Assembly (NCBI GenBank): GCA_965240325.2
Contig: OZ251240.1
Location: 496,001 to 560,000 of the forward strand
Direction of reading: 5' to 3'
Source: Rebecca billardiae RCC1528
Taxonomy: Eukaryota > Protista > Haptophyta
DNA length: 64,000 bases
The position numbers were made by a program, and so were the translations under genes. Below the pieces are notes generated by a model, which saw only the letters and a program-made list of their open reading frames with translations, was not told where the DNA came from and made no database searches. Positions 1 through 64,000 of this stretch are shown one piece after another. Each line of letters begins with the position of its first letter. The first letter of the stretch is position 1.

Positions 1-1770
1 CGGCAGGAGCCCCTGCGCCACCCGACGCCGTCCGCACATCGGCCAGCTTGCCGCACACGCGCTGGACCACGGCCTCGCCGCGCTTGACGCGGATGTGGTG
101 CCAGGTCGTCGTGCCAATCGTTTGGCTATCGACAACGGGCACGGGCACCTCGATCACGACAACGCCTGTCGCGTAGGCTGTGTAGCGATGTCCGTCCACG
201 ACTCCGTCGTGGGTGGACGGCGCACGCCATCGCGGCCGTGGGCGCAAGTGTCTCGTGAATTGTTTTTTTTAATTCACTAATTCGCCCAGCCGCTACATCG
301 AACTCGACAACGGTTGCTTTTACACCCGCGGTCTTTTGACTGTGCAAATGGGGCGCCGCCCCATCCTCAAATCCGAAGAGAACGAAGATGTAAAAGTGTC
401 TGGTCCCTAGATACTGTGCTGTCCGGGTCCCGGTCCGGTCAGATCTGAGCAGCCGGATTTTCCGCCCGGACAGGCCAGAAAATGGGATTTTCACCCATAT
501 GTACTCCGGATCCGTGTCCGTGATCAGACAAGAGGGCCTAGAGCCAGTAGAGGGGTCAGTCAGAGCCCCACTGTGGGGTGTGTGGCCCAAAATCCAACTG
601 CTTTCTGTCGTCTTGAGATGAGGAGCCCTCTTACAAACTTCGGGATGTCAATCATTCGCCTGAAATGACCTATGGGGTCACGCTGACAAGTTTTTTCGAT
701 AACATGTCGTCATACATACTGGAGATATAACTACGACCCGCTCAATCTCGACGCGATCTCGGCAGCATCACTTAGGGGAGATACACGACGATATTATTGA
801 TCTCCAAGGTGATCTCGTTATTTGCGCATCAGAATCGCACCGGCTAGACCACATCATTTTGGCAGTCTGAAATTGGCACAGGCGGATGATTATTATTATA
901 TAATATTCTACACCCTGCTACTACTGGAATTGAGCCTAAACGAACTTATAATAACTGAACGTCAGACTCAGTCTCAAACAGCAGTTATTACTAAACTGTG
1001 GAGATATTTCAGTTTTCGAGACGATTTATTCATCGTCGGCGGGAGATTGATCATCGATGATATATACGTACTACGACTATCAGTATCATGATCCGATCCG
1101 GGAGTGTAACCGGGCCCGCGGGCCCGAGCTCGCCCCCGACAGCTCATATGCGTCTCCGGGCGCCCGCTCGGCACGGGACGCCGGACGGCCCCCCGGCGGA
1201 CTCTGCCGGGCCTGGCCCTGGCCCGCGCGCCCGCGCCGGCGGCCCGGGTCGGCCGGCGCAACAACTAACAAGACTCAAGAGGCGCCCTGACCGACAGTTT
1301 AGTTTGAATAGTACTTTAGTCGTTAGTCGTACTCGGCCGCGCGTAACTACTTAGTAGCAGTGTCATAAGACCGCGTGCAGCAGCGCGGTGCAGGGCGCCG
1401 CAGGCTGCCGACCTTGACGGTCCGCGATCAGAACGGCCGGGCAAGACCGGCGCCGTAACGGCGTCGGTCGGTCGGCGCGCCAGCGCCGGTCGGTCGCGGG
1501 GAGATGGGGAATCGTCGTCAATCGACATGATCGGCACGTCGCGGCCGCGTGCCGGCGTGCCGGCAGGAGTGCGGGGGAGTCAGTCTGTGTGCTCGGAGTC
1601 TCTGATGAGAGGAGCCTGCTGGCGAGCTGCTGCTCGTCGGTCGGCAGCTGGCACGGGGCAGGCGGGATGCGGATCACGAAGCTGCCGACGCTGTGGTCGG
1701 ATTGGCAGTGGACACGCCGAGGGCAGTCACGGTCACGGCGCAAAGGCGAGTGCAGCTGGGCGGCGCCCGA

Positions 1771-3120
1771 TCATTCCTCGTCCATCGGCGACGACGGCCG
1801 GGGGAAGGACGCCACCGGGACGGGCGGCTCGACGACGCCTAGGCGGTGGTCATCGGCGATGAAGTCGAGATCGTAGCCAGAGACGGGAGGCAGTCGCGCA
1901 AAGGACTGATACGCGCTCGCCTCTTCGGGAGGCGGCCGCGCGTAGGAATGCATCGCGCTCGGATCACCGGCGGTCGGCGGTGCGCACACGTCCATGCGTG
2001 TCGTGCCCGCAGGCGACGCGCGACGCGGCCGGTGAGGCGCACCAAAGCCGCCCATCATCCCGCCCGAGTCGACGTGGTGCGACGGGTGGGGCGCGCCGGA
2101 AGACGACGACGCGCCGAGCGACTCACTCAGGTGGGCCAGGTTGCTCAGCTGGCTCAGCCGACTCAGGTGATCGAGGATGCCGCTGAGCGCGGCGCAGCCA
2201 GGGTTGGTTCGGCCGGCTGTGGCCGGCGCCGCGGCCGGCAGCCGCCCACCGTCACCCCCGCGGAGGAGCCCGGCAGCGCCGCGGCCGGCGCCCGCGGCCG
2301 TGGGCACCCACGGCATCTGGGGGGCTGGCGGCGGCGAATGCAGGGCGCGCTCGGACGGACCGGGCACCTGCGGGTGTGCGCCGAGGTGGGCGTGCGCCCC
2401 CGCGCGCGGCGGCGCGATCGGGATGGCCGTGGCGCGCATCGGGGCTGCGCGGCCGCGCGGCACCGCGGGCGGGATCCCGCCGTGGCACCCCGGCGGCGGG
2501 TTGCTCCCGGCGAGATAGCCGCCCTGGAGCGCCGTCGCGGGCTGAACCAGCGGGGCCGAGATGGCCACGGCCGGCACGGGCGGGCAACACGAGGCGCCAG
2601 AGCCTTGAGTGTTGGGCTTGAGGGGGGTGACGGAGACCAGAGGGCTCAGACTCGCCACGCGCGGCCGGGCCATTGGCTGCTCCGCGCCGGCGGGCATGGG
2701 CAGCGTCTTGGCTTGGGCCATGGAAGGCGAGTACGGCGCGCCACCGGCGCGGACCCCCTCCTCCTCGTCGTCGCCATCGCTCAACTCCTCCTCGTCGAGG
2801 CCGGTGCGTGCGCGCTGCCGCCGGTTCTGGAACCAGATCTGCACTTGGCGCGGCGTGACGTTGAGCTCACGCCCGAGCTGCTCGCGCAGCGGCAGCACCG
2901 GGTACGGGTGCTTCTTGTACGTCCGCTCCAGCACCCGCCGCTGCGCCCGCGAGATGTGCCAGCGCGTCGGTGAGTCGATGGCGCCCATGCCGCTCCCCTG
3001 GCGCTCCATCTGCGCGCACAGCTCGGGCACGACTGTCACCGTGGGGGGGGTCGGCGCAGCCCACGCGAGGTTCGCGCGGTTCGAGGACGATGTTGGCGGC
3101 TGCGGCGACGGCGGAGTCAT
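1771..3120 (-). CDS. Homeodomain transcription factor
   Basis: Homeodomain at ~2800-2975: RWHISRAQRRVLERTYKKHPYPVLPLREQLGRELNVTPRQVQIWFQNRRQRAR, with the canonical helix-3 WFQNRR. Followed by an acidic patch and a P/A/G-rich tail. First ATG in the frame is at 3120. Confidence 0.9.
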   Translation of the reverse strand: MTPPSPQPPTSSSNRANLAWAAPTPPTVTVVPELCAQMERQGSGMGAIDSPTRWHISRAQRRVLERTYKKHPYPVLPLREQLGRELNVTPRQVQIWFQNRRQRARTGLDEEELSDGDDEEEGVRAGGAPYSPSMAQAKTLPMPAGAEQPMARPRVASLSPLVSVTPLKPNTQGSGASCCPPVPAVAISAPLVQPATALQGGYLAGSNPPPGCHGGIPPAVPRGRAAPMRATAIPIAPPRAGAHAHLGAHPQVPGPSERALHSPPPAPQMPWVPTAAGAGRGAAGLLRGGDGGRLPAAAPATAGRTNPGCAALSGILDHLSRLSQLSNLAHLSESLGASSSSGAPHPSHHVDSGGMMGGFGAPHRPRRASPAGTTRMDVCAPPTAGDPSAMHSYARPPPEEASAYQSFARLPPVSGYDLDFIADDHRLGVVEPPVPVASFPRPSSPMDEE

Positions 3121-5236
3121 CCTCGCCCCTCTCTCGTCGTGCAGGTTGGGCGGGGCGTCGTCCACGAGGTCACGTCGGTCCGTCACCACGCGGCTTCAGG
3201 TTCAGGTTGCGCCGTCGTTCCCCCTCTCAGTCGCGTGGTTCGCTCGTTGACCGCTAATCATCCGGCTTGTCTCACACAGCGCGCGGCTCGCTCAATCTCG
3301 AGCCCAGAATTCGAGGGGAATAGTCAGCGTTTCGTCGCGGCTTCATATCCGACGAATGACCACGTGCATAAATGTCATATGGCGAAATGTGTACCCAATT
3401 AATATGGAAGTTTGAGACGAACATATCCGGGCCCTGATTGGAAGGTGGATGCAGGGGACCTTCGGTGGATGCTCATGAGATTCCGTGCTTACTTTGCGAC
3501 CCAACTGCCGATGTCCAAACCCACCAGAGGGAAGTGCAACCCGATTAATAGTGAAGCCGCTCGCAGATAGGCGTTGGCGTCCGCGGGAGGCGTCTCGGCC
3601 GACGACGATTCGCGAGATTTGATTATATTTCGAGGCTGATGATTAATCCTACGACCCAACTGCCACGCTTTCTGAATATTGAGGCGGTTTTATGGCTCAA
3701 CGGCTGGGTACTTTAAACAATTATTGTTCAAACGGTTTGTTCAAACGGTATGTCCGTATCACCGTATGTGCAAAAGAATCGATATGGGGGTATCCTGTAT
3801 CCAGAGGTATCAAGCCTCCCGGGCCGTCGTCGTCATCCTTCGCTAAGACACACACTCCTGAGCGCTCGCTTCGCGGTGCGGCAGGCCTTGGGCAGCCCAG
3901 ACAGACATGCCGCGACCGAATTGCCGGGCCGTGCGCGCACCACACCCGCGCTACATGGCCTGCGCGCTGGACGACTGAGAGGCAACGCCGAACCACTGCA
4001 TTCCACTGCCCCGCATGCACCCCGAGTCACCTTCAGAGGGCGTCGACGAGCGCAGAGCGGGTGCGTGGGAGTTCGACCAACTCGTGTACCTTCTTGCAAG
4101 CACCAGCGGCGAGGTCGCAAGCCGAACCTTGACCAGCCGTGGAACTTGAGCTGGTCGGCAGCAAAACCACCGTTTGAACCCGGATCAAGTTAGCAGCGTG
4201 CGAGGAGGAGGCGCGATGCGCGTCCGCGGCTGGCGAGAGGCGTCCGGACCGTGCCGTTCTCGGCCGCGCCCGCGCGCTTCCCGCCGCCGCGGGCCCCGCG
4301 TACGCCCGTCGTCGCCCTCGCCGCGCGGGCGCCAAACCGGCGTCAAGTTCCAACGAACGCCCCATATCTACTTCACTGGCGTGACTCAGCACTCAGTAGT
4401 CTTCGTCATCACACCGTAGTTCCGACTGACCGACTCACGCGGTATCGGTCACGTAAGTTACGCCGCGTGCGCAGTGCCACCAGCGAGTAATTGATACGTG
4501 CTGAAGTGCTGCCATCCGGTTGTGGCAACGACCTCAACTCTAGCTAGGCGCCAACCTTGGACCGTATCCGGATTCTGACCACGGATGATTCGTCCAAGCT
4601 TTAAGACCGGCGGCTTCAGACCGGAGAGTGCGGACGTCGGACTCGGAGTGAGCCTCCTCAGCTAGTGGCTCATCGACATCGGCTTCCGCTGCGGATCCCG
4701 CTCGCCAGTACACTGCTATGCGCGCGCAGCGCCGTGGGCCCCGTGGCCGGGCGCGGCGCGGGCCCGCGCCTGACTGACGCCGTGATGGGCCGTGAGCGCC
4801 GATCCGGCCGCGGCGGGCCCCGTCCGGCTCGACTGCGCGGCTCATTCGCGGCTGACACTTTAGTCTTTCGACAGTCCGCTGCGAGAGCGAGACACGCCAC
4901 ACGGTGACCGCCTATCAGCCCTAAGCCTTGAACCGACTGATGACCCGCAAGACTGAGCGCAAGACGTCCCAAGTCGTTTTATCAGCAGTTATATTTTTAA
5001 AAATATTATAAAAACCGCGCACTGCTCGCTCCTGCTAATATATAATTGCGCGTGCACTCCCCGTCCGGAAGGCGGCGTCGAAGCCGAATACCAACCAACA
5101 ACGGTCCGCGAGCACCGCCTGCACACGCTCCTTCATGCGATCTGCGCCGTGATGCGCACAGCGCATTTGCACTGTCTAGGAAGCCGCGCGCCGCGCGAGC
5201 CTCGCGCGGCGGCAAGCGACGCTGACGCCTCGGGCC

Positions 5237-7231
5237 TCAGTGATGGCCGTCATGCGGCATCACGTCGACAAGGGTGTGGAAGCGCGCGTTGGGCGAGACG
5301 GCGGCCAGATTGGACGCGCGCGAGGTGTACAGGCAGGCGTAGTCCTCCACCTGCTGGGCGAAGCGCGAGTTCTGGTACCCCGTTTTGAAGAGCTGCGGGC
5401 GGATGGCACGCGCGCCGCGCGGCCGGCCAGGTGTGCGGCCGGGGCCATGTGAGGAGCTCTCAAGCGCGCGCCGCGCGCACGCGCAGGCTCGCTGCAAGCC
5501 TCGCGCGTGCGCAGCCCGCGGGAGCGCGCGCACCTGCCCCCATGTCGGGTGGAACTGGCGGTGGTAGTCGAGGACCTGCTGCGCCAGCTCGGCCTTCGCC
5601 TCCGTCAGCTCGGCACGCACCGACTCTCGCGCGACCGCGTCTGCGCCGTCTGTGTCGAGAGCGCCCCCAAAGCGCTCGCGCTTGCTCGCTGCGTCGAACG
5701 CGCGCACCTCGAGCTCGGCCAGCTCGGTCTCGAGGGCGTGCAGCCGCGCGCGCGTCGAGGCGATGCGCTCGCGCAGGTGCGCGTGCTGCGCGCGCACGGC
5801 CATCTCCTTCTCCAGCTCGGGCACGACCAGCATCGTGCGCCTGTGCCAAAGCGCGCGCGCACACCGGTGGGGCAGGCGGAGCAGCGCCGGCCGCACTCAG
5901 CGCGCGGCCGGCCGGCGCGCGCTCGCCGGCCACGCCGCGCGCCGCACCAGCCGAGCGTGCGCTTGGCGCGCAGCACGTCTGAGTACATGTGGTCGCCCAC
6001 GTACAGCAGCTTGTCCACCGCCGAGAGGCCGAGGAGCGAGTGCAGGTGGTTCCAGTTGCCTACGGGCGCGACGCGCGCACGGCGCAGCGGGCGAGGGCGG
6101 CGCGGCGGGCGGGCGGCGCCAGTGAGGGCGAGGCGCGCGCGCAGCTTGGCGAGGGCGCGCGGCACCCGCCGGCGGGAGCGCACCTCCCTGGAACACCCTG
6201 CCCGCCGCGAGGATCTTGTGCACCGAGTCAGGCCCCGCCGCGAACGCCGCGTTCTCCAGGTTCGCCAGGGAGCCATCCTCGGGCGACACCCTGAAGATGG
6301 GGAGGTTGCCGTCCAATAGGAACGCGGGCTTGCGCGCGCCCACGATCACCACGTCGAAGAAGTCGGTCCAGTCGGTCAGGCTGTGCTTGGCGGCGTCGGC
6401 GGCGAGCAGGTGCTTCATCACCGCCTCCGTGTAGTCCCACAGCGAGTTCGTCAGCAGGAACACCTTCTTCCCCGACGCCCTCACGCGCAGCAGCAGCGCC
6501 GCCAGCTGCGGGTCTCGCTCGATGTAGCCGGCCGGGTTGGCCATCACCACGTCCTTGATCACGCCGTCGCAGTGGCAGAGGTCGACGGAGCGGCGCACGT
6601 CGGCGTACATCTGCGCGTACGAGCGCGTGATCGCGCCCGGGTGCGCGTCCGAGTACTCAACGAGCTGCGTGTACAGGCACACGTCGACGAGCAGGAAGGC
6701 CGTGTCGATGTTGGCAAACTCGGGCGGCGTGAAGGCCGGCCGCTGCGTGTCGTACTGCGCCTTGCGCTGCTCGGCGGACATCTCGGTGAGGCCGTGGTGC
6801 GCGACCTTGACGTACTTGTGCCGGTCCATCTTGAGCACGTTGCCCTGCGCCTTGTCGATCACCAGCCCGCGCTGGAAGCGGTGCTCGTCGTAGTGGAAGT
6901 CGCGCACCGCCTCCGGGTACCCAAAGTCGACCAGCCGCTCCTTGGCGCCGTTGTAGGCGAGCAGGTCGAACGGGCGGGAGACGTACTGGGCGAGGGTGTG
7001 GTCCATGTCGAAGCCGATCGCGTCGATGCGGCCGAGGTTCACAGCCCGGTTGCAGAAGATCGGCGCGCTGCCGCGCGCGGCGACCGCCGAGTCGAGCGGC
7101 GCCGACGGCGCGCCCGACGCGCGGGGCGGCGTGGGCCGATGGGCGGGCACGACGTGCCGGCCGAGCGTGACCGCAAGACACACGACGCGCATCGCGCGCG
7201 CCGTCCGCGACGACGGCGACGCCGTGCGCAT
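5237..7231 (-). CDS. HAD-superfamily subfamily IG (cN-II-type) 5'-nucleotidase, 4 exons: 7231-6184, 6059-5948, 5840-5534, 5392-5237 (~540 aa); possible organelle-targeting N-terminus
   Basis: Motifs IFCNR..L..IDAIGFDMDHTLAQY, FLLTNS, ARKP.F, VFQGG|NW, LYVGDHMYSDV, W|RTMLVVPELE, WGQ|LFKTG..SRFA.QVE.YACLYTS. Three GT-AG introns (6060-6183, 5841-5947, 5393-5533) join the three ORF-track frames without a stop. Start could instead be ATG 7192. Confidence 0.92.
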
Positions 7232-8854
7232 TTTTTGCCGATTGCCGGCGCGCGAATCGGCGCGGTGTGCTGATGCCGTGAGCCGTCGGCGAGAGGAAGA
7301 GCCGGCCGGGGCCGCGCGGGCGGGCGGGGCTCTGCAGCTGGGCCTTCTCCCGAGTCCCGGTCTCCCGGACTGAAAGACGAAAAGAAATGGCGGCCCGCGC
7401 CGTATGTACAGTATTCTTCTCGCCGAAGTACGGCATGGGTGCGAGAGGCCGCGGGGCGGCCGCCCGGGGGACCGGGCAGGCGGTGCCACAGCATTGCTGG
7501 CCGTCGGCCGAGCACGGGTTGCTCCGGGCTGCCGGGCGCGGGCAGCGGGCGGCTGATCAACGTGTGCTGGTCAGACGCCCCGCGAATATGGCCACTCCAA
7601 ATGTGCCCGACGGAGCCATCTGCTCTATCTTAGGCCGAGCCGCCCGCGCCCGGCGGCAGCGGAGTGTCGGTACTATAGCACGATTGAATAGTGTAGTCGA
7701 CGACTGATTGACGGTTGAGGCTTGAGGCGGCGGCTCGGCCAGGCCGAGCAGTCGGACAAGGCCGTGACACTAATGTGACATGCGTGCAGACTCAGACTCA
7801 GAGACTGTGACGACAGTATTCGGCGTACGCCGCTGTCGATGACGGCTCTGAGACTGGCGGCTCTGCACGCGTTCGATCCGTTCGGAGCCAGGCCGGAAGC
7901 GCGTACGCGGCTCAAGGGCGCGCCAGGCTGCGTGCTCATGGCGGCGGACCGTCAGTCCGTCACCGAGACACAGTCGCGCAGCCGGAGTCCGAGTCGGATG
8001 GACACATGAACCGATAGACAGATGGACTGACGTCTGACCGCGCAGGGCCGCGCCCGGCCGAGGTCGGAGCCCGGGAGTCACCGACAGTCAATTAAGTTAT
8101 GAAGTTACGGAGCGCAGACATAATATTGATCATATGAACGCGCGGCAGCCGGGGCCGCATGCATGATTAGATGCACGGCGGTAGTCGGTATGACCCGCGC
8201 CCGTTAGTGCTGGCGTTACGGCATCAATACGGCGTTACTTACGGGCCCGTTAATCATACTTATGATGGGTTCGCGGACGGCCGGCCGGACCGGCGCGGGA
8301 CCGCGCGGGTCAACTGGCGGCTCCGATTGCTCGGCCGTTCGAAAGTCAACCGTCAAACTTTAACTGGCACTTGGCAGCAACTACTAACTAGCAAGTGAGC
8401 CGAACCGCGGTAACGGAATCACGGAATAACTGTCTGTCAGACCGGGGCTTCCACGGGTTACTCTTATGATCATGAACAGGATGCTGCCGTCAGTGCCTGA
8501 CGGTGTCAGACAGCGCTGCCAGGAGTGACTAGTGAGTGCCGGCGGACGCGGTCCGCGGCAGCGGACGCCGTGCCAGCCGCGGGTTAGCAGCACTTGCTCA
8601 CCCGCGGGCCGTCCCGCAGCGCCGCCGAACACCACCGGGAGTCAGCGCGACGGTCCAATTGACTAGTCGACTGCCCCCTGAGCCGCTCCGGCGTGTCTAC
8701 CACCGTAGACTGACGAGGTCTCGCGCCGGCGGCCCACATGCACAGCTGTGCAAGGGGTGCGGCGCGTGATTGAGAATGTTGCGGGGATGCTGGGCACGCA
8801 GCTGCCGCCGCCGCCGTAGGCGGCTGGGCGCGCGCGCGCCGGCGGGCGGGGCGC

Positions 8855-9869
8855 CTAGAACTTGAGCTTGCCCGCGATGTTGTACTTCTCGAGCAGCGAG
8901 TGGTAGTACGGCTTGAGCTCCTTCGGGTCCGGCAGAGCGTCCGACTTGGAGTAGAGGTCGAACTTGTTGAACTCGTTCACCCACTTGAGCGTCTCCTCGT
9001 CGCCCGGGCCCATCAGGTGCTTGTACGCGCCCTTGTCGTGCCACGGGTAGAACGAGTGGAAGCGGATCTGCGGAGCGCACGCGGCGCGCAGGCGCGCGCG
9101 GTGCCGTGCGGCGCGAGGCATGAGCGACGCACGCGGGGCTGGCATGTGGGGCGGGCGGGTGCAAGAGGAGGGCCCCGCTCGGCGCGCACGCATGCGTGGC
9201 GGCGCGCACCATGTCCATGCCCTCCTTGGGGATCGTGCACCCGTTGTGCTTGAGCATCTGGAACATGTACTCATCGTGGCCCCACGACATCGTCAGGTTC
9301 TCGAGCCCGCAGCCCTCCTTGTAGATGCCAGTGGGCGTGTTGTACCTCGGGTCGTTGAAGTCGGCGTTCTCCTTGAGCTGGTGCGAGAAGACGATCTCCT
9401 TGGAGAACTCGCAGCCCACCGGGAACGTGTCGCCCACGACAGCCCACTGCGGCTCGCCCCACAGCGCGAGCACCTTGCCGATGTCGTGCAGGAGGCCCAC
9501 GAGGTGCATCCAGTCCTTATCCGGGTGCGCTGCGCGGATGCGCTCGGCCGTCTGGAAGTCGTGGATCGAGTTGGGCAGCGCCGTGTCGGGGTCGGAGTCA
9601 TCGACGAGCGTGTCGAGGAGCTCGATCGCCTCCCAGATCGTCATCTCGCACTTGTCGAACTTGAGCCACCGCGCGTGCCGCCCCTTCACAAAGTCCACCG
9701 TCTGGCCGACGTGCATCTGCAGGTACGTGCGCTCGACGAGCGCCTGGCGCTCCGAGTCCGTGTAGTTGCGGAACTCCTCGTCGGCCTTGACCTTGGCAGC
9801 GACGCCGCTCGGCTCCATCTCGACGAGCTCGTGCGCCGGGTCGACGTGGTGGGGATCGATCACGCGCAT
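8855..9869 (-). CDS. MIOX: Myo-inositol oxygenase, 2 exons: 9869-9210 and 9067-8855 (290 aa)
   Basis: FRNY, H..QTVDFV, LVDDSDPD, H.FQTAE.IR, LLHDIGK, QWAVVGDTFPVGC, MSWGHDEY, IRFHSFYPWH, FNKFDLYSK. The GT-AG intron 9068-9209 restores the frame. Confidence 0.95.
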
Positions 9870-11208
9870 GGTAGCTAGGTGGCGCGAGCGGGGAGGAGGG
9901 TGGCGGCGGCGGCGGCCTCCGAATCAAGGCACGCGGGCGTGACGCCTCGTTGGCCAACCAGAGAGCGGCGTGGCGACCTCGGTGACGTAAGCGGAGCGTC
10001 ACGAAGCCGTCTGACGAATCTGGCTCCGCATACGTTGTTACCGGCATTTACAAAAAAGAGCGCTCCAATCTCATAGGACGAACCTTCCCGACCTGAAACG
10101 TTCGAAGAAATTCCAGGTGAACTTGATGACTATGAATTCATTTGCGAGCGAAAACTTGGACATGGGCCAATGGCCGTTGCCAATCATGGCGGAGTAAAAG
10201 TTGCTTTCGGCTCGCGCATCGGGTCCTTGGCGCGAAGGAAGGCCAGAAGTGGACCTCAGAAACGGCCGGTCCGGACCAGCCAACGGTGGTGAGCAGTCGT
10301 GAGCAGCACTGGTCGTGCATGCTGCATGGTTCGCCGATGCGCACGACGAGCATCGCGTAGGAGATGGGCAGCCGATGAGCTTTCTCAGTTGGCGCGGATC
10401 GTTCCGCAACGGGGGCGTAGACCAGACAGCCCGACCGCCGTGAACGGATGAGCGCGGGTACGAGTGTGACATGTGAGGCTCGTTCGACATGAGGACGGAG
10501 CGTAGGAGTCAGGCGGAGGAGTCGGATGCCACGCTCGGGGGTATCGACGGCTGTCCGGCCGCCTGCCGGGCCGGCCGCGGCGCGGCGGAGCGCGGCGCAT
10601 TGGCCGCAGCCGCCAGTGGCAGCAGGCGAGACCGCGAGTCGGTCGGCAGCGGGCCGTCGGCGGGGTCCCACCGGAGTCGGTTCCTACAGTCGTCATGGCT
10701 CCATGCCGCCCGTGGCTCACTCGGCAAATGTGTCGTTGAATGCGCTTGGGACCGCCACCAGGCAGCCGCGGCGGCCCACATCAGTGAGCGGGCATTCCTT
10801 ACAGTGGCAACGGTGGCTCCCAGTATCATTGACACCACGGACGACGAGTGACGAAGAGGGCAGACTACATCATGATGATTCTCGAAGTCGAGGCCGGGCG
10901 GGCCGGGCGGCCCCGACCGCGCGAGGCGCTGCCGTGCTGCGGGGCGCGGGCCCGGGGGTGGTGTGCGCGCGGCCCGGGCTAGGTCCGAGCTGCTCGCGGT
11001 GTCGGTGAGCTGGCCGCTGACCAGCATTGCGCCTTTGGTCAACGTCCGCGGCTCAGATATACGCTCAAGGAGCCTCCGACGCGCCGGTGACAACTGACGA
11101 TGCCCGCGCGGCGGCTGGGCTCGCGGATCAGGCGCGCGGCAGGGCGCAGCAGGCTCTCTGTCGGCTTGCGAAGGACGTTCACACGGCATCATTATGCCGA
11201 TGATGCCG

Positions 11209-13155
11209 TCATGGCAGTCGCGCCGCGCGCCCGTCGGCGTCCGCGGGCGCAGCCACCTTGGCCGCGCTCGTGGCGGCAGCGGGCGCAGCGTTGCTGCCCG
11301 AATCGGCAGGCGTGTGAGGGGCCGACGATGCGCTCTGCACCGGCGCTGACGCTGCACCAGCCTGTGCCGAGGAGGGGGCGCGCCCTGTGGCGCTGCGCGC
11401 GTCGTCGTCGCCGCCCCCGCGGCCGAGCGGCGGCTCGCTCGATGTGGCGGTGTGGTCCGCACCAGGCCCGTCGCCGTCACTCCGGCCGCCGTCGCGGTCG
11501 TCGCCGAGCGCGGGCACTCTCTCGAGCACGCGCAGAAAGGGCAGCGGCAGCAGCGTGCTCAGCGAGCACAGGGTGACGAGCAGCCCGAGCCGGTCGTAGT
11601 TGCCGTCGACGCCGACGCCGAGCGCCGAGGTGAGCGCCGCGCCGATCTCCGTGCCCACCGTCCCGCCGAGGTTGTACACCGACATGAGCAGCGCGAAGAG
11701 CGTGCCCTCCACGCCGGGCGGGCAGAGGCGCGCGGCGAGCACGAGGGTGGGCATGTGTGCAAACTGGCCGATCACCGTCAGCACCACGTCGTCGCCGAAG
11801 GCGAACCACTCGTCCGGCAGCCCGAGCGCGCGGTTGGCGTGCGTCACGAGCACCAGCTGCACCAGCCCGAACGCCGCGCTCGCGAGCGACGCGCCGAGCA
11901 GCACCGTCGGCACGGGCACCTCGCGCAGGTAGCGCTGGTAGATGCTGATGCCGCCGAGCGAGGCGATCGACGCGCCGAGCGAGATGCGCCCGAGGAACTC
12001 CTGCGAGATGTGCAGCTCGTCGGTGAGGAAGTAGAGGAAGGCGGAGTCGGCCGACGGCGTCGCCATCCACGCGAAGATGAAGAGCGCCGGCTGCCAGATC
12101 TCCGGCCGGCGCACCGCCGACCACAGCAGCCGCGCCTGCGCGCCCGCCGCGCCGCCCAGCGCCCCGTCCGGCGCGTCCGCCTCCGCGCGCAGCGGCGCGG
12201 CGGCGGCGGCGGCGGCGGCGTCGAGCGGGGCGTCGGCGGGCGGGAGCGGCGGCGGCGCCGCCGCGCCGCGCCGCGCGGGCACCCGCGCCTCGTCGACGAA
12301 CGCGGCGGAGGCGGTGACGGCGAGCGGCAGCAGCGCGGTCAGCCCGAACACGGGCTTGGCGCCGAGCAGCTGCAGCGCCCAGCCCGACGCGTACGAGGCG
12401 CCGATCGAGCCCACGGCGCGGCTGGACCAGCAGAGCGACTGGAGCGTGCCCGAGAGCGCGGCCTCGCGGTCGGCCGCGCCGGCGGACAGCTCGCGCGCGC
12501 GCTCGACCACCATCGAGTCCGCGACGACGTCCGAGACCGCGATGCCGAGCGAGCCGGCGACGACGGCGCCAACCGTCGCCTCCGCCGAGGGCAGCCCGGT
12601 GGCGAGCGCGGCGTACGACGCGGCGGAGAGCAGGCCCGCGAGCGCGAGGTACGAGCGGCGGCGGTAGCCGAACAGCGGGAACCCGTCGGTCACGAAGCCG
12701 TACAGCGGCTTGATCACCCACGGCAGCGTGAACACGCCGGCGAGCGCCGCGACCTCGGCCGGCGAGAGGTGCATCTCATCCTTCAGGTAGAAGGTGGTGG
12801 CGAGGCGGGCGAGACCGAGCGCGCCCTGGACGAAGTAGCAGGCAAGGATGGCGGCCACGTCGGCCGACGGCTCGATACCCTGCAGCAGGTTGTCGCGCAC
12901 GAACTCGCGCACGCCGCCGCTCGGCGCCGCGTCTGCATCGCTGCCCGCGCGCGCGGGCGGCGGCGTCGGCGGCTCCTCTGCGCCGAGGCGTGGAGAGGCG
13001 CGGGCGGGGGAGAGGCGCGAGGTGCGAAGGCCTGGGCGGAGCGAGAGCCCGGGCCGCGCGCTGAACGTTACGCCCGGCAGCGCTGCCGCCACGAGCAGCC
13101 CGGCAATGAGCACGCGCGCGCGCATGCGTGCTGACGATGCCGCTGCTGCTGCCAT
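11209..13155 (-). CDS. BT1-family folate/biopterin transporter (MFS), probable bipartite plastid-targeting presequence
   Basis: YFVQGALGLARLA..FYLKDE, LPWVIKPLYGF.TD.FP.FGYRRRSY, SDVVADSMVVERAR, LQSLCW, MPTLVLAARLCPPGVEGTLFALLMSVYN. Hydrophobic signal (MRARVLIAGLLVAAALPGVTF, ATG 13125) followed by an R/S/P-rich transit-like stretch. Confidence 0.92.
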   Translation of the reverse strand: MAAAAASSARMRARVLIAGLLVAAALPGVTFSARPGLSLRPGLRTSRLSPARASPRLGAEEPPTPPPARAGSDADAAPSGGVREFVRDNLLQGIEPSADVAAILACYFVQGALGLARLATTFYLKDEMHLSPAEVAALAGVFTLPWVIKPLYGFVTDGFPLFGYRRRSYLALAGLLSAASYAALATGLPSAEATVGAVVAGSLGIAVSDVVADSMVVERARELSAGAADREAALSGTLQSLCWSSRAVGSIGASYASGWALQLLGAKPVFGLTALLPLAVTASAAFVDEARVPARRGAAAPPPLPPADAPLDAAAAAAAAPLRAEADAPDGALGGAAGAQARLLWSAVRRPEIWQPALFIFAWMATPSADSAFLYFLTDELHISQEFLGRISLGASIASLGGISIYQRYLREVPVPTVLLGASLASAAFGLVQLVLVTHANRALGLPDEWFAFGDDVVLTVIGQFAHMPTLVLAARLCPPGVEGTLFALLMSVYNLGGTVGTEIGAALTSALGVGVDGNYDRLGLLVTLCSLSTLLPLPFLRVLERVPALGDDRDGGRSDGDGPGADHTATSSEPPLGRGGGDDDARSATGRAPSSAQAGAASAPVQSASSAPHTPADSGSNAAPAAATSAAKVAAPADADGRAARLP

Positions 13156-13514
13156 GACGATGCACTCAGAAGCAGGGTCTCCTGAGCTCCTGAAGAACTT
13201 CTCGAGCGAAGCTTTGCGCACCTTCGTCGTCGCCGACAAAGTCCGGCGACTGGACAAGGCTAGGCCACAAGGGCCGACGGCCCTTGGATCACAGGACTGG
13301 CGACGGTCACGGCCCTTGGGCTTGGATGCACAGGGCAAGCCTTGGACGCCTTACTGGTTAGTCGGTCAGTACTAGTAGCTGCTGTAACTAACAGCGTTAT
13401 TGACTCAGTGTACACCGCATTCGAATGCTGAAATAGAAAGCATGCTCGGGCAGTCAATCAGTACTCATCAGTCATCACACAACGGCAACGGTTTCAGCGC
13501 GGTCACGTGCTCAC

Positions 13515-16500
13515 TCACGCCTCGAGGAACCACGCGAAGTGCTCCCAGAACGCGTCGATCCAGTCCTGCAGCGCCTCAAAGTAGCCGCCCAGCAGCGCAA
13601 AGCACGGCAGCTTGGCGAGCAGCCGCAGGATGTGCGGCACCGCGCTCGAGAGCGAGACGACGAGCGGCTCGTTGAGCGAGAAGGTCTGCGTGAGCGCCAC
13701 CACCCACGAGAGGATCATCGAGTGCGCCTCGTTCTCGCCGATCACCTGGCCGTACACGACGATCAGCGCCTCGCACAGCACGAACGCGCCAAAGGCCATC
13801 GCCCACGAGAGGACGGCGAAGCCGCGGCTCGAGAGCGTGAAGCTGAAGGTGCGCGGCCGCTCCGCCGCCTCGAGCTGCGCGTACCCGCGGTGCTGCGCCG
13901 CGGCCGAGCCGCCGCCCGCGGCGCCGTGCGGCCGCGGCGCCGCGCTCTCGACGTCGGCGCCGCCGCCGCGCGAGCTCCGGCGCGCGCTCACAGGCAGCGC
14001 GCCGTGCGCGGCGCGCGGCGCCCTCCTACTGGGCGAGAGCTCGTCTGGGACGGCCGGGTTGGCCGAGCCGGGCACCGGCTTGGTCATGCGCGGCCCGGCG
14101 CGCTGCTGCAGCTTGGCCTCGGCCGCGGCGCGCGCGCCCGCGTCCTGCCGCCTCGGCGCGCGCCAGCTCATCAGGCTGCTCCGCCTGCGCGCCGCCGGCT
14201 CGTCGACGCCGCCGCCGTTCAGCTCGGCGTCGTCGCGCGCGCCCGCGCTGCCCGCGCTGCCGCCGTCCGAGCCGGCGGCGCCGTTGGCGCTCGCGCCGCT
14301 GGCGCGCGGCGGCGCGTGCGCGGGCGCCTCCCTGGGCGCCGCCGCCGCCTTTGGGCGGCGCGCCACGGCGCCGAGCAGCCCGCCCCTGCGCGGGTGCGCG
14401 GCCCTGCCGCTGGGCGCGCCCTGCTGCGCCTTGCGCAGCTCGAGCGCGCGCCGCTTGCGCATGGCCAGCTTGGCGCGCTGCCTCGCCTGGATGACGGTCG
14501 CCGCCGCCTCTCGCTCCGAGCGCGACGCGGTGCGCGCGCACAGCCGGAAGGGCCAGTACTCGTGCGCGAACCAGAGCCCCTTGAAGACCATCAGCCCGGG
14601 GAGGCAGATGGCTGAGGTGATGACCGACTGGATGATGTACGTGACCAGCGGCGTCTTGCCCCCGCCGCCGTCGTCGTCGGGCGGCGGCGGCGGCGGCGCG
14701 TCCGGCGCGCCCGCGTCCGCCGCGTCGTCGTCAGGCTGGTAGAGCATGCACTCGACGACGAGCTCGAGCGCGATGATGTTGAAGAAGATCTGCACGAGCT
14801 GCGCGCGCGAGTACTGGCGCTCGGTGGACATGAAGATGGCCAACAGCGTGTGCTCGTCCTTCATCTTGTCCCTCATGTCGGACAGCATCGGGCCGAGCAC
14901 GCCCTTGGCCTGCGCCTCGCGCACCGCGCTCCACGGCGCGCCGCCAGCGCCGCCCTCCGAGCCGCTCACGGCGCTGCGGCGCGAGCTGGGCGAGGCGCTG
15001 ATCGTGGAGCGGCGCGAGCTCGGCGCCGTGCTCGACGCGCGCGACGATCGGCGCTCCAGCGTCTCTGTGCGCGCGAGCGACTGCACGTCCCGCTGCGCGC
15101 GCAACTCCTCGGGCTCGCGCAGAGAGAGCGCGGAGATGACCGCGGCCGTGTGCCGCGCGCGCTCCTGCCGCTGCAGCCGGTAGTCCCAGCCGCAGCCGAG
15201 GAGGAGGAAGAAGGCGTTGGCCGCGGCGAGGCCGAAGACGAGATTGTACACGTCTGAGAAGGCAGCGTAGTCAAAGTTGGTCAGCGCGCCGCCGATGTCC
15301 GCGAACGAAAAGGTGTTGATCGTGACCGCGCCCGCCTGCTCGAGCAGCTCGTCCAGGTTGGTCGGGATCGCCATCCCGCAGAAGTCGGTGAGGTGCGTGC
15401 ACTCGCAGACGAGGACGAGGGTGGGCGCCGACGAGCCGTTGCGCGCGCCCCCCGCCGCCTCGCCCGCCGCCAGCAGCTCGTCCAGCGTCGGCGCGCGCGG
15501 CGCCACCTCGCGCAGCCCGACAGTGACGCAGCCGGCGGACGACCAGCGCGCCTCTGCGCTCGACCAGTACTGGCACGTGGCGGGGAGCGGCGGCGGGCAG
15601 TGCGCGATGCGGCCGCGCAGCGTCGCGCTCGCGTTGCGCACGCGCGCGCCCTCCGCCGCCTCCGCCGCGCCGCCGACGGCCGTGCTCGCGAGCAGCGCCA
15701 GCGCCGAGTCCAGCGCGCTCGAGTTGAGCGCGGGCGCGCGCGCCGCAGCGTCCGCGCCCAGCCGCGCGAGCGCGGCCGCGGCGACGAGGGCGCTCTCGCC
15801 GGCGAGCGCGCGCAGCGCGGCGAGCTCCAGCGCCGCCGCGGCCGAGTCCAGCGCGCGCGGCAGCAGCAGCCCCGCCGCCTCGTCCGCCTCCGCGCCGACG
15901 TCCGGCGCGCCGCCGCCGCCGCCGCCGCCGCCGCCGTCGCCGCCGTCGCCGGCCGCGTCGGCGGCCGAGCCGCGCAAGCCGGCCGGGGCGGCCGTGCCGT
16001 TCGGCGCGGTGCCATTGTTCAGCCAGCGCACGAGCTCGGCGAGCGCGGCCGCGCGCGCGGCGTGCTCCGCCGCCTCGCGCGCCACGCAGCGCGCGTGCGC
16101 CGCGCGCTCGGCCGCGAGCGGTGCCGTCTCCTGCGGCGGCACGGCGAGCGGCAGCTCGATCCGGACCGGCTCCGAAAGTCCGGAGACCTCGAACGGAGCG
16201 CCGGACGTCGGGTCCTCGAGGAGGACGCTCACGAGGTTGGTGGCGAGCTCCTGCGCGAGCTCGACGCCGTCGGTGAGCTCGAGCGAGGCCGCGTCGCGCG
16301 CGCTCGCGTTCACGCACTGTGCCAGGCTCACGTTGAGCGCGCCGAGCAGCGGGTCACGCAGCGCCGGGTCGCCGAGCGAGAGCGCGCCCGCCGCGTCCGC
16401 GTCCGCGTCCGCCTGCGCCGCGTGGCCGAGCGTGAACTCGATGGCCGCGCTGAGCGCCGACACGTGCGCCTCCGCCCACGCGGCCCACTCCGCCCCGGCG

Positions 16501-19406
16501 GCGGCGAGCGCCTCTGCGGTGCCGTTGCCGGTGCGGTTGCTGAGCAGCGCCTCGGCGGCTGGGCCTTCGCCCAGCAGGCCCGCGCGCACGGCGTGGCGCG
16601 CGGCGGCGAGCGCGAGCTGCGGCGCGCCCTCGGGCGCGGACGCGTTCGCCGCGCGCAGCGCACCCACCGCCTCCGCCGCCGTCCGGTTGAAGAGCTCGAC
16701 GCACGCGTGCCGCACCGCGTGCGCGCGCGCCGCCTCGCGCGCCGGCTCCGCGTGCAGGTTGCGTGCGTACGACAGTGTCTTGATGTCGACGCCCGGCTCA
16801 GAGTGCAGCACCGACGGCGGCGGCGCGCGCTCGGGCGGCGTGCGCCCCGTGCGCGCGGCGAGCACGGTGGCGGGCAGCGTGAGCGAGAGCCCGTCGTGCT
16901 CGGGCGGGTCGAACGCCAGCGGCTCGCCGCCGCCTTCCAGGCTGTCGATGCGCACGCGCCGCGCGGACACGTTGAGCAGGGGAGATACAATCTCGACCGC
17001 GTCCTCGCCCGGCGTGGAGGAGGCGAGGAGGCTGGTGGCGAGCAGCCCGGCGGAGCGCTCGATCGCGCCGCCCACCTCCATCTCCGCCTCCTCCTCCGCC
17101 GCCTCGAGCCCCGCGCTCGGCGCGCGCTCGCCACCGATCGGCTCGGGCTCGGCGCTCAGCCCGCCCGTGTGGTCGCCCGGCGCGCCGCCGCGCCGCGCGA
17201 GCATGAGCGCTCCGAGCGCGGAGACGATCTCGTCGCCCGCGTGCACGCCCAGGCCGGTGGCGGCGCCGCGGCGCGTCATCGTCTCGACCACGCCCGCCGC
17301 CGCGCGCTGCGAGCCGGGCGTCAGCTGCTCGGGCACGGCGAGCACCGCCGCGACCGTCGACGCGCGCCGCGCGATCGCCTCGGACGTGGCGGGCTCCGCC
17401 TCCTCGCGCGCGCGCAGGATGTCGATCATCTGCGAGCGCGTCTCCGCGGCGTCGGCGTCGGCGCCGCCGCCGCCGCTGCCGCGCTCGGAGTTGAGCGTGC
17501 TCGCCAGCCCGGTGATGATCTGCATCGACGTGGAGGACTCGGCGGTGTCCTCCGCCGTGCGCAGCAGCGAGAGCACCTCCTGACGGTCGATGGCGCGCGC
17601 GCGCGCGCGCACGCGCGCGCAGCCGTCGCACGCGGCGCGCGTGCCCGCGCCCAGCGCGTCGAGGACGTCGACGTAGACGGTGAGCGTGCCGGCGGGGAGC
17701 ACGGCCGACGCGTTGGCCGCCTCGGACGGGTCGTCGAGCGGCACGAGCATCGAGTCCCCGCTGCCCGGCCGCCGCTCCACGCCCGAGTAGCTCCAGCTGT
17801 ACGACAGCGGCAGGTCGTCGTCCTCCCAGCCGGACGCGCCCAGCGCAAATCGCGTGAGGAGCGCCTCGCCCTCCGGGGGCTCGACGGCGAGAGCGCCCGA
17901 GCGCGGCGGCGCGTTCACGCGCACGGCGGCGGTGGCGACGTGCTCGAGCGGCATCGGGTCGCGCGGCACCTCGCCCGGCCGCAGCCGCGCCCCGCGCACA
18001 CGCAGCTCGAACAGGTACCGCCCGCCCGGCACGATGGCGCGCTTTCGGACCACGAGGGTCGGGCTGCGCACGCCCGTCTCCGCGACCGCGCCGAGCGCGT
18101 CCGCGCGCGCCGCCTCGTCTGCCGCGCGGCCCGCGCCGAGCGGCCCGCCGCCGCTCGAGCTGCGCAGCGTCCAGCGGTACTCCCACTGCAGCCGCTCGTT
18201 GCCCTCGTACTTTGCGGAGGACGGGTCGATGGTGGACGAGAGCCGCAGCGTCTCGAACGGGTTCACCACCACCTCCACCGCGGCGCGCGGCACGAAGCGG
18301 CCGCCGTCCGCGCCCGACGCGTCGCCGAGCCGCGCGCTGAGCGACTGGCCGCCGAGCGCGCGGAAGACGGCGAGGGCCGGGCGCTCGAGCCGCGGCGGCG
18401 GCGGCGGCGACGGCGGCGGCGGCGGCGGCGGGTACATGGGCGGGAAGGGCGGCGCGTGGCACTCGGACGCCGCCCAGATGAAGCGCCGGTTCATCACGCA
18501 GCCGGTGGAGCAGCACGCGCCCGCGAGCAGCTCCTCGTAGTTGCACAGCCGCGCGCCTTGCGCCTCGCACTCGGCCGCCGCGTCCTCGTACCGCGAGGCG
18601 AAGCCGTTGTGCCCGGGCACCCGCAGCTCGTTGGGCTCGGACGAGCCCCACACGTGGCAGAAGGAGCCTGCGCACTCGCCGGGCGGGCCGTCCTTGGTGC
18701 AGCAGCGCACGGCGCCGCGCGAGAGGACGGTGCTGCCACACTGCACCTCGACCCCGGCGCCTCGGGACTCGCGGCACGCCTTGACCAGGAAGTAGTGCCG
18801 CTCCTCCGGGATGCGATGGGCGCTGGGGTGCGGCGGCGGCGACGGGCTCGTCGCCAGCACCGGCGGCGACGACGGCGGCGGCGACGAGGGCAGAGGCGAC
18901 GGGGGTGGCGGCGGCGGCGGCGGCGAGCCCGGTGGCCACGGCGGAGGCGACGGCGGCGACGGCGGAGGGGGCGGCGCGGGAGGAGACGGCGGCGGAGGTG
19001 GCGGCGAGGGCGGAGGCGGGTGCGCAGGCGGAGGCGGGTGCGCAGGTGGCGACGACGGGGGGGGCGGCTGCGCGGGTGGCGGCGAGGGCGGAGGCGGGTG
19101 CGCAGGCGGAGGCGGATGCGCAGGTGGAGACGACGGCGGAGGTGGTGGCGGCGAGGGCGGAGGCGGGTGCGCAGGCGGAGGCGGATGCGCAGGTGGAGAC
19201 GACGGCGGAGGTGGCGGCGTGGGCGGAGGCGGCGACGGCACAGGTGGCGACGACGGCGCCGGGGCGGGCGCTCCGGCCGAAGCGGGCACGAATGGCGGCA
19301 GCGCCGTCGATGGCGGGGATGCCCCGACCGCGGCAGCCACGCCAAGCGCGACGAGCACGAGCGTGAGCGCGCGGAATCGAACGCCAGAGGCGCCAACGCC
19401 CCGCAT
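13515..19406 (-). CDS. Polycystin-1-like membrane protein: signal peptide, Pro-rich segment, Cys-rich module, REJ, GAIN/GPS, ~5 TM, IQ motif (~1,960 aa)
   Basis: REJ-like VNAPPRSGALAVEPPEGEALLTRF..ASGWEDDDLPLSYSW; GPS CQYWS...WSSAGC...CECTHLTDF; PKD1-like H.LL.IF....YSRAQ before TM2; IQ-like AATVIQARQRAKLAMRKRR; C-terminal TM pair ending in LNEPL. Uninterrupted ORF. Confidence 0.85.
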   Translation of the reverse strand: MRGVGASGVRFRALTLVLVALGVAAAVGASPPSTALPPFVPASAGAPAPAPSSPPVPSPPPPTPPPPPSSPPAHPPPPAHPPPPSPPPPPPSSPPAHPPPPAHPPPPSPPPAQPPPPSSPPAHPPPPAHPPPPSPPPPPPSPPAPPPPPSPPSPPPWPPGSPPPPPPPPSPLPSSPPPSSPPVLATSPSPPPHPSAHRIPEERHYFLVKACRESRGAGVEVQCGSTVLSRGAVRCCTKDGPPGECAGSFCHVWGSSEPNELRVPGHNGFASRYEDAAAECEAQGARLCNYEELLAGACCSTGCVMNRRFIWAASECHAPPFPPMYPPPPPPPSPPPPPRLERPALAVFRALGGQSLSARLGDASGADGGRFVPRAAVEVVVNPFETLRLSSTIDPSSAKYEGNERLQWEYRWTLRSSSGGGPLGAGRAADEAARADALGAVAETGVRSPTLVVRKRAIVPGGRYLFELRVRGARLRPGEVPRDPMPLEHVATAAVRVNAPPRSGALAVEPPEGEALLTRFALGASGWEDDDLPLSYSWSYSGVERRPGSGDSMLVPLDDPSEAANASAVLPAGTLTVYVDVLDALGAGTRAACDGCARVRARARAIDRQEVLSLLRTAEDTAESSTSMQIITGLASTLNSERGSGGGGADADAAETRSQMIDILRAREEAEPATSEAIARRASTVAAVLAVPEQLTPGSQRAAAGVVETMTRRGAATGLGVHAGDEIVSALGALMLARRGGAPGDHTGGLSAEPEPIGGERAPSAGLEAAEEEAEMEVGGAIERSAGLLATSLLASSTPGEDAVEIVSPLLNVSARRVRIDSLEGGGEPLAFDPPEHDGLSLTLPATVLAARTGRTPPERAPPPSVLHSEPGVDIKTLSYARNLHAEPAREAARAHAVRHACVELFNRTAAEAVGALRAANASAPEGAPQLALAAARHAVRAGLLGEGPAAEALLSNRTGNGTAEALAAAGAEWAAWAEAHVSALSAAIEFTLGHAAQADADADAAGALSLGDPALRDPLLGALNVSLAQCVNASARDAASLELTDGVELAQELATNLVSVLLEDPTSGAPFEVSGLSEPVRIELPLAVPPQETAPLAAERAAHARCVAREAAEHAARAAALAELVRWLNNGTAPNGTAAPAGLRGSAADAAGDGGDGGGGGGGGGAPDVGAEADEAAGLLLPRALDSAAAALELAALRALAGESALVAAAALARLGADAAARAPALNSSALDSALALLASTAVGGAAEAAEGARVRNASATLRGRIAHCPPPLPATCQYWSSAEARWSSAGCVTVGLREVAPRAPTLDELLAAGEAAGGARNGSSAPTLVLVCECTHLTDFCGMAIPTNLDELLEQAGAVTINTFSFADIGGALTNFDYAAFSDVYNLVFGLAAANAFFLLLGCGWDYRLQRQERARHTAAVISALSLREPEELRAQRDVQSLARTETLERRSSRASSTAPSSRRSTISASPSSRRSAVSGSEGGAGGAPWSAVREAQAKGVLGPMLSDMRDKMKDEHTLLAIFMSTERQYSRAQLVQIFFNIIALELVVECMLYQPDDDAADAGAPDAPPPPPPDDDGGGGKTPLVTYIIQSVITSAICLPGLMVFKGLWFAHEYWPFRLCARTASRSEREAAATVIQARQRAKLAMRKRRALELRKAQQGAPSGRAAHPRRGGLLGAVARRPKAAAAPREAPAHAPPRASGASANGAAGSDGGSAGSAGARDDAELNGGGVDEPAARRRSSLMSWRAPRRQDAGARAAAEAKLQQRAGPRMTKPVPGSANPAVPDELSPSRRAPRAAHGALPVSARRSSRGGGADVESAAPRPHGAAGGGSAAAQHRGYAQLEAAERPRTFSFTLSSRGFAVLSWAMAFGAFVLCEALIVVYGQVIGENEAHSMILSWVVALTQTFSLNEPLVVSLSSAVPHILRLLAKLPCFALLGGYFEALQDWIDAFWEHFAWFLEA
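18810..19260 (-). repeat. Pro-rich coding repeat, including three ~69-78-bp units (SSPPAHPPPPAHPPPPSPP)
   Basis: ggcgagggcggaggcgggtgcgcaggcggaggcgg recurs near 19002, 19081 and 19149. Confidence 0.8.
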
Positions 19407-19759
19407 GACGGCGGGTCGCCGGATGCACCGCGCCAAGGGCGACGGGGTGTCCCGCCCAACTGTCTTGGCTCCCCCCGCACGCGTGCGGACGAGCCGCTGA
19501 AGCCGCGAGGGCTGGCGCCGCGCGCGCCGCGGTGCCCTCCGATGATGAATACTAATTCAAGCCCATCAAAGCCGGGAGAACGCCGGTGATTACTTCAGGA
19601 TCTAGATGGACGCCGGGAAAGTTAGATAGGGATCGTTGATGGTTCGGACTCCGTCTTGAGTACGTACTTGCGCTACCGAATATCGGCTCGTGGGTGATCA
19701 AAATCGCCTCGTCGTCGTGGTGGGTAAAAGCCCGCCATCTTACGGCCGACGCTTGCTCG

Positions 19760-21265
19760 ATGGAGTCGCCCGCGGCGACCATCCGAGCGCTCGCCTCGGA
19801 CGGCGACATTTCCCGGCTGATCGAGCTGCTCGAGTCCAGCCGCGTCGACGCGGATGTGGACGAACCTGCCGGCCTTGCTGGCACCACGGCGCTCATGCTC
19901 GCCGCCGGCCGCGGCCACGTCGAGTGCTGCGCGCTCCTCCTCCGCCGGCGCGCAGACCCGCGGCGCGCGGACGCGGCGGGCGGTAGCGCAGCGCACCACG
20001 CGGCGAAGGCCGGGCACGCGGCCGTGCTGCAGCTCCTGCTCGATCGAGGCGCAAGCCTCGCCGCCGACCGCGCCGGCCGCTTCAGCGCTACCGCCGCGCT
20101 CGAGCTCGCCGCGGAGGGTGGGCACGCGTCGTGCGTCGCTCTGCTGCTCGGCGCGATGCCGCCGACGCTCGCGGCGGACGAGCTCGGCGCGCGGGAGCGG
20201 CGCGAGCTGCTCGGCTCGGCCCTGCTGCGCGCCGCCTCCGCCGGCTGCGCCGCGAGCACGCGCCACCTCCTCGCCGCGCGCGCAGACGTGAACGCGCCGT
20301 GGCTGCCCGGCCGGCCGGCGCCGCTGCAAGCGGCCGCGCGCCGCGGCCACCTGCCTGTCGCGGAGGCGCTGCTCGACGCGCGGGCCGACGTGAACGCGGA
20401 GGACTGGAACGGGCGGAATGCGCTGCTGCTCGCGTGCAGCCCGCACCCCGCGTGCGACGCGTGCGCCGCGCAGCGCGACGCGGGGCGCAGGCACCGGCAG
20501 CCTCGCCTCGACCCGTCGGCGCCGCTGCGCATGGTGCAGCTGCTGTCTGCGCACGGCGCGCGGCGCGTGGACGCGCACGGCAGGCACTCGGCGGAGGTGG
20601 CGGCGGTGCGCCACTCGCTGCTGCCCGTGCTGCGCTGGCTCGAGGCGACGCGCGCGTGGACGACCCCGCTGCACCACGTCGCCGTGCCGGCCGCGCTCAG
20701 CGCCGAGCGCGCCGTGGTGCTGCTGCAGCAGGGCGCGGACGTGCACGCGGGCGCGGCGGCGGGCGGGCCGACGCCGCTGTCGCTCGCGCGGCGGCTCGCC
20801 GAGAGCGGCCGCGCGCCGGAGGGCTCGGCCGCGTGGCACGTGCTGCGCGCCGCGCGCGCGTGGTCCGTGGGCACGCACGACACCTTCCCGCCGTGGGCGC
20901 GCGCGCGCGCGCGCTTCCTGCTGTGGGTGGGGCGCGCGATCGCGCGCTCGCTCGACGGCGGCGGCGCGCTGCTGGACGCGTGGGTGGAGGGGGTGATGCC
21001 GGGCGCCGTCACGCGCCGCCCGCCGCCCGAGCCGAGCTCGGGCGCGGCGCGGAGGCTGCACGCGCGGCGCAGCACCATCGCCGGGCTCGCGGCGCCGGTG
21101 CAGGCGCAGGCGGGCCCCGGCCGTGGGCTGGGCGGCCGCAGCAGCACGCTCGCCACGCTGCCGCCACTGACGGCCGGTCCGAGCGGCACGGCGCGAGCGC
21201 CGGACGACGGCTTCGCCCCGCCGAGCAGCGGTCTCTCGCGCTCGTCCGCTCTGCCGCCTCTATGA
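19760..21265 (+). CDS. Ankyrin-repeat protein
   Basis: GTTALMLAAGRGHVECCALLL, SAAHHAAKAGHAAVLQLLLDRGA, TAALELAAEGGH, PLQAAARRGHLPVAEALLDARADVN, GRNALLLAC, TPLHH...GADVH..PTPLSLA. Confidence 0.88.
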   Translation: MESPAATIRALASDGDISRLIELLESSRVDADVDEPAGLAGTTALMLAAGRGHVECCALLLRRRADPRRADAAGGSAAHHAAKAGHAAVLQLLLDRGASLAADRAGRFSATAALELAAEGGHASCVALLLGAMPPTLAADELGARERRELLGSALLRAASAGCAASTRHLLAARADVNAPWLPGRPAPLQAAARRGHLPVAEALLDARADVNAEDWNGRNALLLACSPHPACDACAAQRDAGRRHRQPRLDPSAPLRMVQLLSAHGARRVDAHGRHSAEVAAVRHSLLPVLRWLEATRAWTTPLHHVAVPAALSAERAVVLLQQGADVHAGAAAGGPTPLSLARRLAESGRAPEGSAAWHVLRAARAWSVGTHDTFPPWARARARFLLWVGRAIARSLDGGGALLDAWVEGVMPGAVTRRPPPEPSSGAARRLHARRSTIAGLAAPVQAQAGPGRGLGGRSSTLATLPPLTAGPSGTARAPDDGFAPPSSGLSRSSALPPL

Positions 21266-21570
21266 CACTGACGAGTGTTGACGACGCCGACGAATGACGG
21301 TGGCGGCATCTGATCATAATCAGCATTGAGCAGCCGTGACACGCGCGCCGGACTCGGAGCCGCCGCCGAGTCGCGGCTCGCGGCGTCACACGAACTTCAT
21401 TCCGGAACGGCTGCTACTGCTCAGCAGTGATACAGTACGCGCGTCGTGACGATGACGACTACAATCTATACTAGCAGAAGCTTTAACAGTACGTAGCAGC
21501 AGGCTACGAGAGTGGAGCAGAGAGCTCGAGAGGGAAATAATAATAATAAGGGACAAATGAGCAGCAGCGC

Positions 21571-22200
21571 TTATTCTTCATCGTGATCGTCGTCGCCGTC
21601 GGCGCAGTCACCCGTCAGCGCCGCAGCTGATGTTGCTGCTGCCGCCGCCGCTGCCGCCGCCAATGGCAGCTGGAGCGCGGACCACTCGTTGCACTGCGGC
21701 TTGTGCAGCGTCCACGCGCTCCGCAGGTGCTCGCGGCAGCAGAAGCAGACCGCCACGTGGCACCGGCTGCACTTCTTGCACCCAGGGCCGGTCTTGGCAC
21801 ACACGAGGCAGCACGTGGACACCACCTCGATGTCCTCAGCGAACAGCTTCAGGATCGCACCTGGATCGACCGCCGAGCTGTCAAGCGCATGCCCACGGCG
21901 CAGCAGCCGTGCGCCCTCCTCCACGTCACGCTCCACGCCCGCCGCCTCAGATCCCTTCAGCAGCGTGATGCCGACATGCTCGTGCGCGTGGGGGCTGCCG
22001 CCATCAACCGCCCGTCGAAACCATTCCCAAGCCTGCTCAGCCGCGTTCTGTGCCACGCCGTTGCCGTGCCAGAGGCGCATGGCCAGATTACCCTGCGCAT
22101 GAGCACAGCCCTGCTCGGCCGTCGGCCGGTACCAGCGCACTGCCTCGGCCGAATCCTGCTACAGTGCCCGCCGCACCATCAGGCATATCACTCGCCGAGT
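21571..22200 (-). pseudogene. 5'-truncated, decayed SEL1-repeat + MYND zinc-finger gene (paralogue of 42226-43617)
   Basis: Shares AGVERDVEEGARLLRR and CC..C..TG.G.KKC.RCHVAV.C.REHLRS.W..HKP.C..W with the intact gene. In-frame TAG at 22161-22159 where the paralogue has CAG (VQQD). Further upstream, LGE*YA* corresponds to LGQCYAR. No upstream start. Confidence 0.7.
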
Positions 22201-22615
22201 GCTAAACGCAGAGCGGCTCATCCGCACTCCACGGGTCGACACTAGGCGGGCGCCTCAGCCGTCCGTGTGCACTGGCCACTTCGAGTGACTTCGGGCTCGG
22301 GCCTCGCGGCGTACGCCGGCCTCGGCCGCTGGCTGCGTGGGAGTGGCGGCGGTGACGCGGCGCGCGGCCGCGCCGTCGGAGCCGCCGCGCCGCCGCGGCC
22401 GCGCGCTCCGCCGTCCCGCGGCCGCCGCTGCCGGCGCTCGGCGTGGGCGGCCCGCCCTGACCGCCGCCCAGCTCGGACGCGTGCCGCGTGCCCAAGGGGA
22501 CCCCTTGGCGTGCCGCGCCCCGAGCGCCGCCGCCCGTGGCCGAGGGCGCCGCGCGGGCGGCGGCGCTCCCCGCAGGCCGAGCTGCCCTCCGCCCTGCGGC
22601 CGGGCGCCGCTCGGC

Positions 22616-25600
22616 TCATTCGCCGCCGCCCGCGCCGCGCGCGCCGCGCTCGCCGGGCGGCGGCGTGAGGGGTGCGCCCAGCGTGGGCGCGTGCTGCGAG
22701 TGCGCGGAGGAGGCGGCGGCGGCGTTGGCGCGCTGGCCGTGCGCGCTATCGCACGCCGCGCCGGCCGCGGCCGCGCCTGCGCTGTGCGCGCGGTGCAGTG
22801 CCTCGACGGGCGGCAGCGGCGGCGGCGCGTCGGCCGCGTCCGCGCGCGCCCCCGCGCGCGCGCCGGCCGAGCGCGCCGGGCTGAGAGGCGGCGAGTCCTC
22901 GCGCCCGCCGCTGCGTCGCGAGGCGCGCGCGGACGGCGGCGCGTCTGGGTCGGCGCGGCTGCGCTCGCGCGAGACGGCGAGCCGCCCGAAGAGGCGCATC
23001 CGGCGCAGCGCGCGCGTGTCCGTCGCGCTGCGCCGCAGCCCCGCGCCCGCGCCGCGCGCCGCCCCCTCCGAGTCGGTCTCAGACAGCCGCGAGCTGAGCA
23101 TCCGAAAGATCGGGCGCTCGTCGAGGGCGCCGTTGGCCGCGGCCGCGGCGGCGGCGGAGGGGATGGGCCCGGGGCCGCCAAAGTCGGCGGCGCGGCCGCG
23201 CGGCGCGACGCGCGGGGCGCCGCCCATCGTGACGAGCGTGCCGCGCCGCGCGTGCACCGCGCCGCGCGCGCGCGCCGCCGCCCGCCGCCGCCCGCCCGTC
23301 CGCGGCGGACTGTGCGCTCCGGCGCGCGTGCCGCTCTCCGCTCCGCCCGCGCCGGCGCCCCCCCCCGGCGAGGGCAGCAGGGAGAGATCGTTCCAGCGCG
23401 CGCGCTTCGCGCCCTCGTTGCTCGCCCACATGCACAGCGCGACGGTGGGCAGCCACGCCAGCAGCGAGCCCAGCTCGAGCTCCAGCCCCGACACGCCGAG
23501 CTCGGCGAGCACGCGCTGCCCCAGCAGGTAGTGCAGCAGAGAGACGGTGAAGGTGCCAAACACGACCGCGCGGCAGACGACGAGGAACCGGCACGTGCCC
23601 GGCCGGACGAACGGCTGGAAGGCGAAGGTGGAGCCGAAGAGCACCAGCGCGGACAGCAGCCAGATCGTGAGCGACACCTCCCGCCTCTCGGTGAACACGA
23701 CGGAGCCGAAGAAGAAGGCGAGGATCGAGACCTGCCGGCAGATGACAAACTTGCCGCCCGTGTGCGGGTGGCGCGTGAACACGCCGCCCAGCGTCACCTT
23801 GGTCGGGCGCCAGTCGTGCAGGAAGAGCTGCGCCAGCTTCACGCGCGAGGACGGCATCACGGCCTCCAGCTCCGTCATCTGAGTCAGGTCGTTGAAGGCG
23901 GCCTAAGCAAGCGCGGGGACGCGAGCGGCGGCGATGGCGGTGGCGGTGGCGGTGGCGGTGGCGGTGGCGGTGGCGGTGGCGGTGGCGGTGGCGGTGGCGG
24001 TGGCGGTGGCGGTGGCGGTGGCGGTGGCGGTGGCGGTGGCGGTGGCGGTGGCGGTGGCGGTGGCGGTGGCGGTGGCGGTGGCGGTGGCGATGGCGATGGC
24101 GGTGGCGGTGGCGGTGGCGGTGGCGGCGGCGGCGGCGGCGGCGGTGGCGGGCGGCAGCAGCGGGCGGCGGCGCGCGCGCGCGCACGCGGCAGCAGCGGGC
24201 GTGCGACACAAGTGAGCGCCGCGCGCGCCCGCGCAACGGAGGGGCGCGTACGCGCGCGCGCGCCCGGCGGTGTGCGCGCGCGCGCACCGCCAGCCTGAAC
24301 ACCACGAGCAGATAGAGCGGCAGCACGAGGGCGGTGGTGGCGGCAAACCAGCGGTGCGCGCCCGCCCAGCAGTGGGAGGCCGGGTCCACGTCCCAGCGCA
24401 TGCCCGCCACGCCGCCCTCCACCGCCCACGGCAGGCCGGAGCAGTCGAGCACCTGCAGGAAGACCTGCGCGGCGCGCGGGCGCGCGCGGAGGGCGTGCCG
24501 CGCGTCAGCGCCGCGCGCTCGGCGCCGCGCTCGGCGCCCCGGCCGCGCGGCCGCGCCGCGCGCGCGCGCGCCGGCCGCGCGCCGCGCGCTCGCCTGGCAG
24601 GTGGGCAGGAAGAAGGCGGTGCACAGCCCGATCGTGCCGTACGTGAGCGCGCGCTCGCAGAACTTGAGCCAGCGCCCGCGCGCCGTCTTGTACAGCACGC
24701 GCGTCCGCCCCTGGTTGTCAAAGTCAGTCAGGTACTCCACCTCGACGCCGCGCAGCGCGTACTCGGTGCGCTCGTGCAGCCGGCCGACGACGATGGCGAT
24801 GGTGAGGAGGGCGAGGAGGAGGGCGGAGGCGTAGGTGTACGTGAACGTGTCGGCGGAGAGCAGCGCGTCGACCACGAACTCGAACGACGTGATCCGCACC
24901 GCCACGCCCAGCGAGCGCAGCCGCGCCCACATGCCCGTCTCCGTGAACATGAAGCCGACCGTCTGCACCGAGAGCACCGGCCCGTCCATCATCGCGGTCA
25001 GCACGATCGGCAGCCGCAGGTGGGTGAACTTGACGGCGGCGGAGAGCGGCGTGACCGCCACCTCGAAGCGCGCGGCGGACGCGTCGGCGAACGCGGACGA
25101 GCCGCCGCCGTGCCCGCTGCCGCCGCCCGACGCCGCGGCGGCCGCGGCCGCGGCGGCCGCGCCCGCCGCGGCCGCGGCCGCGGCCGTGCCGCCGCCCGCC
25201 GACGACGTCGCGGCCGACGCGGCCGACGCGGCCACGGCGATCGTGGCGGAGGCGGCGGCGGCGGCGGCGGCCTCCGCGCCCTCGATCTGGTCGTCCGTGA
25301 TCACCACGTCCCACAGCATCACCTGCGTGTCGAAGTGCCCCGTGGCGACGCGCGTGCGCGACGCGCCCGTGCCGCGCGCGTGCACCCACGAGTACTTGCG
25401 CTCGGCAGAGTCGACGCGCACGGACAGCTGCTCGTCCGCGCCGAGGCCGCTCGGCGCCGTGAGCGCGGCGCGCACGGGCGAGCCGCCCGAGGAGCTGCGC
25501 AGGCTGCCCCGCCGCGAGCTCAGCGAGAGCGAGGCGGCGGTCGCGGCGGCGGCGGCGACGGAGACGCCGCCGCCGCCGCCGCCGCCGCTCGCGCCCGCGC

Positions 25601-28600
25601 CGCCGCCCGCCGCGCCCGCCGCGCGCGCCGCGTGCTGCGGCACACACAGCGCGCCGTCCGCCGCCGCCGCCACCGCGGGCGCGTGCTGCTGCTGCTGCCG
25701 CTGCAGCTGCGCTCGCCGTTCCGACTGCGGCGACGGCTGCGGCGACGCGGCCGCCGTCACCGCGGCCGCAGCCTCCTCCGCCGACGCGGCGCTGTGCGCG
25801 CACGACGCGCGCCGTGCGCGCACGTCCGACGCAACCGAGCGCGCGGGCGAGAGCGGCGGCGGCTCGAGGCTCAGCGCGGGCACGCCGCCGCCCACGCCGA
25901 GCGCGCTCGCGCCCGCCGCGGCCGCCGCGCCGCGGCGCCCCGCGCCGCGAAACGGCATGATGCGGCAGAACGTCACGGCCGAGTGCGACTCGAGCTTCTG
26001 CAGCACGACGGGCGGCGCCACCAGCCACACAAGAATGAAGCCGTCATTTGAGCCCGAGAACAGAAGGCGGCGCGGCGGCGGCGCGGGCGCGGACGGGTCG
26101 GCGCGCGGGTCGGCGCGCGCCGAGCCGTGCGCGCCGCGCGTGCGCGCGCGGCCCAGCCCGCCCGCGGGCGCGCCGCCGAGCTCGGCGGCGGACGCGGCGG
26201 GGTGCAGCCCGACGCAGACGGAGGTGACCTTGTCGTCATGCCCCACGTACGTCTGCAGCAGCTCGCCCGTCGAGGCGCGCCACCGGCGGATCGTCTTGTC
26301 GTTGCCGCCGCTGAAGAGCTCGTCCTCGCACCAGCCGCTCGGCTGCGCGAGCGCGCGCACCCAGCGCTCCTTGGGGTCGGCGCCGGCGTGCGCGGGCGCG
26401 GGCGGCGGCACGCTCGGCCCCGGCGCGGGCGGCGGGACGGGCGCGCCGTACGGCGCGCCGTGGCCGAGCATGCACAGACTCGGCCGCACGACGATCGCCC
26501 TCGCGCCCGCGATCGCGCGCGCCACCGCAAACTTGAGCACCCGCCCGTCGTTCGCGGCGGAGAAGAGGAAGCGGCCGTCCCGGCTGGTCGCGAGCGCGCG
26601 CACCCACGCGCCGTGCCCCTCATACAGCGCGCTCACCGAGCCGAAGAGGACGTCCCACTGCAGCACGGCATTGGGCCCGCCGGCCGCGTCGTTGGGCTGA
26701 GAGCCGCCCGCCGAGAAGACAGTCTGACCGTCCGCGCCCACGTGCACGACGCTCACCTGCGCCGGGTGCGCGTGCGCGTCGTCGCGCAGCTGCTGCACGC
26801 CCACGCCGCCTCCGCTCTCCGGCAGCAGCTGCCCCTCCTTGTCCGCCACGCTCCAGATCTCGATGTGCCCCGAGTCGAGGCCGACATACGTGCAGCCAAG
26901 TCGCTCGTCGACCGCGAGCGTTACGACGCGCGTGCGCTCCGGCGGCGGCGGCAGCCGTGCGAGCGCGCGCAGCCGCTCGCGCGGCCCGCCGCCGCGCGGC
27001 GCGCCGGCGGCGCCCGCGCCGAGCGCGCTGACCGCGCCCGCCGCGATCGACGCGGACGGCGGCTTGCACACGTGCTCGCGCAGGCAGGTGCCGGTGGAGA
27101 CATCCCACAGCCGCACGGTGCCGTCAAAGGAGCCAGACACGATGCACTCGCGCCCGCGCAGCATGTACGCGCTGCCGCACATCACCCACCCCGTGTGCCC
27201 CTGCCAGACGGAGCGCGCCGCCGCCGCCGCGCCGCGCGGCACCGAGCCGACCCGCTCCGCGAGCCAGTGCAGCGCGGAGCGCGGCCGGAGCACCGCGACG
27301 AAGACGGCGCGCATCAGCTCGGCGACAAGCGCGGCGGGCACGACGTGCGTCGCTTGCGTGAAGAGGAAGATGGGAGCGCCCGCGCCCTCCACCAGCGCCT
27401 CGTCGAAGGCGAAGAGCCCCTGCTCCGGGTCGTCCGCGTCGCTGAGCGCCGCGAGCAGCGCGACCGCGTCGTACGGCTTCACCGTGCCGTTGAGCACGCG
27501 CCAGATCTGGAAGGACTCGGGCAGCGCGTCGAAGCGCTGCGCCTCAAACTGCGCGGCGGTGACGCCGCAGAAGGTCGTGAAGAACCACTGCTTCGACCGG
27601 CTCTCGCCGCGGCACACGCGCCGCCACAGCCCGACGAGCGCCAGCTCCTGCGCGCTCCACAGGTACCGCAGCAGAGGGTCGTGCGGGTACGCGTCCGCCA
27701 GCTCCTTGGTCAGCTGCATCGGCACGTCGCAGATCGCCAGCCGCGAGACCACGCGCAGCGGGATGCGCGACGCGAGCGCCCACGCGTACACCGCCGACGC
27801 CGCGAGCGGGTCGTCCACGTTGTTCGCCGCCGAGTCCGGCACCAGCCGCAGCGTCGGCTCGCGGCGCGAGCGCGCGCCGCTGCCGCCGCCCGCGCGGCCG
27901 CCCGCGCCGCCGCCGCTGCCGCGGCTGCCGCCGTCGCCGCCGCCGCCGCCGCCGCCGCCGTGCGGCGCCACCTGCTCGGGGGCGGCGCACGTTCGGAACG
28001 GGTTGAAGTTGAGCGCCGCGCTCGTGCGCTGCCGCGAGCGCTGCACCCACGTCGGCGTGCCGCCAGGGCTCGGCGTCGCGCTCGGCGCCGCCGACGCGCC
28101 GGACGAGCCCGCAGCCGCGCCGCCGCCGCCCGCGCGCGCCCACGGCGGCAGGTCGGCCTCGTGCGCGCGCGCGCGCCAGAGCTCGAGCGAAGGCGTGAGC
28201 GCGCGCGGCTTGGGCGTGGCGCGCGTGCTGCGCGGCTGCCGCGGCTCGGCCGGGCCGTCCGCGGCCCCAGCCGCGCCGCCGCCCGCGCCGCCGCCCGCGC
28301 CGCCGCCGCCGCCGCCGCCCACCGCGCGCGGCGCGCGCAGCCCAGACTGCCTCGCGCCGCCGCGCGCCACCCGTTGGCGCGTCGGCTGCTGCAGCGCGGC
28401 CGGTCGGCTCGGCGCGGGCCCTGTCGGCGAGGCGGAGACCGCGCGCGCGACCGGCGGCGGCGACGGCGCGCCGCTCGGCGGCACCGTGCCGCAGCTGGCG
28501 CGCCGCTCGTCGCGCGAGCCCCGCCTGCGCCCCCCTTGCCTCTCTCGCTCCTCCGTCCGGAGGCGCCTGCGCCTTGCGCCGCCGCCGTCCGCGCCGCCGT

Positions 28601-29753
28601 CGTCCGCGCCGCCGTCGCCGCCGCCGCCGCCGCCGCGCGCGGGCAGCCGCGGCGGCGCGAGCTGCGGCACGACCGGGGACGCAGTGTGCGGCGCGTGCGG
28701 CGCGCCCTGCCGCCGCGTGAGCTCGCGCGGCGCCTCCTGCGCCGCGACCGGCGACGCGTTGTGCGTCGCGCGCGGCGGCGCTCCGTCCAGCACGACGGTG
28801 CCGGCCTCTGACGTCTCAGACGAGCGGCGCGGGCGCGAGGAGGCGGAGGCTTCGGAGTCGTGGCCCGCGTCGAAGCTGCCGCCACCCTCGGCGGCGGCGC
28901 CGCTCGCGCGGCCGCTGCCCCCGCCGCCATCCCCCGCACGGCCGCTGCCGCCGCCCCCACCACTCGCACGGCCACTGCCGCCGCCGCCGCCGCCGCCGGG
29001 ACCGGCGCCACCGGCAGCGGCCGCGCCAGCGCGCGCGGGCGGCGCTGCAGACGCGTCGGCAGCCGGCGCGTCCTCGTCCTCCCAGACGGCCTCGCAGCCG
29101 CCCATGATGGTGAGCAGCCCGACCGCACGCGCGAGCAGCGCGCCGTTCGCCGACTTGAGGAAGCTCGCCACGTCGGTGAGCGCGGACAGGCAGACGAGCG
29201 TGAGCGAGCGCGGCCGCGCCCTGCGCAGCGTGCGCAGCAGCAGATCGGCGCCGTCCTCGAGCTCGGACTGGCGCACCTTGGTGAAGCCGGGGAAGGCGTA
29301 CTCGTGCGGCTGCGGCGCGTACTGCTTCGCGGTCGGCTCGCCCACGCCCACCGGAATGTCCGGCAGCCGCATGTGCAGCAGGATTGCGCGCGCGAGCGCG
29401 GCGCGGTTGCTCGCCTCGGCGCGCGTGCCGCCGCCGTTGCAGATGACGGCCTCGAGCTCGGCGCGGCCCTCCGAGTGGAGCTGCGCGGCGATGAGTAGCG
29501 CGGCGAGCGCCCCCGGATTCGGCCCCGGCGCGAAGATCAGCACAATCCTGCGGTGCTTCAGGTAGCTGCCCCAGCGCTCGCCCGCTAGCCGCTCGACCGG
29601 CCGCCAGCGCGGGCGCCAGTCGGCGAGCGCAGGGGCGCCCACCGCGGCACCGGCCCGTGAGACGCCCGCCTGAAGAGTCGCCGTGCGCGCCGCGCGCACT
29701 GGCGTGGCGGTGTGCGCCTGCGCGGGCTCGCCCGTGCCAACCGCCTCGAGCAT
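22616..29753 (-). CDS. Nucleoside-hydrolase-like domain (degenerate active site) + WD40 repeats + C-terminal multi-pass TM region; exons 29753-24594, 24464-24288, 23902-22616 (~2,200 aa)
   Basis: NH fold elements IPVGVG, GADLL, LTLVCLSALTDVA, LTIMGG, PDSAANN.DD..A..V, PYDAVALL. WD40 motifs GHTGWVMC..IVSGSFDGTVRLWD, GHGAWVRAL..LFSAANDG, LFSGGNDKTIRRW, GHDDKVTSV, LFSGSNDGFILVW. Introns 24465-24593 (GC-AG) and 23903-24287 (GT-AG) join the TM-rich segments in frame. Confidence 0.78.
23930..24150. repeat. (TGGCGG)n hexanucleotide microsatellite inside an intron
   Basis: About 25 perfect TGGCGG units at 23935-24084, then TGGCGA/TGGCGG/CGG variants to ~24150. Confidence 0.95.
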
Positions 29754-30114
29754 ATCACGCCCTCGTCACTCCCAACCCCCCGCCCTCGCCGCAGAAATTA
29801 TGGCGGTGACGGCGCTCCGCCTGGCCAGAATGAGCGAGAGTGCCCGAGACTCGCTCAAAGGGGGTACCGAACGAGGCGCGGAATCACTATGCCGAAGTAC
29901 GCAATCCGTTGATTTCGGCGAGTTTGTGAAGTTTTACTCACATTCTGGCCGGTGATTTGCACTCTACTGTGTATACAAAGTAGAAACCCAAGTAGAAATG
30001 TGGTCTCGCAAGATCACATTCAACATCGTCCACTTTGCACTTCTTTTCCGGTTCGGAGGCCACTGTCGTCGCCGGCAGGGGTCGGCCAGGACCGGACCAG
30101 CGCCGCCCCGCCTC

Positions 30115-31185
30115 ATGTCAGTGCGCAAGCGACGGGCCCGCCCCAGCATGACCATCATGCCGAGGAGAGCACCGGGCCGGGCGCTTGGGCGATTGCTGGC
30201 GCTGCTCGCGGTGGGGGGCGCATCTGCTGCCCCGCGGTGTGGCTTCGGTCGCGACTGCCCGCGCACGTACTCCCTGTTGGAGGTGAATCGGTCCGCCCTC
30301 GCAGGCGACTCGTTCAACGGCACGCGCGTCGTCTCTGCGGAGCAGCTGCGCAACATGTCCGCGTTCGCGGCGGCGATGTGCGCCGTGCGCAATGTGAAGA
30401 CGCAGCGCCACGGTGGCTGGTGCTACCCGCTGCCCGGTGCGCGTGGCAACGGCGGCGCCGTCCCGCTGCCGCGCGGCGGCGCCGTCTTCATGCCGCGCGA
30501 GCACGTGCTGCCCGACTCGCCGCTTGTCGCGCTGCTGCTCGAGCTGCTGCGCGTGGGGCGCACGCCCACCCTCTCGCTGAACGACTTTGGCGCCGGCGTC
30601 GGCCAGTACGGGATCGCGCTCACCGCGGCCGCCCCGGCCATCCAGTACCGCGGGTACGACGGCGGGGCCAACGTGGAGGCGGCCACGGCCGGCCGGCTGT
30701 CTTGGTTTGACCTCGCGCGGCCGCTCGCGCTGCCCAAGGCGGACTGGCTCATTTCGGTCGAGGTGGGCGAGCACGTGCCCAACATGTTCGAGGGCACGCT
30801 GGTGCGCAACCTCCACGCGCACAACTGCCGCGGGCTCATCCTCTCGTGGGCCGCGCTGCGGCAGCAGGGCTACCGCCACGTGAACTGCCACAGCGCCGCG
30901 TACGTGGTGAAGCTCTTCCAGGGGCTGGGGTACGAGTACGACACGCAGCTGACGGACCGCCTGCACAGGGGCGAGCTGCCGCCGGACTTTCGGTCGCCGT
31001 GGGTGCCCCCGGCCGCAGTGGCCGACTGGGCTGCCCGGAGGCACCACCTCTGGGCAGCACCGCAGTGGTACAACCGCTCGACCGGCATCGTGAACCTGCC
31101 GTGGCTGCGCAAGACGCTGCACGTCTTCCGCCGCGTCACGCCGCTGCGACATCCCGAGTGCACGCCTCCGGGAGCGGACGAGTGA
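30115..31185 (+). CDS. Secretory-pathway class I SAM-dependent methyltransferase-like protein
   Basis: Signal-like RLLALLAVGGASAAP; motif I LNDFGAGVGQYG; YRGYDGGAN; FDLA.P...ADWLISVEVGEHVP...E..LV.NL; LILSWA...QQGY.HVN. Start is ATG 30115, 30148 or 30157. Confidence 0.8.
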   Translation: MSVRKRRARPSMTIMPRRAPGRALGRLLALLAVGGASAAPRCGFGRDCPRTYSLLEVNRSALAGDSFNGTRVVSAEQLRNMSAFAAAMCAVRNVKTQRHGGWCYPLPGARGNGGAVPLPRGGAVFMPREHVLPDSPLVALLLELLRVGRTPTLSLNDFGAGVGQYGIALTAAAPAIQYRGYDGGANVEAATAGRLSWFDLARPLALPKADWLISVEVGEHVPNMFEGTLVRNLHAHNCRGLILSWAALRQQGYRHVNCHSAAYVVKLFQGLGYEYDTQLTDRLHRGELPPDFRSPWVPPAAVADWAARRHHLWAAPQWYNRSTGIVNLPWLRKTLHVFRRVTPLRHPECTPPGADE

Positions 31186-31420
31186 CGACCCGCGCGTCTC
31201 GTTGTCGCGTCTCGTTGACATCGTCGGCGTAAGTATGCGTGCCGTGAAATACTTACGACATATCTATATTGATCGACCTGATGCTTATCATACTACTACT
31301 ACTAAATTAATTTAATATAATATTATAATATATATATATATATAGTATACTTTCTGATTGTACGTATTATATATTAACGACGTGGTATGCAACGGGCAGG
31401 CGTCAGAGTCAGCAGGATTG

Positions 31421-33379
31421 AACTTTTCTGAGGATAGCGCACCAGCAATTTCCCTTGACCGCCATCCGGGCCGAAGTGGCGCAAAATGGCGGTTGCCCCG
31501 TTTGGGCGCCCTTCCGCGCCTTCGAGCGGCTCGTGCGCGTCGGGAAGTGCGCCGAAGCGTATCCGGAGCATGCTCCATCGACGCGTCGCACTGTTGGGCC
31601 CTCGCATGCGAGCCCATGCCGACGTCTGAGTGCGCCTCGCTGCGCACGGTACAGCTTGACGGTACACGGCACGATTGGGGCCGCGAGCAGCCTCGTGCGC
31701 GCGACCGAGCCAGAGGTGGTCGTCGAGAGTAGCACGATCGGCGGCACACGAGCGGGGCTGGTCGTTGCCGAATATCTGACGCACCAATCGACCTCGCCCA
31801 GCGCCATCTGCTCGTTTGTGCACGTGTTGGAAAGGATGAGCAGCTGCGTGCAAACGCCGAGCGCGCAGATGAGGCGTGGGCGAGCGAAGGGGCGGCGAGG
31901 GCCGGCGCGTGCGCGCGCGTAAATTCGAGCCTCCCCATACGCATCGAAACACACCGCGCTCGCTCGTCGAGCTGCGCACGGGTATCGGTGCGCGCGCGCC
32001 AACGCGGCGCGCCGTGAACGCGCCCGGCGAATGCACACCTGCTCGCGCGCGCACGCGCACGTGATGGACCGAGGAGGTCGCGCGAGCATGCGCGATGTGT
32101 CTGGATGGAGCGTGTAGGAGGTGTAGGCTGCGCTCCGCACGCGCTCCGCCACCGTGCACCGCACTGCCCCTCGTCCACGCGATCGCCGCCGAGCCCAGAT
32201 TCAAACGCGCGCGAGCCCGCGAGCGCATCTCCAAGCAGCGCTTGCAGCTATCGTGTCGAAGGCTTGGCGAGAGGCAGATGTGCATGGCAAGTAGCGCAAT
32301 GAGGGTGCCCATCACGCACACACACCCGCGCACGCTCGCCGCACCACCTCGTCGTGCCCACGTTCAGCGCGCGGGGCGCACTTTGCGCCTCGAGCAGCTG
32401 CCGAGCGGCTCCCGCGCGCGGCGCGCGCGGCGAGTAGAACTCAGCCAATGGTCCGAGGGCGAGCCGGCCGAGCGTCGTGCGTGACGCACATGGACCTGGT
32501 GCAACGCCGCGTACCACTCGCAGCCACCATCGCGCCCGTACCAGCGAGCTGTGGCCGCCGCCGACACCCCAAAGCAGCCCAGCCGTCAGCGCGCGACAGC
32601 CGACGAGCGCGCGACGCGCGCGTGCACCACCGTGATGAGCACGGATGAGCGCGCGCGCCCGTGTCATAGCTCAGGTGGGGTCCCCCGATCGCACGCACCA
32701 CCGCGCTGCCACGCCTTCGACCATCTTGTGTCACCACGCGGGCACACGCCGGGCAGGCGGCGGGGGCAGCCCGCTCGGCAAACGGTCAGCGCGCAGCGAG
32801 GATGGAGTCCGGCGAGGGGCGACCGGAGTGTCCGGCGCGACGGAGGTGGTCCACGCCGTGGTCGCCGACGCGATCCTCACCACCTCCGAGGCCGTGGTGG
32901 CCGCCCGGGAGAAGGAATGCTCCCAGTCGCACCCTTTGCAGTGCTCCTTTGCGCGTGCACGCAACGGCGAGGAGCGGAAGCGTTAGAGGGCACTTTTTGT
33001 GCAGTTCAGGCGTTCTTTCCCCAAAATGTAGAATGCGCGGAGAAGTGCCCTCTAACGATTTTCGTGTGCAGCCGTGCCGCGCGCGCGAGGAAGGCCACAT
33101 GCGGCTCCTTGCACATCTGCTGCAGATCGGCTCGTGCTCGGCGAGCGCGGCGAGGAGGAAGGTGCGCGCTCGCGATCTGGCGCACCTGGGAGACCTCGCG
33201 GCCTCCGAGCAGAAAGAGCGCGTCGAGCGCAACGCCGCAGGTCGCACGGTCGCGATCTCGCGAGAGCGGTGGTGCGAGGGCGGGCCTCGCCATCGCGCGT
33301 TTCTGCGTCCAAACGCGGCCTCCGTAAAATCCGGATGGCGGTCAAGGGATTTTGCTGGTGCGCTATCCTCAGAAAAGTT
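31421..33379. mobile_element. Non-autonomous DNA-transposon-like element with 49-bp terminal inverted repeats
   Basis: 31421-31469 (aacttttctgaggatagcgcaccagcaatttcccttgaccgccatccgg) is the reverse complement of 33331-33379 at 47/49 positions. TA-rich DNA on both flanks. No recognisable transposase or TSD. Confidence 0.75.
32981..33057. mobile_element. 77-bp MITE-like insert nested in the TIR element
   Basis: Perfect 15-bp inverted repeat cgttagagggcactt (32981-32995) / aagtgccctctaacg (33043-33057), around an interior that is more AT-rich than its surroundings. Confidence 0.6.
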
Positions 33380-33510
33380 TACACATATAATATATAATTA
33401 TATATACATAATGTACACGGCATGTGATGACCCGATAAATGCCGGGCTGTGGTGAATAAGTGTGAGTCTCAGACACTCAGTCTTATTAGTTACCAGTGTC
33501 AGTGTCAGTG

Positions 33511-34728
33511 TCAGTGATGGGGCGGCACCGGGCTGCGCGCAGAGCCGTGCCCGTGCACGGCCACCTCGACCTCTGCGAGCGCCAGTCCAAACTCGCCCAT
33601 CGCCGCGTACACGAGGTGCATGCGCGCACCGCCCGAGGCGTCGGCGTCCAGGACCACGTCCGGGTCACGCAAGGCGCGCTCTGGCCGCATCGCCTCGCCG
33701 CTGACACTCCTGGAGAGCTGCAGGCGGCCGCCCTCCAGCTCCAACTCGGGCTCGAGCACGGTCTGCGGCGCGCCCACGCGCCAGCTCGGCCACCGCGTGC
33801 CGACGATTGGCGCGGCGAGGATGCGCTCGGGCGCGTCCGGCGCCCACGTGTGCTCGTTTGGCACGACGCCCCGCCCCAACGCCCTGTCGCAGTAGCCGCA
33901 ACGCCCAATGTTGGTCCAGAAGACGAGGAGCTGCCCGCCTGGCGCGCGCACCACCGACGCATGGCGCGCGCCTGGCAGCAGCAGCTGGCCCTCGGAGAAG
34001 CGCTCGGTCGGCGGAGAGTGCAGCGGGCGGCGCACCAGGCTGATGCCGTCGTTGTCGCGCTTCATCACGGCGTACTCCATCCCGTCGTGCTCAAACGTGC
34101 GCAAGTAGAAGCAGCCGATGGCCGGTGGCGGCCGCGGGCTCTCCGCCGGCACGCTGAACGCGAGCCCGTCCGCCGAGTGCGCCTCCATCGTGCCCTGCCA
34201 GCACGACTTGCCGCTCTGAAGCCTGAAGCGCACCTTCTCGCCGTGGAAGTGCATGCGCAGCACGCGCTGCTGGTGGTCGGCGGTCACGTGCGGGCTGGAG
34301 ATGTGCTTCAGCCGCGCCTGAGCGCCCGCACGCGGCGCGTCCAACGCCGGCGCGCGGAGCACCTCGCCGATGTCCTCCCACGGCCCACGCACGCCCGCGC
34401 GGCTTCCCAGAGCGCGGATCGCGAACCCCATGTGGTGCCCGTAGTAGAGCAGGTGCGTGAAGTCAGACGCGAGCCAGGAGGGCACACGCACCAGGCTAGG
34501 GCCGTTGCACCCTGCTAGTCTGCCGCCGTCGAATCGCCCCGTAGCCGGATTGGCCTCGCGACAGTCGAGGAGCAGCGGGCTGAGCGAGCCGTTGCGGAGC
34601 AACACTGGCACGCGCGTTGCGCGGATGGTCGGCGCCGCGCCAGCGCCGCCGCTCGAGGCGAGTCGGAGGGCAAGTACGACCGTGAGCACCGCTGCACGAG
34701 CACGCGGCACGGGAGCGGACTCCAGCAT
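33511..34728 (-). CDS. Secreted protein resembling a bacterial GH32/GH43-like five-bladed beta-propeller hypothetical family
   Basis: Signal peptide (AAVLTVVLALRLA), then NGPSLVRVP.W, YYGHH.G..IR, GPW, HISSPHV, RMHFHG, SADGL.F, YLRTF.H.G, RHASV, VFWT.IG..DAPERIL, VLEPE...EG, LRDPDV, LVYA..GE.GLALAE. Intronless. Confidence 0.75.
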   Translation of the reverse strand: MLESAPVPRARAAVLTVVLALRLASSGGAGAAPTIRATRVPVLLRNGSLSPLLLDCREANPATGRFDGGRLAGCNGPSLVRVPSWLASDFTHLLYYGHHMGFAIRALGSRAGVRGPWEDIGEVLRAPALDAPRAGAQARLKHISSPHVTADHQQRVLRMHFHGEKVRFRLQSGKSCWQGTMEAHSADGLAFSVPAESPRPPPAIGCFYLRTFEHDGMEYAVMKRDNDGISLVRRPLHSPPTERFSEGQLLLPGARHASVVRAPGGQLLVFWTNIGRCGYCDRALGRGVVPNEHTWAPDAPERILAAPIVGTRWPSWRVGAPQTVLEPELELEGGRLQLSRSVSGEAMRPERALRDPDVVLDADASGGARMHLVYAAMGEFGLALAEVEVAVHGHGSARSPVPPHH

Positions 34729-35006
34729 TCGTTCACGGGATGCGCTGCTGCTGACCACTGATGCTGAAAAGAAATCAGCAGCATCGATCGAAAAAGAACG
34801 CATGTCAAATGGCAGGCTCGACCGAGCCGAGCGGTCGCAAATCCGCAAGCGGACCCGCGGTGGACATACAAGTGCGGACAGTTTTCAAGACACGATCAGC
34901 TACATGCATACACATGAAAAGCGACTAGAACATCGTGCAGGGACGACTGCGGGACTCTGCTGCGACGTGCCAACGTTGATGAGCGTCGGGCCCTAGACCG
35001 TCCGCG

Positions 35007-37591
35007 TCATAACGCCGCTGGCCGCTCGCACACGAAGAAGCCGACGGCCTCAACCGTCGCGCACTGCGCGTCAAACCAGCGCGTCCCCACGTCGCCCTGG
35101 GCGGGGCTGCGGATGTCGGGGCTGATCGTCGTGCCGGTTGCGGCGCAGTACCTCTCCGCCTCCCACGAGTACGGGACCTGCCACTTGGCGCCACGGTTGG
35201 GGAAGCCGGGCGCCCAGTTCACGTAGCCGCCGTCCGCACCGAGCGCGCCTCCGTCGGTCCACGCCCACGCACGGCCGGGCGGCGAGCTCGCGTCCTGCGA
35301 GAGGCCGATCCATGCGCTCGAGCTGTGCTGCGAGACGAGGCACGCGACGAACGCGTCCTCCGCGCGGTCGTCGATCCGCACGAGCCGCGCGCCCGCGGCG
35401 GAGCACTCTGCGTGCGCCTCCGCCCACTGCAGTGCGCGCCGGACGAGCCGGTACTGTGAGCTGCCGTGCCGCACCCAGCCGTCTGCGCCGACGGGCGCCG
35501 CGGACGTGACGCGCGCGCACGCGGCGCACGCCGCGCGCGCGGGCTCGCCCGCCCAGACGACGAACGCGTAGGTGAAGCTGATCGCGAGCGCGAGCAGCGC
35601 GAGGCGCCTGCTCCCGCGCGGGTGCGCGCGCGCGCCGGCGAGCAGCCGCGCTGGGACGCCGCCGAGCGCATGGCCGCCGCCGCCGCCACCGCCGCTGCCG
35701 CCAGCCGCGATGCCTCGGTCGGCGGCGGCGGCGCTGGGCGGGGGCGCGAGCTCCGCGCCCGACGCGCCGCCCGCTGTCTCCACCGCGCCCAGCTCAGTGG
35801 ACTTGGCGGCGGTGGTGAGCAGCCTGGCCGCGCGCTCGTTGAGCCGCTGCAGCGTGCCGCACGACGCGACGCAGCACATGAGCAGCCACGCGCGGTCCGC
35901 CTCGTACGTGCACTCGCACCGCGCCGCGTCGAAGCGGCCGAGCGCGTCCGAGCTCGGCCCGCCGGGCAGCGCGACCATGTGCACCTTGCCCGACGCGGCG
36001 GCGGAGCGCCCGTCGAGCTGCTCCTTGAGCTGCTCGAACATGAAGACCTCAGCGACCGGCCACATGCGCGAGAGGTACGACGGCCCCGTCAGCATCAGCA
36101 GCTGGCTGCAGCCCGCGAGGAAGATGGGCAGCAGCTCGATGTCCACCGAGGGCGACTGCAGGCAGTAGGAGTCGATCCACAGCACGGGCTCGCGGCCGTG
36201 CTGCTCGTAGAAGCGGTCCCGCCAGCGCGTGAGCCCGGCCCACCGGTCTTCCGCGGAGTCGCGCCACTGCGCCCGCGCGGGCGGGCGGGGGCGCGCGCGG
36301 GAGCGCCACGTGAGCGGGCGGACGGACGGCGCAGGCCGCCGCGCGCGCGCGGTGTGCCGCTGTGCCGCGGCGGTGCGGTGCCGCGGCGGTGCGGTGCCGC
36401 GGTGTGCCGCGGTGTTCCGCGGTGGTGCGGTGGTGCGGTGCCGCTGTGCCGCACCGAGTGCGAGACGAACGCGTCGATCTTGCCGAAGGGCATCGGCTGC
36501 GAGGCGGCGTGGGCGGAGGCGGCGGGATTCAGGACGTGCTCGTGCACGGCCTCGCGGGCGGCAGGCGTGCCGTCCGCCGAGCGCGCAAAGTCGTCGGGGC
36601 TCAGCAGGTCGTACCGGACGCCGCGCAGCCGCGCGCGCCCGCTCGCAATCGCCGCCTCGGGCGGGATGCCGCCGAGCAGGGACGCAATGCCGCCCGCAGC
36701 GGACATGTCCGCGCTGCTGCTTGAGAGCCAGGCGCGCACGCGCGCGCGCGCGCTGGGGGAGAAGGCGAACGCGCAGAACGCGCCGTGCTCCACCAGCCAG
36801 ATCGCGTCGTACGCCGACGCGCGGAAGTAGATCTGCTCGATGAAGTGGCCGAGCGACGCGTTCAGCAGCTGCGCGTACAGGCTGGCCGCCGAGTACAGCG
36901 TCACGTACCCAAAGCCGAGCTGGCGCCAGAGGGTGAGGTTGAGCAGCTCGGTCGAGACGGGCCGGGAGCCGTCGGCGCGCCGGCGCACGAAGCGCCCTGT
37001 GAGCGCCCACGCCATCGACCCGCTCACCAGCACGTGCGCGGTGGCCAGCACAAAGTGGGTCGGCACCTCGATGGCGAGCTCGGTCGCCGCCCAGCACGAC
37101 GGCGCGCGCACCAGCCGGGCGAGCATCGGCAACAGGAACTGGTTCGTGTGGAACACGATGAAGTACGCGAAGAAGGCACAGACCAGTGCGGCCGCCACGG
37201 CGTTGGCCCACGCGCTCCCAGGCGGCACGGAAAGCAGCAGGCCGGTGTAAGCCACGATGTTGAGCGTGGCGGTCAAGCAGTCGCCCTGGATCGGGTTTTG
37301 CGGGCGCCAGAGCGACCAGCCGCTCATCGTGTTGAGGGTGATTGCGCCCAATGCGGCGGATCCGATCAGTAGCGGCAGTACGCTCACGCGAGCCGCTCGC
37401 CACCGCCCCGCACGCTGCGCGGCCGTGAGAACCCGCCGGATGTTTTCGATGTCTCGCGAGGCGGGTTCGGCCGCAATGGCGACAGCATCTGCGACGACGA
37501 CGTTGGTCGGCGACTCGAGCTCGGGCGTGACCACAGAGCTGGGGCGCACGTGGACCCGCAGCGGCCAGCGAAGATGAGGCCAATACGGCAT
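35007..37591 (-). CDS. Multi-TM receptor-like protein: ~6 N-terminal TM, TIR/HET-like domain, TM, C-terminal C-type lectin; exons 37591-36455 and 36266-35007 (798 aa)
   Basis: The GT-AG intron 36267-36454 joins DAFVSHS|WRD. Then LWIDSYCL..LPIFLAGCSQLLMLTGPSYLSRMWPVAEVF, a TM (LALLALAISFTYAFVVWA), and a CTLD (GW......Y....LQWAEAHAEC...GARLVRI....E..FV......AWIGL...WAWTDG...YVNWAPGFPN...C....WFDAQC....FVCE). Confidence 0.82.
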
Positions 37592-37691
37592 TGGGCGGAG
37601 CTCTTCTTCACCCCTGCGGAGGGGGGGGGGGGGGGCACTTCACTCTGCACACAGCCCACCTTGTGAGCACAGCCCAGGCGGCCCGTCGCTA

Positions 37692-37917
37692 ATAATCGCC
37701 TGCCTGTGAGCTGTGTGTGTCTCTTATTCTTAAGTAAACTGTAGTCAATCTCTTAACCGATCATTATTATCTGCAGCCTGATACCCATCAAGCTGATGAC
37801 GAATCGACACATTTAATGATGATCACTCGACCCGACGCTGGGTCGAGATTCATTGCTCGCATATGTCGATGAAAACATACAGTTTACACGCACACAGCTC
37901 ATCAGGCAGGGCGAGAT
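37692..37917. repeat. Foldback/MITE-like element with imperfect terminal inverted repeats
   Basis: Left arm atcgcctgcctgtgagctgtgtgtgt...gtaaactgta (37695-37743) is mirrored by tacagtttacacgcacacagctcatcaggcagggcgagat (37878-37917). Internal hairpin ctcgaccc/gggtcgag. Confidence 0.6.
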
Positions 37918-38013
37918 ACAGTTCACTATGATTTAACGTGCACACTTGGTTAAGGCGTGATTAACGCCATCCAACACGCTCGCCATCTACTATAATCTCG
38001 CCTGCCTGAGCTG

Positions 38014-38530
38014 TTTTAAATTCCCCTTTATAACGGGCTCCGGGTGATCAGACTGGCGGCCGAAGCCTCCAGCCCTACCCTGGCCAGCCCCCAACCAACC
38101 ACCACCCTCACCCAACCTCAAACCACTGACCGATACACCGAGTGCCTTGACACCACTCCGCTGTGGACAGCCCGCCTCCAGAGGGGGCGGGGGTATGCCA
38201 TTGCCGACAGCATACAAGCCCAACACTGTGGGGTGGTCCCAGGTACCAGCAGTGCACTGCCTTGCAATTCGAGATCATCGAGTTTGAGCCGAGTCGGCAG
38301 ACTGGGCACCCCCTAGGGCGCCCCAGTGTGGGCAGAGGGCCAGCCACTAGCCGATCCCTGCGCGGGGGAGGGGACGGAGGGGGCTGTCAGCGAGCCCAGT
38401 AGCTGGGCAGGGGTCTGGGCCACTGGTCCTGGCAGTGAGGCGCCTGTATTTCACTCGTGCTGCTATGGAGGCAGATGGTGTCATGTCAGACATGTGTGCG
38501 ATATCGGGCATCAAGTCAGGGCGTGGGCCG
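38014..38530 (-). mobile_element. A-tailed retroposon-like (SINE or LINE 3' end) sequence, longer copy; 5' boundary approximate
   Basis: 38014-38159 is identical to the reverse complement of 63227-63372. The segment is relatively CpG-poor and ends ...ttataaaggggaatttaaaa on the minus strand. Confidence 0.55.
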
Positions 38531-38721
38531 CGTGCGTCTCTTATAATATTCTTAGTAAACTGTACAGTTTACTATAGTAATCAGAATAAGAGAGCACACA
38601 AGCTGATCAGTCCTACCTATTTCGTTAAATCATAGAATGAGTAAAGGCCTATGGGGGTAAAGGGTGTCGTCGGGCAAGCCCGCCATCGTGCGCCCCGTGC
38701 CCGCTGCCCGTGTACTCGTCC

Positions 38722-40428
38722 ATGGCCTCGCCGCCACGCCAGCCTGCGCACAGGCTGGCGCCGCTGGCGCTCGTGCTGGCGCTACCGCCCGCATCTCGCG
38801 GGCAGCGCGTGGCCGTCGCCGAGCTCTTCGACTTCTGCCGCTCCCCGGGCCGCGCGCCGCCCACGCTCGCGGCGCTCAACCTCACGATGGGCTCGATGTA
38901 CGGCGCGCCGATCTGCGCGGGCGATCCGCGCTTTGTCGCGGCCGAGGACGCGCCGCCGGGCTTCTGCCTGCACCCGGAGCTGCGGCGTGAGCTGATCCTC
39001 GATGTGCCCACGCTGCCGCACCTGCGACGCAACCCCCTCGCCTTCGACCAGTTCGCGAGCGAGCGCGTGCTGCTGGCGCGCTGGCTGCAGGAGGGCGGCA
39101 CCTGCGAGCTCGACACGCCCGGCTCGTGCGCGGCGGACGTGCTGGTGGTGCCCTCGCCGTACCTGCACTGCGAGGCGGCGCGCGGGTTCCACCTGCGCCA
39201 GGCGCGCGTCAAGCGCGGCGGGGCCTACGCGCAGTACTGGCAGCACGTGCTCGGCCGCGTGTCGGAGCGGCAGCCGCTCGTGCAGCGCGTGCTCGTGCAC
39301 CTGCCCTTCATTCTCATCTTCGACACCGAGCTCGCGCGCGCGCTGACGCAGCAGCCGGGGGAGCGCCGGCGGAAGGTGCTGCTCACCTCGATCGGGCCGC
39401 AGCTCCCGCTCAAGCTCCCGCGCTGGAGCGCCGCGCTCAGGCTCTCGCCGCAGCAGCAGCTGCGCGAGCTGCGCGCGCACCCGCCCGCGGCCGGCGCGTC
39501 GTTCCCGCAGCTGCTGCCGCTGCCGTACCCGACGGGGCTCTTCTCGGCGCCGGTGGACTGGCTGGCGCCCAGCGGCGCGTACAACGCGTCGGAGCGGCCT
39601 GTCCTGCTCTCGCTCAGCGCCACGCTGTACTATCGCATGCACCCGCAGCGCTACGAAATCGTCGGGGCGATCAGGCAGGCGGGTGGCGTGTGCGAGCATG
39701 GCCAGTGCGTGCTGTGCCGACCGGGGCGCGGGGCGGAGTGCGGCGCGACGCGCGGGCTGTGGACGCTCGCGGTGCGCTCGACCTTCTGCGCCGAGCCCGC
39801 GGGCGACTCGCCCGACCGCTCGCACATCCACGTCGCCATCGCGGCCGGCTGCATCCCCGTCATCTTCGGCGGGCTCAACGACCCGTGGCAAGCGCGCAGC
39901 AAGACGCGCGCCGGGCTCTATATGCCGCCCACGCGGTACGCGTGGCGGCAGGAGAACGAGAGCGCGGCCGCCGAGGACAACGCGCTGGCGCGGAGGCTCG
40001 ACGGCGGCAAGGCGCCCCTGTGGGAGGTGTACTCGGACTTCAGCGTCGACGTCGACCTGGCGGCGACCGGCATGGCCGCCGCCAACGGCAGCTGGGTCGA
40101 GTCGCTCCGCGCGCTGCCGGCGGAGCGCTTGCACGAGCTGCGCGTGGGGCTGAGGCGCGTGGCGCACGCGATGGGCTACCGGACGCACGCCGGCGCGTGC
40201 GCCGGCGCGTCGGGCGCGGAGGACTGCGACGGCTTCGCGCGGCTGCGCCGCTTCGTCCGCCTGTCCGTCGCGCTCTCCAAGCGCCAGGCGAGTGGCAAAG
40301 GCGGCGCTGATGCCATGCCCAACCCGGCCGCCGTGCGCGCCAATGCCGACACTCAAAGGCCCGACCCTGCTCCGGCGCCGACTACGTCGTCGGTCAAGGA
40401 GCCTGGCAGCCACCGCCGAGGCGCGTGA
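38722..40428 (+). CDS. Exostosin/GT47-like glycosyltransferase
   Basis: N-terminal hydrophobic segment (LAPLALVLAL), QFASE..L, AADVLVVP, LPYPT, RPVLLS, and the GT47 signature STFCAEPAGDSPDRSHIHVAIAAGCIPVIF. Confidence 0.8.
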   Translation: MASPPRQPAHRLAPLALVLALPPASRGQRVAVAELFDFCRSPGRAPPTLAALNLTMGSMYGAPICAGDPRFVAAEDAPPGFCLHPELRRELILDVPTLPHLRRNPLAFDQFASERVLLARWLQEGGTCELDTPGSCAADVLVVPSPYLHCEAARGFHLRQARVKRGGAYAQYWQHVLGRVSERQPLVQRVLVHLPFILIFDTELARALTQQPGERRRKVLLTSIGPQLPLKLPRWSAALRLSPQQQLRELRAHPPAAGASFPQLLPLPYPTGLFSAPVDWLAPSGAYNASERPVLLSLSATLYYRMHPQRYEIVGAIRQAGGVCEHGQCVLCRPGRGAECGATRGLWTLAVRSTFCAEPAGDSPDRSHIHVAIAAGCIPVIFGGLNDPWQARSKTRAGLYMPPTRYAWRQENESAAAEDNALARRLDGGKAPLWEVYSDFSVDVDLAATGMAAANGSWVESLRALPAERLHELRVGLRRVAHAMGYRTHAGACAGASGAEDCDGFARLRRFVRLSVALSKRQASGKGGADAMPNPAAVRANADTQRPDPAPAPTTSSVKEPGSHRRGA

Positions 40429-41069
40429 CACTTTGAAGCGCGCAGATGCCAACTGAATATCACTGATTCGGCGGGCTGAAATGGGCATCGTGATCGTCGC
40501 AGCTGATCCTGATGCCCGAGTCTTCAGCCGGGGTCAGCAGCCGATATGCTGACGCGAATACCGCTATATACTAGCGGCTAGTCCGCTAGCTGGCGCAGCG
40601 TGCGCTGCTACTGTCTACTGACACTCGGCAGCTCCGGGACGTGACCATGGTCCAGGCTCACGGACTGTACCGTCGGTGCGGTGAACACGGGTCACGCCTG
40701 ACGGCACTGCCTATTAAGTAATTATAGGGCTAGTCGGCCCGTGTCTCAGTCTGCTACTGCTACTAGTGCTACTACAAACATATATAATAATATAAAATCG
40801 AAACCGCCAGTCCCGAGTCCGCGCGCCAGTCACCAGCGCGTACGTCCACGCCGCCGAGTATGCCGTCGTCAGTAGGCCGAGTCGCCAACCGCAGATCTAG
40901 ATCCTGCGGCGACCTGCTGATGGCGGATAATTCTGACGAAGTATAGTTAGTAGTACTCAGACGCATGGCGCGTGCATGCCACAGCAGCGGCCATGGGCAT
41001 GATGCCGATCCGGCCGGGGTCGCGCACACAGGTGGTGGCCTCGTGTGCTGGCACCGCTGCTGCCACCAG

Positions 41070-42122
41070 CTACGACGCCCCCTGCTCCGCCGCCGCGCCC
41101 CCTCCTCTCGGCGCCGGCTCGTCGACGTCCGCGCCGGCGACGATGCGCTGCACGACCTGCCAGATCAGGTCCCCGCCCATGCGCAGAGGCGCGTAGTCCT
41201 CGTACAGCACGCGCAGCGCGACGACCATGCCCTCGTTGCGCGCGCCCGCGAAGCACCCCTCGAGCACCGCGCGCAGCCGCTCGTTCTCCACCGAGTCGAG
41301 CAGCGCCTGCTCCAGCCCCGCCTCCCGCCAGCGCTCGAAGGTGGAGAGCATCTCGTCGTACCGCGCGCCGTGCTTGCGCCGCCGCTCGAGCGCGCGCTCG
41401 CCGCGTGCGCGGTTCTCGAGCACGGCCGTGCGCAGCGCCACCGCGTCGTCGAGCGCGCCCAGCTTGCTCGCCGCGGCGATGAAGCGGCCGAGGCTCAGCT
41501 CGCCGCTCTCCGCCTCGGCCGCGCCGCCCCCGAAGAGTGCGTCCAGCTCCCTGACGCCGTAGTAGTCGCGCAGCAGCTCGACAAAGCCCGAGCCGACGAG
41601 CTCGTCGCGCGAGAGCTCGCCGGAGCCGTCGGCGTCGATGGCGGCGAAGAGCTCCTTCAGCTGGGCGAGCTCGTCGCCCTCGTCCGCCGCGGCGGGCGCG
41701 GGGCCGGCCGGCGCGCCCTTGGCCGGCGCGCCCCTGCGCGCCGCACGCACCTGATCATCCAAAATCTTGAAGATCAGGTCGCCGCCGAGGCGCAGCGGGA
41801 GGAAGTCCTCGTAGAGCACCACGAACGCGCGGACGACAGTCTCGTCGTCCGTGCCGCGTATCACCCCGCGCACGAGTTGCTGCAGCCGCGGAGTGCCTCG
41901 CAGCCCGTCGATGTCCTCAGCCGTGTACTCACGACACCGCTGGAGCATCGCGCCAAACTGCTCGGCGCGCTTGCTCGGCGCGGCGCCGTCGGCGGCGCAG
42001 AGAAGCTGCGCGCGGCGCGAGCGGGTGGCCGACACGGGCGCGCGCTCCGCCATCGGGCCCCACGGGCCGGTTCGGAATGTCCACGCGCACGACGCGCACA
42101 GCGTGATCGCCCATGCCGTCAT
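41070..42122 (-). CDS. EF-hand protein with a duplicated helical domain, probable plastid-targeting presequence
   Basis: EF loop DADGSGELSRDE, plus a degenerate second loop (ESGELSLGRF). Flanking repeats VLYEDFLPLRLGGDLIF and VLYEDYAPLRMGGDLIW. N-terminus MTAWAITLCASCAWTF. Confidence 0.8.
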   Translation of the reverse strand: MTAWAITLCASCAWTFRTGPWGPMAERAPVSATRSRRAQLLCAADGAAPSKRAEQFGAMLQRCREYTAEDIDGLRGTPRLQQLVRGVIRGTDDETVVRAFVVLYEDFLPLRLGGDLIFKILDDQVRAARRGAPAKGAPAGPAPAAADEGDELAQLKELFAAIDADGSGELSRDELVGSGFVELLRDYYGVRELDALFGGGAAEAESGELSLGRFIAAASKLGALDDAVALRTAVLENRARGERALERRRKHGARYDEMLSTFERWREAGLEQALLDSVENERLRAVLEGCFAGARNEGMVVALRVLYEDYAPLRMGGDLIWQVVQRIVAGADVDEPAPRGGGAAAEQGAS

Positions 42123-42126
42123 TCGC

Positions 42127-42174
42127 CGACCTTTTGACCGCCTTGCGTCGGTCGACCTTTTGACCGCCTGCGTC
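42127..42174. promoter_or_regulatory. 17-bp direct repeat in a ~100-bp divergent intergenic spacer
   Basis: cgaccttttgaccgcct at 42127-42143 and 42153-42169, each followed by (t)gcgtc. Lies between ATG 42122 (-) and ATG 42226 (+). Confidence 0.45.
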
Positions 42175-42225
42175 TCGCGCCGGACTCCGGACCACCCGCT
42201 CGCCGGACAGGTGTCTGTCGCTCCG

Positions 42226-43617
42226 ATGGCGAACGCTTCCGCGGCGGTCGGGCTCCTCCGGCGCAAGTCGGGGCGCGGCGACGCGTGTGCGACGTTCCTT
42301 CTGGCGAAGCGAGCTGAGGATGGCGACGGCATCGCGCAGGACGAGCGCGAAGCCTTTCGCCTGTACACCCTCGCCGCTGAGCGCGGCTTTGCCGATGCGC
42401 AGGCGAAGATGGGCGAAATCTGCGTGGCAGGCAAGCTTGGTCAGCCCGTGGACCTGGAGGCAGCCGCGCGCTGGTACCGGCTGGCGGCCGAGCAGGGCCA
42501 TGCTGTAGCGCAGGGCAGTCTGGGCTGGTGCTACGCGCAAGGCAAGGGCGTGCAGCAGGATCGGGGCGAGGCATTGCGCTGGTACCGGCTTGCAGCCGAG
42601 CAGGGCAACTCAGCTGCGCAGTGCAATCTGGGCGCGTTCTACCAGTATGGCGAGGGTGTGCAGCAGGATCTGGGCGAGGCTGTGCGCTGGTACCGGCTGG
42701 CGGCCGAGCAGGGCGTTGCTCAAGCGCAGCGCAATCTGGGCCTGTGCTACAAGCATGGCGAGGGTGTGCAGCAGGATCTGGGCGAGGCTGTGCGCTGGTA
42801 CCGGCTGGCAGCTGAGCAGGGCCATGCAGGGGCGCAGCGTAATCTGGGCCAGTGCTACGCGCGTGGCGAGCATGTGCAGCAGGATTGGGGCGAGGCAGCG
42901 CGCTGGTTCCGGCTGGCGGCAGAGCAGGGCCACGCTGAGGCGCCGTGTCATCTGGGCGCGTGCTACGCGCGAGGCGAAGGTGTGCAGCAGGATTGGGGCG
43001 AGGCATTGCGCTGGTTCCGGCTGGCGGCTGAGCAGGGCGTTGTTGAAGCCCAGTTCAATCTGGGCGGTTGCTATGCGCGTGGCGATGGTGTGCAGCAGGA
43101 CTGGGGCGAGGCAGCGCGCTGGTACCGGCTGGCGGCCGATCGGGGCTATGCTAACGCGCAGTACGATCTGGGCACGTGCTACCAGCAAGGCAAGGGTGTG
43201 CAGCAGGATCGTGGCGAGGCTGTGCGCTGGTTCCGCCTGGCTGCTGATGGAGGGTGCGCACCTGCACACATCTTGCTGGCAACGATGACGCTGGCGGGTG
43301 CGGGAGTGGAGCGTGACGTGGAGGAGGGCGCGCGGCTGCTGCGCCGTGTCCAAGAGCTCGATCCAGACCTCAGAGTTATGGCATGCAATGTGCTGGCCAA
43401 GAGAGCTGGAGAGCGTGAGGTAGTCTCTCAGTGCTGCATCACCTGCGGACGGACAGGCCGTGGTCTGAAGAAGTGCGAGCGGTGCCACGTGGCGGTCTTC
43501 TGCTCGCGTGAGCACCTGCGCAGCTCGTGGAAGGTGCACAAGCCCCACTGCAACGCGTGGTGCGCTGAGGTCCCAGTGGGGGAAGCCTCTGCCGCTGCAG
43601 CGGCGCCAACGGTGTAA
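42226..43617 (+). CDS. SEL1-like repeat protein with C-terminal MYND zinc finger
   Basis: About 9 repeats of AQ.NLG.CY..G.GVQQD.GEA.RWYRLAAEQG (108-bp period, near-identical DNA), then CITCGRTGRGLKKCERCHVAVFCSREHLRSSWKVHKPHC. Confidence 0.92.
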   Translation: MANASAAVGLLRRKSGRGDACATFLLAKRAEDGDGIAQDEREAFRLYTLAAERGFADAQAKMGEICVAGKLGQPVDLEAAARWYRLAAEQGHAVAQGSLGWCYAQGKGVQQDRGEALRWYRLAAEQGNSAAQCNLGAFYQYGEGVQQDLGEAVRWYRLAAEQGVAQAQRNLGLCYKHGEGVQQDLGEAVRWYRLAAEQGHAGAQRNLGQCYARGEHVQQDWGEAARWFRLAAEQGHAEAPCHLGACYARGEGVQQDWGEALRWFRLAAEQGVVEAQFNLGGCYARGDGVQQDWGEAARWYRLAADRGYANAQYDLGTCYQQGKGVQQDRGEAVRWFRLAADGGCAPAHILLATMTLAGAGVERDVEEGARLLRRVQELDPDLRVMACNVLAKRAGEREVVSQCCITCGRTGRGLKKCERCHVAVFCSREHLRSSWKVHKPHCNAWCAEVPVGEASAAAAAPTV

Positions 43618-44701
43618 AGAGGGTTATTCAGGAAAGGCCGCCGGTTATCGTGCCCCGCCAGCAGCGACCGCCCGGCCGATGGCCGCTTGAAATTAGAAAT
43701 AGCATCAACGAGCAGCGCACTTTACGCCATGGGCGCCGCTCGGTCCCGGGGGCCGCCGTGGGCCGGGCCAGTGAGACTGGGCTCAGAGAGGCCGCCTATC
43801 TTATAATATATATATATCCATATATATATATATATCGCCCCAGCATATATTGGCATAGCTACCCACCGTTGTCGTTGAGTCGTTCACCGTCCAGCGGCGA
43901 GTACGGAGTAGCCCTCGATCACGCCTCTCACCGGACAGCCTGTAAGCCACACTGTGAGCAACGCGGCAGCCATCGGATGTCGATCCTCATGCATCGCGTG
44001 CGCGCGCGGTAGTTCAAAATAGAAATGAGAGCAGCTACATGCAGGACGCAGCATCACTCATCAGCCGCTCGGCTCTTCTCTACCTGGGCCAAAGCCTTTG
44101 CGGGCAAAGCGCTGCGTGGAGTGCTACTCCAGCAGCGTCAGCACGCACACACACCTGCTATTTCGGGCGTGCAACGCCGCAGCATGTTATGCAAGCTGTC
44201 ACGTTTTACTGCCGTGCAGACCGCGCGTCGAGGACAAGGTGGCAGAGACGACAGATGACAGCATGCCGATGCATCAGCGCATGCCCTTCCAATCGGCGGT
44301 CTACGACTACTTGCCCGGCACCGCGACCACCGCCCCGCCGGACCGGATCCGGCGATGACGCCGGGACTCTGTCTGAGCGCTCACAGTAGGCGAGGTGCGT
44401 TGGGGCGACGAGCCGAGCGGCATGCCGCCACTGGCGGGAACCCACTGCTGAAGGAGTGACGAAGCCGGGGGCAGCGCAATACCGACGACCTGCTGCTTAT
44501 TATATATTTCCTGATGAACGAACCCTGCTCGTCTTTATAGTTTATTATTAGTTATATATATATAACTATAAGTCACCGCCGCCGTGCCTCCGGAGTGTCT
44601 TCATGACGCGATCGATGCCAACATACGACTATACATCATAGGCAGCATAGCACGGCAAATAACAAACTCGCGCGCATCGTCGTAGTCGCTAGCGCAGCGA
44701 G

Positions 44702-47700
44702 CTACCCGCGGAAGTGGAAGCGCACAGCCGCGAGCGCGCGCCTCACGGCCGCCTGGAGCGTCGGGGTCCACGCGTACGGCGCGAGCACCGCGAAGCATTT
44801 GCTCACGGACGCAGCGAGCGCGTGCCCGCTGCTCCCGTCCGGGCGGGGGAGCGCGGGCAGCAGCTGCGCGAGCGCAGCCACCAGGGCTTCCTGCACCACG
44901 AGCGAGCTCAGCAGCGCAAGCCCCCACGACGAGACCATCGCGAGCGTCTGCGCTTCGCCCAGCACGCGCCCGTACACGATTGCCAGCGCGCACAGGCCGC
45001 CAAAGGTGCCGAGCATGGCCGCCCACGCACACAGCGCGCGGCTGCGCTGCGCGGCCGCGCTGCGCGCGGGGCGGTTGGCCCTGCGCGCGTCGGCCGCCTT
45101 GGCGCGCGCGTACCACGCGCACAGCTCGTCGCTGCTCACCTCCAGCCGGGGCGCGGCTCGGCCCGCGAGCAGCGCGCGCAGCAGCCGCCGGAGCTCCGCT
45201 GCCGTCATCGGATCGCCCAGCTCGACGAGCAGCATCCGCAGCGAGCCCAGCTCGAGCCTGCGCCGGTTGGTCGCGTCGAAGAGCCGGACGAGCGCGCGCA
45301 GCGCGTGCGCCTCCGCGTCCGACAGCTCCGCGCTCGGCGGACGCGCGGCGTCGGGCGCGCTGTCGCGAGCGGGTGACGATGCGCCCGCGGGCGCCGCCGC
45401 GTGCCGCGTCGCGCGGGGCATGGCGAGGCGAAACGGACGGCGGCGCGGCGGCGCGGGAGGCGGGGCGGGCGGCGCCGGCGGCGCGGCGCACTCAGCGACC
45501 CGGTCCGGCGCAGCGCCCGCCACCTCCGCCGGCAGCGCCCACGACGGCTCGCGCGCCGCCCGCCGCGTCGGCGCTTCCACGGCGGCGGGCGACGCTCCGG
45601 CCGGCGCGCCGCCGATGTGAGCGGCCGGGCCTCCGCCCGCTGCCGCCGCTGGCGCGCTCGCCGGCGCGGCGCGGGCGGCGCGGGCGAGCGGCGCGGGGCG
45701 CGCCCGCGCGGGCGAGCTCGCCGCCGAGCCGACGGACGCCGCCGCCGAGACGGGCGGGGAGGCCAGCCCCCACTCGTCCGCCGTCATGCGCGTGCTCCGC
45801 AGGATGGGCGCCGCGACCGCGCGAGGCGTCTTGCGCGGCGGCGGCGACTCCGCCGCGGCCGTGGCCGCGCCGGCTGCGGCGTCCGCGTCGGCGCGCTGCG
45901 CGCACGCCGCCAGGGCTGCCAAGGCGCGAGCGCTCGGCGGCGCGGCAGGCTCGGCACGGGCAGCCCACTCGGCAGCGGTGGCCGAGGGCAGGTGCAGCTG
46001 CAGGTGCAGCTGACGGGCCGCTGCGCGCGTCTGCTGCGGCCTCGCCGCGCCGCCGTGCTCCGCTGCGCGCGCGCCCGACGCGTCTGGTGGCGCGTGAGCC
46101 GCCGCTGCTGGCGCGCACGCCGGCGCCACCGCCGCCTCCTCCGCGCGCGCTGCACCGGCCGAGGCCGCCGTCCCGCTCGCCGCCGCCTCTGCGCGCGCGC
46201 AGCAGGCCGCGTGCGACCCCGCGTGCGACCAAGGCGCTACCCCCGTCGTCGCCTCGGCCGGCGCTCCGGACACAGCCGCGGCGCGAGCGCCGCCGCCGTG
46301 CTCACTCGCGCCGGGCATCGGCGGCGGCGCGGCGGACGGCCGCGTCGGCTGCGCGCGGCGCGGGGCAGGCGGCGCCTCGGCCACGCCGCTCGCCGCGGCG
46401 GAGGGTCGCGCGCACGGCGCGGACGGGTCCGGGGCTGTCGACGGCCGGTAGCACTGGGCCGCTGCTGCCGAGGCGCCCGCACCCGCCAGGCCGGGCGCGG
46501 CGGCGCCGGCCGCGCCCTCGGCCGCGCCCTCGGCCGCCGTGCCTTCGGAGCTGGACGGCGAGGGCGGGCGCGGGCGCGGCTGGGGCGGCGCGCCCGCGGC
46601 GGGGGAGGCCGCGGCGGGGGCGGCCGCCCAGGCCGAGCGCACGCCCTCCGCCGCGCTCGCACAGCTGTCAGCCGCGCGCTCGCGCGGGGCCGTCGGCTGT
46701 GGCGGTGCCGCCGTGCCCGAGGCAAGGCCCGAGGTCCGGCGCGCGGCCGGCGTCGGGGCCACGCGCTCGCGCGCGCCTGCACTGGGCGGCTGCGTCGCCA
46801 GCGGCGCCGTCGGCGCCGCGTCGGGCGTGCTCGGCGGCGGGTGCGACGCCCAGCTCGAGCGGCGCGGCGCGGGCGGCGACGGAGGCGGTGTCTCTGGCTG
46901 GTCCGGCGCGGGCGGCGGCGCGGTGGTCCGCGCGCCCGCGCCGCCGCGCAGCGTGGTCGCGCCGCGGTGCGCCGCGCGCTTCGGCGAGCCTTCCGGCGTG
47001 GAGGCGGGGCTGGCGCTCAGCGCAGGCGGCTGGCGGTGCGGCGCAAGCTTGGCGCGCGCAGAGCGCGGCAGCGCGCCGCCACTGCGCGGCCGCGCGCGCG
47101 GCGCGCCGCTCCGCGTCCGCAGCTCGCGGCACTCGGCCTCGGCCTCGCCCTCAGAGTCGGAGTCCGCCTCCGCGCCTGCGCGCCTCGCCGCGCCGAGCTG
47201 CCCCAGCCAGCCGTCGGCGCCAACGCCCGCCGCCGCCTGCTGCAGCGGCGCGACGATGCCTCCGCCGCTGAGCGTCACGCCCGCCGAGCCCGGCCTGCGA
47301 GTGCCAGCGCCCCCTTGGCCAGCGCGCGGCGCCGATGCGGGTCGGTGCGCGCGCACGGGCGCCACGCGCCCCGCGCCGCGCCCGGCCGTCGGCTGCGCGC
47401 CGCACTCCGTCGGCTGCGCGCCGCCGCGGGGCAGCGGTATGAGCAGCGCGCCCGCGGGCGCGTCGTCGGCACCGGAGGGCGGCGCGGCGGGCGCGGCGGG
47501 CGCGCGCGCCGGTGGCGGTCCGCCGGGCCTCGGCGCGCGCGTCTGCCCGCGTGGCGAGCGACTCCGGTCCGCCTCTGCGCCGCGCTCGGAGATGTGGCCG
47601 AGGGTGGGCGCGCGGGGCGGCGGGGCGCTCCGCTGCTGGAGCGAGGACTCGACGATGGCGGAGAGCCGCGCCGCGCGCGGCCCCGCGCTCGGCGCGGCCG

Positions 47701-48194
47701 GCCGGCCGTCGAGCGTGCTCAGCGTGGCGCGCAGCGCGCGGAAGAGACGCGCCTCGGGCCGCGCGTCGTCCGCGCCCGCGCGCGCGAGCGCCCACGCTCG
47801 CCGGAAGAGCGCGAGCGCGGGCAGTGCGACCGCGGCCGCGACGCACGCGTACAGCGCGACGGTGAGCGCGCGCGCCGCGCCGCCCGGCTCCGCGCTCGCG
47901 TCGTACAGCATGCACTCGAGCGCGAGCTGCAGCGCGAGCGTGTTGAACAGCGCCTGCGCCAGCTCGGCCTTGCGCACGCCGAGCGCGGCCGGCGCGAACA
48001 GCAGCAGCAGCAGCGGGTGCTCGTCCGCGAGGCGCTGCGCGAGCAGCAGCGCGCGGCCGCGCGCCGAGCTCGCCGCCGCGTCCGCGGGCCGCCGCGAGCG
48101 CGGGCGCGAGCGCGGCTGTGCGCCAGCCTCGGCGGCAGCACGGCTCGCAGGCAGCAAAGCGGCCACCCTGGCCGCGCGCGAGAGCGGACGCGAG

Positions 48195-48226
<32 letters not shown>

Positions 48227-51200
48227 GTGGGCGGCGGGGGGCGCGAGCGGCGGCGTGGCGGGCTCGGCGGCGGGCTCAGAGGCCGGCGCCGAGTGCGCGC
48301 CGCTCTGCCCGAGCGGGTCGTCGGAGCGCGAGCGCATCTGCCGGCGCATGCGCACGCGCTCGACCGTGGAGGGCGCGTCGCGCAGCTCGGCCGCCACCAG
48401 GGGCGCCGCGCCCGCGCCCACGCCCGCGCCCTCGGCGCTGCCGCGGCGCAGGCTGGCGCTGCGGCGCGCTCCCTCGCCGGCGCTGCTCCGCGCGCGTGCG
48501 CTGGCCGTGCCGACGGCCGCCATCCCGCTCGTCTTCAGCTCCGACGCGTGCCAGCGCGCATACAGCGCCGCCCCGCGCCGGTCGGCGAGCGCGGCGCACG
48601 CGAGCGCAAGGCCGTTCGCCCCTGCGAGCAAGTAGACCAGCCTGTAGATGGTCTGGTTCTCGCGGTGGCCCTCCGCGGGGTCGGCGAGGATCTCGATGGC
48701 GTCGGCGGCGCTGAAGGTGTTCACGCGCACCGCCTCCGCGTCCGCGCGCGCCTCCGCCGCGCTCGCGGGCGGCGCAAGCCCGGCGAAGGTGGTGAGGTGG
48801 TCGCATGCGCAGTGCAGCAGCGACGGGTCGCGGCCGGGCGGCGCGGGCACGGCCGCGCAGCCGCGCGCCGACCAGCTGTCGGCCGCCGCGTCCCAGAAGC
48901 GGCACTCGGCGCGCAGCGCGTCGTCGTCGTCGACGCCGCCCTCGCCGCGCCGCAGCAGCCGCGGCAGCGCCAGCACCACCCGCTCGGACAGCCCGCGCAC
49001 GGCCAGCGCCGTCCCCGCGCCGGGCGCGTAGAGGCTGGCGGTCAGCACCGCGCTGCGGAAGGGAGCGGCGGCGCCCAGCGCGGCGAAGTCGAGGGGGCGC
49101 GCGCCGCCGAGCGCGGCGGACGAGCCGTTACCCGCGCGCAGCGCCGCGCCCACCTCGTCGGTGCGCACGCCGATCGCGCTGAGCACCACGTCCACGGTGC
49201 CGCCCGCGCCGAGAGCGCCGGCCGGCTGCGCCGACAGCGCCGCGCGCGGGATGAACACGCCGCCCGCGTCGGCCGCGAGGTCGACCCAGCCGCCGGCCTC
49301 GCCGCCCGGCGCGCCCGCCTCGCCGAGCTCGCCGAGCGTGTCCACGCGCACGCGCGCGGCCGAGAGGGCGACCGCCGTGCCGCTCAGCGCGACCGCGCGC
49401 TCGCCCGCCACCGCGCCGCCGAGCAGCGCGCGCGTGAGCGCCGTCGCCAGCTCGAGCGCTGCCACCCCGACGGCGACGGCGTCGGCGGGCGCCACGCCGC
49501 TCGTCGCGTTCGCGAGCAGCGCGGCGTCGGTCGTGCGCACGAGCGCGGCCGCGGTGAGCTCGTCCACGCCCTCGCCCGCCTCGTACGCCGCGCGCGCGAG
49601 CCCGGCCGCCTGCGCGAGCGCGTCCGCCTGCGCCGAGCCGGTGCGGTCGAGCAGCACACCGCCACGCGCGCGCGCGATCGCGTCGAGAGCGGCGGCGTGC
49701 TGCGCGCGCGCCTCCGCGCCCGCGCCGCCGCGCGCGGCCGCGTCGCGCGTGAGCGCGAGCATCGGCGCGGCGGGCGGCACCGCCGCCGCCTCGAGCGCCG
49801 CCACCGTCGAGACGAGGCGCAGCGCGCCCACCGAGTCGGCGCGGTCGACGGCGGCGCGCGCTCGCACGAGCAGCGCGTCGAGGGCCGCCGCGTCCAGCGC
49901 CGCGCGCGCGGGCGGCACGACCTCGAGCGGGGCGCTCGCGCGCGCCTCGGCGCCGGCCGCGTCCGCCACGAGCACCGCGACGCGCAGCCGGCCGGGCGGC
50001 AGCAGCACGCCGCGCAGCACCGAGCTGTCGGCGCGCGGCCCGCGCAGCACCTCGGCGGTGGCGGGTGCGGCGGCTGCAGCGGCGGCTGCAGCGGCCGCGC
50101 CCGCGTCCGCGTCCGCGTCCGGTGCGAACTCGAAGGCGAAGCTGAGCGGCAGGTCGTCCTCGCCGTCGTCCGCCCAGCCCTCCGCGCGCAGCTCCACCGC
50201 CGCGCCGAACGGCACGCGCGCCACCGCGCCGCCGCCCTCCTCCGCACGCAGCTCGAGCACGCCGCCGAACGGAGGCCGGTTGATTGCGACGCGCACCGCC
50301 GCAAGCCCGGCGCCGCGCGCCGGCGCTGCGCGCTCGGTGACGCGGAGCTCGAAGACGTACTCGGCGCCCGGCGCGAGCGCGCCGCTGCGGAAGACGAGGG
50401 CGGGCTGCGCGCCGCCCGTCGTCGTCGTCGACACCGTGTCCGCCAGCTCGAGCCCGGCGTCACCGAGCGCGCCGCCCGCCCCGACCGTGAGCGCGCGCCA
50501 CGAGTAAGCGTACGCGCGCGTGTCCGGCGCGACGGCCTCGAGGGCGAGGCGCTCGGAGGGCAGCCGCCAGGTGGGGTTGAACACGCGGTGCGGCAGCGGG
50601 TACAGCTCGACGGGCGGCGGCGCGCCGGGCAGCACCTCCACGCCCATCGCCGCGCTCGGCGCGGCACCCTCCGCTCCGCCCGCGCTCGGCGCGAGCGCGC
50701 CGGCGCGCGCCGCGACGCGCACCTCGAGCACGTACGCGCCGGGGGGCAGCGCGCCCGCGGGGAGCGTGAGCACGCCCGCGGCGGAGGCGCTCGCGTTGGG
50801 CGGCAGCGGCAGCGCCGCGCCGCCGCCGTCGCGCAGCGCCCACGCGAACGACAGCGCGGCCGCGCCGCCGCCGCCGTCCGCGTCCGCGCTGCCAGACGCA
50901 TCGGCCACCACCGGCTCGTGCGGACCAAAGGTGCGCGCGGTGGCGGCGAGCACGGCGACGGGCGGCGCGCGGCGCACGACGAGCGTCGCGCGCGCGCTCG
51001 ACGCCGCGCTCGGCTCGTCCGCCATGCTCGCCACCACCTCCACCTCGTACGCAAACCCGGCGCGCAGCGCGTGCGCCGGCAGCGACAGCGTCGCGCCGGG
51101 CGCCCACCGGCTGAGGTCTGGCAGAGGCGCGGCCGGCGCGGCGTCCCCCTCGGCGGGCGCGTCGAGCGGCGTGGCGCTGCGCACGCGCCAGAGCAGCTCG

Positions 51201-52481
51201 ACGCGCCCGCCGCGCGCGCCCTCCTCCCAGCACGGCGCCAGCTGCTCCACGCGCGCGGTGAGCGAGCGAGGCCGGTCTGCGCGCACGGCCGCGCGCGGCG
51301 CGCCCTCGATGGCCACCGTCGGGCTGGGCGCGCGCGCGCGCCGCACCTCCGCCCACGCGAGCTCGGAGGGCGCGCCGAGGAAGGAGGTGACGCGCAGCGC
51401 GACCACGTACCCTCGCGTGGACGTGGCCGCGGGCAGCCCGCCCAGCGCCGCGCTCGACGCCGACGGCGGCAGCGCGCGCATCGCCGCGTCCACCGCGGCC
51501 GCGCCGTCGCCCGACGCGGTCAGGTCGAGCCCCCATTCAAACGTGCCGGGCCGGACTCCGCCCGAACTGGACGCGGTGCCGTCGAGGCGCAGCGTCTCGT
51601 TGGCGCACGCGGAGAGCGCGGCGGGCGCGCGCAGCACGGCCACCGGCGCGGGGCACGGCTCGGCGCCGCACGGCGCGTCAGGGTCGACGACCACCGCGCT
51701 CGCCTCGTTGCCCGCGGCGGCGGCATCGTCGCACGCGCCAGCCGCCCAGTCACACACCGCGGGCCGCACCGCGCCCGCGCGCACGCCGACGCGCGAGCCG
51801 GGGGCGGCGTGCGTCGCGGCGCCGAGGCGCACGGCGAGCGTCGAGTCGTCGAGCCAGTGGCACCGCCCCTCCGCGCCCGCCTCCGCCTCCGCCTCGGCAC
51901 CGTGCACCAGCGCCAGCGTCAGCTCGTCAAGCACCGCGCCGCAGCCGCCGAGGCCGCCGCCCATCCGCGCGCGGTCGGTCGGCTGCGCGTCGAAGCGCAG
52001 CAGCAGCGCCGCGCCGGAGGCCGGGTCGAAGTGCGCGGCCTCGAGCACGGGCGCGTGCGGCCGCGCGTCGAACTCAAAGTACACCGCGTCGCCGCCGCCC
52101 GGCACGCGCGGCGCCCACTGCTGCCCGTTGAGTGACACGAACAGCTGCGCGCGCCGGGGGCCCGCGCCGTCGGCGGCGGCGCCGGCGTCGGCGCCGGCGC
52201 CGGCCGGCGCGGCGGCCGCCGGCGCGGCGGCGAAGTAGGCGGCGCGCTGCAGGAAGAAGCCCGCGCCGCCGTCCAGCGCGAGCGGAGGCTCTCCGCGCGC
52301 CGCGCCGAACGCGAAGCGCAGCCGCTCCGCGCCCAGCAGCGCGCCCTCCTCCGCGCCCGCCACCGCGACGAGCGTGCCCACGCCCGCGGCGCCGCGCGCG
52401 GGCGTGACCGCCGCCACGCGCAGCGCGCTGTCGTTGTAGAAGCGGAAGGCGCGCGCCGAGTGGGTGCGCACGAGGCCGAGC

Positions 52482-52519
<38 letters not shown>

Positions 52520-55500
52520 GCCGCCGCGCGTGAGCGCCAGCTCGAGCGCCGACGCGCCGACCGCCAGCGCGCGGCGCGTGACGCAGCGCGCGCGGCTCGT
52601 GCCGTTGAGCGGGCGGAGCAGCGTGGCGGCGGAGACGCACGCCTCGCCGTGGGCGGCGGGCAGCGCGCAGCACAGCGCGGCGCCGCCGCCCGCCGCGAGC
52701 GCCGCGCCGAGCTCGAAGCCGCGCCCGCGCAGCGTCACCACCGTGCCGCCGTCGAGTGGGCCCGAGGCCGGCTCCACGCCGAGCACTTCCACCGCGGAAG
52801 CAAAGTCGAAGATTCGGAGCGCGGGCGGTGCGAAGAGGGCCGGGACGGGCGGCGGCGCGCCGAGCCCGCCGAGCCAGAGCGCGAGCACGTACGCGCCCGC
52901 GCCGAGGGCGGTCGGCGGCGCGCACGCCGCCGCCTCGTCGTGCAGGAGCGAGCCGTTCAGAACCGCCACGGCGGGCGCCGCGCCGCTCGCGATCGCTTCG
53001 GCCGGGGTGGGCGCGCCGTCTGGGCGAGACGCCACGTGCAGGGTGCACGCGACGCCCGCCGACGCGGCCGGGTCGGACAGGAAGCCGCGGCCGCGCACGG
53101 TGAGCGCGGTGCCCCAGGCCATCGCGCTCGCGCCCTCCAGCCGCCGCCCCGCCGTGCCGAGGCCGAGGTCGTCGTCGGCCGCGCGAGGCAGCAGGGGCAG
53201 CGCGCTCGGCGTCAGCCCGAGCACGAGCGCGCGCACGAGCGGCGGCGGCGGCGGCGGCGGCGCGGACGGCGGCGCGGAGGGCGGCGAGGAGGGCGGCGAC
53301 GGCGGCGGGAATGGCTCGGCGCGCGGCGGCGGCGGCGGCAGCGGCGGCGGGCTGGGCGGAGGGCGCGGCGGCGAGGCTGGTGGCGAGCTTGGCGGCGGCG
53401 CGGGCGACGGCGGCGCGCTCGGCGGCGGAGGCGGCGGGAACGGTGGCGGCGGTGGCGCCGGCGGCGAGGGCGGCGGGAACGGCTCCGTGCGCGGAGGCGG
53501 CGGCGGGCGCGGCGGCTGGCTGGGTGGAGGGCGCGGCGGCAGCGAGGGCGGCGGCGCTGGCGGAGTCGAGGGCGGCGGCGGCGGGCTCGGCGGAGGCGAC
53601 GGCGGCGGCGGGCTCGGCGGCGGGCTCGGCGGCGGGCTCGGTGGGTGCGACGGGGGTGGCGAGGGCGGCGGGCTCGGAGGCGAGGGCGGCGGGAACGGCT
53701 CCGTGCGCGGAGGCGGCGGCGGCAACGGAGGCGGGCTCGGCGGTGGGCTCGGCGGAGGGCTCGGCGGCGGGCTGGGTGGCGGCGAGGGTGGCGGCGACGG
53801 CGGAGGAGTCGGCGGTGGGCTGGGCGGCGGCACTGGCGGCGGCACCGGTGGCGAGCGCGGCGGCGGCGAGGGTGGCGGGCTCGGCGGCGGAGACGGCGGC
53901 GGTGAAGGCGGCGGGCTCGGCGGCGACGGCGGCGGGAACGGCTCCGTGCGCGGCGGCGGCGGCGGGCGTGGCGGCGGGCTCGGCGGCGGGCTCGGCGGCG
54001 GCGAGGGCGGGGCAATGGGCGGCGGCGACGGCGGCGGCGCCGGTGGTGGCGATGGCGGCGGGCTTGGCGGGGGCGACGGTGGTGGGATCGGCGGCGCGCT
54101 CGGCGGTGGAGACGGTGGCGGGCTCGGCGGCGGCGACGGCGGCGGCGACGGCGGCGGGCTCGGAGGCGAGGGCGGCGGGAACGGCTCCGTGCGCGGCGGC
54201 GGCGGCGGCATCGGCGGTGGGCTCGGCGGCGGGCGTGGCGGCGGAGGCGGCGGAGGCGATGGCGGCGGGGTGGGCGGTGGTGACGGTGGCATCCGTGGCG
54301 GTGGTGCGGGCGGTGGGCTCGGCGGCGGCGAGGGCGGCGGCGAGGGCGGCGGCTTTGGTGGCGAGGGCGGCGGGAACGGCTCCGTGCGCGGCGGCGGCGG
54401 CGGCAGCGGTGGTGGGCTCGGCGGCGGGCTCGGCGGCGGCTCGCGAGGCGGGCTCGGCGGCGGAGATGGCGGAGGCAATGGCCCCACAGGAGGCGGCGGT
54501 GGTGGGCTCGGTGAGGGGCGCGGCGGCGGAGCAGGGGGTGGCGAGGGAGGCGGGGACGGTGGTCGGTCAGGCGGTGGCGATGGCGGTGGGCTCGGCGGTG
54601 GCGATGGCGGTGAGCTGGGAGGTGGCGATGGTGGCGGCCGCGGCGGCGGGCGCGGAGGCGGGCTGGGCGGCAAGCTCGGGGGCGGGCTTGGCGGCGGCGA
54701 GGGCGGTGGGCTGGGCGGGGGATGTGGCGGCGGGCTCGGGGGTGGCGCTGGCGGTGGACTTGGTGGCGGCGATGGTGGTGGTGATGGCGGCGGGCTCGGC
54801 GGTGGGCTCGGGGGTGGCGCTGGCGGTGGGCGGGGCGGCGGATTCGGCGGTGGCGACGGTGGCGGGCTCGGTGGTGGGCTTGGCGGAGGTGATGGCGGCG
54901 GCGATGGTGGCGGGCTCGGGGGTGGCGAGGGTGGCGGCGATGGCGGTGGCGATGGCGGCGGGCTTGGAGGCGGCGAGGGTGGCGGCGATGGCGGAGGGCT
55001 CGGCGGTGGCGACGGTGGCGGCGACGGCGGCGGACTTGGCGGCGGCGATGGCGGTGGGCTCGGCGGCGGCGATGGCGGTGGGCTTGGGGGCGGCGATGGC
55101 GGTGGACTTGGTGGCGGCGATGGTGGTGGTGATGGCGGCGGGCTCGGCGGTGGGCTCGGCGGTGGAGATGGCGGTGGACTCGGCGGTGGGCTCGGTGGCG
55201 GGCTTGGCGGCGGACTTGGCGGCGGCGATGGCGGTGGGCTCGGCGGCGGCGATGGCGGTGGGCTTGGGGGCGGCGAGGGCGGTGGGCTTGGTGGAGGCGA
55301 TGGTGGCGGGCTCGGAGGTGGGCTGGGTGGTGGCGACGGTGGCGGAGTGGGTGGTGGCGATGGCGGTGGAGACGGTGGCGGGCTCGGCGGCGGTGAAGGT
55401 GGCGGGCTTGGTGGCGGGCTTGGCGGCGGGCTTGGAGGTGGGCTCGGTGGAGGCGATGGCGGCGGGCTCGGCGGTGGGCTCGGTGGTGGGGATGGCGGCG

Positions 55501-58500
55501 GGCTGGGTGGCGGCGACGGCGGGGGAGACGGCGGCGGCGATGGCGGCGGTGATGGCGGTGGGCTCGGGGGTGGCGAGGGGGGAGGGCTTGGCGGTGGCGA
55601 CGGTGGCGGGCTCGGCGGCGGCGAGGGCGGCGGGCTCGGCGGTGGGCTCGGTGGCGGCGACGGTGGCGGGCTGGGAGGTGGCGACGGTGGCGGGCTGGGT
55701 GGCGGCGAGGGCGGCGGGCTGGGTGGCGGCGAGGGCGGCGGGCTTGGCGGTGGGCTGGGCGGCGGCGATGGCGGCGGTGATGGCGGTGGGCTCGGTGGTG
55801 GCGAGGGGGGAGGGCTTGGCGGTGGCGACGGTGGCGGGCTCGGCGGCGGCGAGGGCGGCGGGCTCGGCGGTGGGCTCGGTGGCGGCGACGGTGGCGGGCT
55901 GGGAGGTGGCGACGGTGGCGGGCTGGGTGGCGGCGAGGGCGGCGGGCTGGGTGGCGGCGAGGGCGGCGGGCTTGGCGGTGGGCTGGGCGGCGGCGATGGC
56001 GGCGGGCTTGGCGGTGGGCTCGGTGGTGGCGAAGGGGGAGGGCTTGGCGGTGGCGACGGTGGCGGGCTCGGCGGCGGCGAGGGCGGCGGGCTCGGCGGTG
56101 GGCTCGGTGGCGGCGACGGTGGCGGGCTGGGAGGTGGCGACGGTGGCGGGCTGGGTGGCGGCGAGGGCGGCGGGCTGGGTGGCGGCGACGGCGGTGGCGA
56201 TGGCGGCGGGGAAGGCGGCGGCGAGGGCGGCGGTGATGGTGGCGGTGATGGCGGTGGGCTCGGCGGCGGCGACGGCGGCGGGCTCGGCGGTGGGCTTGGA
56301 GGTGGGCTCGGCGGTGGGGACGGTGGTGGCGACGGTGGTGGGCTCGGCGGCGGCGATGGCGGCGGCGATGGTGGTGGGCTCGGCGGCGGCGACGGCGGCG
56401 GTGATGGTGGTGGACTCGGTGGCGGGGATGGCGGAGGGCTGGGCGGCGGCGAGGGCGGCGGGCTTGGCGGCGGCGAGGGCGGTGGGCTCGGCGGCGGCGA
56501 CGGCGGTGGGGACGGCGGTGGTGATGGTGGCGGCGACGGCGGTGGGCTTGGCGGTGGGCTTGGGGGCGGCGATGGCGGCGGGCTTGGCGGTGGGCTTGGC
56601 GGTGGCGATGGTGGTGGCGATGGCGGTGGGCTCGGCGGTGGCGACGGCGGCGGCGACGGTGGTGGACTCGGCGGCGGGGATGGCGGAGGGCTGGGCGGCG
56701 GCGAGGGCGGCGGGCTTGGCGGCGGCGAGGGAGGTGGGCTCGGCGGCGGCGATGGCGGTGGGGACGGAGGCGGGCTGGGCGGTGGCGATGGAGGTGGGCT
56801 GGGCGGCGGACTCGGAGGTGGCGAGGGCGGTGGTCTCGGCGGCGGCGATGGCGGCGGACTGGGCGGTGGCGAGGGCGGCGGCAAGGGCGGGGGGCTCGGC
56901 GGTGGCGACGGAGGCGGGCTTGGGGGCGGGGACGGGGGTGGTGACGGCGGTGGGCTCGGCGGTGGCGACGGCGGCGGCGAAGGCGGCGGCGATGGTGGTG
57001 GCGGGGATGGAGGCGGGCTCGGCGGTGGAGACGGTGGGGGAGACGGCGGGGGGCTCGGAGGCGGTGGGCTCGGCGGCGGCGATGGCGGCGGCGATGGTGG
57101 CGGCGAAGGCGGTGGCGAGGGTGGCGGGTTAGGGGGCGGCGAGGGCGGCGGGCTCGGTGGCGGTGAAGGCGGTGGGCTCGGTGGCGGCAAAGGTGGCGGA
57201 CTCGGCGGAGGACTTGGCGGTGGCGGGCTCGGCGGTGGGCTTGGCGGCGGCGATGGCGGCGGCGATGGTGGCGGCGATGGTGGCCGGCTGGGCGGCGGGC
57301 TCGGTGGTGGCGACGGCGGCGGGCTCGGTGGTGGTGAAGGCGGCGGGCTCGGCGGCGGGCTCGGAGGTGGCGAGGGGGGCGGGCTCGGCGGCGGCGACGG
57401 CGGCGGCGAGGGCGGCGGGCTCGGCGGCGGTGGGCTTGGCGGCGGGCTTGGCGGCGGCGAGGGTGGCGGGCTTGGCGGCGGCGAGGGCGGAGGGCTCGGT
57501 GGTGGTGAGGGCGGCGGGCTTGGCGGCGGCGAGGGCGGCGGGCTTGGTGGTGGCGAAGGCGGCGGGCTTGGCGGCGGACTCGGCGGCGGTGCAGGGGGCG
57601 GCGAGGGCGGAGGGCTGGGCGGTGGCGAGGGCGGCGGTGGACTGGGTGGCGGCGAGGGCGGCGGTGAGGGCGGCGGGCTAGGTGGCGGCAAGGGCGGCGG
57701 GCTTGGCGGCGGGCTTGGCGGGGGCGAGGGTGGCGGTGATGGGGGCGGTGGCGACGGCGGCGGCGACGGTGGCGGGCTCGGTGGTGGTGACGGCGGCGGC
57801 GACGGTGGTGGCGACGGTGGCGGGCTCGGTGGTGGCGACGGCGGCGGCGACGGTGGCGGCGATGGGGGCGGGCTCGGTGGCGGCGATGGCGGTGGCGATG
57901 GAGGCGGCGGGCTCGGCGGTGGACTCGGCGGCGGCGACGGTGGGGGCGAGGGCGGCGGGCTGGGTGGCGGGCTCGGTGGCGGGCTTGGTGGTGGCGAGGG
58001 AGGAGGGCTCGGCGGGGGCGACGGCGGAGGCGAAGGGGGTGGTGAGGGTGGCGGCAAGGGCGGTGGTGGGCTGGGCGGAGGCGAAGGCGGCGGGCTTGGC
58101 GGCGGGCTCGGCGGCGGGCTTGGCGGCGGGCTCGGCGGCGGTGAGGGCGGTGGCGAGGGCGGCGGGCTTGGCGGTGGGCTTGGCGGCGGGCTCGGCGGTG
58201 GAGACGGCGGCGGGCTTGGCGGAGGCGGGCTCGGTGGTGGCGAGGGCGGCGGCGAGGGCGGCGGCGAGGGCGGCGGCGAGGGCGGCGGCGACGGCGGCGG
58301 GCTGGGCGGCGGCGATGGCGGTGGCGATGGAGGCGGCGGGCTCGGCGGTGGACTCGGTGGCGGCGACGGTGGGGGCGAGGGCGGCGGGCTGGGTGGCGGG
58401 CTCGGTGGCGGGCTTGGTGGTGGTGAGGGAGGAGGGCTCGGCGGGGGCGACGGCGGAGGCGAAGGGGGTGGTGAGGGCGGCGGCAAGGGCGGTGGTGGGC

Positions 58501-61500
58501 TGGGCGGAGGCGAAGGCGGCGGGCTTGGCGGCGGGCTCGGCGGCGGGCTCGGCGGCGGGCTCGGCGGCGGTGAGGGCGGTGGCGAAGGCGGCGGGCTTGG
58601 CGGTGGGCTTGGCGGCGGGCTCGGCGGTGGAGACGGCGGCGGGCTTGGCGGAGGCGGGCTCGGTGGTGGCGAGGGCGGCGGCGAGGGCGGCGGCGAGGGC
58701 GGCGGCGAGGGCGGCGGCGACGGCGGTGGGCTGGGCGGCGGCGATGGCGGTGGCGATGGAGGCGGCGGGCTCGGCGGTGGACTCGGTGGCGGCGACGGTG
58801 GGGGCGAGGGCGGCGGGCTGGGTGGCGGGCTCGGTGGCGGGCTTGGTGGTGGCGAGGGAGGAGGGCTCGGCGGGGGCGACGGCGGAGGCGAAGGGGGTGG
58901 TGAGGGCGGCGGCAAGGGCGGTGGTGGGCTGGGCGGAGGCGAAGGCGGCGGGCTTGGCGGCGGGCTCGGCGGCGGGCTCGGCGGCGGGCTCGGCGGCGGT
59001 GAGGGCGGTGGCGAAGGCGGCGGGCTGGGCGGTGGGCTTGGCGGCGGGCTCGGCGGTGGAGACGGCGGCGGGCTTGGCGGAGGCGGGCTCGGTGGTGGCG
59101 AGGGCGGCGGCGAGGGCGGCGGCGAGGGCGGCGGCGAGGGCGGCGGCGACGGCGGTGGGCTGGGCGGCGGCGATGGCGGTGGCGATGGAGGCGGCGGGCT
59201 CGGCGGTGGACTCGGTGGCGGCGACGGTGGGGGCGAGGGCGGCGGGCTGGGTGGCGGGCTCGGTGGCGGGCTTGGTGGTGGCGAGGGAGGAGGGCTCGGC
59301 GGGGGCGACGGCGGAGGCGAAGGGGGTGGTGAGGGCGGCGGCAAGGGCGGTGGTGGGCTGGGCGGAGGCGAAGGCGGCGGGCTTGGCGGCGGGCTCGGCG
59401 GCGGGCTCGGCGGCGGGCTCGGCGGCGGTGAGGGCGGTGGCGAAGGCGGCGGGCTGGGCGGTGGGCTTGGCGGCGGGCTCGGCGGTGGAGACGGCGGCGG
59501 GCTTGGCGGAGGCGGGCTCGGTGGTGGCGAGGGCGGCGGCGAGGGCGGCGGCGAGGGCGGCGGCGAGGGCGGCGGCGAGGGCGGTGGGCTGGGTGGCGGC
59601 GATGGCGGTGGCGATGGAGGCGGCGGGCTTGGCGGTGGACTCGGCGGCGGCGATGGTGGGGGCGATGGTGGCGGCGAAGGCGGTGGCGAGGGCGGCGGGC
59701 TAGGTGGCGGCGAGGGCGGCGGCGAGGGCGGAGGAGGGCTCGGCGGCGGTGACGGGGGTGGACTCGGTGGGGGCGAGGGCGGCGGGCTGGGCGGCGGGCT
59801 TGGTGGCGGGCTCGGCGGTGGAGACGGCGGCGGGCTTGGCGGGGGCGGGCTCGGCGGTGGCGAGGGCGGAGGCGATGGCGGCGGCGATGGCGGCGGCGAT
59901 GGTGGCGGCGACGGCGGTGGGCTGGGTGGCGGCGATGGCGGTGGCGATGGAGGCGGCGGGCTCGGCGGTGGACTCGGCGGCGGCGACGGTGGGGGCGAGG
60001 GCGGCGGGCTGGGTGGCGGGCTCGGAGGCGGGCTTGGTGGTGGCGAGGGAGGTGGACTCGGCGGTGGCGACGGCGGCGGCGACGGCGGCGGTGAAGGCGG
60101 CGGCGAAGGCGGTGGTGGGCTCGGCGGAGGCGAAGGCGGCGGGCTTGGCGGCGGGCTCGGCGGCGGGCTCGGCGGCGGGCCTGGCGGTGGTGAGGGCGGA
60201 GGTGAGGGCGGCGGGCTTGGCGGTGGGCTCGGCGGTGGGCTCGGCGGCGGAGACGGCGGCGGGCTTGGCGGGGGCGGGCTCGGTGGTGGCGAGGGCGGCG
60301 GCAAGGGTGGCGGCGAGGGCGGTGGCGAGGGTGGTGGCGACGGCGGTGGGCTGGGTGGCGGCGATGGCGGTGGCGATGGAGGCGGCGGGCTCGGCGGTGG
60401 GCTCGGTGGCGGCGACGGTGGCGGCGAGGGCGGCGGGCTGGGTGGCGGGCTCGGTGGCGGCGAGGGCGGTGGCGAGGGCGGTGGGCTCGGCGGTGCCGAC
60501 GGCGGGGGCGAAGGGGGTGGTGAGGGCGGCGGTGAGGGCGGCGGCGGGCTGGGCGGCGGCGAAGGCGGCGGCGAGGGCGGCGGCGAGGGCGGTGGCGAGG
60601 GCGGTGGCAATGGCGGTGGCGAGGGTGGCGGGCGTGGTGGCGGCGAGGGCGGCGGCGAGGGCGGAGGAGGGCTCGGCGGCGGTGACGGGGGCGGACTCGG
60701 TGGGGGCGAGGGCGGTGGGCTTGGCGGCGGGCTCGGCGGTGGGCTCGGCGGTGGAGACGGCGGCGGGCTCGGCGGGGGCGGGCTCGGCGGTGGCGAGGGC
60801 GGCGGCGAGGGCGGCGGCGAGGGCGGCGGCGAGGGCGGCGGTGAGGGCGGTGGCGATGGCGGCGGTCTCGGTGGCGGTGATGGTGGCGGGCTTGGTGGCG
60901 GCGACGGCGGCGGGCTGGGCGGCGATGGGCTCGGCGGAGGGGACGGCGGCGGTGCCGGCGGCGGCGGCGGTGGCACATCAATCGGCGGCAGGTTGTCGCC
61001 CATCGAGGCGAAGTCGGAGCCGCGATTGCTCGAGTCGCCGTGCCCAAGTTGGCCGAATCCGTTCTTGCCAAAGCTGGGGGCGGGGCGGGCGGCGGCGCGA
61101 CGGCGGTGGCAGGCGGGGTCACGCGCACACGCGGCGCAGCGCGGCGCAGCGCGGCAGGGGCGCGGCGGCGGCGCTGGGGCGAGGACGGGTGCGGCGGCCA
61201 CCGGCCCTGCTGCCGCGCTGGCATAGATAGACTAGATAGACTGGCTGCCGCTGTGTCGGGCAGTGCGCAGCGCGGGCGCTGCCACGCTCGGCAGCGCGCC
61301 GAGCGCCGAGGCCGGGGCACGCGCCGCACCGTCCCGCGCGCGTGCACGGCGGAGGCGGAGGCGTGCGCGCACCACTTCACCTCCCCGCTGTCGAGCACGG
61401 CGCACGAGTAGTCGTCACCCGTCCCGCCCTGCGTCACAGTCCGGCCGCTGCCCAGCCGGACAGGGAGCAGCGCGTCGCCCAGCTCGCCCGGCGCGTCGCC

Positions 61501-63176
61501 GCGGCTGTCCGTGTCACCCGCGCCGTTGGCGCCGGTGTTCGCACCCTTGCCCCAGCTGTGTGGCACGGGGGAGGGCGCGCGCCGCGGCGCGCGTCGGCGA
61601 TGGCGCGCGCGGGCGCGCACAGCCGCGGAGTGCGCGGCCGCGCGGGCGCGCGCGGCTGCGCGGCTGCGCGGCGCGTGCAGGGGCGGCGCGCGCGCGGCGG
61701 CGCACCACTTGAGCTGCTGCTGCGGGCTCGTGATGGCGCACGAGATGTCGCTCCCCAGCTGGAGCGACGCGGGCTCCACGCCTGTGCCCAGGTCGAAGGA
61801 CACCGCGAGCGCCGAGTCAATGACGTTGCTGGTGTCGCCGCTGCCCAGCTGGCCCGAGCCGCCCGACCCCCAGCACTTGATCTGGCCGCCACTGAGCCGC
61901 ACGCACGAGTGCTCGAACCCCGCAGCCACCGCGAGCACGGTCGCCCCGCCCAGGTCGACGGCCGCCAGCGCGTCGCCCATCTCCCCGGGGTCGTCCCCCT
62001 TGTCGTCGGTGGTGCCGTCGCCCAGCTGGCCTTGGTTGTTGCGGCCCCAGCTGCGGCCAAGGGGGCACGGCACGCGCGGCGCGGCGCGTGGCACTCTCAG
62101 CGGGTGCGCAGCGCTCCGGGCGCACGCGCGGGGCGACGGAGCGGCGGGCGCGCGCCCTCGCGCCCGCGCTTGCGCGGGCACCTGCGGGGGGCGCGCGTGC
62201 GCGTGCGCGGTGCGCCGTGTGCGCGGCCGCACCATTTGACGGTGCCGTCCGTGAACAGGACGCAGCCGTGCGCGCCGAGGTGCACGTCCCAGCCGGACAC
62301 GACGAGTCCGGCTCCAAAGTCGAGGTGCGCGCCAAAGGTGCCCACGTGGGCCGTGCTGCCCGTGCCCAGCGAGCCCTGGTCCCCGCGGCCGCAGCAGTGT
62401 ATGCCCACCGTGCCACTGATGTCTGACTGCACACACGTGATGTGCCGCCCCAGCTTGACCGCCTGTGGCGTCGCGCCCCCGAGGTCCGCGGCGAGGAGCG
62501 TGTCGCCCATCGCGCGGCCGGAGCCATCGCCGGTATAGATCACGTCGTCCGTGCCGTGCTGCCCGAACTGGTTGTTCCCCCAGCTGCGACGGGCGGCGCG
62601 CGCCGAGCGGCACGCGCGCAGCGGGGGAGGCGCGCGCTTGCGCTCAGCGCGCGGCGCGGCGCGCGCGCGCAGAGCGGGGAGGGCGGCGCGCGCGCGCGGC
62701 GGTGCGGCGCGCACCATCGCACGCTCGCGTCCGAGAGCAACGCGCACGAGTGGATCCGCCCCCCGTCCACGTCCACCGCCGTGAGGCCCGTGGGGAGCGC
62801 CACGAACGGCAGGCTGAGCCCAAGCTCGCCCGGCTGGTCGCCGCGAGGCTCGGTGTCGTCGTAGCCGAGCTGGCCGGCGCTGTTTTGGCCCCAGCTGCGC
62901 GTGGCGTCCGGCGCACACCGCGCGGCGACGCGCGCCGCCTCAGCGCGCAGCGTGCGCGCGGAGCGCGATCCACGGGTGCGGCGCTCACGCGCGTGATAGT
63001 CGGGCGGGCGCCGCGCCGCACCATTTGATCGCGCCAGTGTCGTAGATCATGCAGCTGTGTGTGTGGCCCACGGCGATCGAGGTCACGGTGCCGGCACTGC
63101 CCACGCCGAGGAGCGCCCCCGGGTGCAGCGCCGGGCTCGTCAGCGTGATGAGCACGACCGCCCACGGGGTGGGCAT
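44702..63176 (-). CDS. Giant (~5,860 aa) polycystin-1-like surface protein: signal peptide, 7 RCC1 repeats, ~2,600-aa (PPSP)n stalk, IPT/TIG, REJ, GAIN/GPS, TMs, EF-hand-like pair, TMs; exons 63176-63022, 62894-62715, 62583-62233, 62050-61706, 61555-61373, 61073-44702
   Basis: Five GT-AG introns give a continuous 17,586-nt frame. RCC1 blades (G..HSC.....G.VKCWG.N..GQLG); IPT-like VEPASGPLDGGTVVTLRGRGF; REJ INRPPFGG...AEGWADD..DLPLSFAF; GPS CRFWD...WSARGC...CACDHLTTF; H.LL....KAELAQALFN..ECMLY shared with the 13515 gene; C-terminal TM pair ending in VQEAL. Confidence 0.85.
53240..60975 (-). repeat. ~7.7-kb coding tandem repeat encoding (PPPS)n, with higher-order units
   Basis: 12-bp base unit. 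429-bp super-repeats (marker gtggcgatggaggcggcggg at 57892, 58321, 58750, 59179, 59608) and 228-bp units (marker ctgggaggtg at 55671, 55899, 56127). Confidence 0.95.
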
Positions 63177-63226
63177 GACGCCAGATGCGGGCTCGGCGCG
63201 CGTGTGGGGGCAGAGTTGGTTGAGAT

Positions 63227-63377
63227 GGAGTGGTGTCAAGGCACTCGGTGTATCGGTCAGTGGTTTGAGGTTGGGTGAGGGTGGTGGTTGGTTGGGGGCT
63301 GGCCAGGGTAGGGCTGGAGGCTTCGGCCGCCAGTCTGATCACCCGGAGCCCGTTATAAAGGGGAATTTAAAAAAAAA
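63227..63377 (+). mobile_element. Short, 5'-truncated copy of the A-tailed repeat, ~50 bp upstream of the giant gene's start codon
   Basis: 146 bp identical to the reverse complement of 38014-38159, ending in an A9 tail (63369-63377). Confidence 0.65.
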
Positions 63378-64000
63378 GATGAGATGAGTATTGTTCCCTT
63401 AAGCTGATGAATAGAGCTCGTTCGGAGATTCCCTCGGCGGGTACTTTATGTACTACTATCTTGATATCACCTTCAGTTTACTACTGGTTAAGTTTAGTAT
63501 CTACCGGTCACTCCCCGACCGTATTGATGGTGCAAGAAAACCTAGAGCCCCGACCGTTACAAGGGTATATTAGGTCTCAGCGGCATGATGGCCATCCGGC
63601 GAATAAGTCATTCTGGGTCTCCCTGACACCATGATACAGGCCCAACACCCCCGGGGACCTGAGCATCACCCTGGGACCTAATATTGCAGTCTGAAGTTGG
63701 GTGGGTCACTCTCGACGACGGCACGCGGACGGTCGTGATGCACGCGGGACAGCACATCAGGGGCATTCGGTGCACTAGCGAGGGTGGCATACGATGTCAT
63801 CCCGACGTATGCATCCGTAGTATACTTGCCCGGCCCCAGGCGCCCTGTCATCCGGCACAATGTCACGTGCGTGGGCTTCACGCGGTCGTGATCGCGGGGT
63901 TCAACATGCTGTTCCGAACGAGCGCACGCACGCGCGCCGGCGCGAGGCGAGCGAGAGGAATGCACCCCTCGCGTGCTCGCGCGGGCAAACGCACTTCACG

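Follow-up and report, generated by a model that had tools for sequence, protein, structure and literature searches.

A candidate algal surface receptor joining a TIR-fold domain to a C-type lectin-like domain

What might a unicellular alga do with a single protein that pairs a TIR-like domain with a lectin-like domain across a membrane? TIR domains are a shared currency of innate immunity across bacteria, plants and animals, and to our knowledge almost nothing is known about the TIRs of the algae that drive ocean productivity. We analyzed a gene in a 64-kb window of the haptophyte Rebecca billardiae (the window is the whole 64,000-nucleotide stretch of DNA, and all coordinates refer to it) that offers a clean receptor layout, with a lectin-like domain predicted outside, a membrane span, and a TIR domain inside. 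Judged by its sequence, the gene looks like a surface receptor, and it belongs to a large, unstudied algal family.

Structure of the gene

The gene is intact, lies on the minus strand and consists of two exons, with a spliced product of 798 amino acids:

36455-37591, minus strand: exon 1, codons 1-379 (from translation)
36267-36454, minus strand: intron of 188 nt, phase 0, with boundaries GTGCGG...GCGCAG (GT-AG)
35007-36266, minus strand: exon 2, codons 380-798 and the stop codon (from translation)

Exon 1 starts at the first ATG downstream of an in-frame stop and encodes a predicted cytosolic N-terminal tail, six membrane helices and a set of linker helices; its translation ends in KIDAFVSHS, the strand that opens the TIR/HET domain. 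Exon 2 begins WRDSAEDRW... and supplies the remainder of the TIR/HET domain, a low-complexity linker, a seventh membrane helix and a C-type lectin-like domain (CTLD); a database ORF call, P0001, corresponds to the last 379 residues encoded by exon 2. Most of the intron is a GC-rich tandem repeat, which at 36354-36452 is made up of 8-nt and 16-nt units.

Splicing out these 188 nt is supported because homologues run uninterrupted through DAFVSHS|WRD, and in the family alignments they are contiguous across DAFVSHS|W(R/H)D. The exon 1 translation is colinear with full-length homologues, the annotated proteins of Diacronema lutheri and Pavlovales sp. CCMP2436 are exactly colinear with the spliced protein, and a profile of the family matches that protein at 175.8 bits, gap-free at the exon junction. 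Together the GT-AG boundaries, the phase and the homology support the predicted junction. One homologue, P0045, carries the complete architecture in one unbroken ORF on genomic contigs. Searching the 64-kb window by tblastn with three parts of the gene yielded no second copy.

A sequence-only reading of this locus had placed the intron within FVSHS|W and had proposed about six membrane helices, a middle domain with a series of TIR/HET-like strings, one more helix and a lectin in the same protein. This layout held in each respect. The intron is backed by its GT-AG ends, phase 0, colinear homologues and a gapless profile match; DAFVSHSW, LWID, LPIFLAGC and LTGPSYLSRMWPVAE are all present in the translation exactly as claimed; AlphaFold2 predicts six long membrane helices in exon 1; and a hydrophobic helix at residues 599-619 precedes the lectin. 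A separately transcribed lectin was rejected, as the CTLD shares exon 2 with part of the TIR domain and P0045 is a single ORF.

A TIR-like domain on a six-helix algal core

Between the N-terminal tail and the low-complexity linker, the protein contains the following features:

36755-37396, minus strand: six-helix membrane domain, residues about 66-279 (AlphaFold2 model of exon 1)
36497-36754, minus strand: linker helices, predicted cytosolic, residues about 280-365, with the motif AAGGIASLLGG...RLRGV
35805-36496, minus strand: TIR/HET-superfamily domain, residues 366-533, the span including the intron (family profile, 175.8 bits)
36048-36050, minus strand: Glu452 of W-P-V-A-E, at the TIR catalytic-glutamate position

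On the evidence of its motifs and of a homologue's structural model, the middle domain is a predicted TIR fold with HET-like motifs. The protein's own sequence matched none of Pfam TIR, TIR_2 or HET at E <= 1, Pfam and NCBIfam searches of its exon translations returned Lectin_C as the sole match, and exon 2 matched CTLDs only, and no TIR, among PDB sequences. Across 91 family members, Pfam gave weak TIR_2 matches in 60 (best E 5.4e-7), weak TIR matches in 13 and weak, below-threshold HET matches in 61 (best E 2.3e-3); where shown, the HET matches span only profile positions 43-63 of 146, which form the W-I-D-x-x-C-I-x-Q block. A precomputed PF13676 (TIR_2) match is present in a few relatives, one member has been automatically named a heterokaryon incompatibility domain protein, and all six PDB matches of the family profile are TIR domains.

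The fold evidence comes from a model of residues 277-440 of the homologue P0003 (pLDDT 90.8), which is 42% identical to the exon 2 part and whose alignment includes the present protein. The best 49 Foldseek matches of this model in the PDB are all TIR domains. VIA-align superposed 110-130 residues at Z 10.2 for AbTir, 10.0 for RUN1 and 10.0 for SARM1, with a range of 9.7-10.2 over the AbTir, RUN1, SARM1 and MyD88 TIR domains, and the TIR domains of TLR1, TLR2, TLR10 and IL-18R-beta match it as well. The P0003 model thus shows the flavodoxin-like beta-alpha arrangement of the TIR superfamily and superposes on solved TIRs. The earlier assignment of a TIR/HET-type middle domain is borne out by the family's TIR_2 (60/91) and HET (61/91) matches, by the exclusively TIR matches of the profile in the PDB and, on the P0003 model, by the Foldseek comparison.

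At least 90% of the family keeps the glutamate of W-x-x-x-E. In the profile alignment the family's sRlWCivEl falls on SStWCLnEL of SNC1, which sets this residue on the plant TIR catalytic glutamate, and the present protein reads SRMWPVAE. Nearly all family-invariant TIR residues are retained in both exons. A proline replaces the cysteine that at least 90% of the family conserves (WC..E to WP..E), and the terminal branch on the TIR tree is long (1.27 against a median of 0.46). With these two features, the present copy may be diverging in function.

Enzymatic TIRs (SARM1; RUN1, RPS4, SNC1 and RPP1; AbTir, ThsB and SPARTA) are the best structural matches, with Z of 8.5-10.2 at only 10-19% identity. 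The present protein, whose TIR activity is putative, differs from them in an additional helical region at its C-terminal end, in which the motif F-D-x-x-x-C-x-C is conserved. Fungal HET domains (PF06985) share the motif blocks A-F/L-S-x-S-W, W-I-D-x-x-C-I-x-Q and Y-x-x-R-x-W-x-x-x-E, whereas HET occurs in fungi, in soluble proteins or at the N-terminus of NLRs, and not in algal membrane proteins. HET has been regarded as a remote relative of TIR (PMC10197012). A family that places HET-type motifs on a TIR fold could therefore help settle the relationship between the two, and a search of the literature on heterokaryon-incompatibility domains in dinoflagellates, haptophytes or diatoms found nothing relevant.

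Searching with the middle domain alone recovered at least 1,639 cluster representatives (E <= 1e-3) from haptophytes, dinoflagellates (including coral symbionts) and one bolidophyte, and tightening the threshold to E <= 1e-10 left 746. These numbers and the 175.8-bit profile match go well past what chance would give. Exon 2 (middle domain plus CTLD) returned no relatives in a word-index protein search; this blank does not signify their absence, because the full HMMER search recovered the family. Members carry six helices, a linker with the consensus AAAxIAxLxG...RFR, near-invariant in the family alignments, and then DAFxSHSWxD...W.D..C..Q...LP.FL.GC...GP.Y..R.W...E...FD...C.C. Six helices plus TIR form the conserved core of most representatives, and the majority have no ectodomain, so this core must function without a lectin. 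What the family conserves alongside the TIR is the six-helix domain and not the lectin. In other algae, HNOB or TPR modules are joined to the same TIR subtype. Among viral structures, a library search yielded nothing closer than a TIR/WD40 protein of Tetraselmis virus 1, a distant match (E 2.7e-4), and so gave no indication that viruses carry this subtype.

The AlphaFold2 model of exon 1, built on its own sequence (pLDDT 79.6, pTM 0.74), contains helices at residues 34-89, 100-120, 127-162, 166-207, 214-250 and 252-276, followed by linker helices at 279-291, 295-307 and 311-321. Foldseek found no PDB structural match for the six-helix domain (best E 0.22). Wide VIA-align searches peaked at Z 8.7-8.2 (a BAR-like protein and cytochrome b561), and we rejected a fold assignment because these values stay within the tool's stated helical-bundle background. 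Matches in the ESM Atlas were confined to haptophyte hypothetical or family proteins (TM-score 0.51-0.56). Protein-language-model features gave GPCR-like leads, to 7TM receptor families, at 0.83-0.85, which is below the tool's trust level.

The lectin-like domain and predicted topology

Downstream of the TIR/HET domain lie the remaining features:

35610-35804, minus strand: low-complexity linker, Ala/Gly-rich, predicted cytosolic, residues 534-598 (from translation)
35547-35609, minus strand: membrane helix 7, residues 599-619, hydropathy 2.03, preceded by RAHPRGSRR
35517-35528, minus strand: juxtamembrane C-x-x-C, Cys626 and Cys629, just outside helix 7
35010-35501, minus strand: CTLD, residues about 635-798, Pfam Lectin_C (PF00059) E 7.1e-10
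35196-35204, minus strand: FPN in place of EPN, where the EPN-position loop of the mannose receptor (MRC1) and DEC-205 aligns
35070-35078, minus strand: WFD in place of WND (from translation)

The lectin-like domain scores 40 bits against the Lectin_C cut-off of 22.6, which places it among C-type lectin-like domains, and its four canonical cysteines are present (HAEC, RYC, AQC and FVCE). It matches 129 PDB CTLD sequences at E <= 1e-3, with phmmer matches including PLA2R, DEC-205, MRC1/2, CLEC10A, Dectin-1, NKG2D and LOX-1. In lectins that bind sugar through Ca2+, an EPN or QPD motif and a WND motif make up Ca2+ site 2. Neither EPN/QPD nor WND occurs here: the changes E to F and N to F remove two of the canonical Ca2+/sugar ligands, and some of the single CTLDs of solved structure closest to this one are Ca2+-independent. 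P0039 is the sole homologue to retain a QPD / W-H-D-like pair. We therefore rejected a canonical sugar-binding lectin. The sequence-only reading had recognized a complete CTLD and both substitutions, correctly, and had called the protein a candidate glycan-sensing receptor, a label that the degenerate motifs leave unsupported.

The distribution of charge suggests how the protein sits in the membrane. Lysines and arginines number 6, 0, 5 and 6 in the predicted inside loops and 1, 2, 0 and 2 in the predicted outside loops, and helix 7 is flanked by six on its TIR side against two on its CTLD side. By the positive-inside rule, this pattern puts the TIR domain in the cytosol and the CTLD outside the cell, the predicted arrangement being in line with the opposite-sided topology proposed earlier. 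The predicted order is thus a cytosolic N-terminal tail, six helices, linker helices, the TIR-fold domain, a disordered linker, helix 7 and the CTLD.

A CTLD sits C-terminally behind an extra helix in the present protein and in P0023, P0045, P0039, P0035 and P0154. The equivalent of helix 7 was found in all C-terminal-CTLD homologues, (D/E)C(A/D)xC is conserved at the C-x-x-C site in the same five, and CTLD-bearing homologues have variable linkers at the position of residues 534-598. In P0226, P0091, P0229, P0230 and P0231 the CTLD is instead N-terminal, behind a signal peptide and an extra helix. The two sets fall apart on the TIR tree, and with either placement CTLD and TIR end up on opposite sides. 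The gene is a lineage-specific addition of a CTLD to a very large six-helix-plus-TIR family and not a one-off fusion. Repeated fusion at either end argues that the ectodomain matters, and these independent N- and C-terminal fusions are natural experiments pointing to outside-in signaling.

Two groups of animal receptors resemble parts of this layout. Toll-like and IL-1 receptors (PF01582) likewise combine, in one polypeptide, a module that binds ligand outside the cell, a membrane span and a TIR fold in the cytosol. TLRs are type I proteins with an LRR or Ig ectodomain and one helix, whereas the present protein has its TIR between a six-helix domain and helix 7, a C-terminal CTLD as ectodomain, HET-like motifs and no threshold Pfam TIR match. 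Membership of the TLR family was rejected, given seven helices, a TIR N-terminal of the last helix and no LRR found by Pfam. Type II CTLD receptors (Dectin-1, NKG2D, LOX-1, CLEC-2 and Ly49) are among the best single-domain PDB matches (E 4e-10 to 1e-5) and share the N-in/C-out orientation and a C-terminal CTLD without the canonical Ca2+/sugar motif. Their cytosolic tails are short and of ITAM/ITIM type, in contrast to the TIR and six membrane helices found here.

A possible receptor mechanism and its alternatives

We consider it moderately probable that the protein is a type-II-like surface receptor, in which ligand clustering drives signaling by a membrane-tethered TIR built on the six-helix-plus-TIR algal core. 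The outward-facing CTLD would bind an external ligand; the classical Ca2+/sugar site, being degenerate here, probably plays no part in this. Ligand-driven clustering would draw the tethered TIR domains together, and their self-association could then activate signaling by analogy with TLRs, SARM1 and plant and bacterial TIRs. The most likely output would be NAD+ cleavage, giving a cADPR-type signal or NAD+ depletion, and the six-helix domain might act as a tether and oligomerization platform or as an effector. The likeliest setting would be the sensing of viruses, bacteria or other cells. If the domain is a true NADase, the gene gives a handle on how algae sense viruses, bacteria and each other during blooms; if it is not, this is still a well-defined uncharacterized family that deserves a name.

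Two described protist systems speak for this receptor reading. In Gephyrocapsa (Emiliania) huxleyi, an early response to virus infection is the induction of TIR genes that encode N-terminal membrane helices or an ectodomain (PMC12489294), and the products of these genes have been proposed to be receptor-like, with AlphaFold/Foldseek similarity to the RPS4 and SARM1 TIRs (PMC12489294, New Phytol 2025). Compared by description, these haptophyte proteins share with ours multiple N-terminal helices (or an ectodomain and one helix), an intracellular TIR and the conserved glutamate; they differ in that no CTLD is reported and in that the evidence for them is transcriptional. Dictyostelium TirC is a membrane-tethered TIR NADase whose tethering is thought to restrain toxic activity (PMC13142454). 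It too is a protist TIR held at the membrane through an N-terminal hydrophobic segment, unlike ours with a single helix, no ectodomain, a recent bacterial origin and a different TIR clade. A far broader proposal, doubtful in our view, is that the six-helix-plus-TIR/HET core is an unrecognized ancient surface-signaling system of marine algae (haptophytes, dinoflagellates and stramenopiles) that bridges TIR and fungal HET in sequence. Ectodomains, CTLDs among them, would have been added independently at either end for pattern- or allo-recognition, and clustering would activate a tethered NADase whose product acts on the six-helix domain or other effectors, leading to defense or cell death.

Several other accounts would fit parts of these data. 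Catalysis-free signaling is common among animal TIRs, and the same architecture could serve as a non-catalytic TIR/HET scaffold whose homotypic contacts recruit cytosolic partners, as with TLRs and MyD88, without NAD+ chemistry. The TIRs of MyD88, IL-18R-beta and IL-1RAcPb match the P0003 model (Z 9.2-9.8) as well as enzymatic TIRs do, and the proline beside the W-x-x-x-E tryptophan would suit such a role. We nevertheless regard a scaffold as rather unlikely, as the glutamate is kept both here and in at least 90% of the family. Protist TIRs with this glutamate produce cADPR isomers, and in several its conservation accompanies catalysis (bioRxiv 10.64898/2026.04.20.719644). It is more improbable still that the six-helix domain is itself the functional unit, a receptor-, channel- or transporter-like module regulated by its TIR tail, with the CTLD serving localization or stability. 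Its conservation across most of at least 1,639 mostly ectodomain-free representatives, the near-invariant linker motif between helices and TIR, and language-model features that weakly favor 7TM receptor families (0.83-0.85) would agree with this, but those scores lie under the trust level, no solved fold was matched and CTLD fusion has recurred at either end. Least credible of all, and very improbable, is a decaying paralogue or gene-model artefact whose long open frame stems from a composition of about 70% G+C. Wrong frames here do stay open for hundreds of codons (the exon 2 frame, for one, runs 858 codons), the TIR-tree branch is long and the sugar motifs are degenerate; yet family-invariant residues are nearly all kept across both exons, the CTLD exceeds its Pfam threshold, there are no stops or frameshifts, and splicing restores exact colinearity with the Diacronema lutheri and Pavlovales sp. 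CCMP2436 proteins.

Cell-cell recognition rather than defense (mating, self/non-self discrimination, adhesion, or prey or particle capture), in which the CTLD would bind a molecule on the surface of another cell, is unlikely but carries more weight than these. The HET-type motifs W-I-D-x-x-C-x-Q and Y-x-x-R-x-W-x-x-x-E and the weak HET matches in 61 of 91 members point this way, as fungal HET domains mediate allorecognition cell death (PMC10197012), and CTLDs are common in adhesion and phagocytic receptors such as the matched mannose receptor and DEC-205. Against it, the algal membrane TIR genes that come closest among those described are responsive to viral infection (PMC12489294). Recognition between cells would depart from the receptor reading in biological role and not in molecular mechanism.

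Gene structure and splicing

The sequence-only reading had proposed that no single open reading frame (ORF) shows the whole protein, and this is borne out by the gene structure, in which the exon 1 frame continues into the intron and exon 2 lies in another ORF.

37591-36455, minus strand: exon 1, 379 codons, translation ending ...PMPFGKIDAFVSHS
36454-36267, minus strand: intron, 188 nt, GT at its start and AG at its end
36266-35007, minus strand: exon 2, translation beginning WRDSAEDRW

Predicted splicing joins the exons in phase 0 to give a product of 798 residues. The exon 2 frame is open over 858 codons by chance, as wrong frames often are in the local DNA at 68-72% G+C, and the intron is mostly a GC-rich tandem array (36354-36452) of GTGCCGCG / GTGCCGCGGTGGTGCG units, repeated about 12 times when counted as 8-nt units or 5.4 times as 16-nt units.

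Homology supports the splice junction. Relatives are contiguous across it, reading DAF(V/I)SHSW(H/R)D, and KAG8461360.1 of Diacronema lutheri, KAJ1627824.1 of Pavlovales sp. CCMP2436 (both full-length) and environmental proteins can be aligned end to end with the two exon translations. Against the family profile the spliced protein scores 175.8 bits (positions 3-168), and the alignment has no gap where the exons meet. In P0045 (722 aa), one of the database homologs that we designate by P numbers, the entire architecture occupies one unbroken ORF in genomic DNA (contigs of 5.9 and 8.9 kb). This single ORF and the colinear relatives indicate, at the level of sequence, that the lectin part belongs to the same gene as the TIR part and is not a separately transcribed unit. 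Every string quoted in the sequence-only reading was found in the translation and, with the exons and C-type lectin-like domain (CTLD) also located within 35007-37591, the observation as a whole was confirmed.

A TIR fold with HET-type motifs

Searching Pfam with the window's own sequence gave no TIR or HET match, and a word-index protein search with exon 2 returned no relatives. An exhaustive HMMER search then found the family, with exon 2 residues 1-150 retrieving 1,639 cluster representatives at E <= 1e-3, of which 746 remained at E <= 1e-10. We aligned 91 copies of the domain, giving the consensus DAFxSHSWHD..KW.ALQ.WR..F...HGREP.VW.DK.CIDQ......L.CLP.FL.GC..LVVL.GPTYLSRLWCI.ELF.F ... FDA..C.C....DK.RLL. 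Scanned individually against Pfam, these members matched TIR_2 in 60 of 91 cases (best E 5.4e-7), HET in 61 (best E 2.3e-3), TIR in 13 and ThsB_TIR in 3, and the family profile matched only TIR domains among PDB sequences (SNC1, SIGIRR, a plant TIR cyclase and TLR). The profile alignment pairs sRlWCivEl with SNC1 SStWCLnEL, so that the family Glu (Glu452 in the window, 36048-36050, within W-P-V-A-E) falls on the plant catalytic Glu.

We modeled the closest complete relative, P0003 (residues 277-440), using AlphaFold2 with the 91-copy alignment as input, and obtained strands alternating with helices (pLDDT 90.8, pTM 0.84). The best 49 Foldseek matches of this model in the PDB were all TIR domains, and VIA-align returned Z values of 10.2 for AbTir, 10.0 for RUN1, 10.0 for SARM1, 9.8 for MyD88 and 9.8 for RPP1. 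Judged by this model the fold is TIR and, together with the Pfam and PDB profile matches, it upholds the proposed TIR/HET-like middle domain. The motif pattern is HET-like (W-I-D-x-x-C-I-x-Q and Y-x-x-R-x-W-x-x-x-E), and we place the domain in the TIR superfamily, noting its HET-type motifs. Membership in Pfam TIR, TIR_2 or HET was rejected because their thresholds were not reached.

Membrane topology and the lectin domain

An AlphaFold2 model of exon 1, built on the window's own sequence and 71 homologous N-termini (pLDDT 79.6), contains six long helices (34-89, 100-120, 127-162, 166-207, 214-250 and 252-276) and, after them, three short linker helices. The bundle had no match among solved structures (Foldseek best E 0.22); its best Z values, 8.7 and 8.2, lie inside the tool's stated helical background, and the ESM Atlas returned only haptophyte hypothetical proteins (TM-score 0.51-0.56). 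Language-model features across 36497-37591 pointed weakly toward 7TM receptor families, among them Dicty_CAR, 7tm_2, GPR137 and THH1/TOM1, at 0.83-0.85, below the tool's trust level. A few GPCRs appeared low in the fold lists for this domain. The N-terminal region is weakly conserved in sequence (~20% identity), and the linker motif AAAxIAxLxG...RFR directly before the TIR domain is near-invariant; the six helices, linker and TIR domain thus form the family's conserved unit, with a typical total length of 450-550 aa.

Residues 599-619, minus strand: helix 7, with RAHPRGSRR immediately before it
35517-35528, minus strand: juxtamembrane C-x-x-C, just outside helix 7, kept in all C-terminal-CTLD relatives
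35196-35204, minus strand: FPN, at the EPN position
35070-35078, minus strand: WFD, at the WND position

Lys plus Arg counts in the flanks of the modeled helices are 6, 0, 5 and 6 for predicted inside loops and 1, 2, 0 and 2 for predicted outside loops. This pattern fits an N-terminus inside, six helices, TIR inside, helix 7 and CTLD outside, in agreement, as a prediction, with the TIR-inside, lectin-outside arrangement put forward earlier. A disulfide-bonded CTLD needs an outside position.

The CTLD is complete, as had been claimed, with a Pfam Lectin_C match (E 7.1e-10, 40 bits against a cut-off of 22.6) and all four canonical cysteines, and it was matched by 129 solved CTLD sequences including PLA2R, DEC-205, mannose receptors, CLEC10A, Dectin-1, NKG2D and LOX-1. 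Translation and CTLD alignments verify that FPN and WFD replace EPN and WND, so two Ca2+/sugar ligands are lost. C-terminal-CTLD relatives are as variable at these motifs, a QPD / W-H-D-like pair being kept only in P0039. Given the degenerate motifs, classical Ca2+-dependent sugar binding by the window copy is unlikely; by analogy with Dectin-1 and NK receptors, it could bind glycan or protein independently of Ca2+. The C-x-x-C may be an intermolecular disulfide or a metal site.

Lectin fusions, proposed signaling and surrounding DNA

The family occurs in dinoflagellates (Symbiodinium, Effrenium, Scrippsiella, Prorocentrum, Zooxanthella/Brandtodinium), the bolidophyte Triparma and haptophytes. 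Automatic annotation has named a few members 'TIR domain-containing' or 'Heterokaryon incompatibility domain-containing'. A C-terminal CTLD behind an extra helix is found in the window, P0023, P0045, P0039, P0035, P0154/P0008 and the fragments P0017 and P0021. The mirror-image layout, an N-terminal CTLD behind a signal peptide and then an extra helix, is found in the environmental proteins P0226, P0091, P0229, P0230, P0231 and P0239. In both layouts the lectin and the TIR domain are predicted to lie on opposite sides of the membrane. In a FastTree phylogeny of 210 TIR domains one branch (support 92) splits the two sets, which suggests that the lectin was fused separately at each end. The same TIR/HET-like subtype is joined to HNOB (heme NO-binding) in haptophytes and TPR in diatoms (ESM Atlas clusters, TM-score 0.77-0.84), and P0002 (1110 aa, ENA) carries two complete six-helix and TIR units one after the other, their TIR domains lying around residues 310 and 807. 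Such modularity would be expected if a signaling or effector domain were paired with exchangeable sensors.

TIR-bearing membrane receptors are already known, and membrane TIR genes have been reported from a haptophyte (PMC12489294). As far as our searches reach, the literature does not describe the CTLD and TIR combination, the six-helix and TIR/HET core (well over a thousand clusters) or the two independent lectin fusions.

The architecture, fold, conserved Glu and predicted topology form the established part of a mechanism whose further steps we infer: an external ligand would cluster the receptor, and the tethered TIR domains would then self-associate and signal, most likely through NAD+ cleavage. 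Three papers provide precedents: TIR genes of G. huxleyi that encode N-terminal helices or ectodomains are switched on in the early phase of virus infection (PMC12489294), several protist TIRs keeping the conserved Glu produce cADPR isomers (bioRxiv 10.64898/2026.04.20.719644), and a Dictyostelium TIR NADase is held in check by a membrane tether (PMC13142454).

The window copy retains nearly all invariant family residues, Glu452 included. It has Pro (36057-36059) versus Cys in at least 90% of the family (WPVAE versus WC..E), and the terminal branch leading to it in the TIR tree is long (1.27 versus a median of 0.46). Among rival readings, a role in cell-cell recognition like that of fungal HET (PMC10197012) has a small but real chance of being correct, and a non-catalytic scaffold is unlikely. 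The six-helix domain is an improbable candidate for the main functional part, and a decaying paralog we regard as very improbable. The structural and topological evidence supports the sequence-only reading, a TIR/HET-like domain linked through a membrane helix to an extracellular lectin.

Immediately before the start codon (37621-38040), a run of about 15 G precedes about 400 nt with G+C far below the surroundings and a 14-nt inverted repeat (37707-37720 / 37888-37901); this region may be a promoter or a small insertion. On its downstream side the gene is followed directly by a 445-codon ORF (33511-34848, minus strand) without a Pfam match, which may not be a gene because the DNA is so GC-rich. 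Between 46000 and 62000 of the window G+C rises to 80-84%, and at 54-60 kb the GC skew is strong, up to 0.49.
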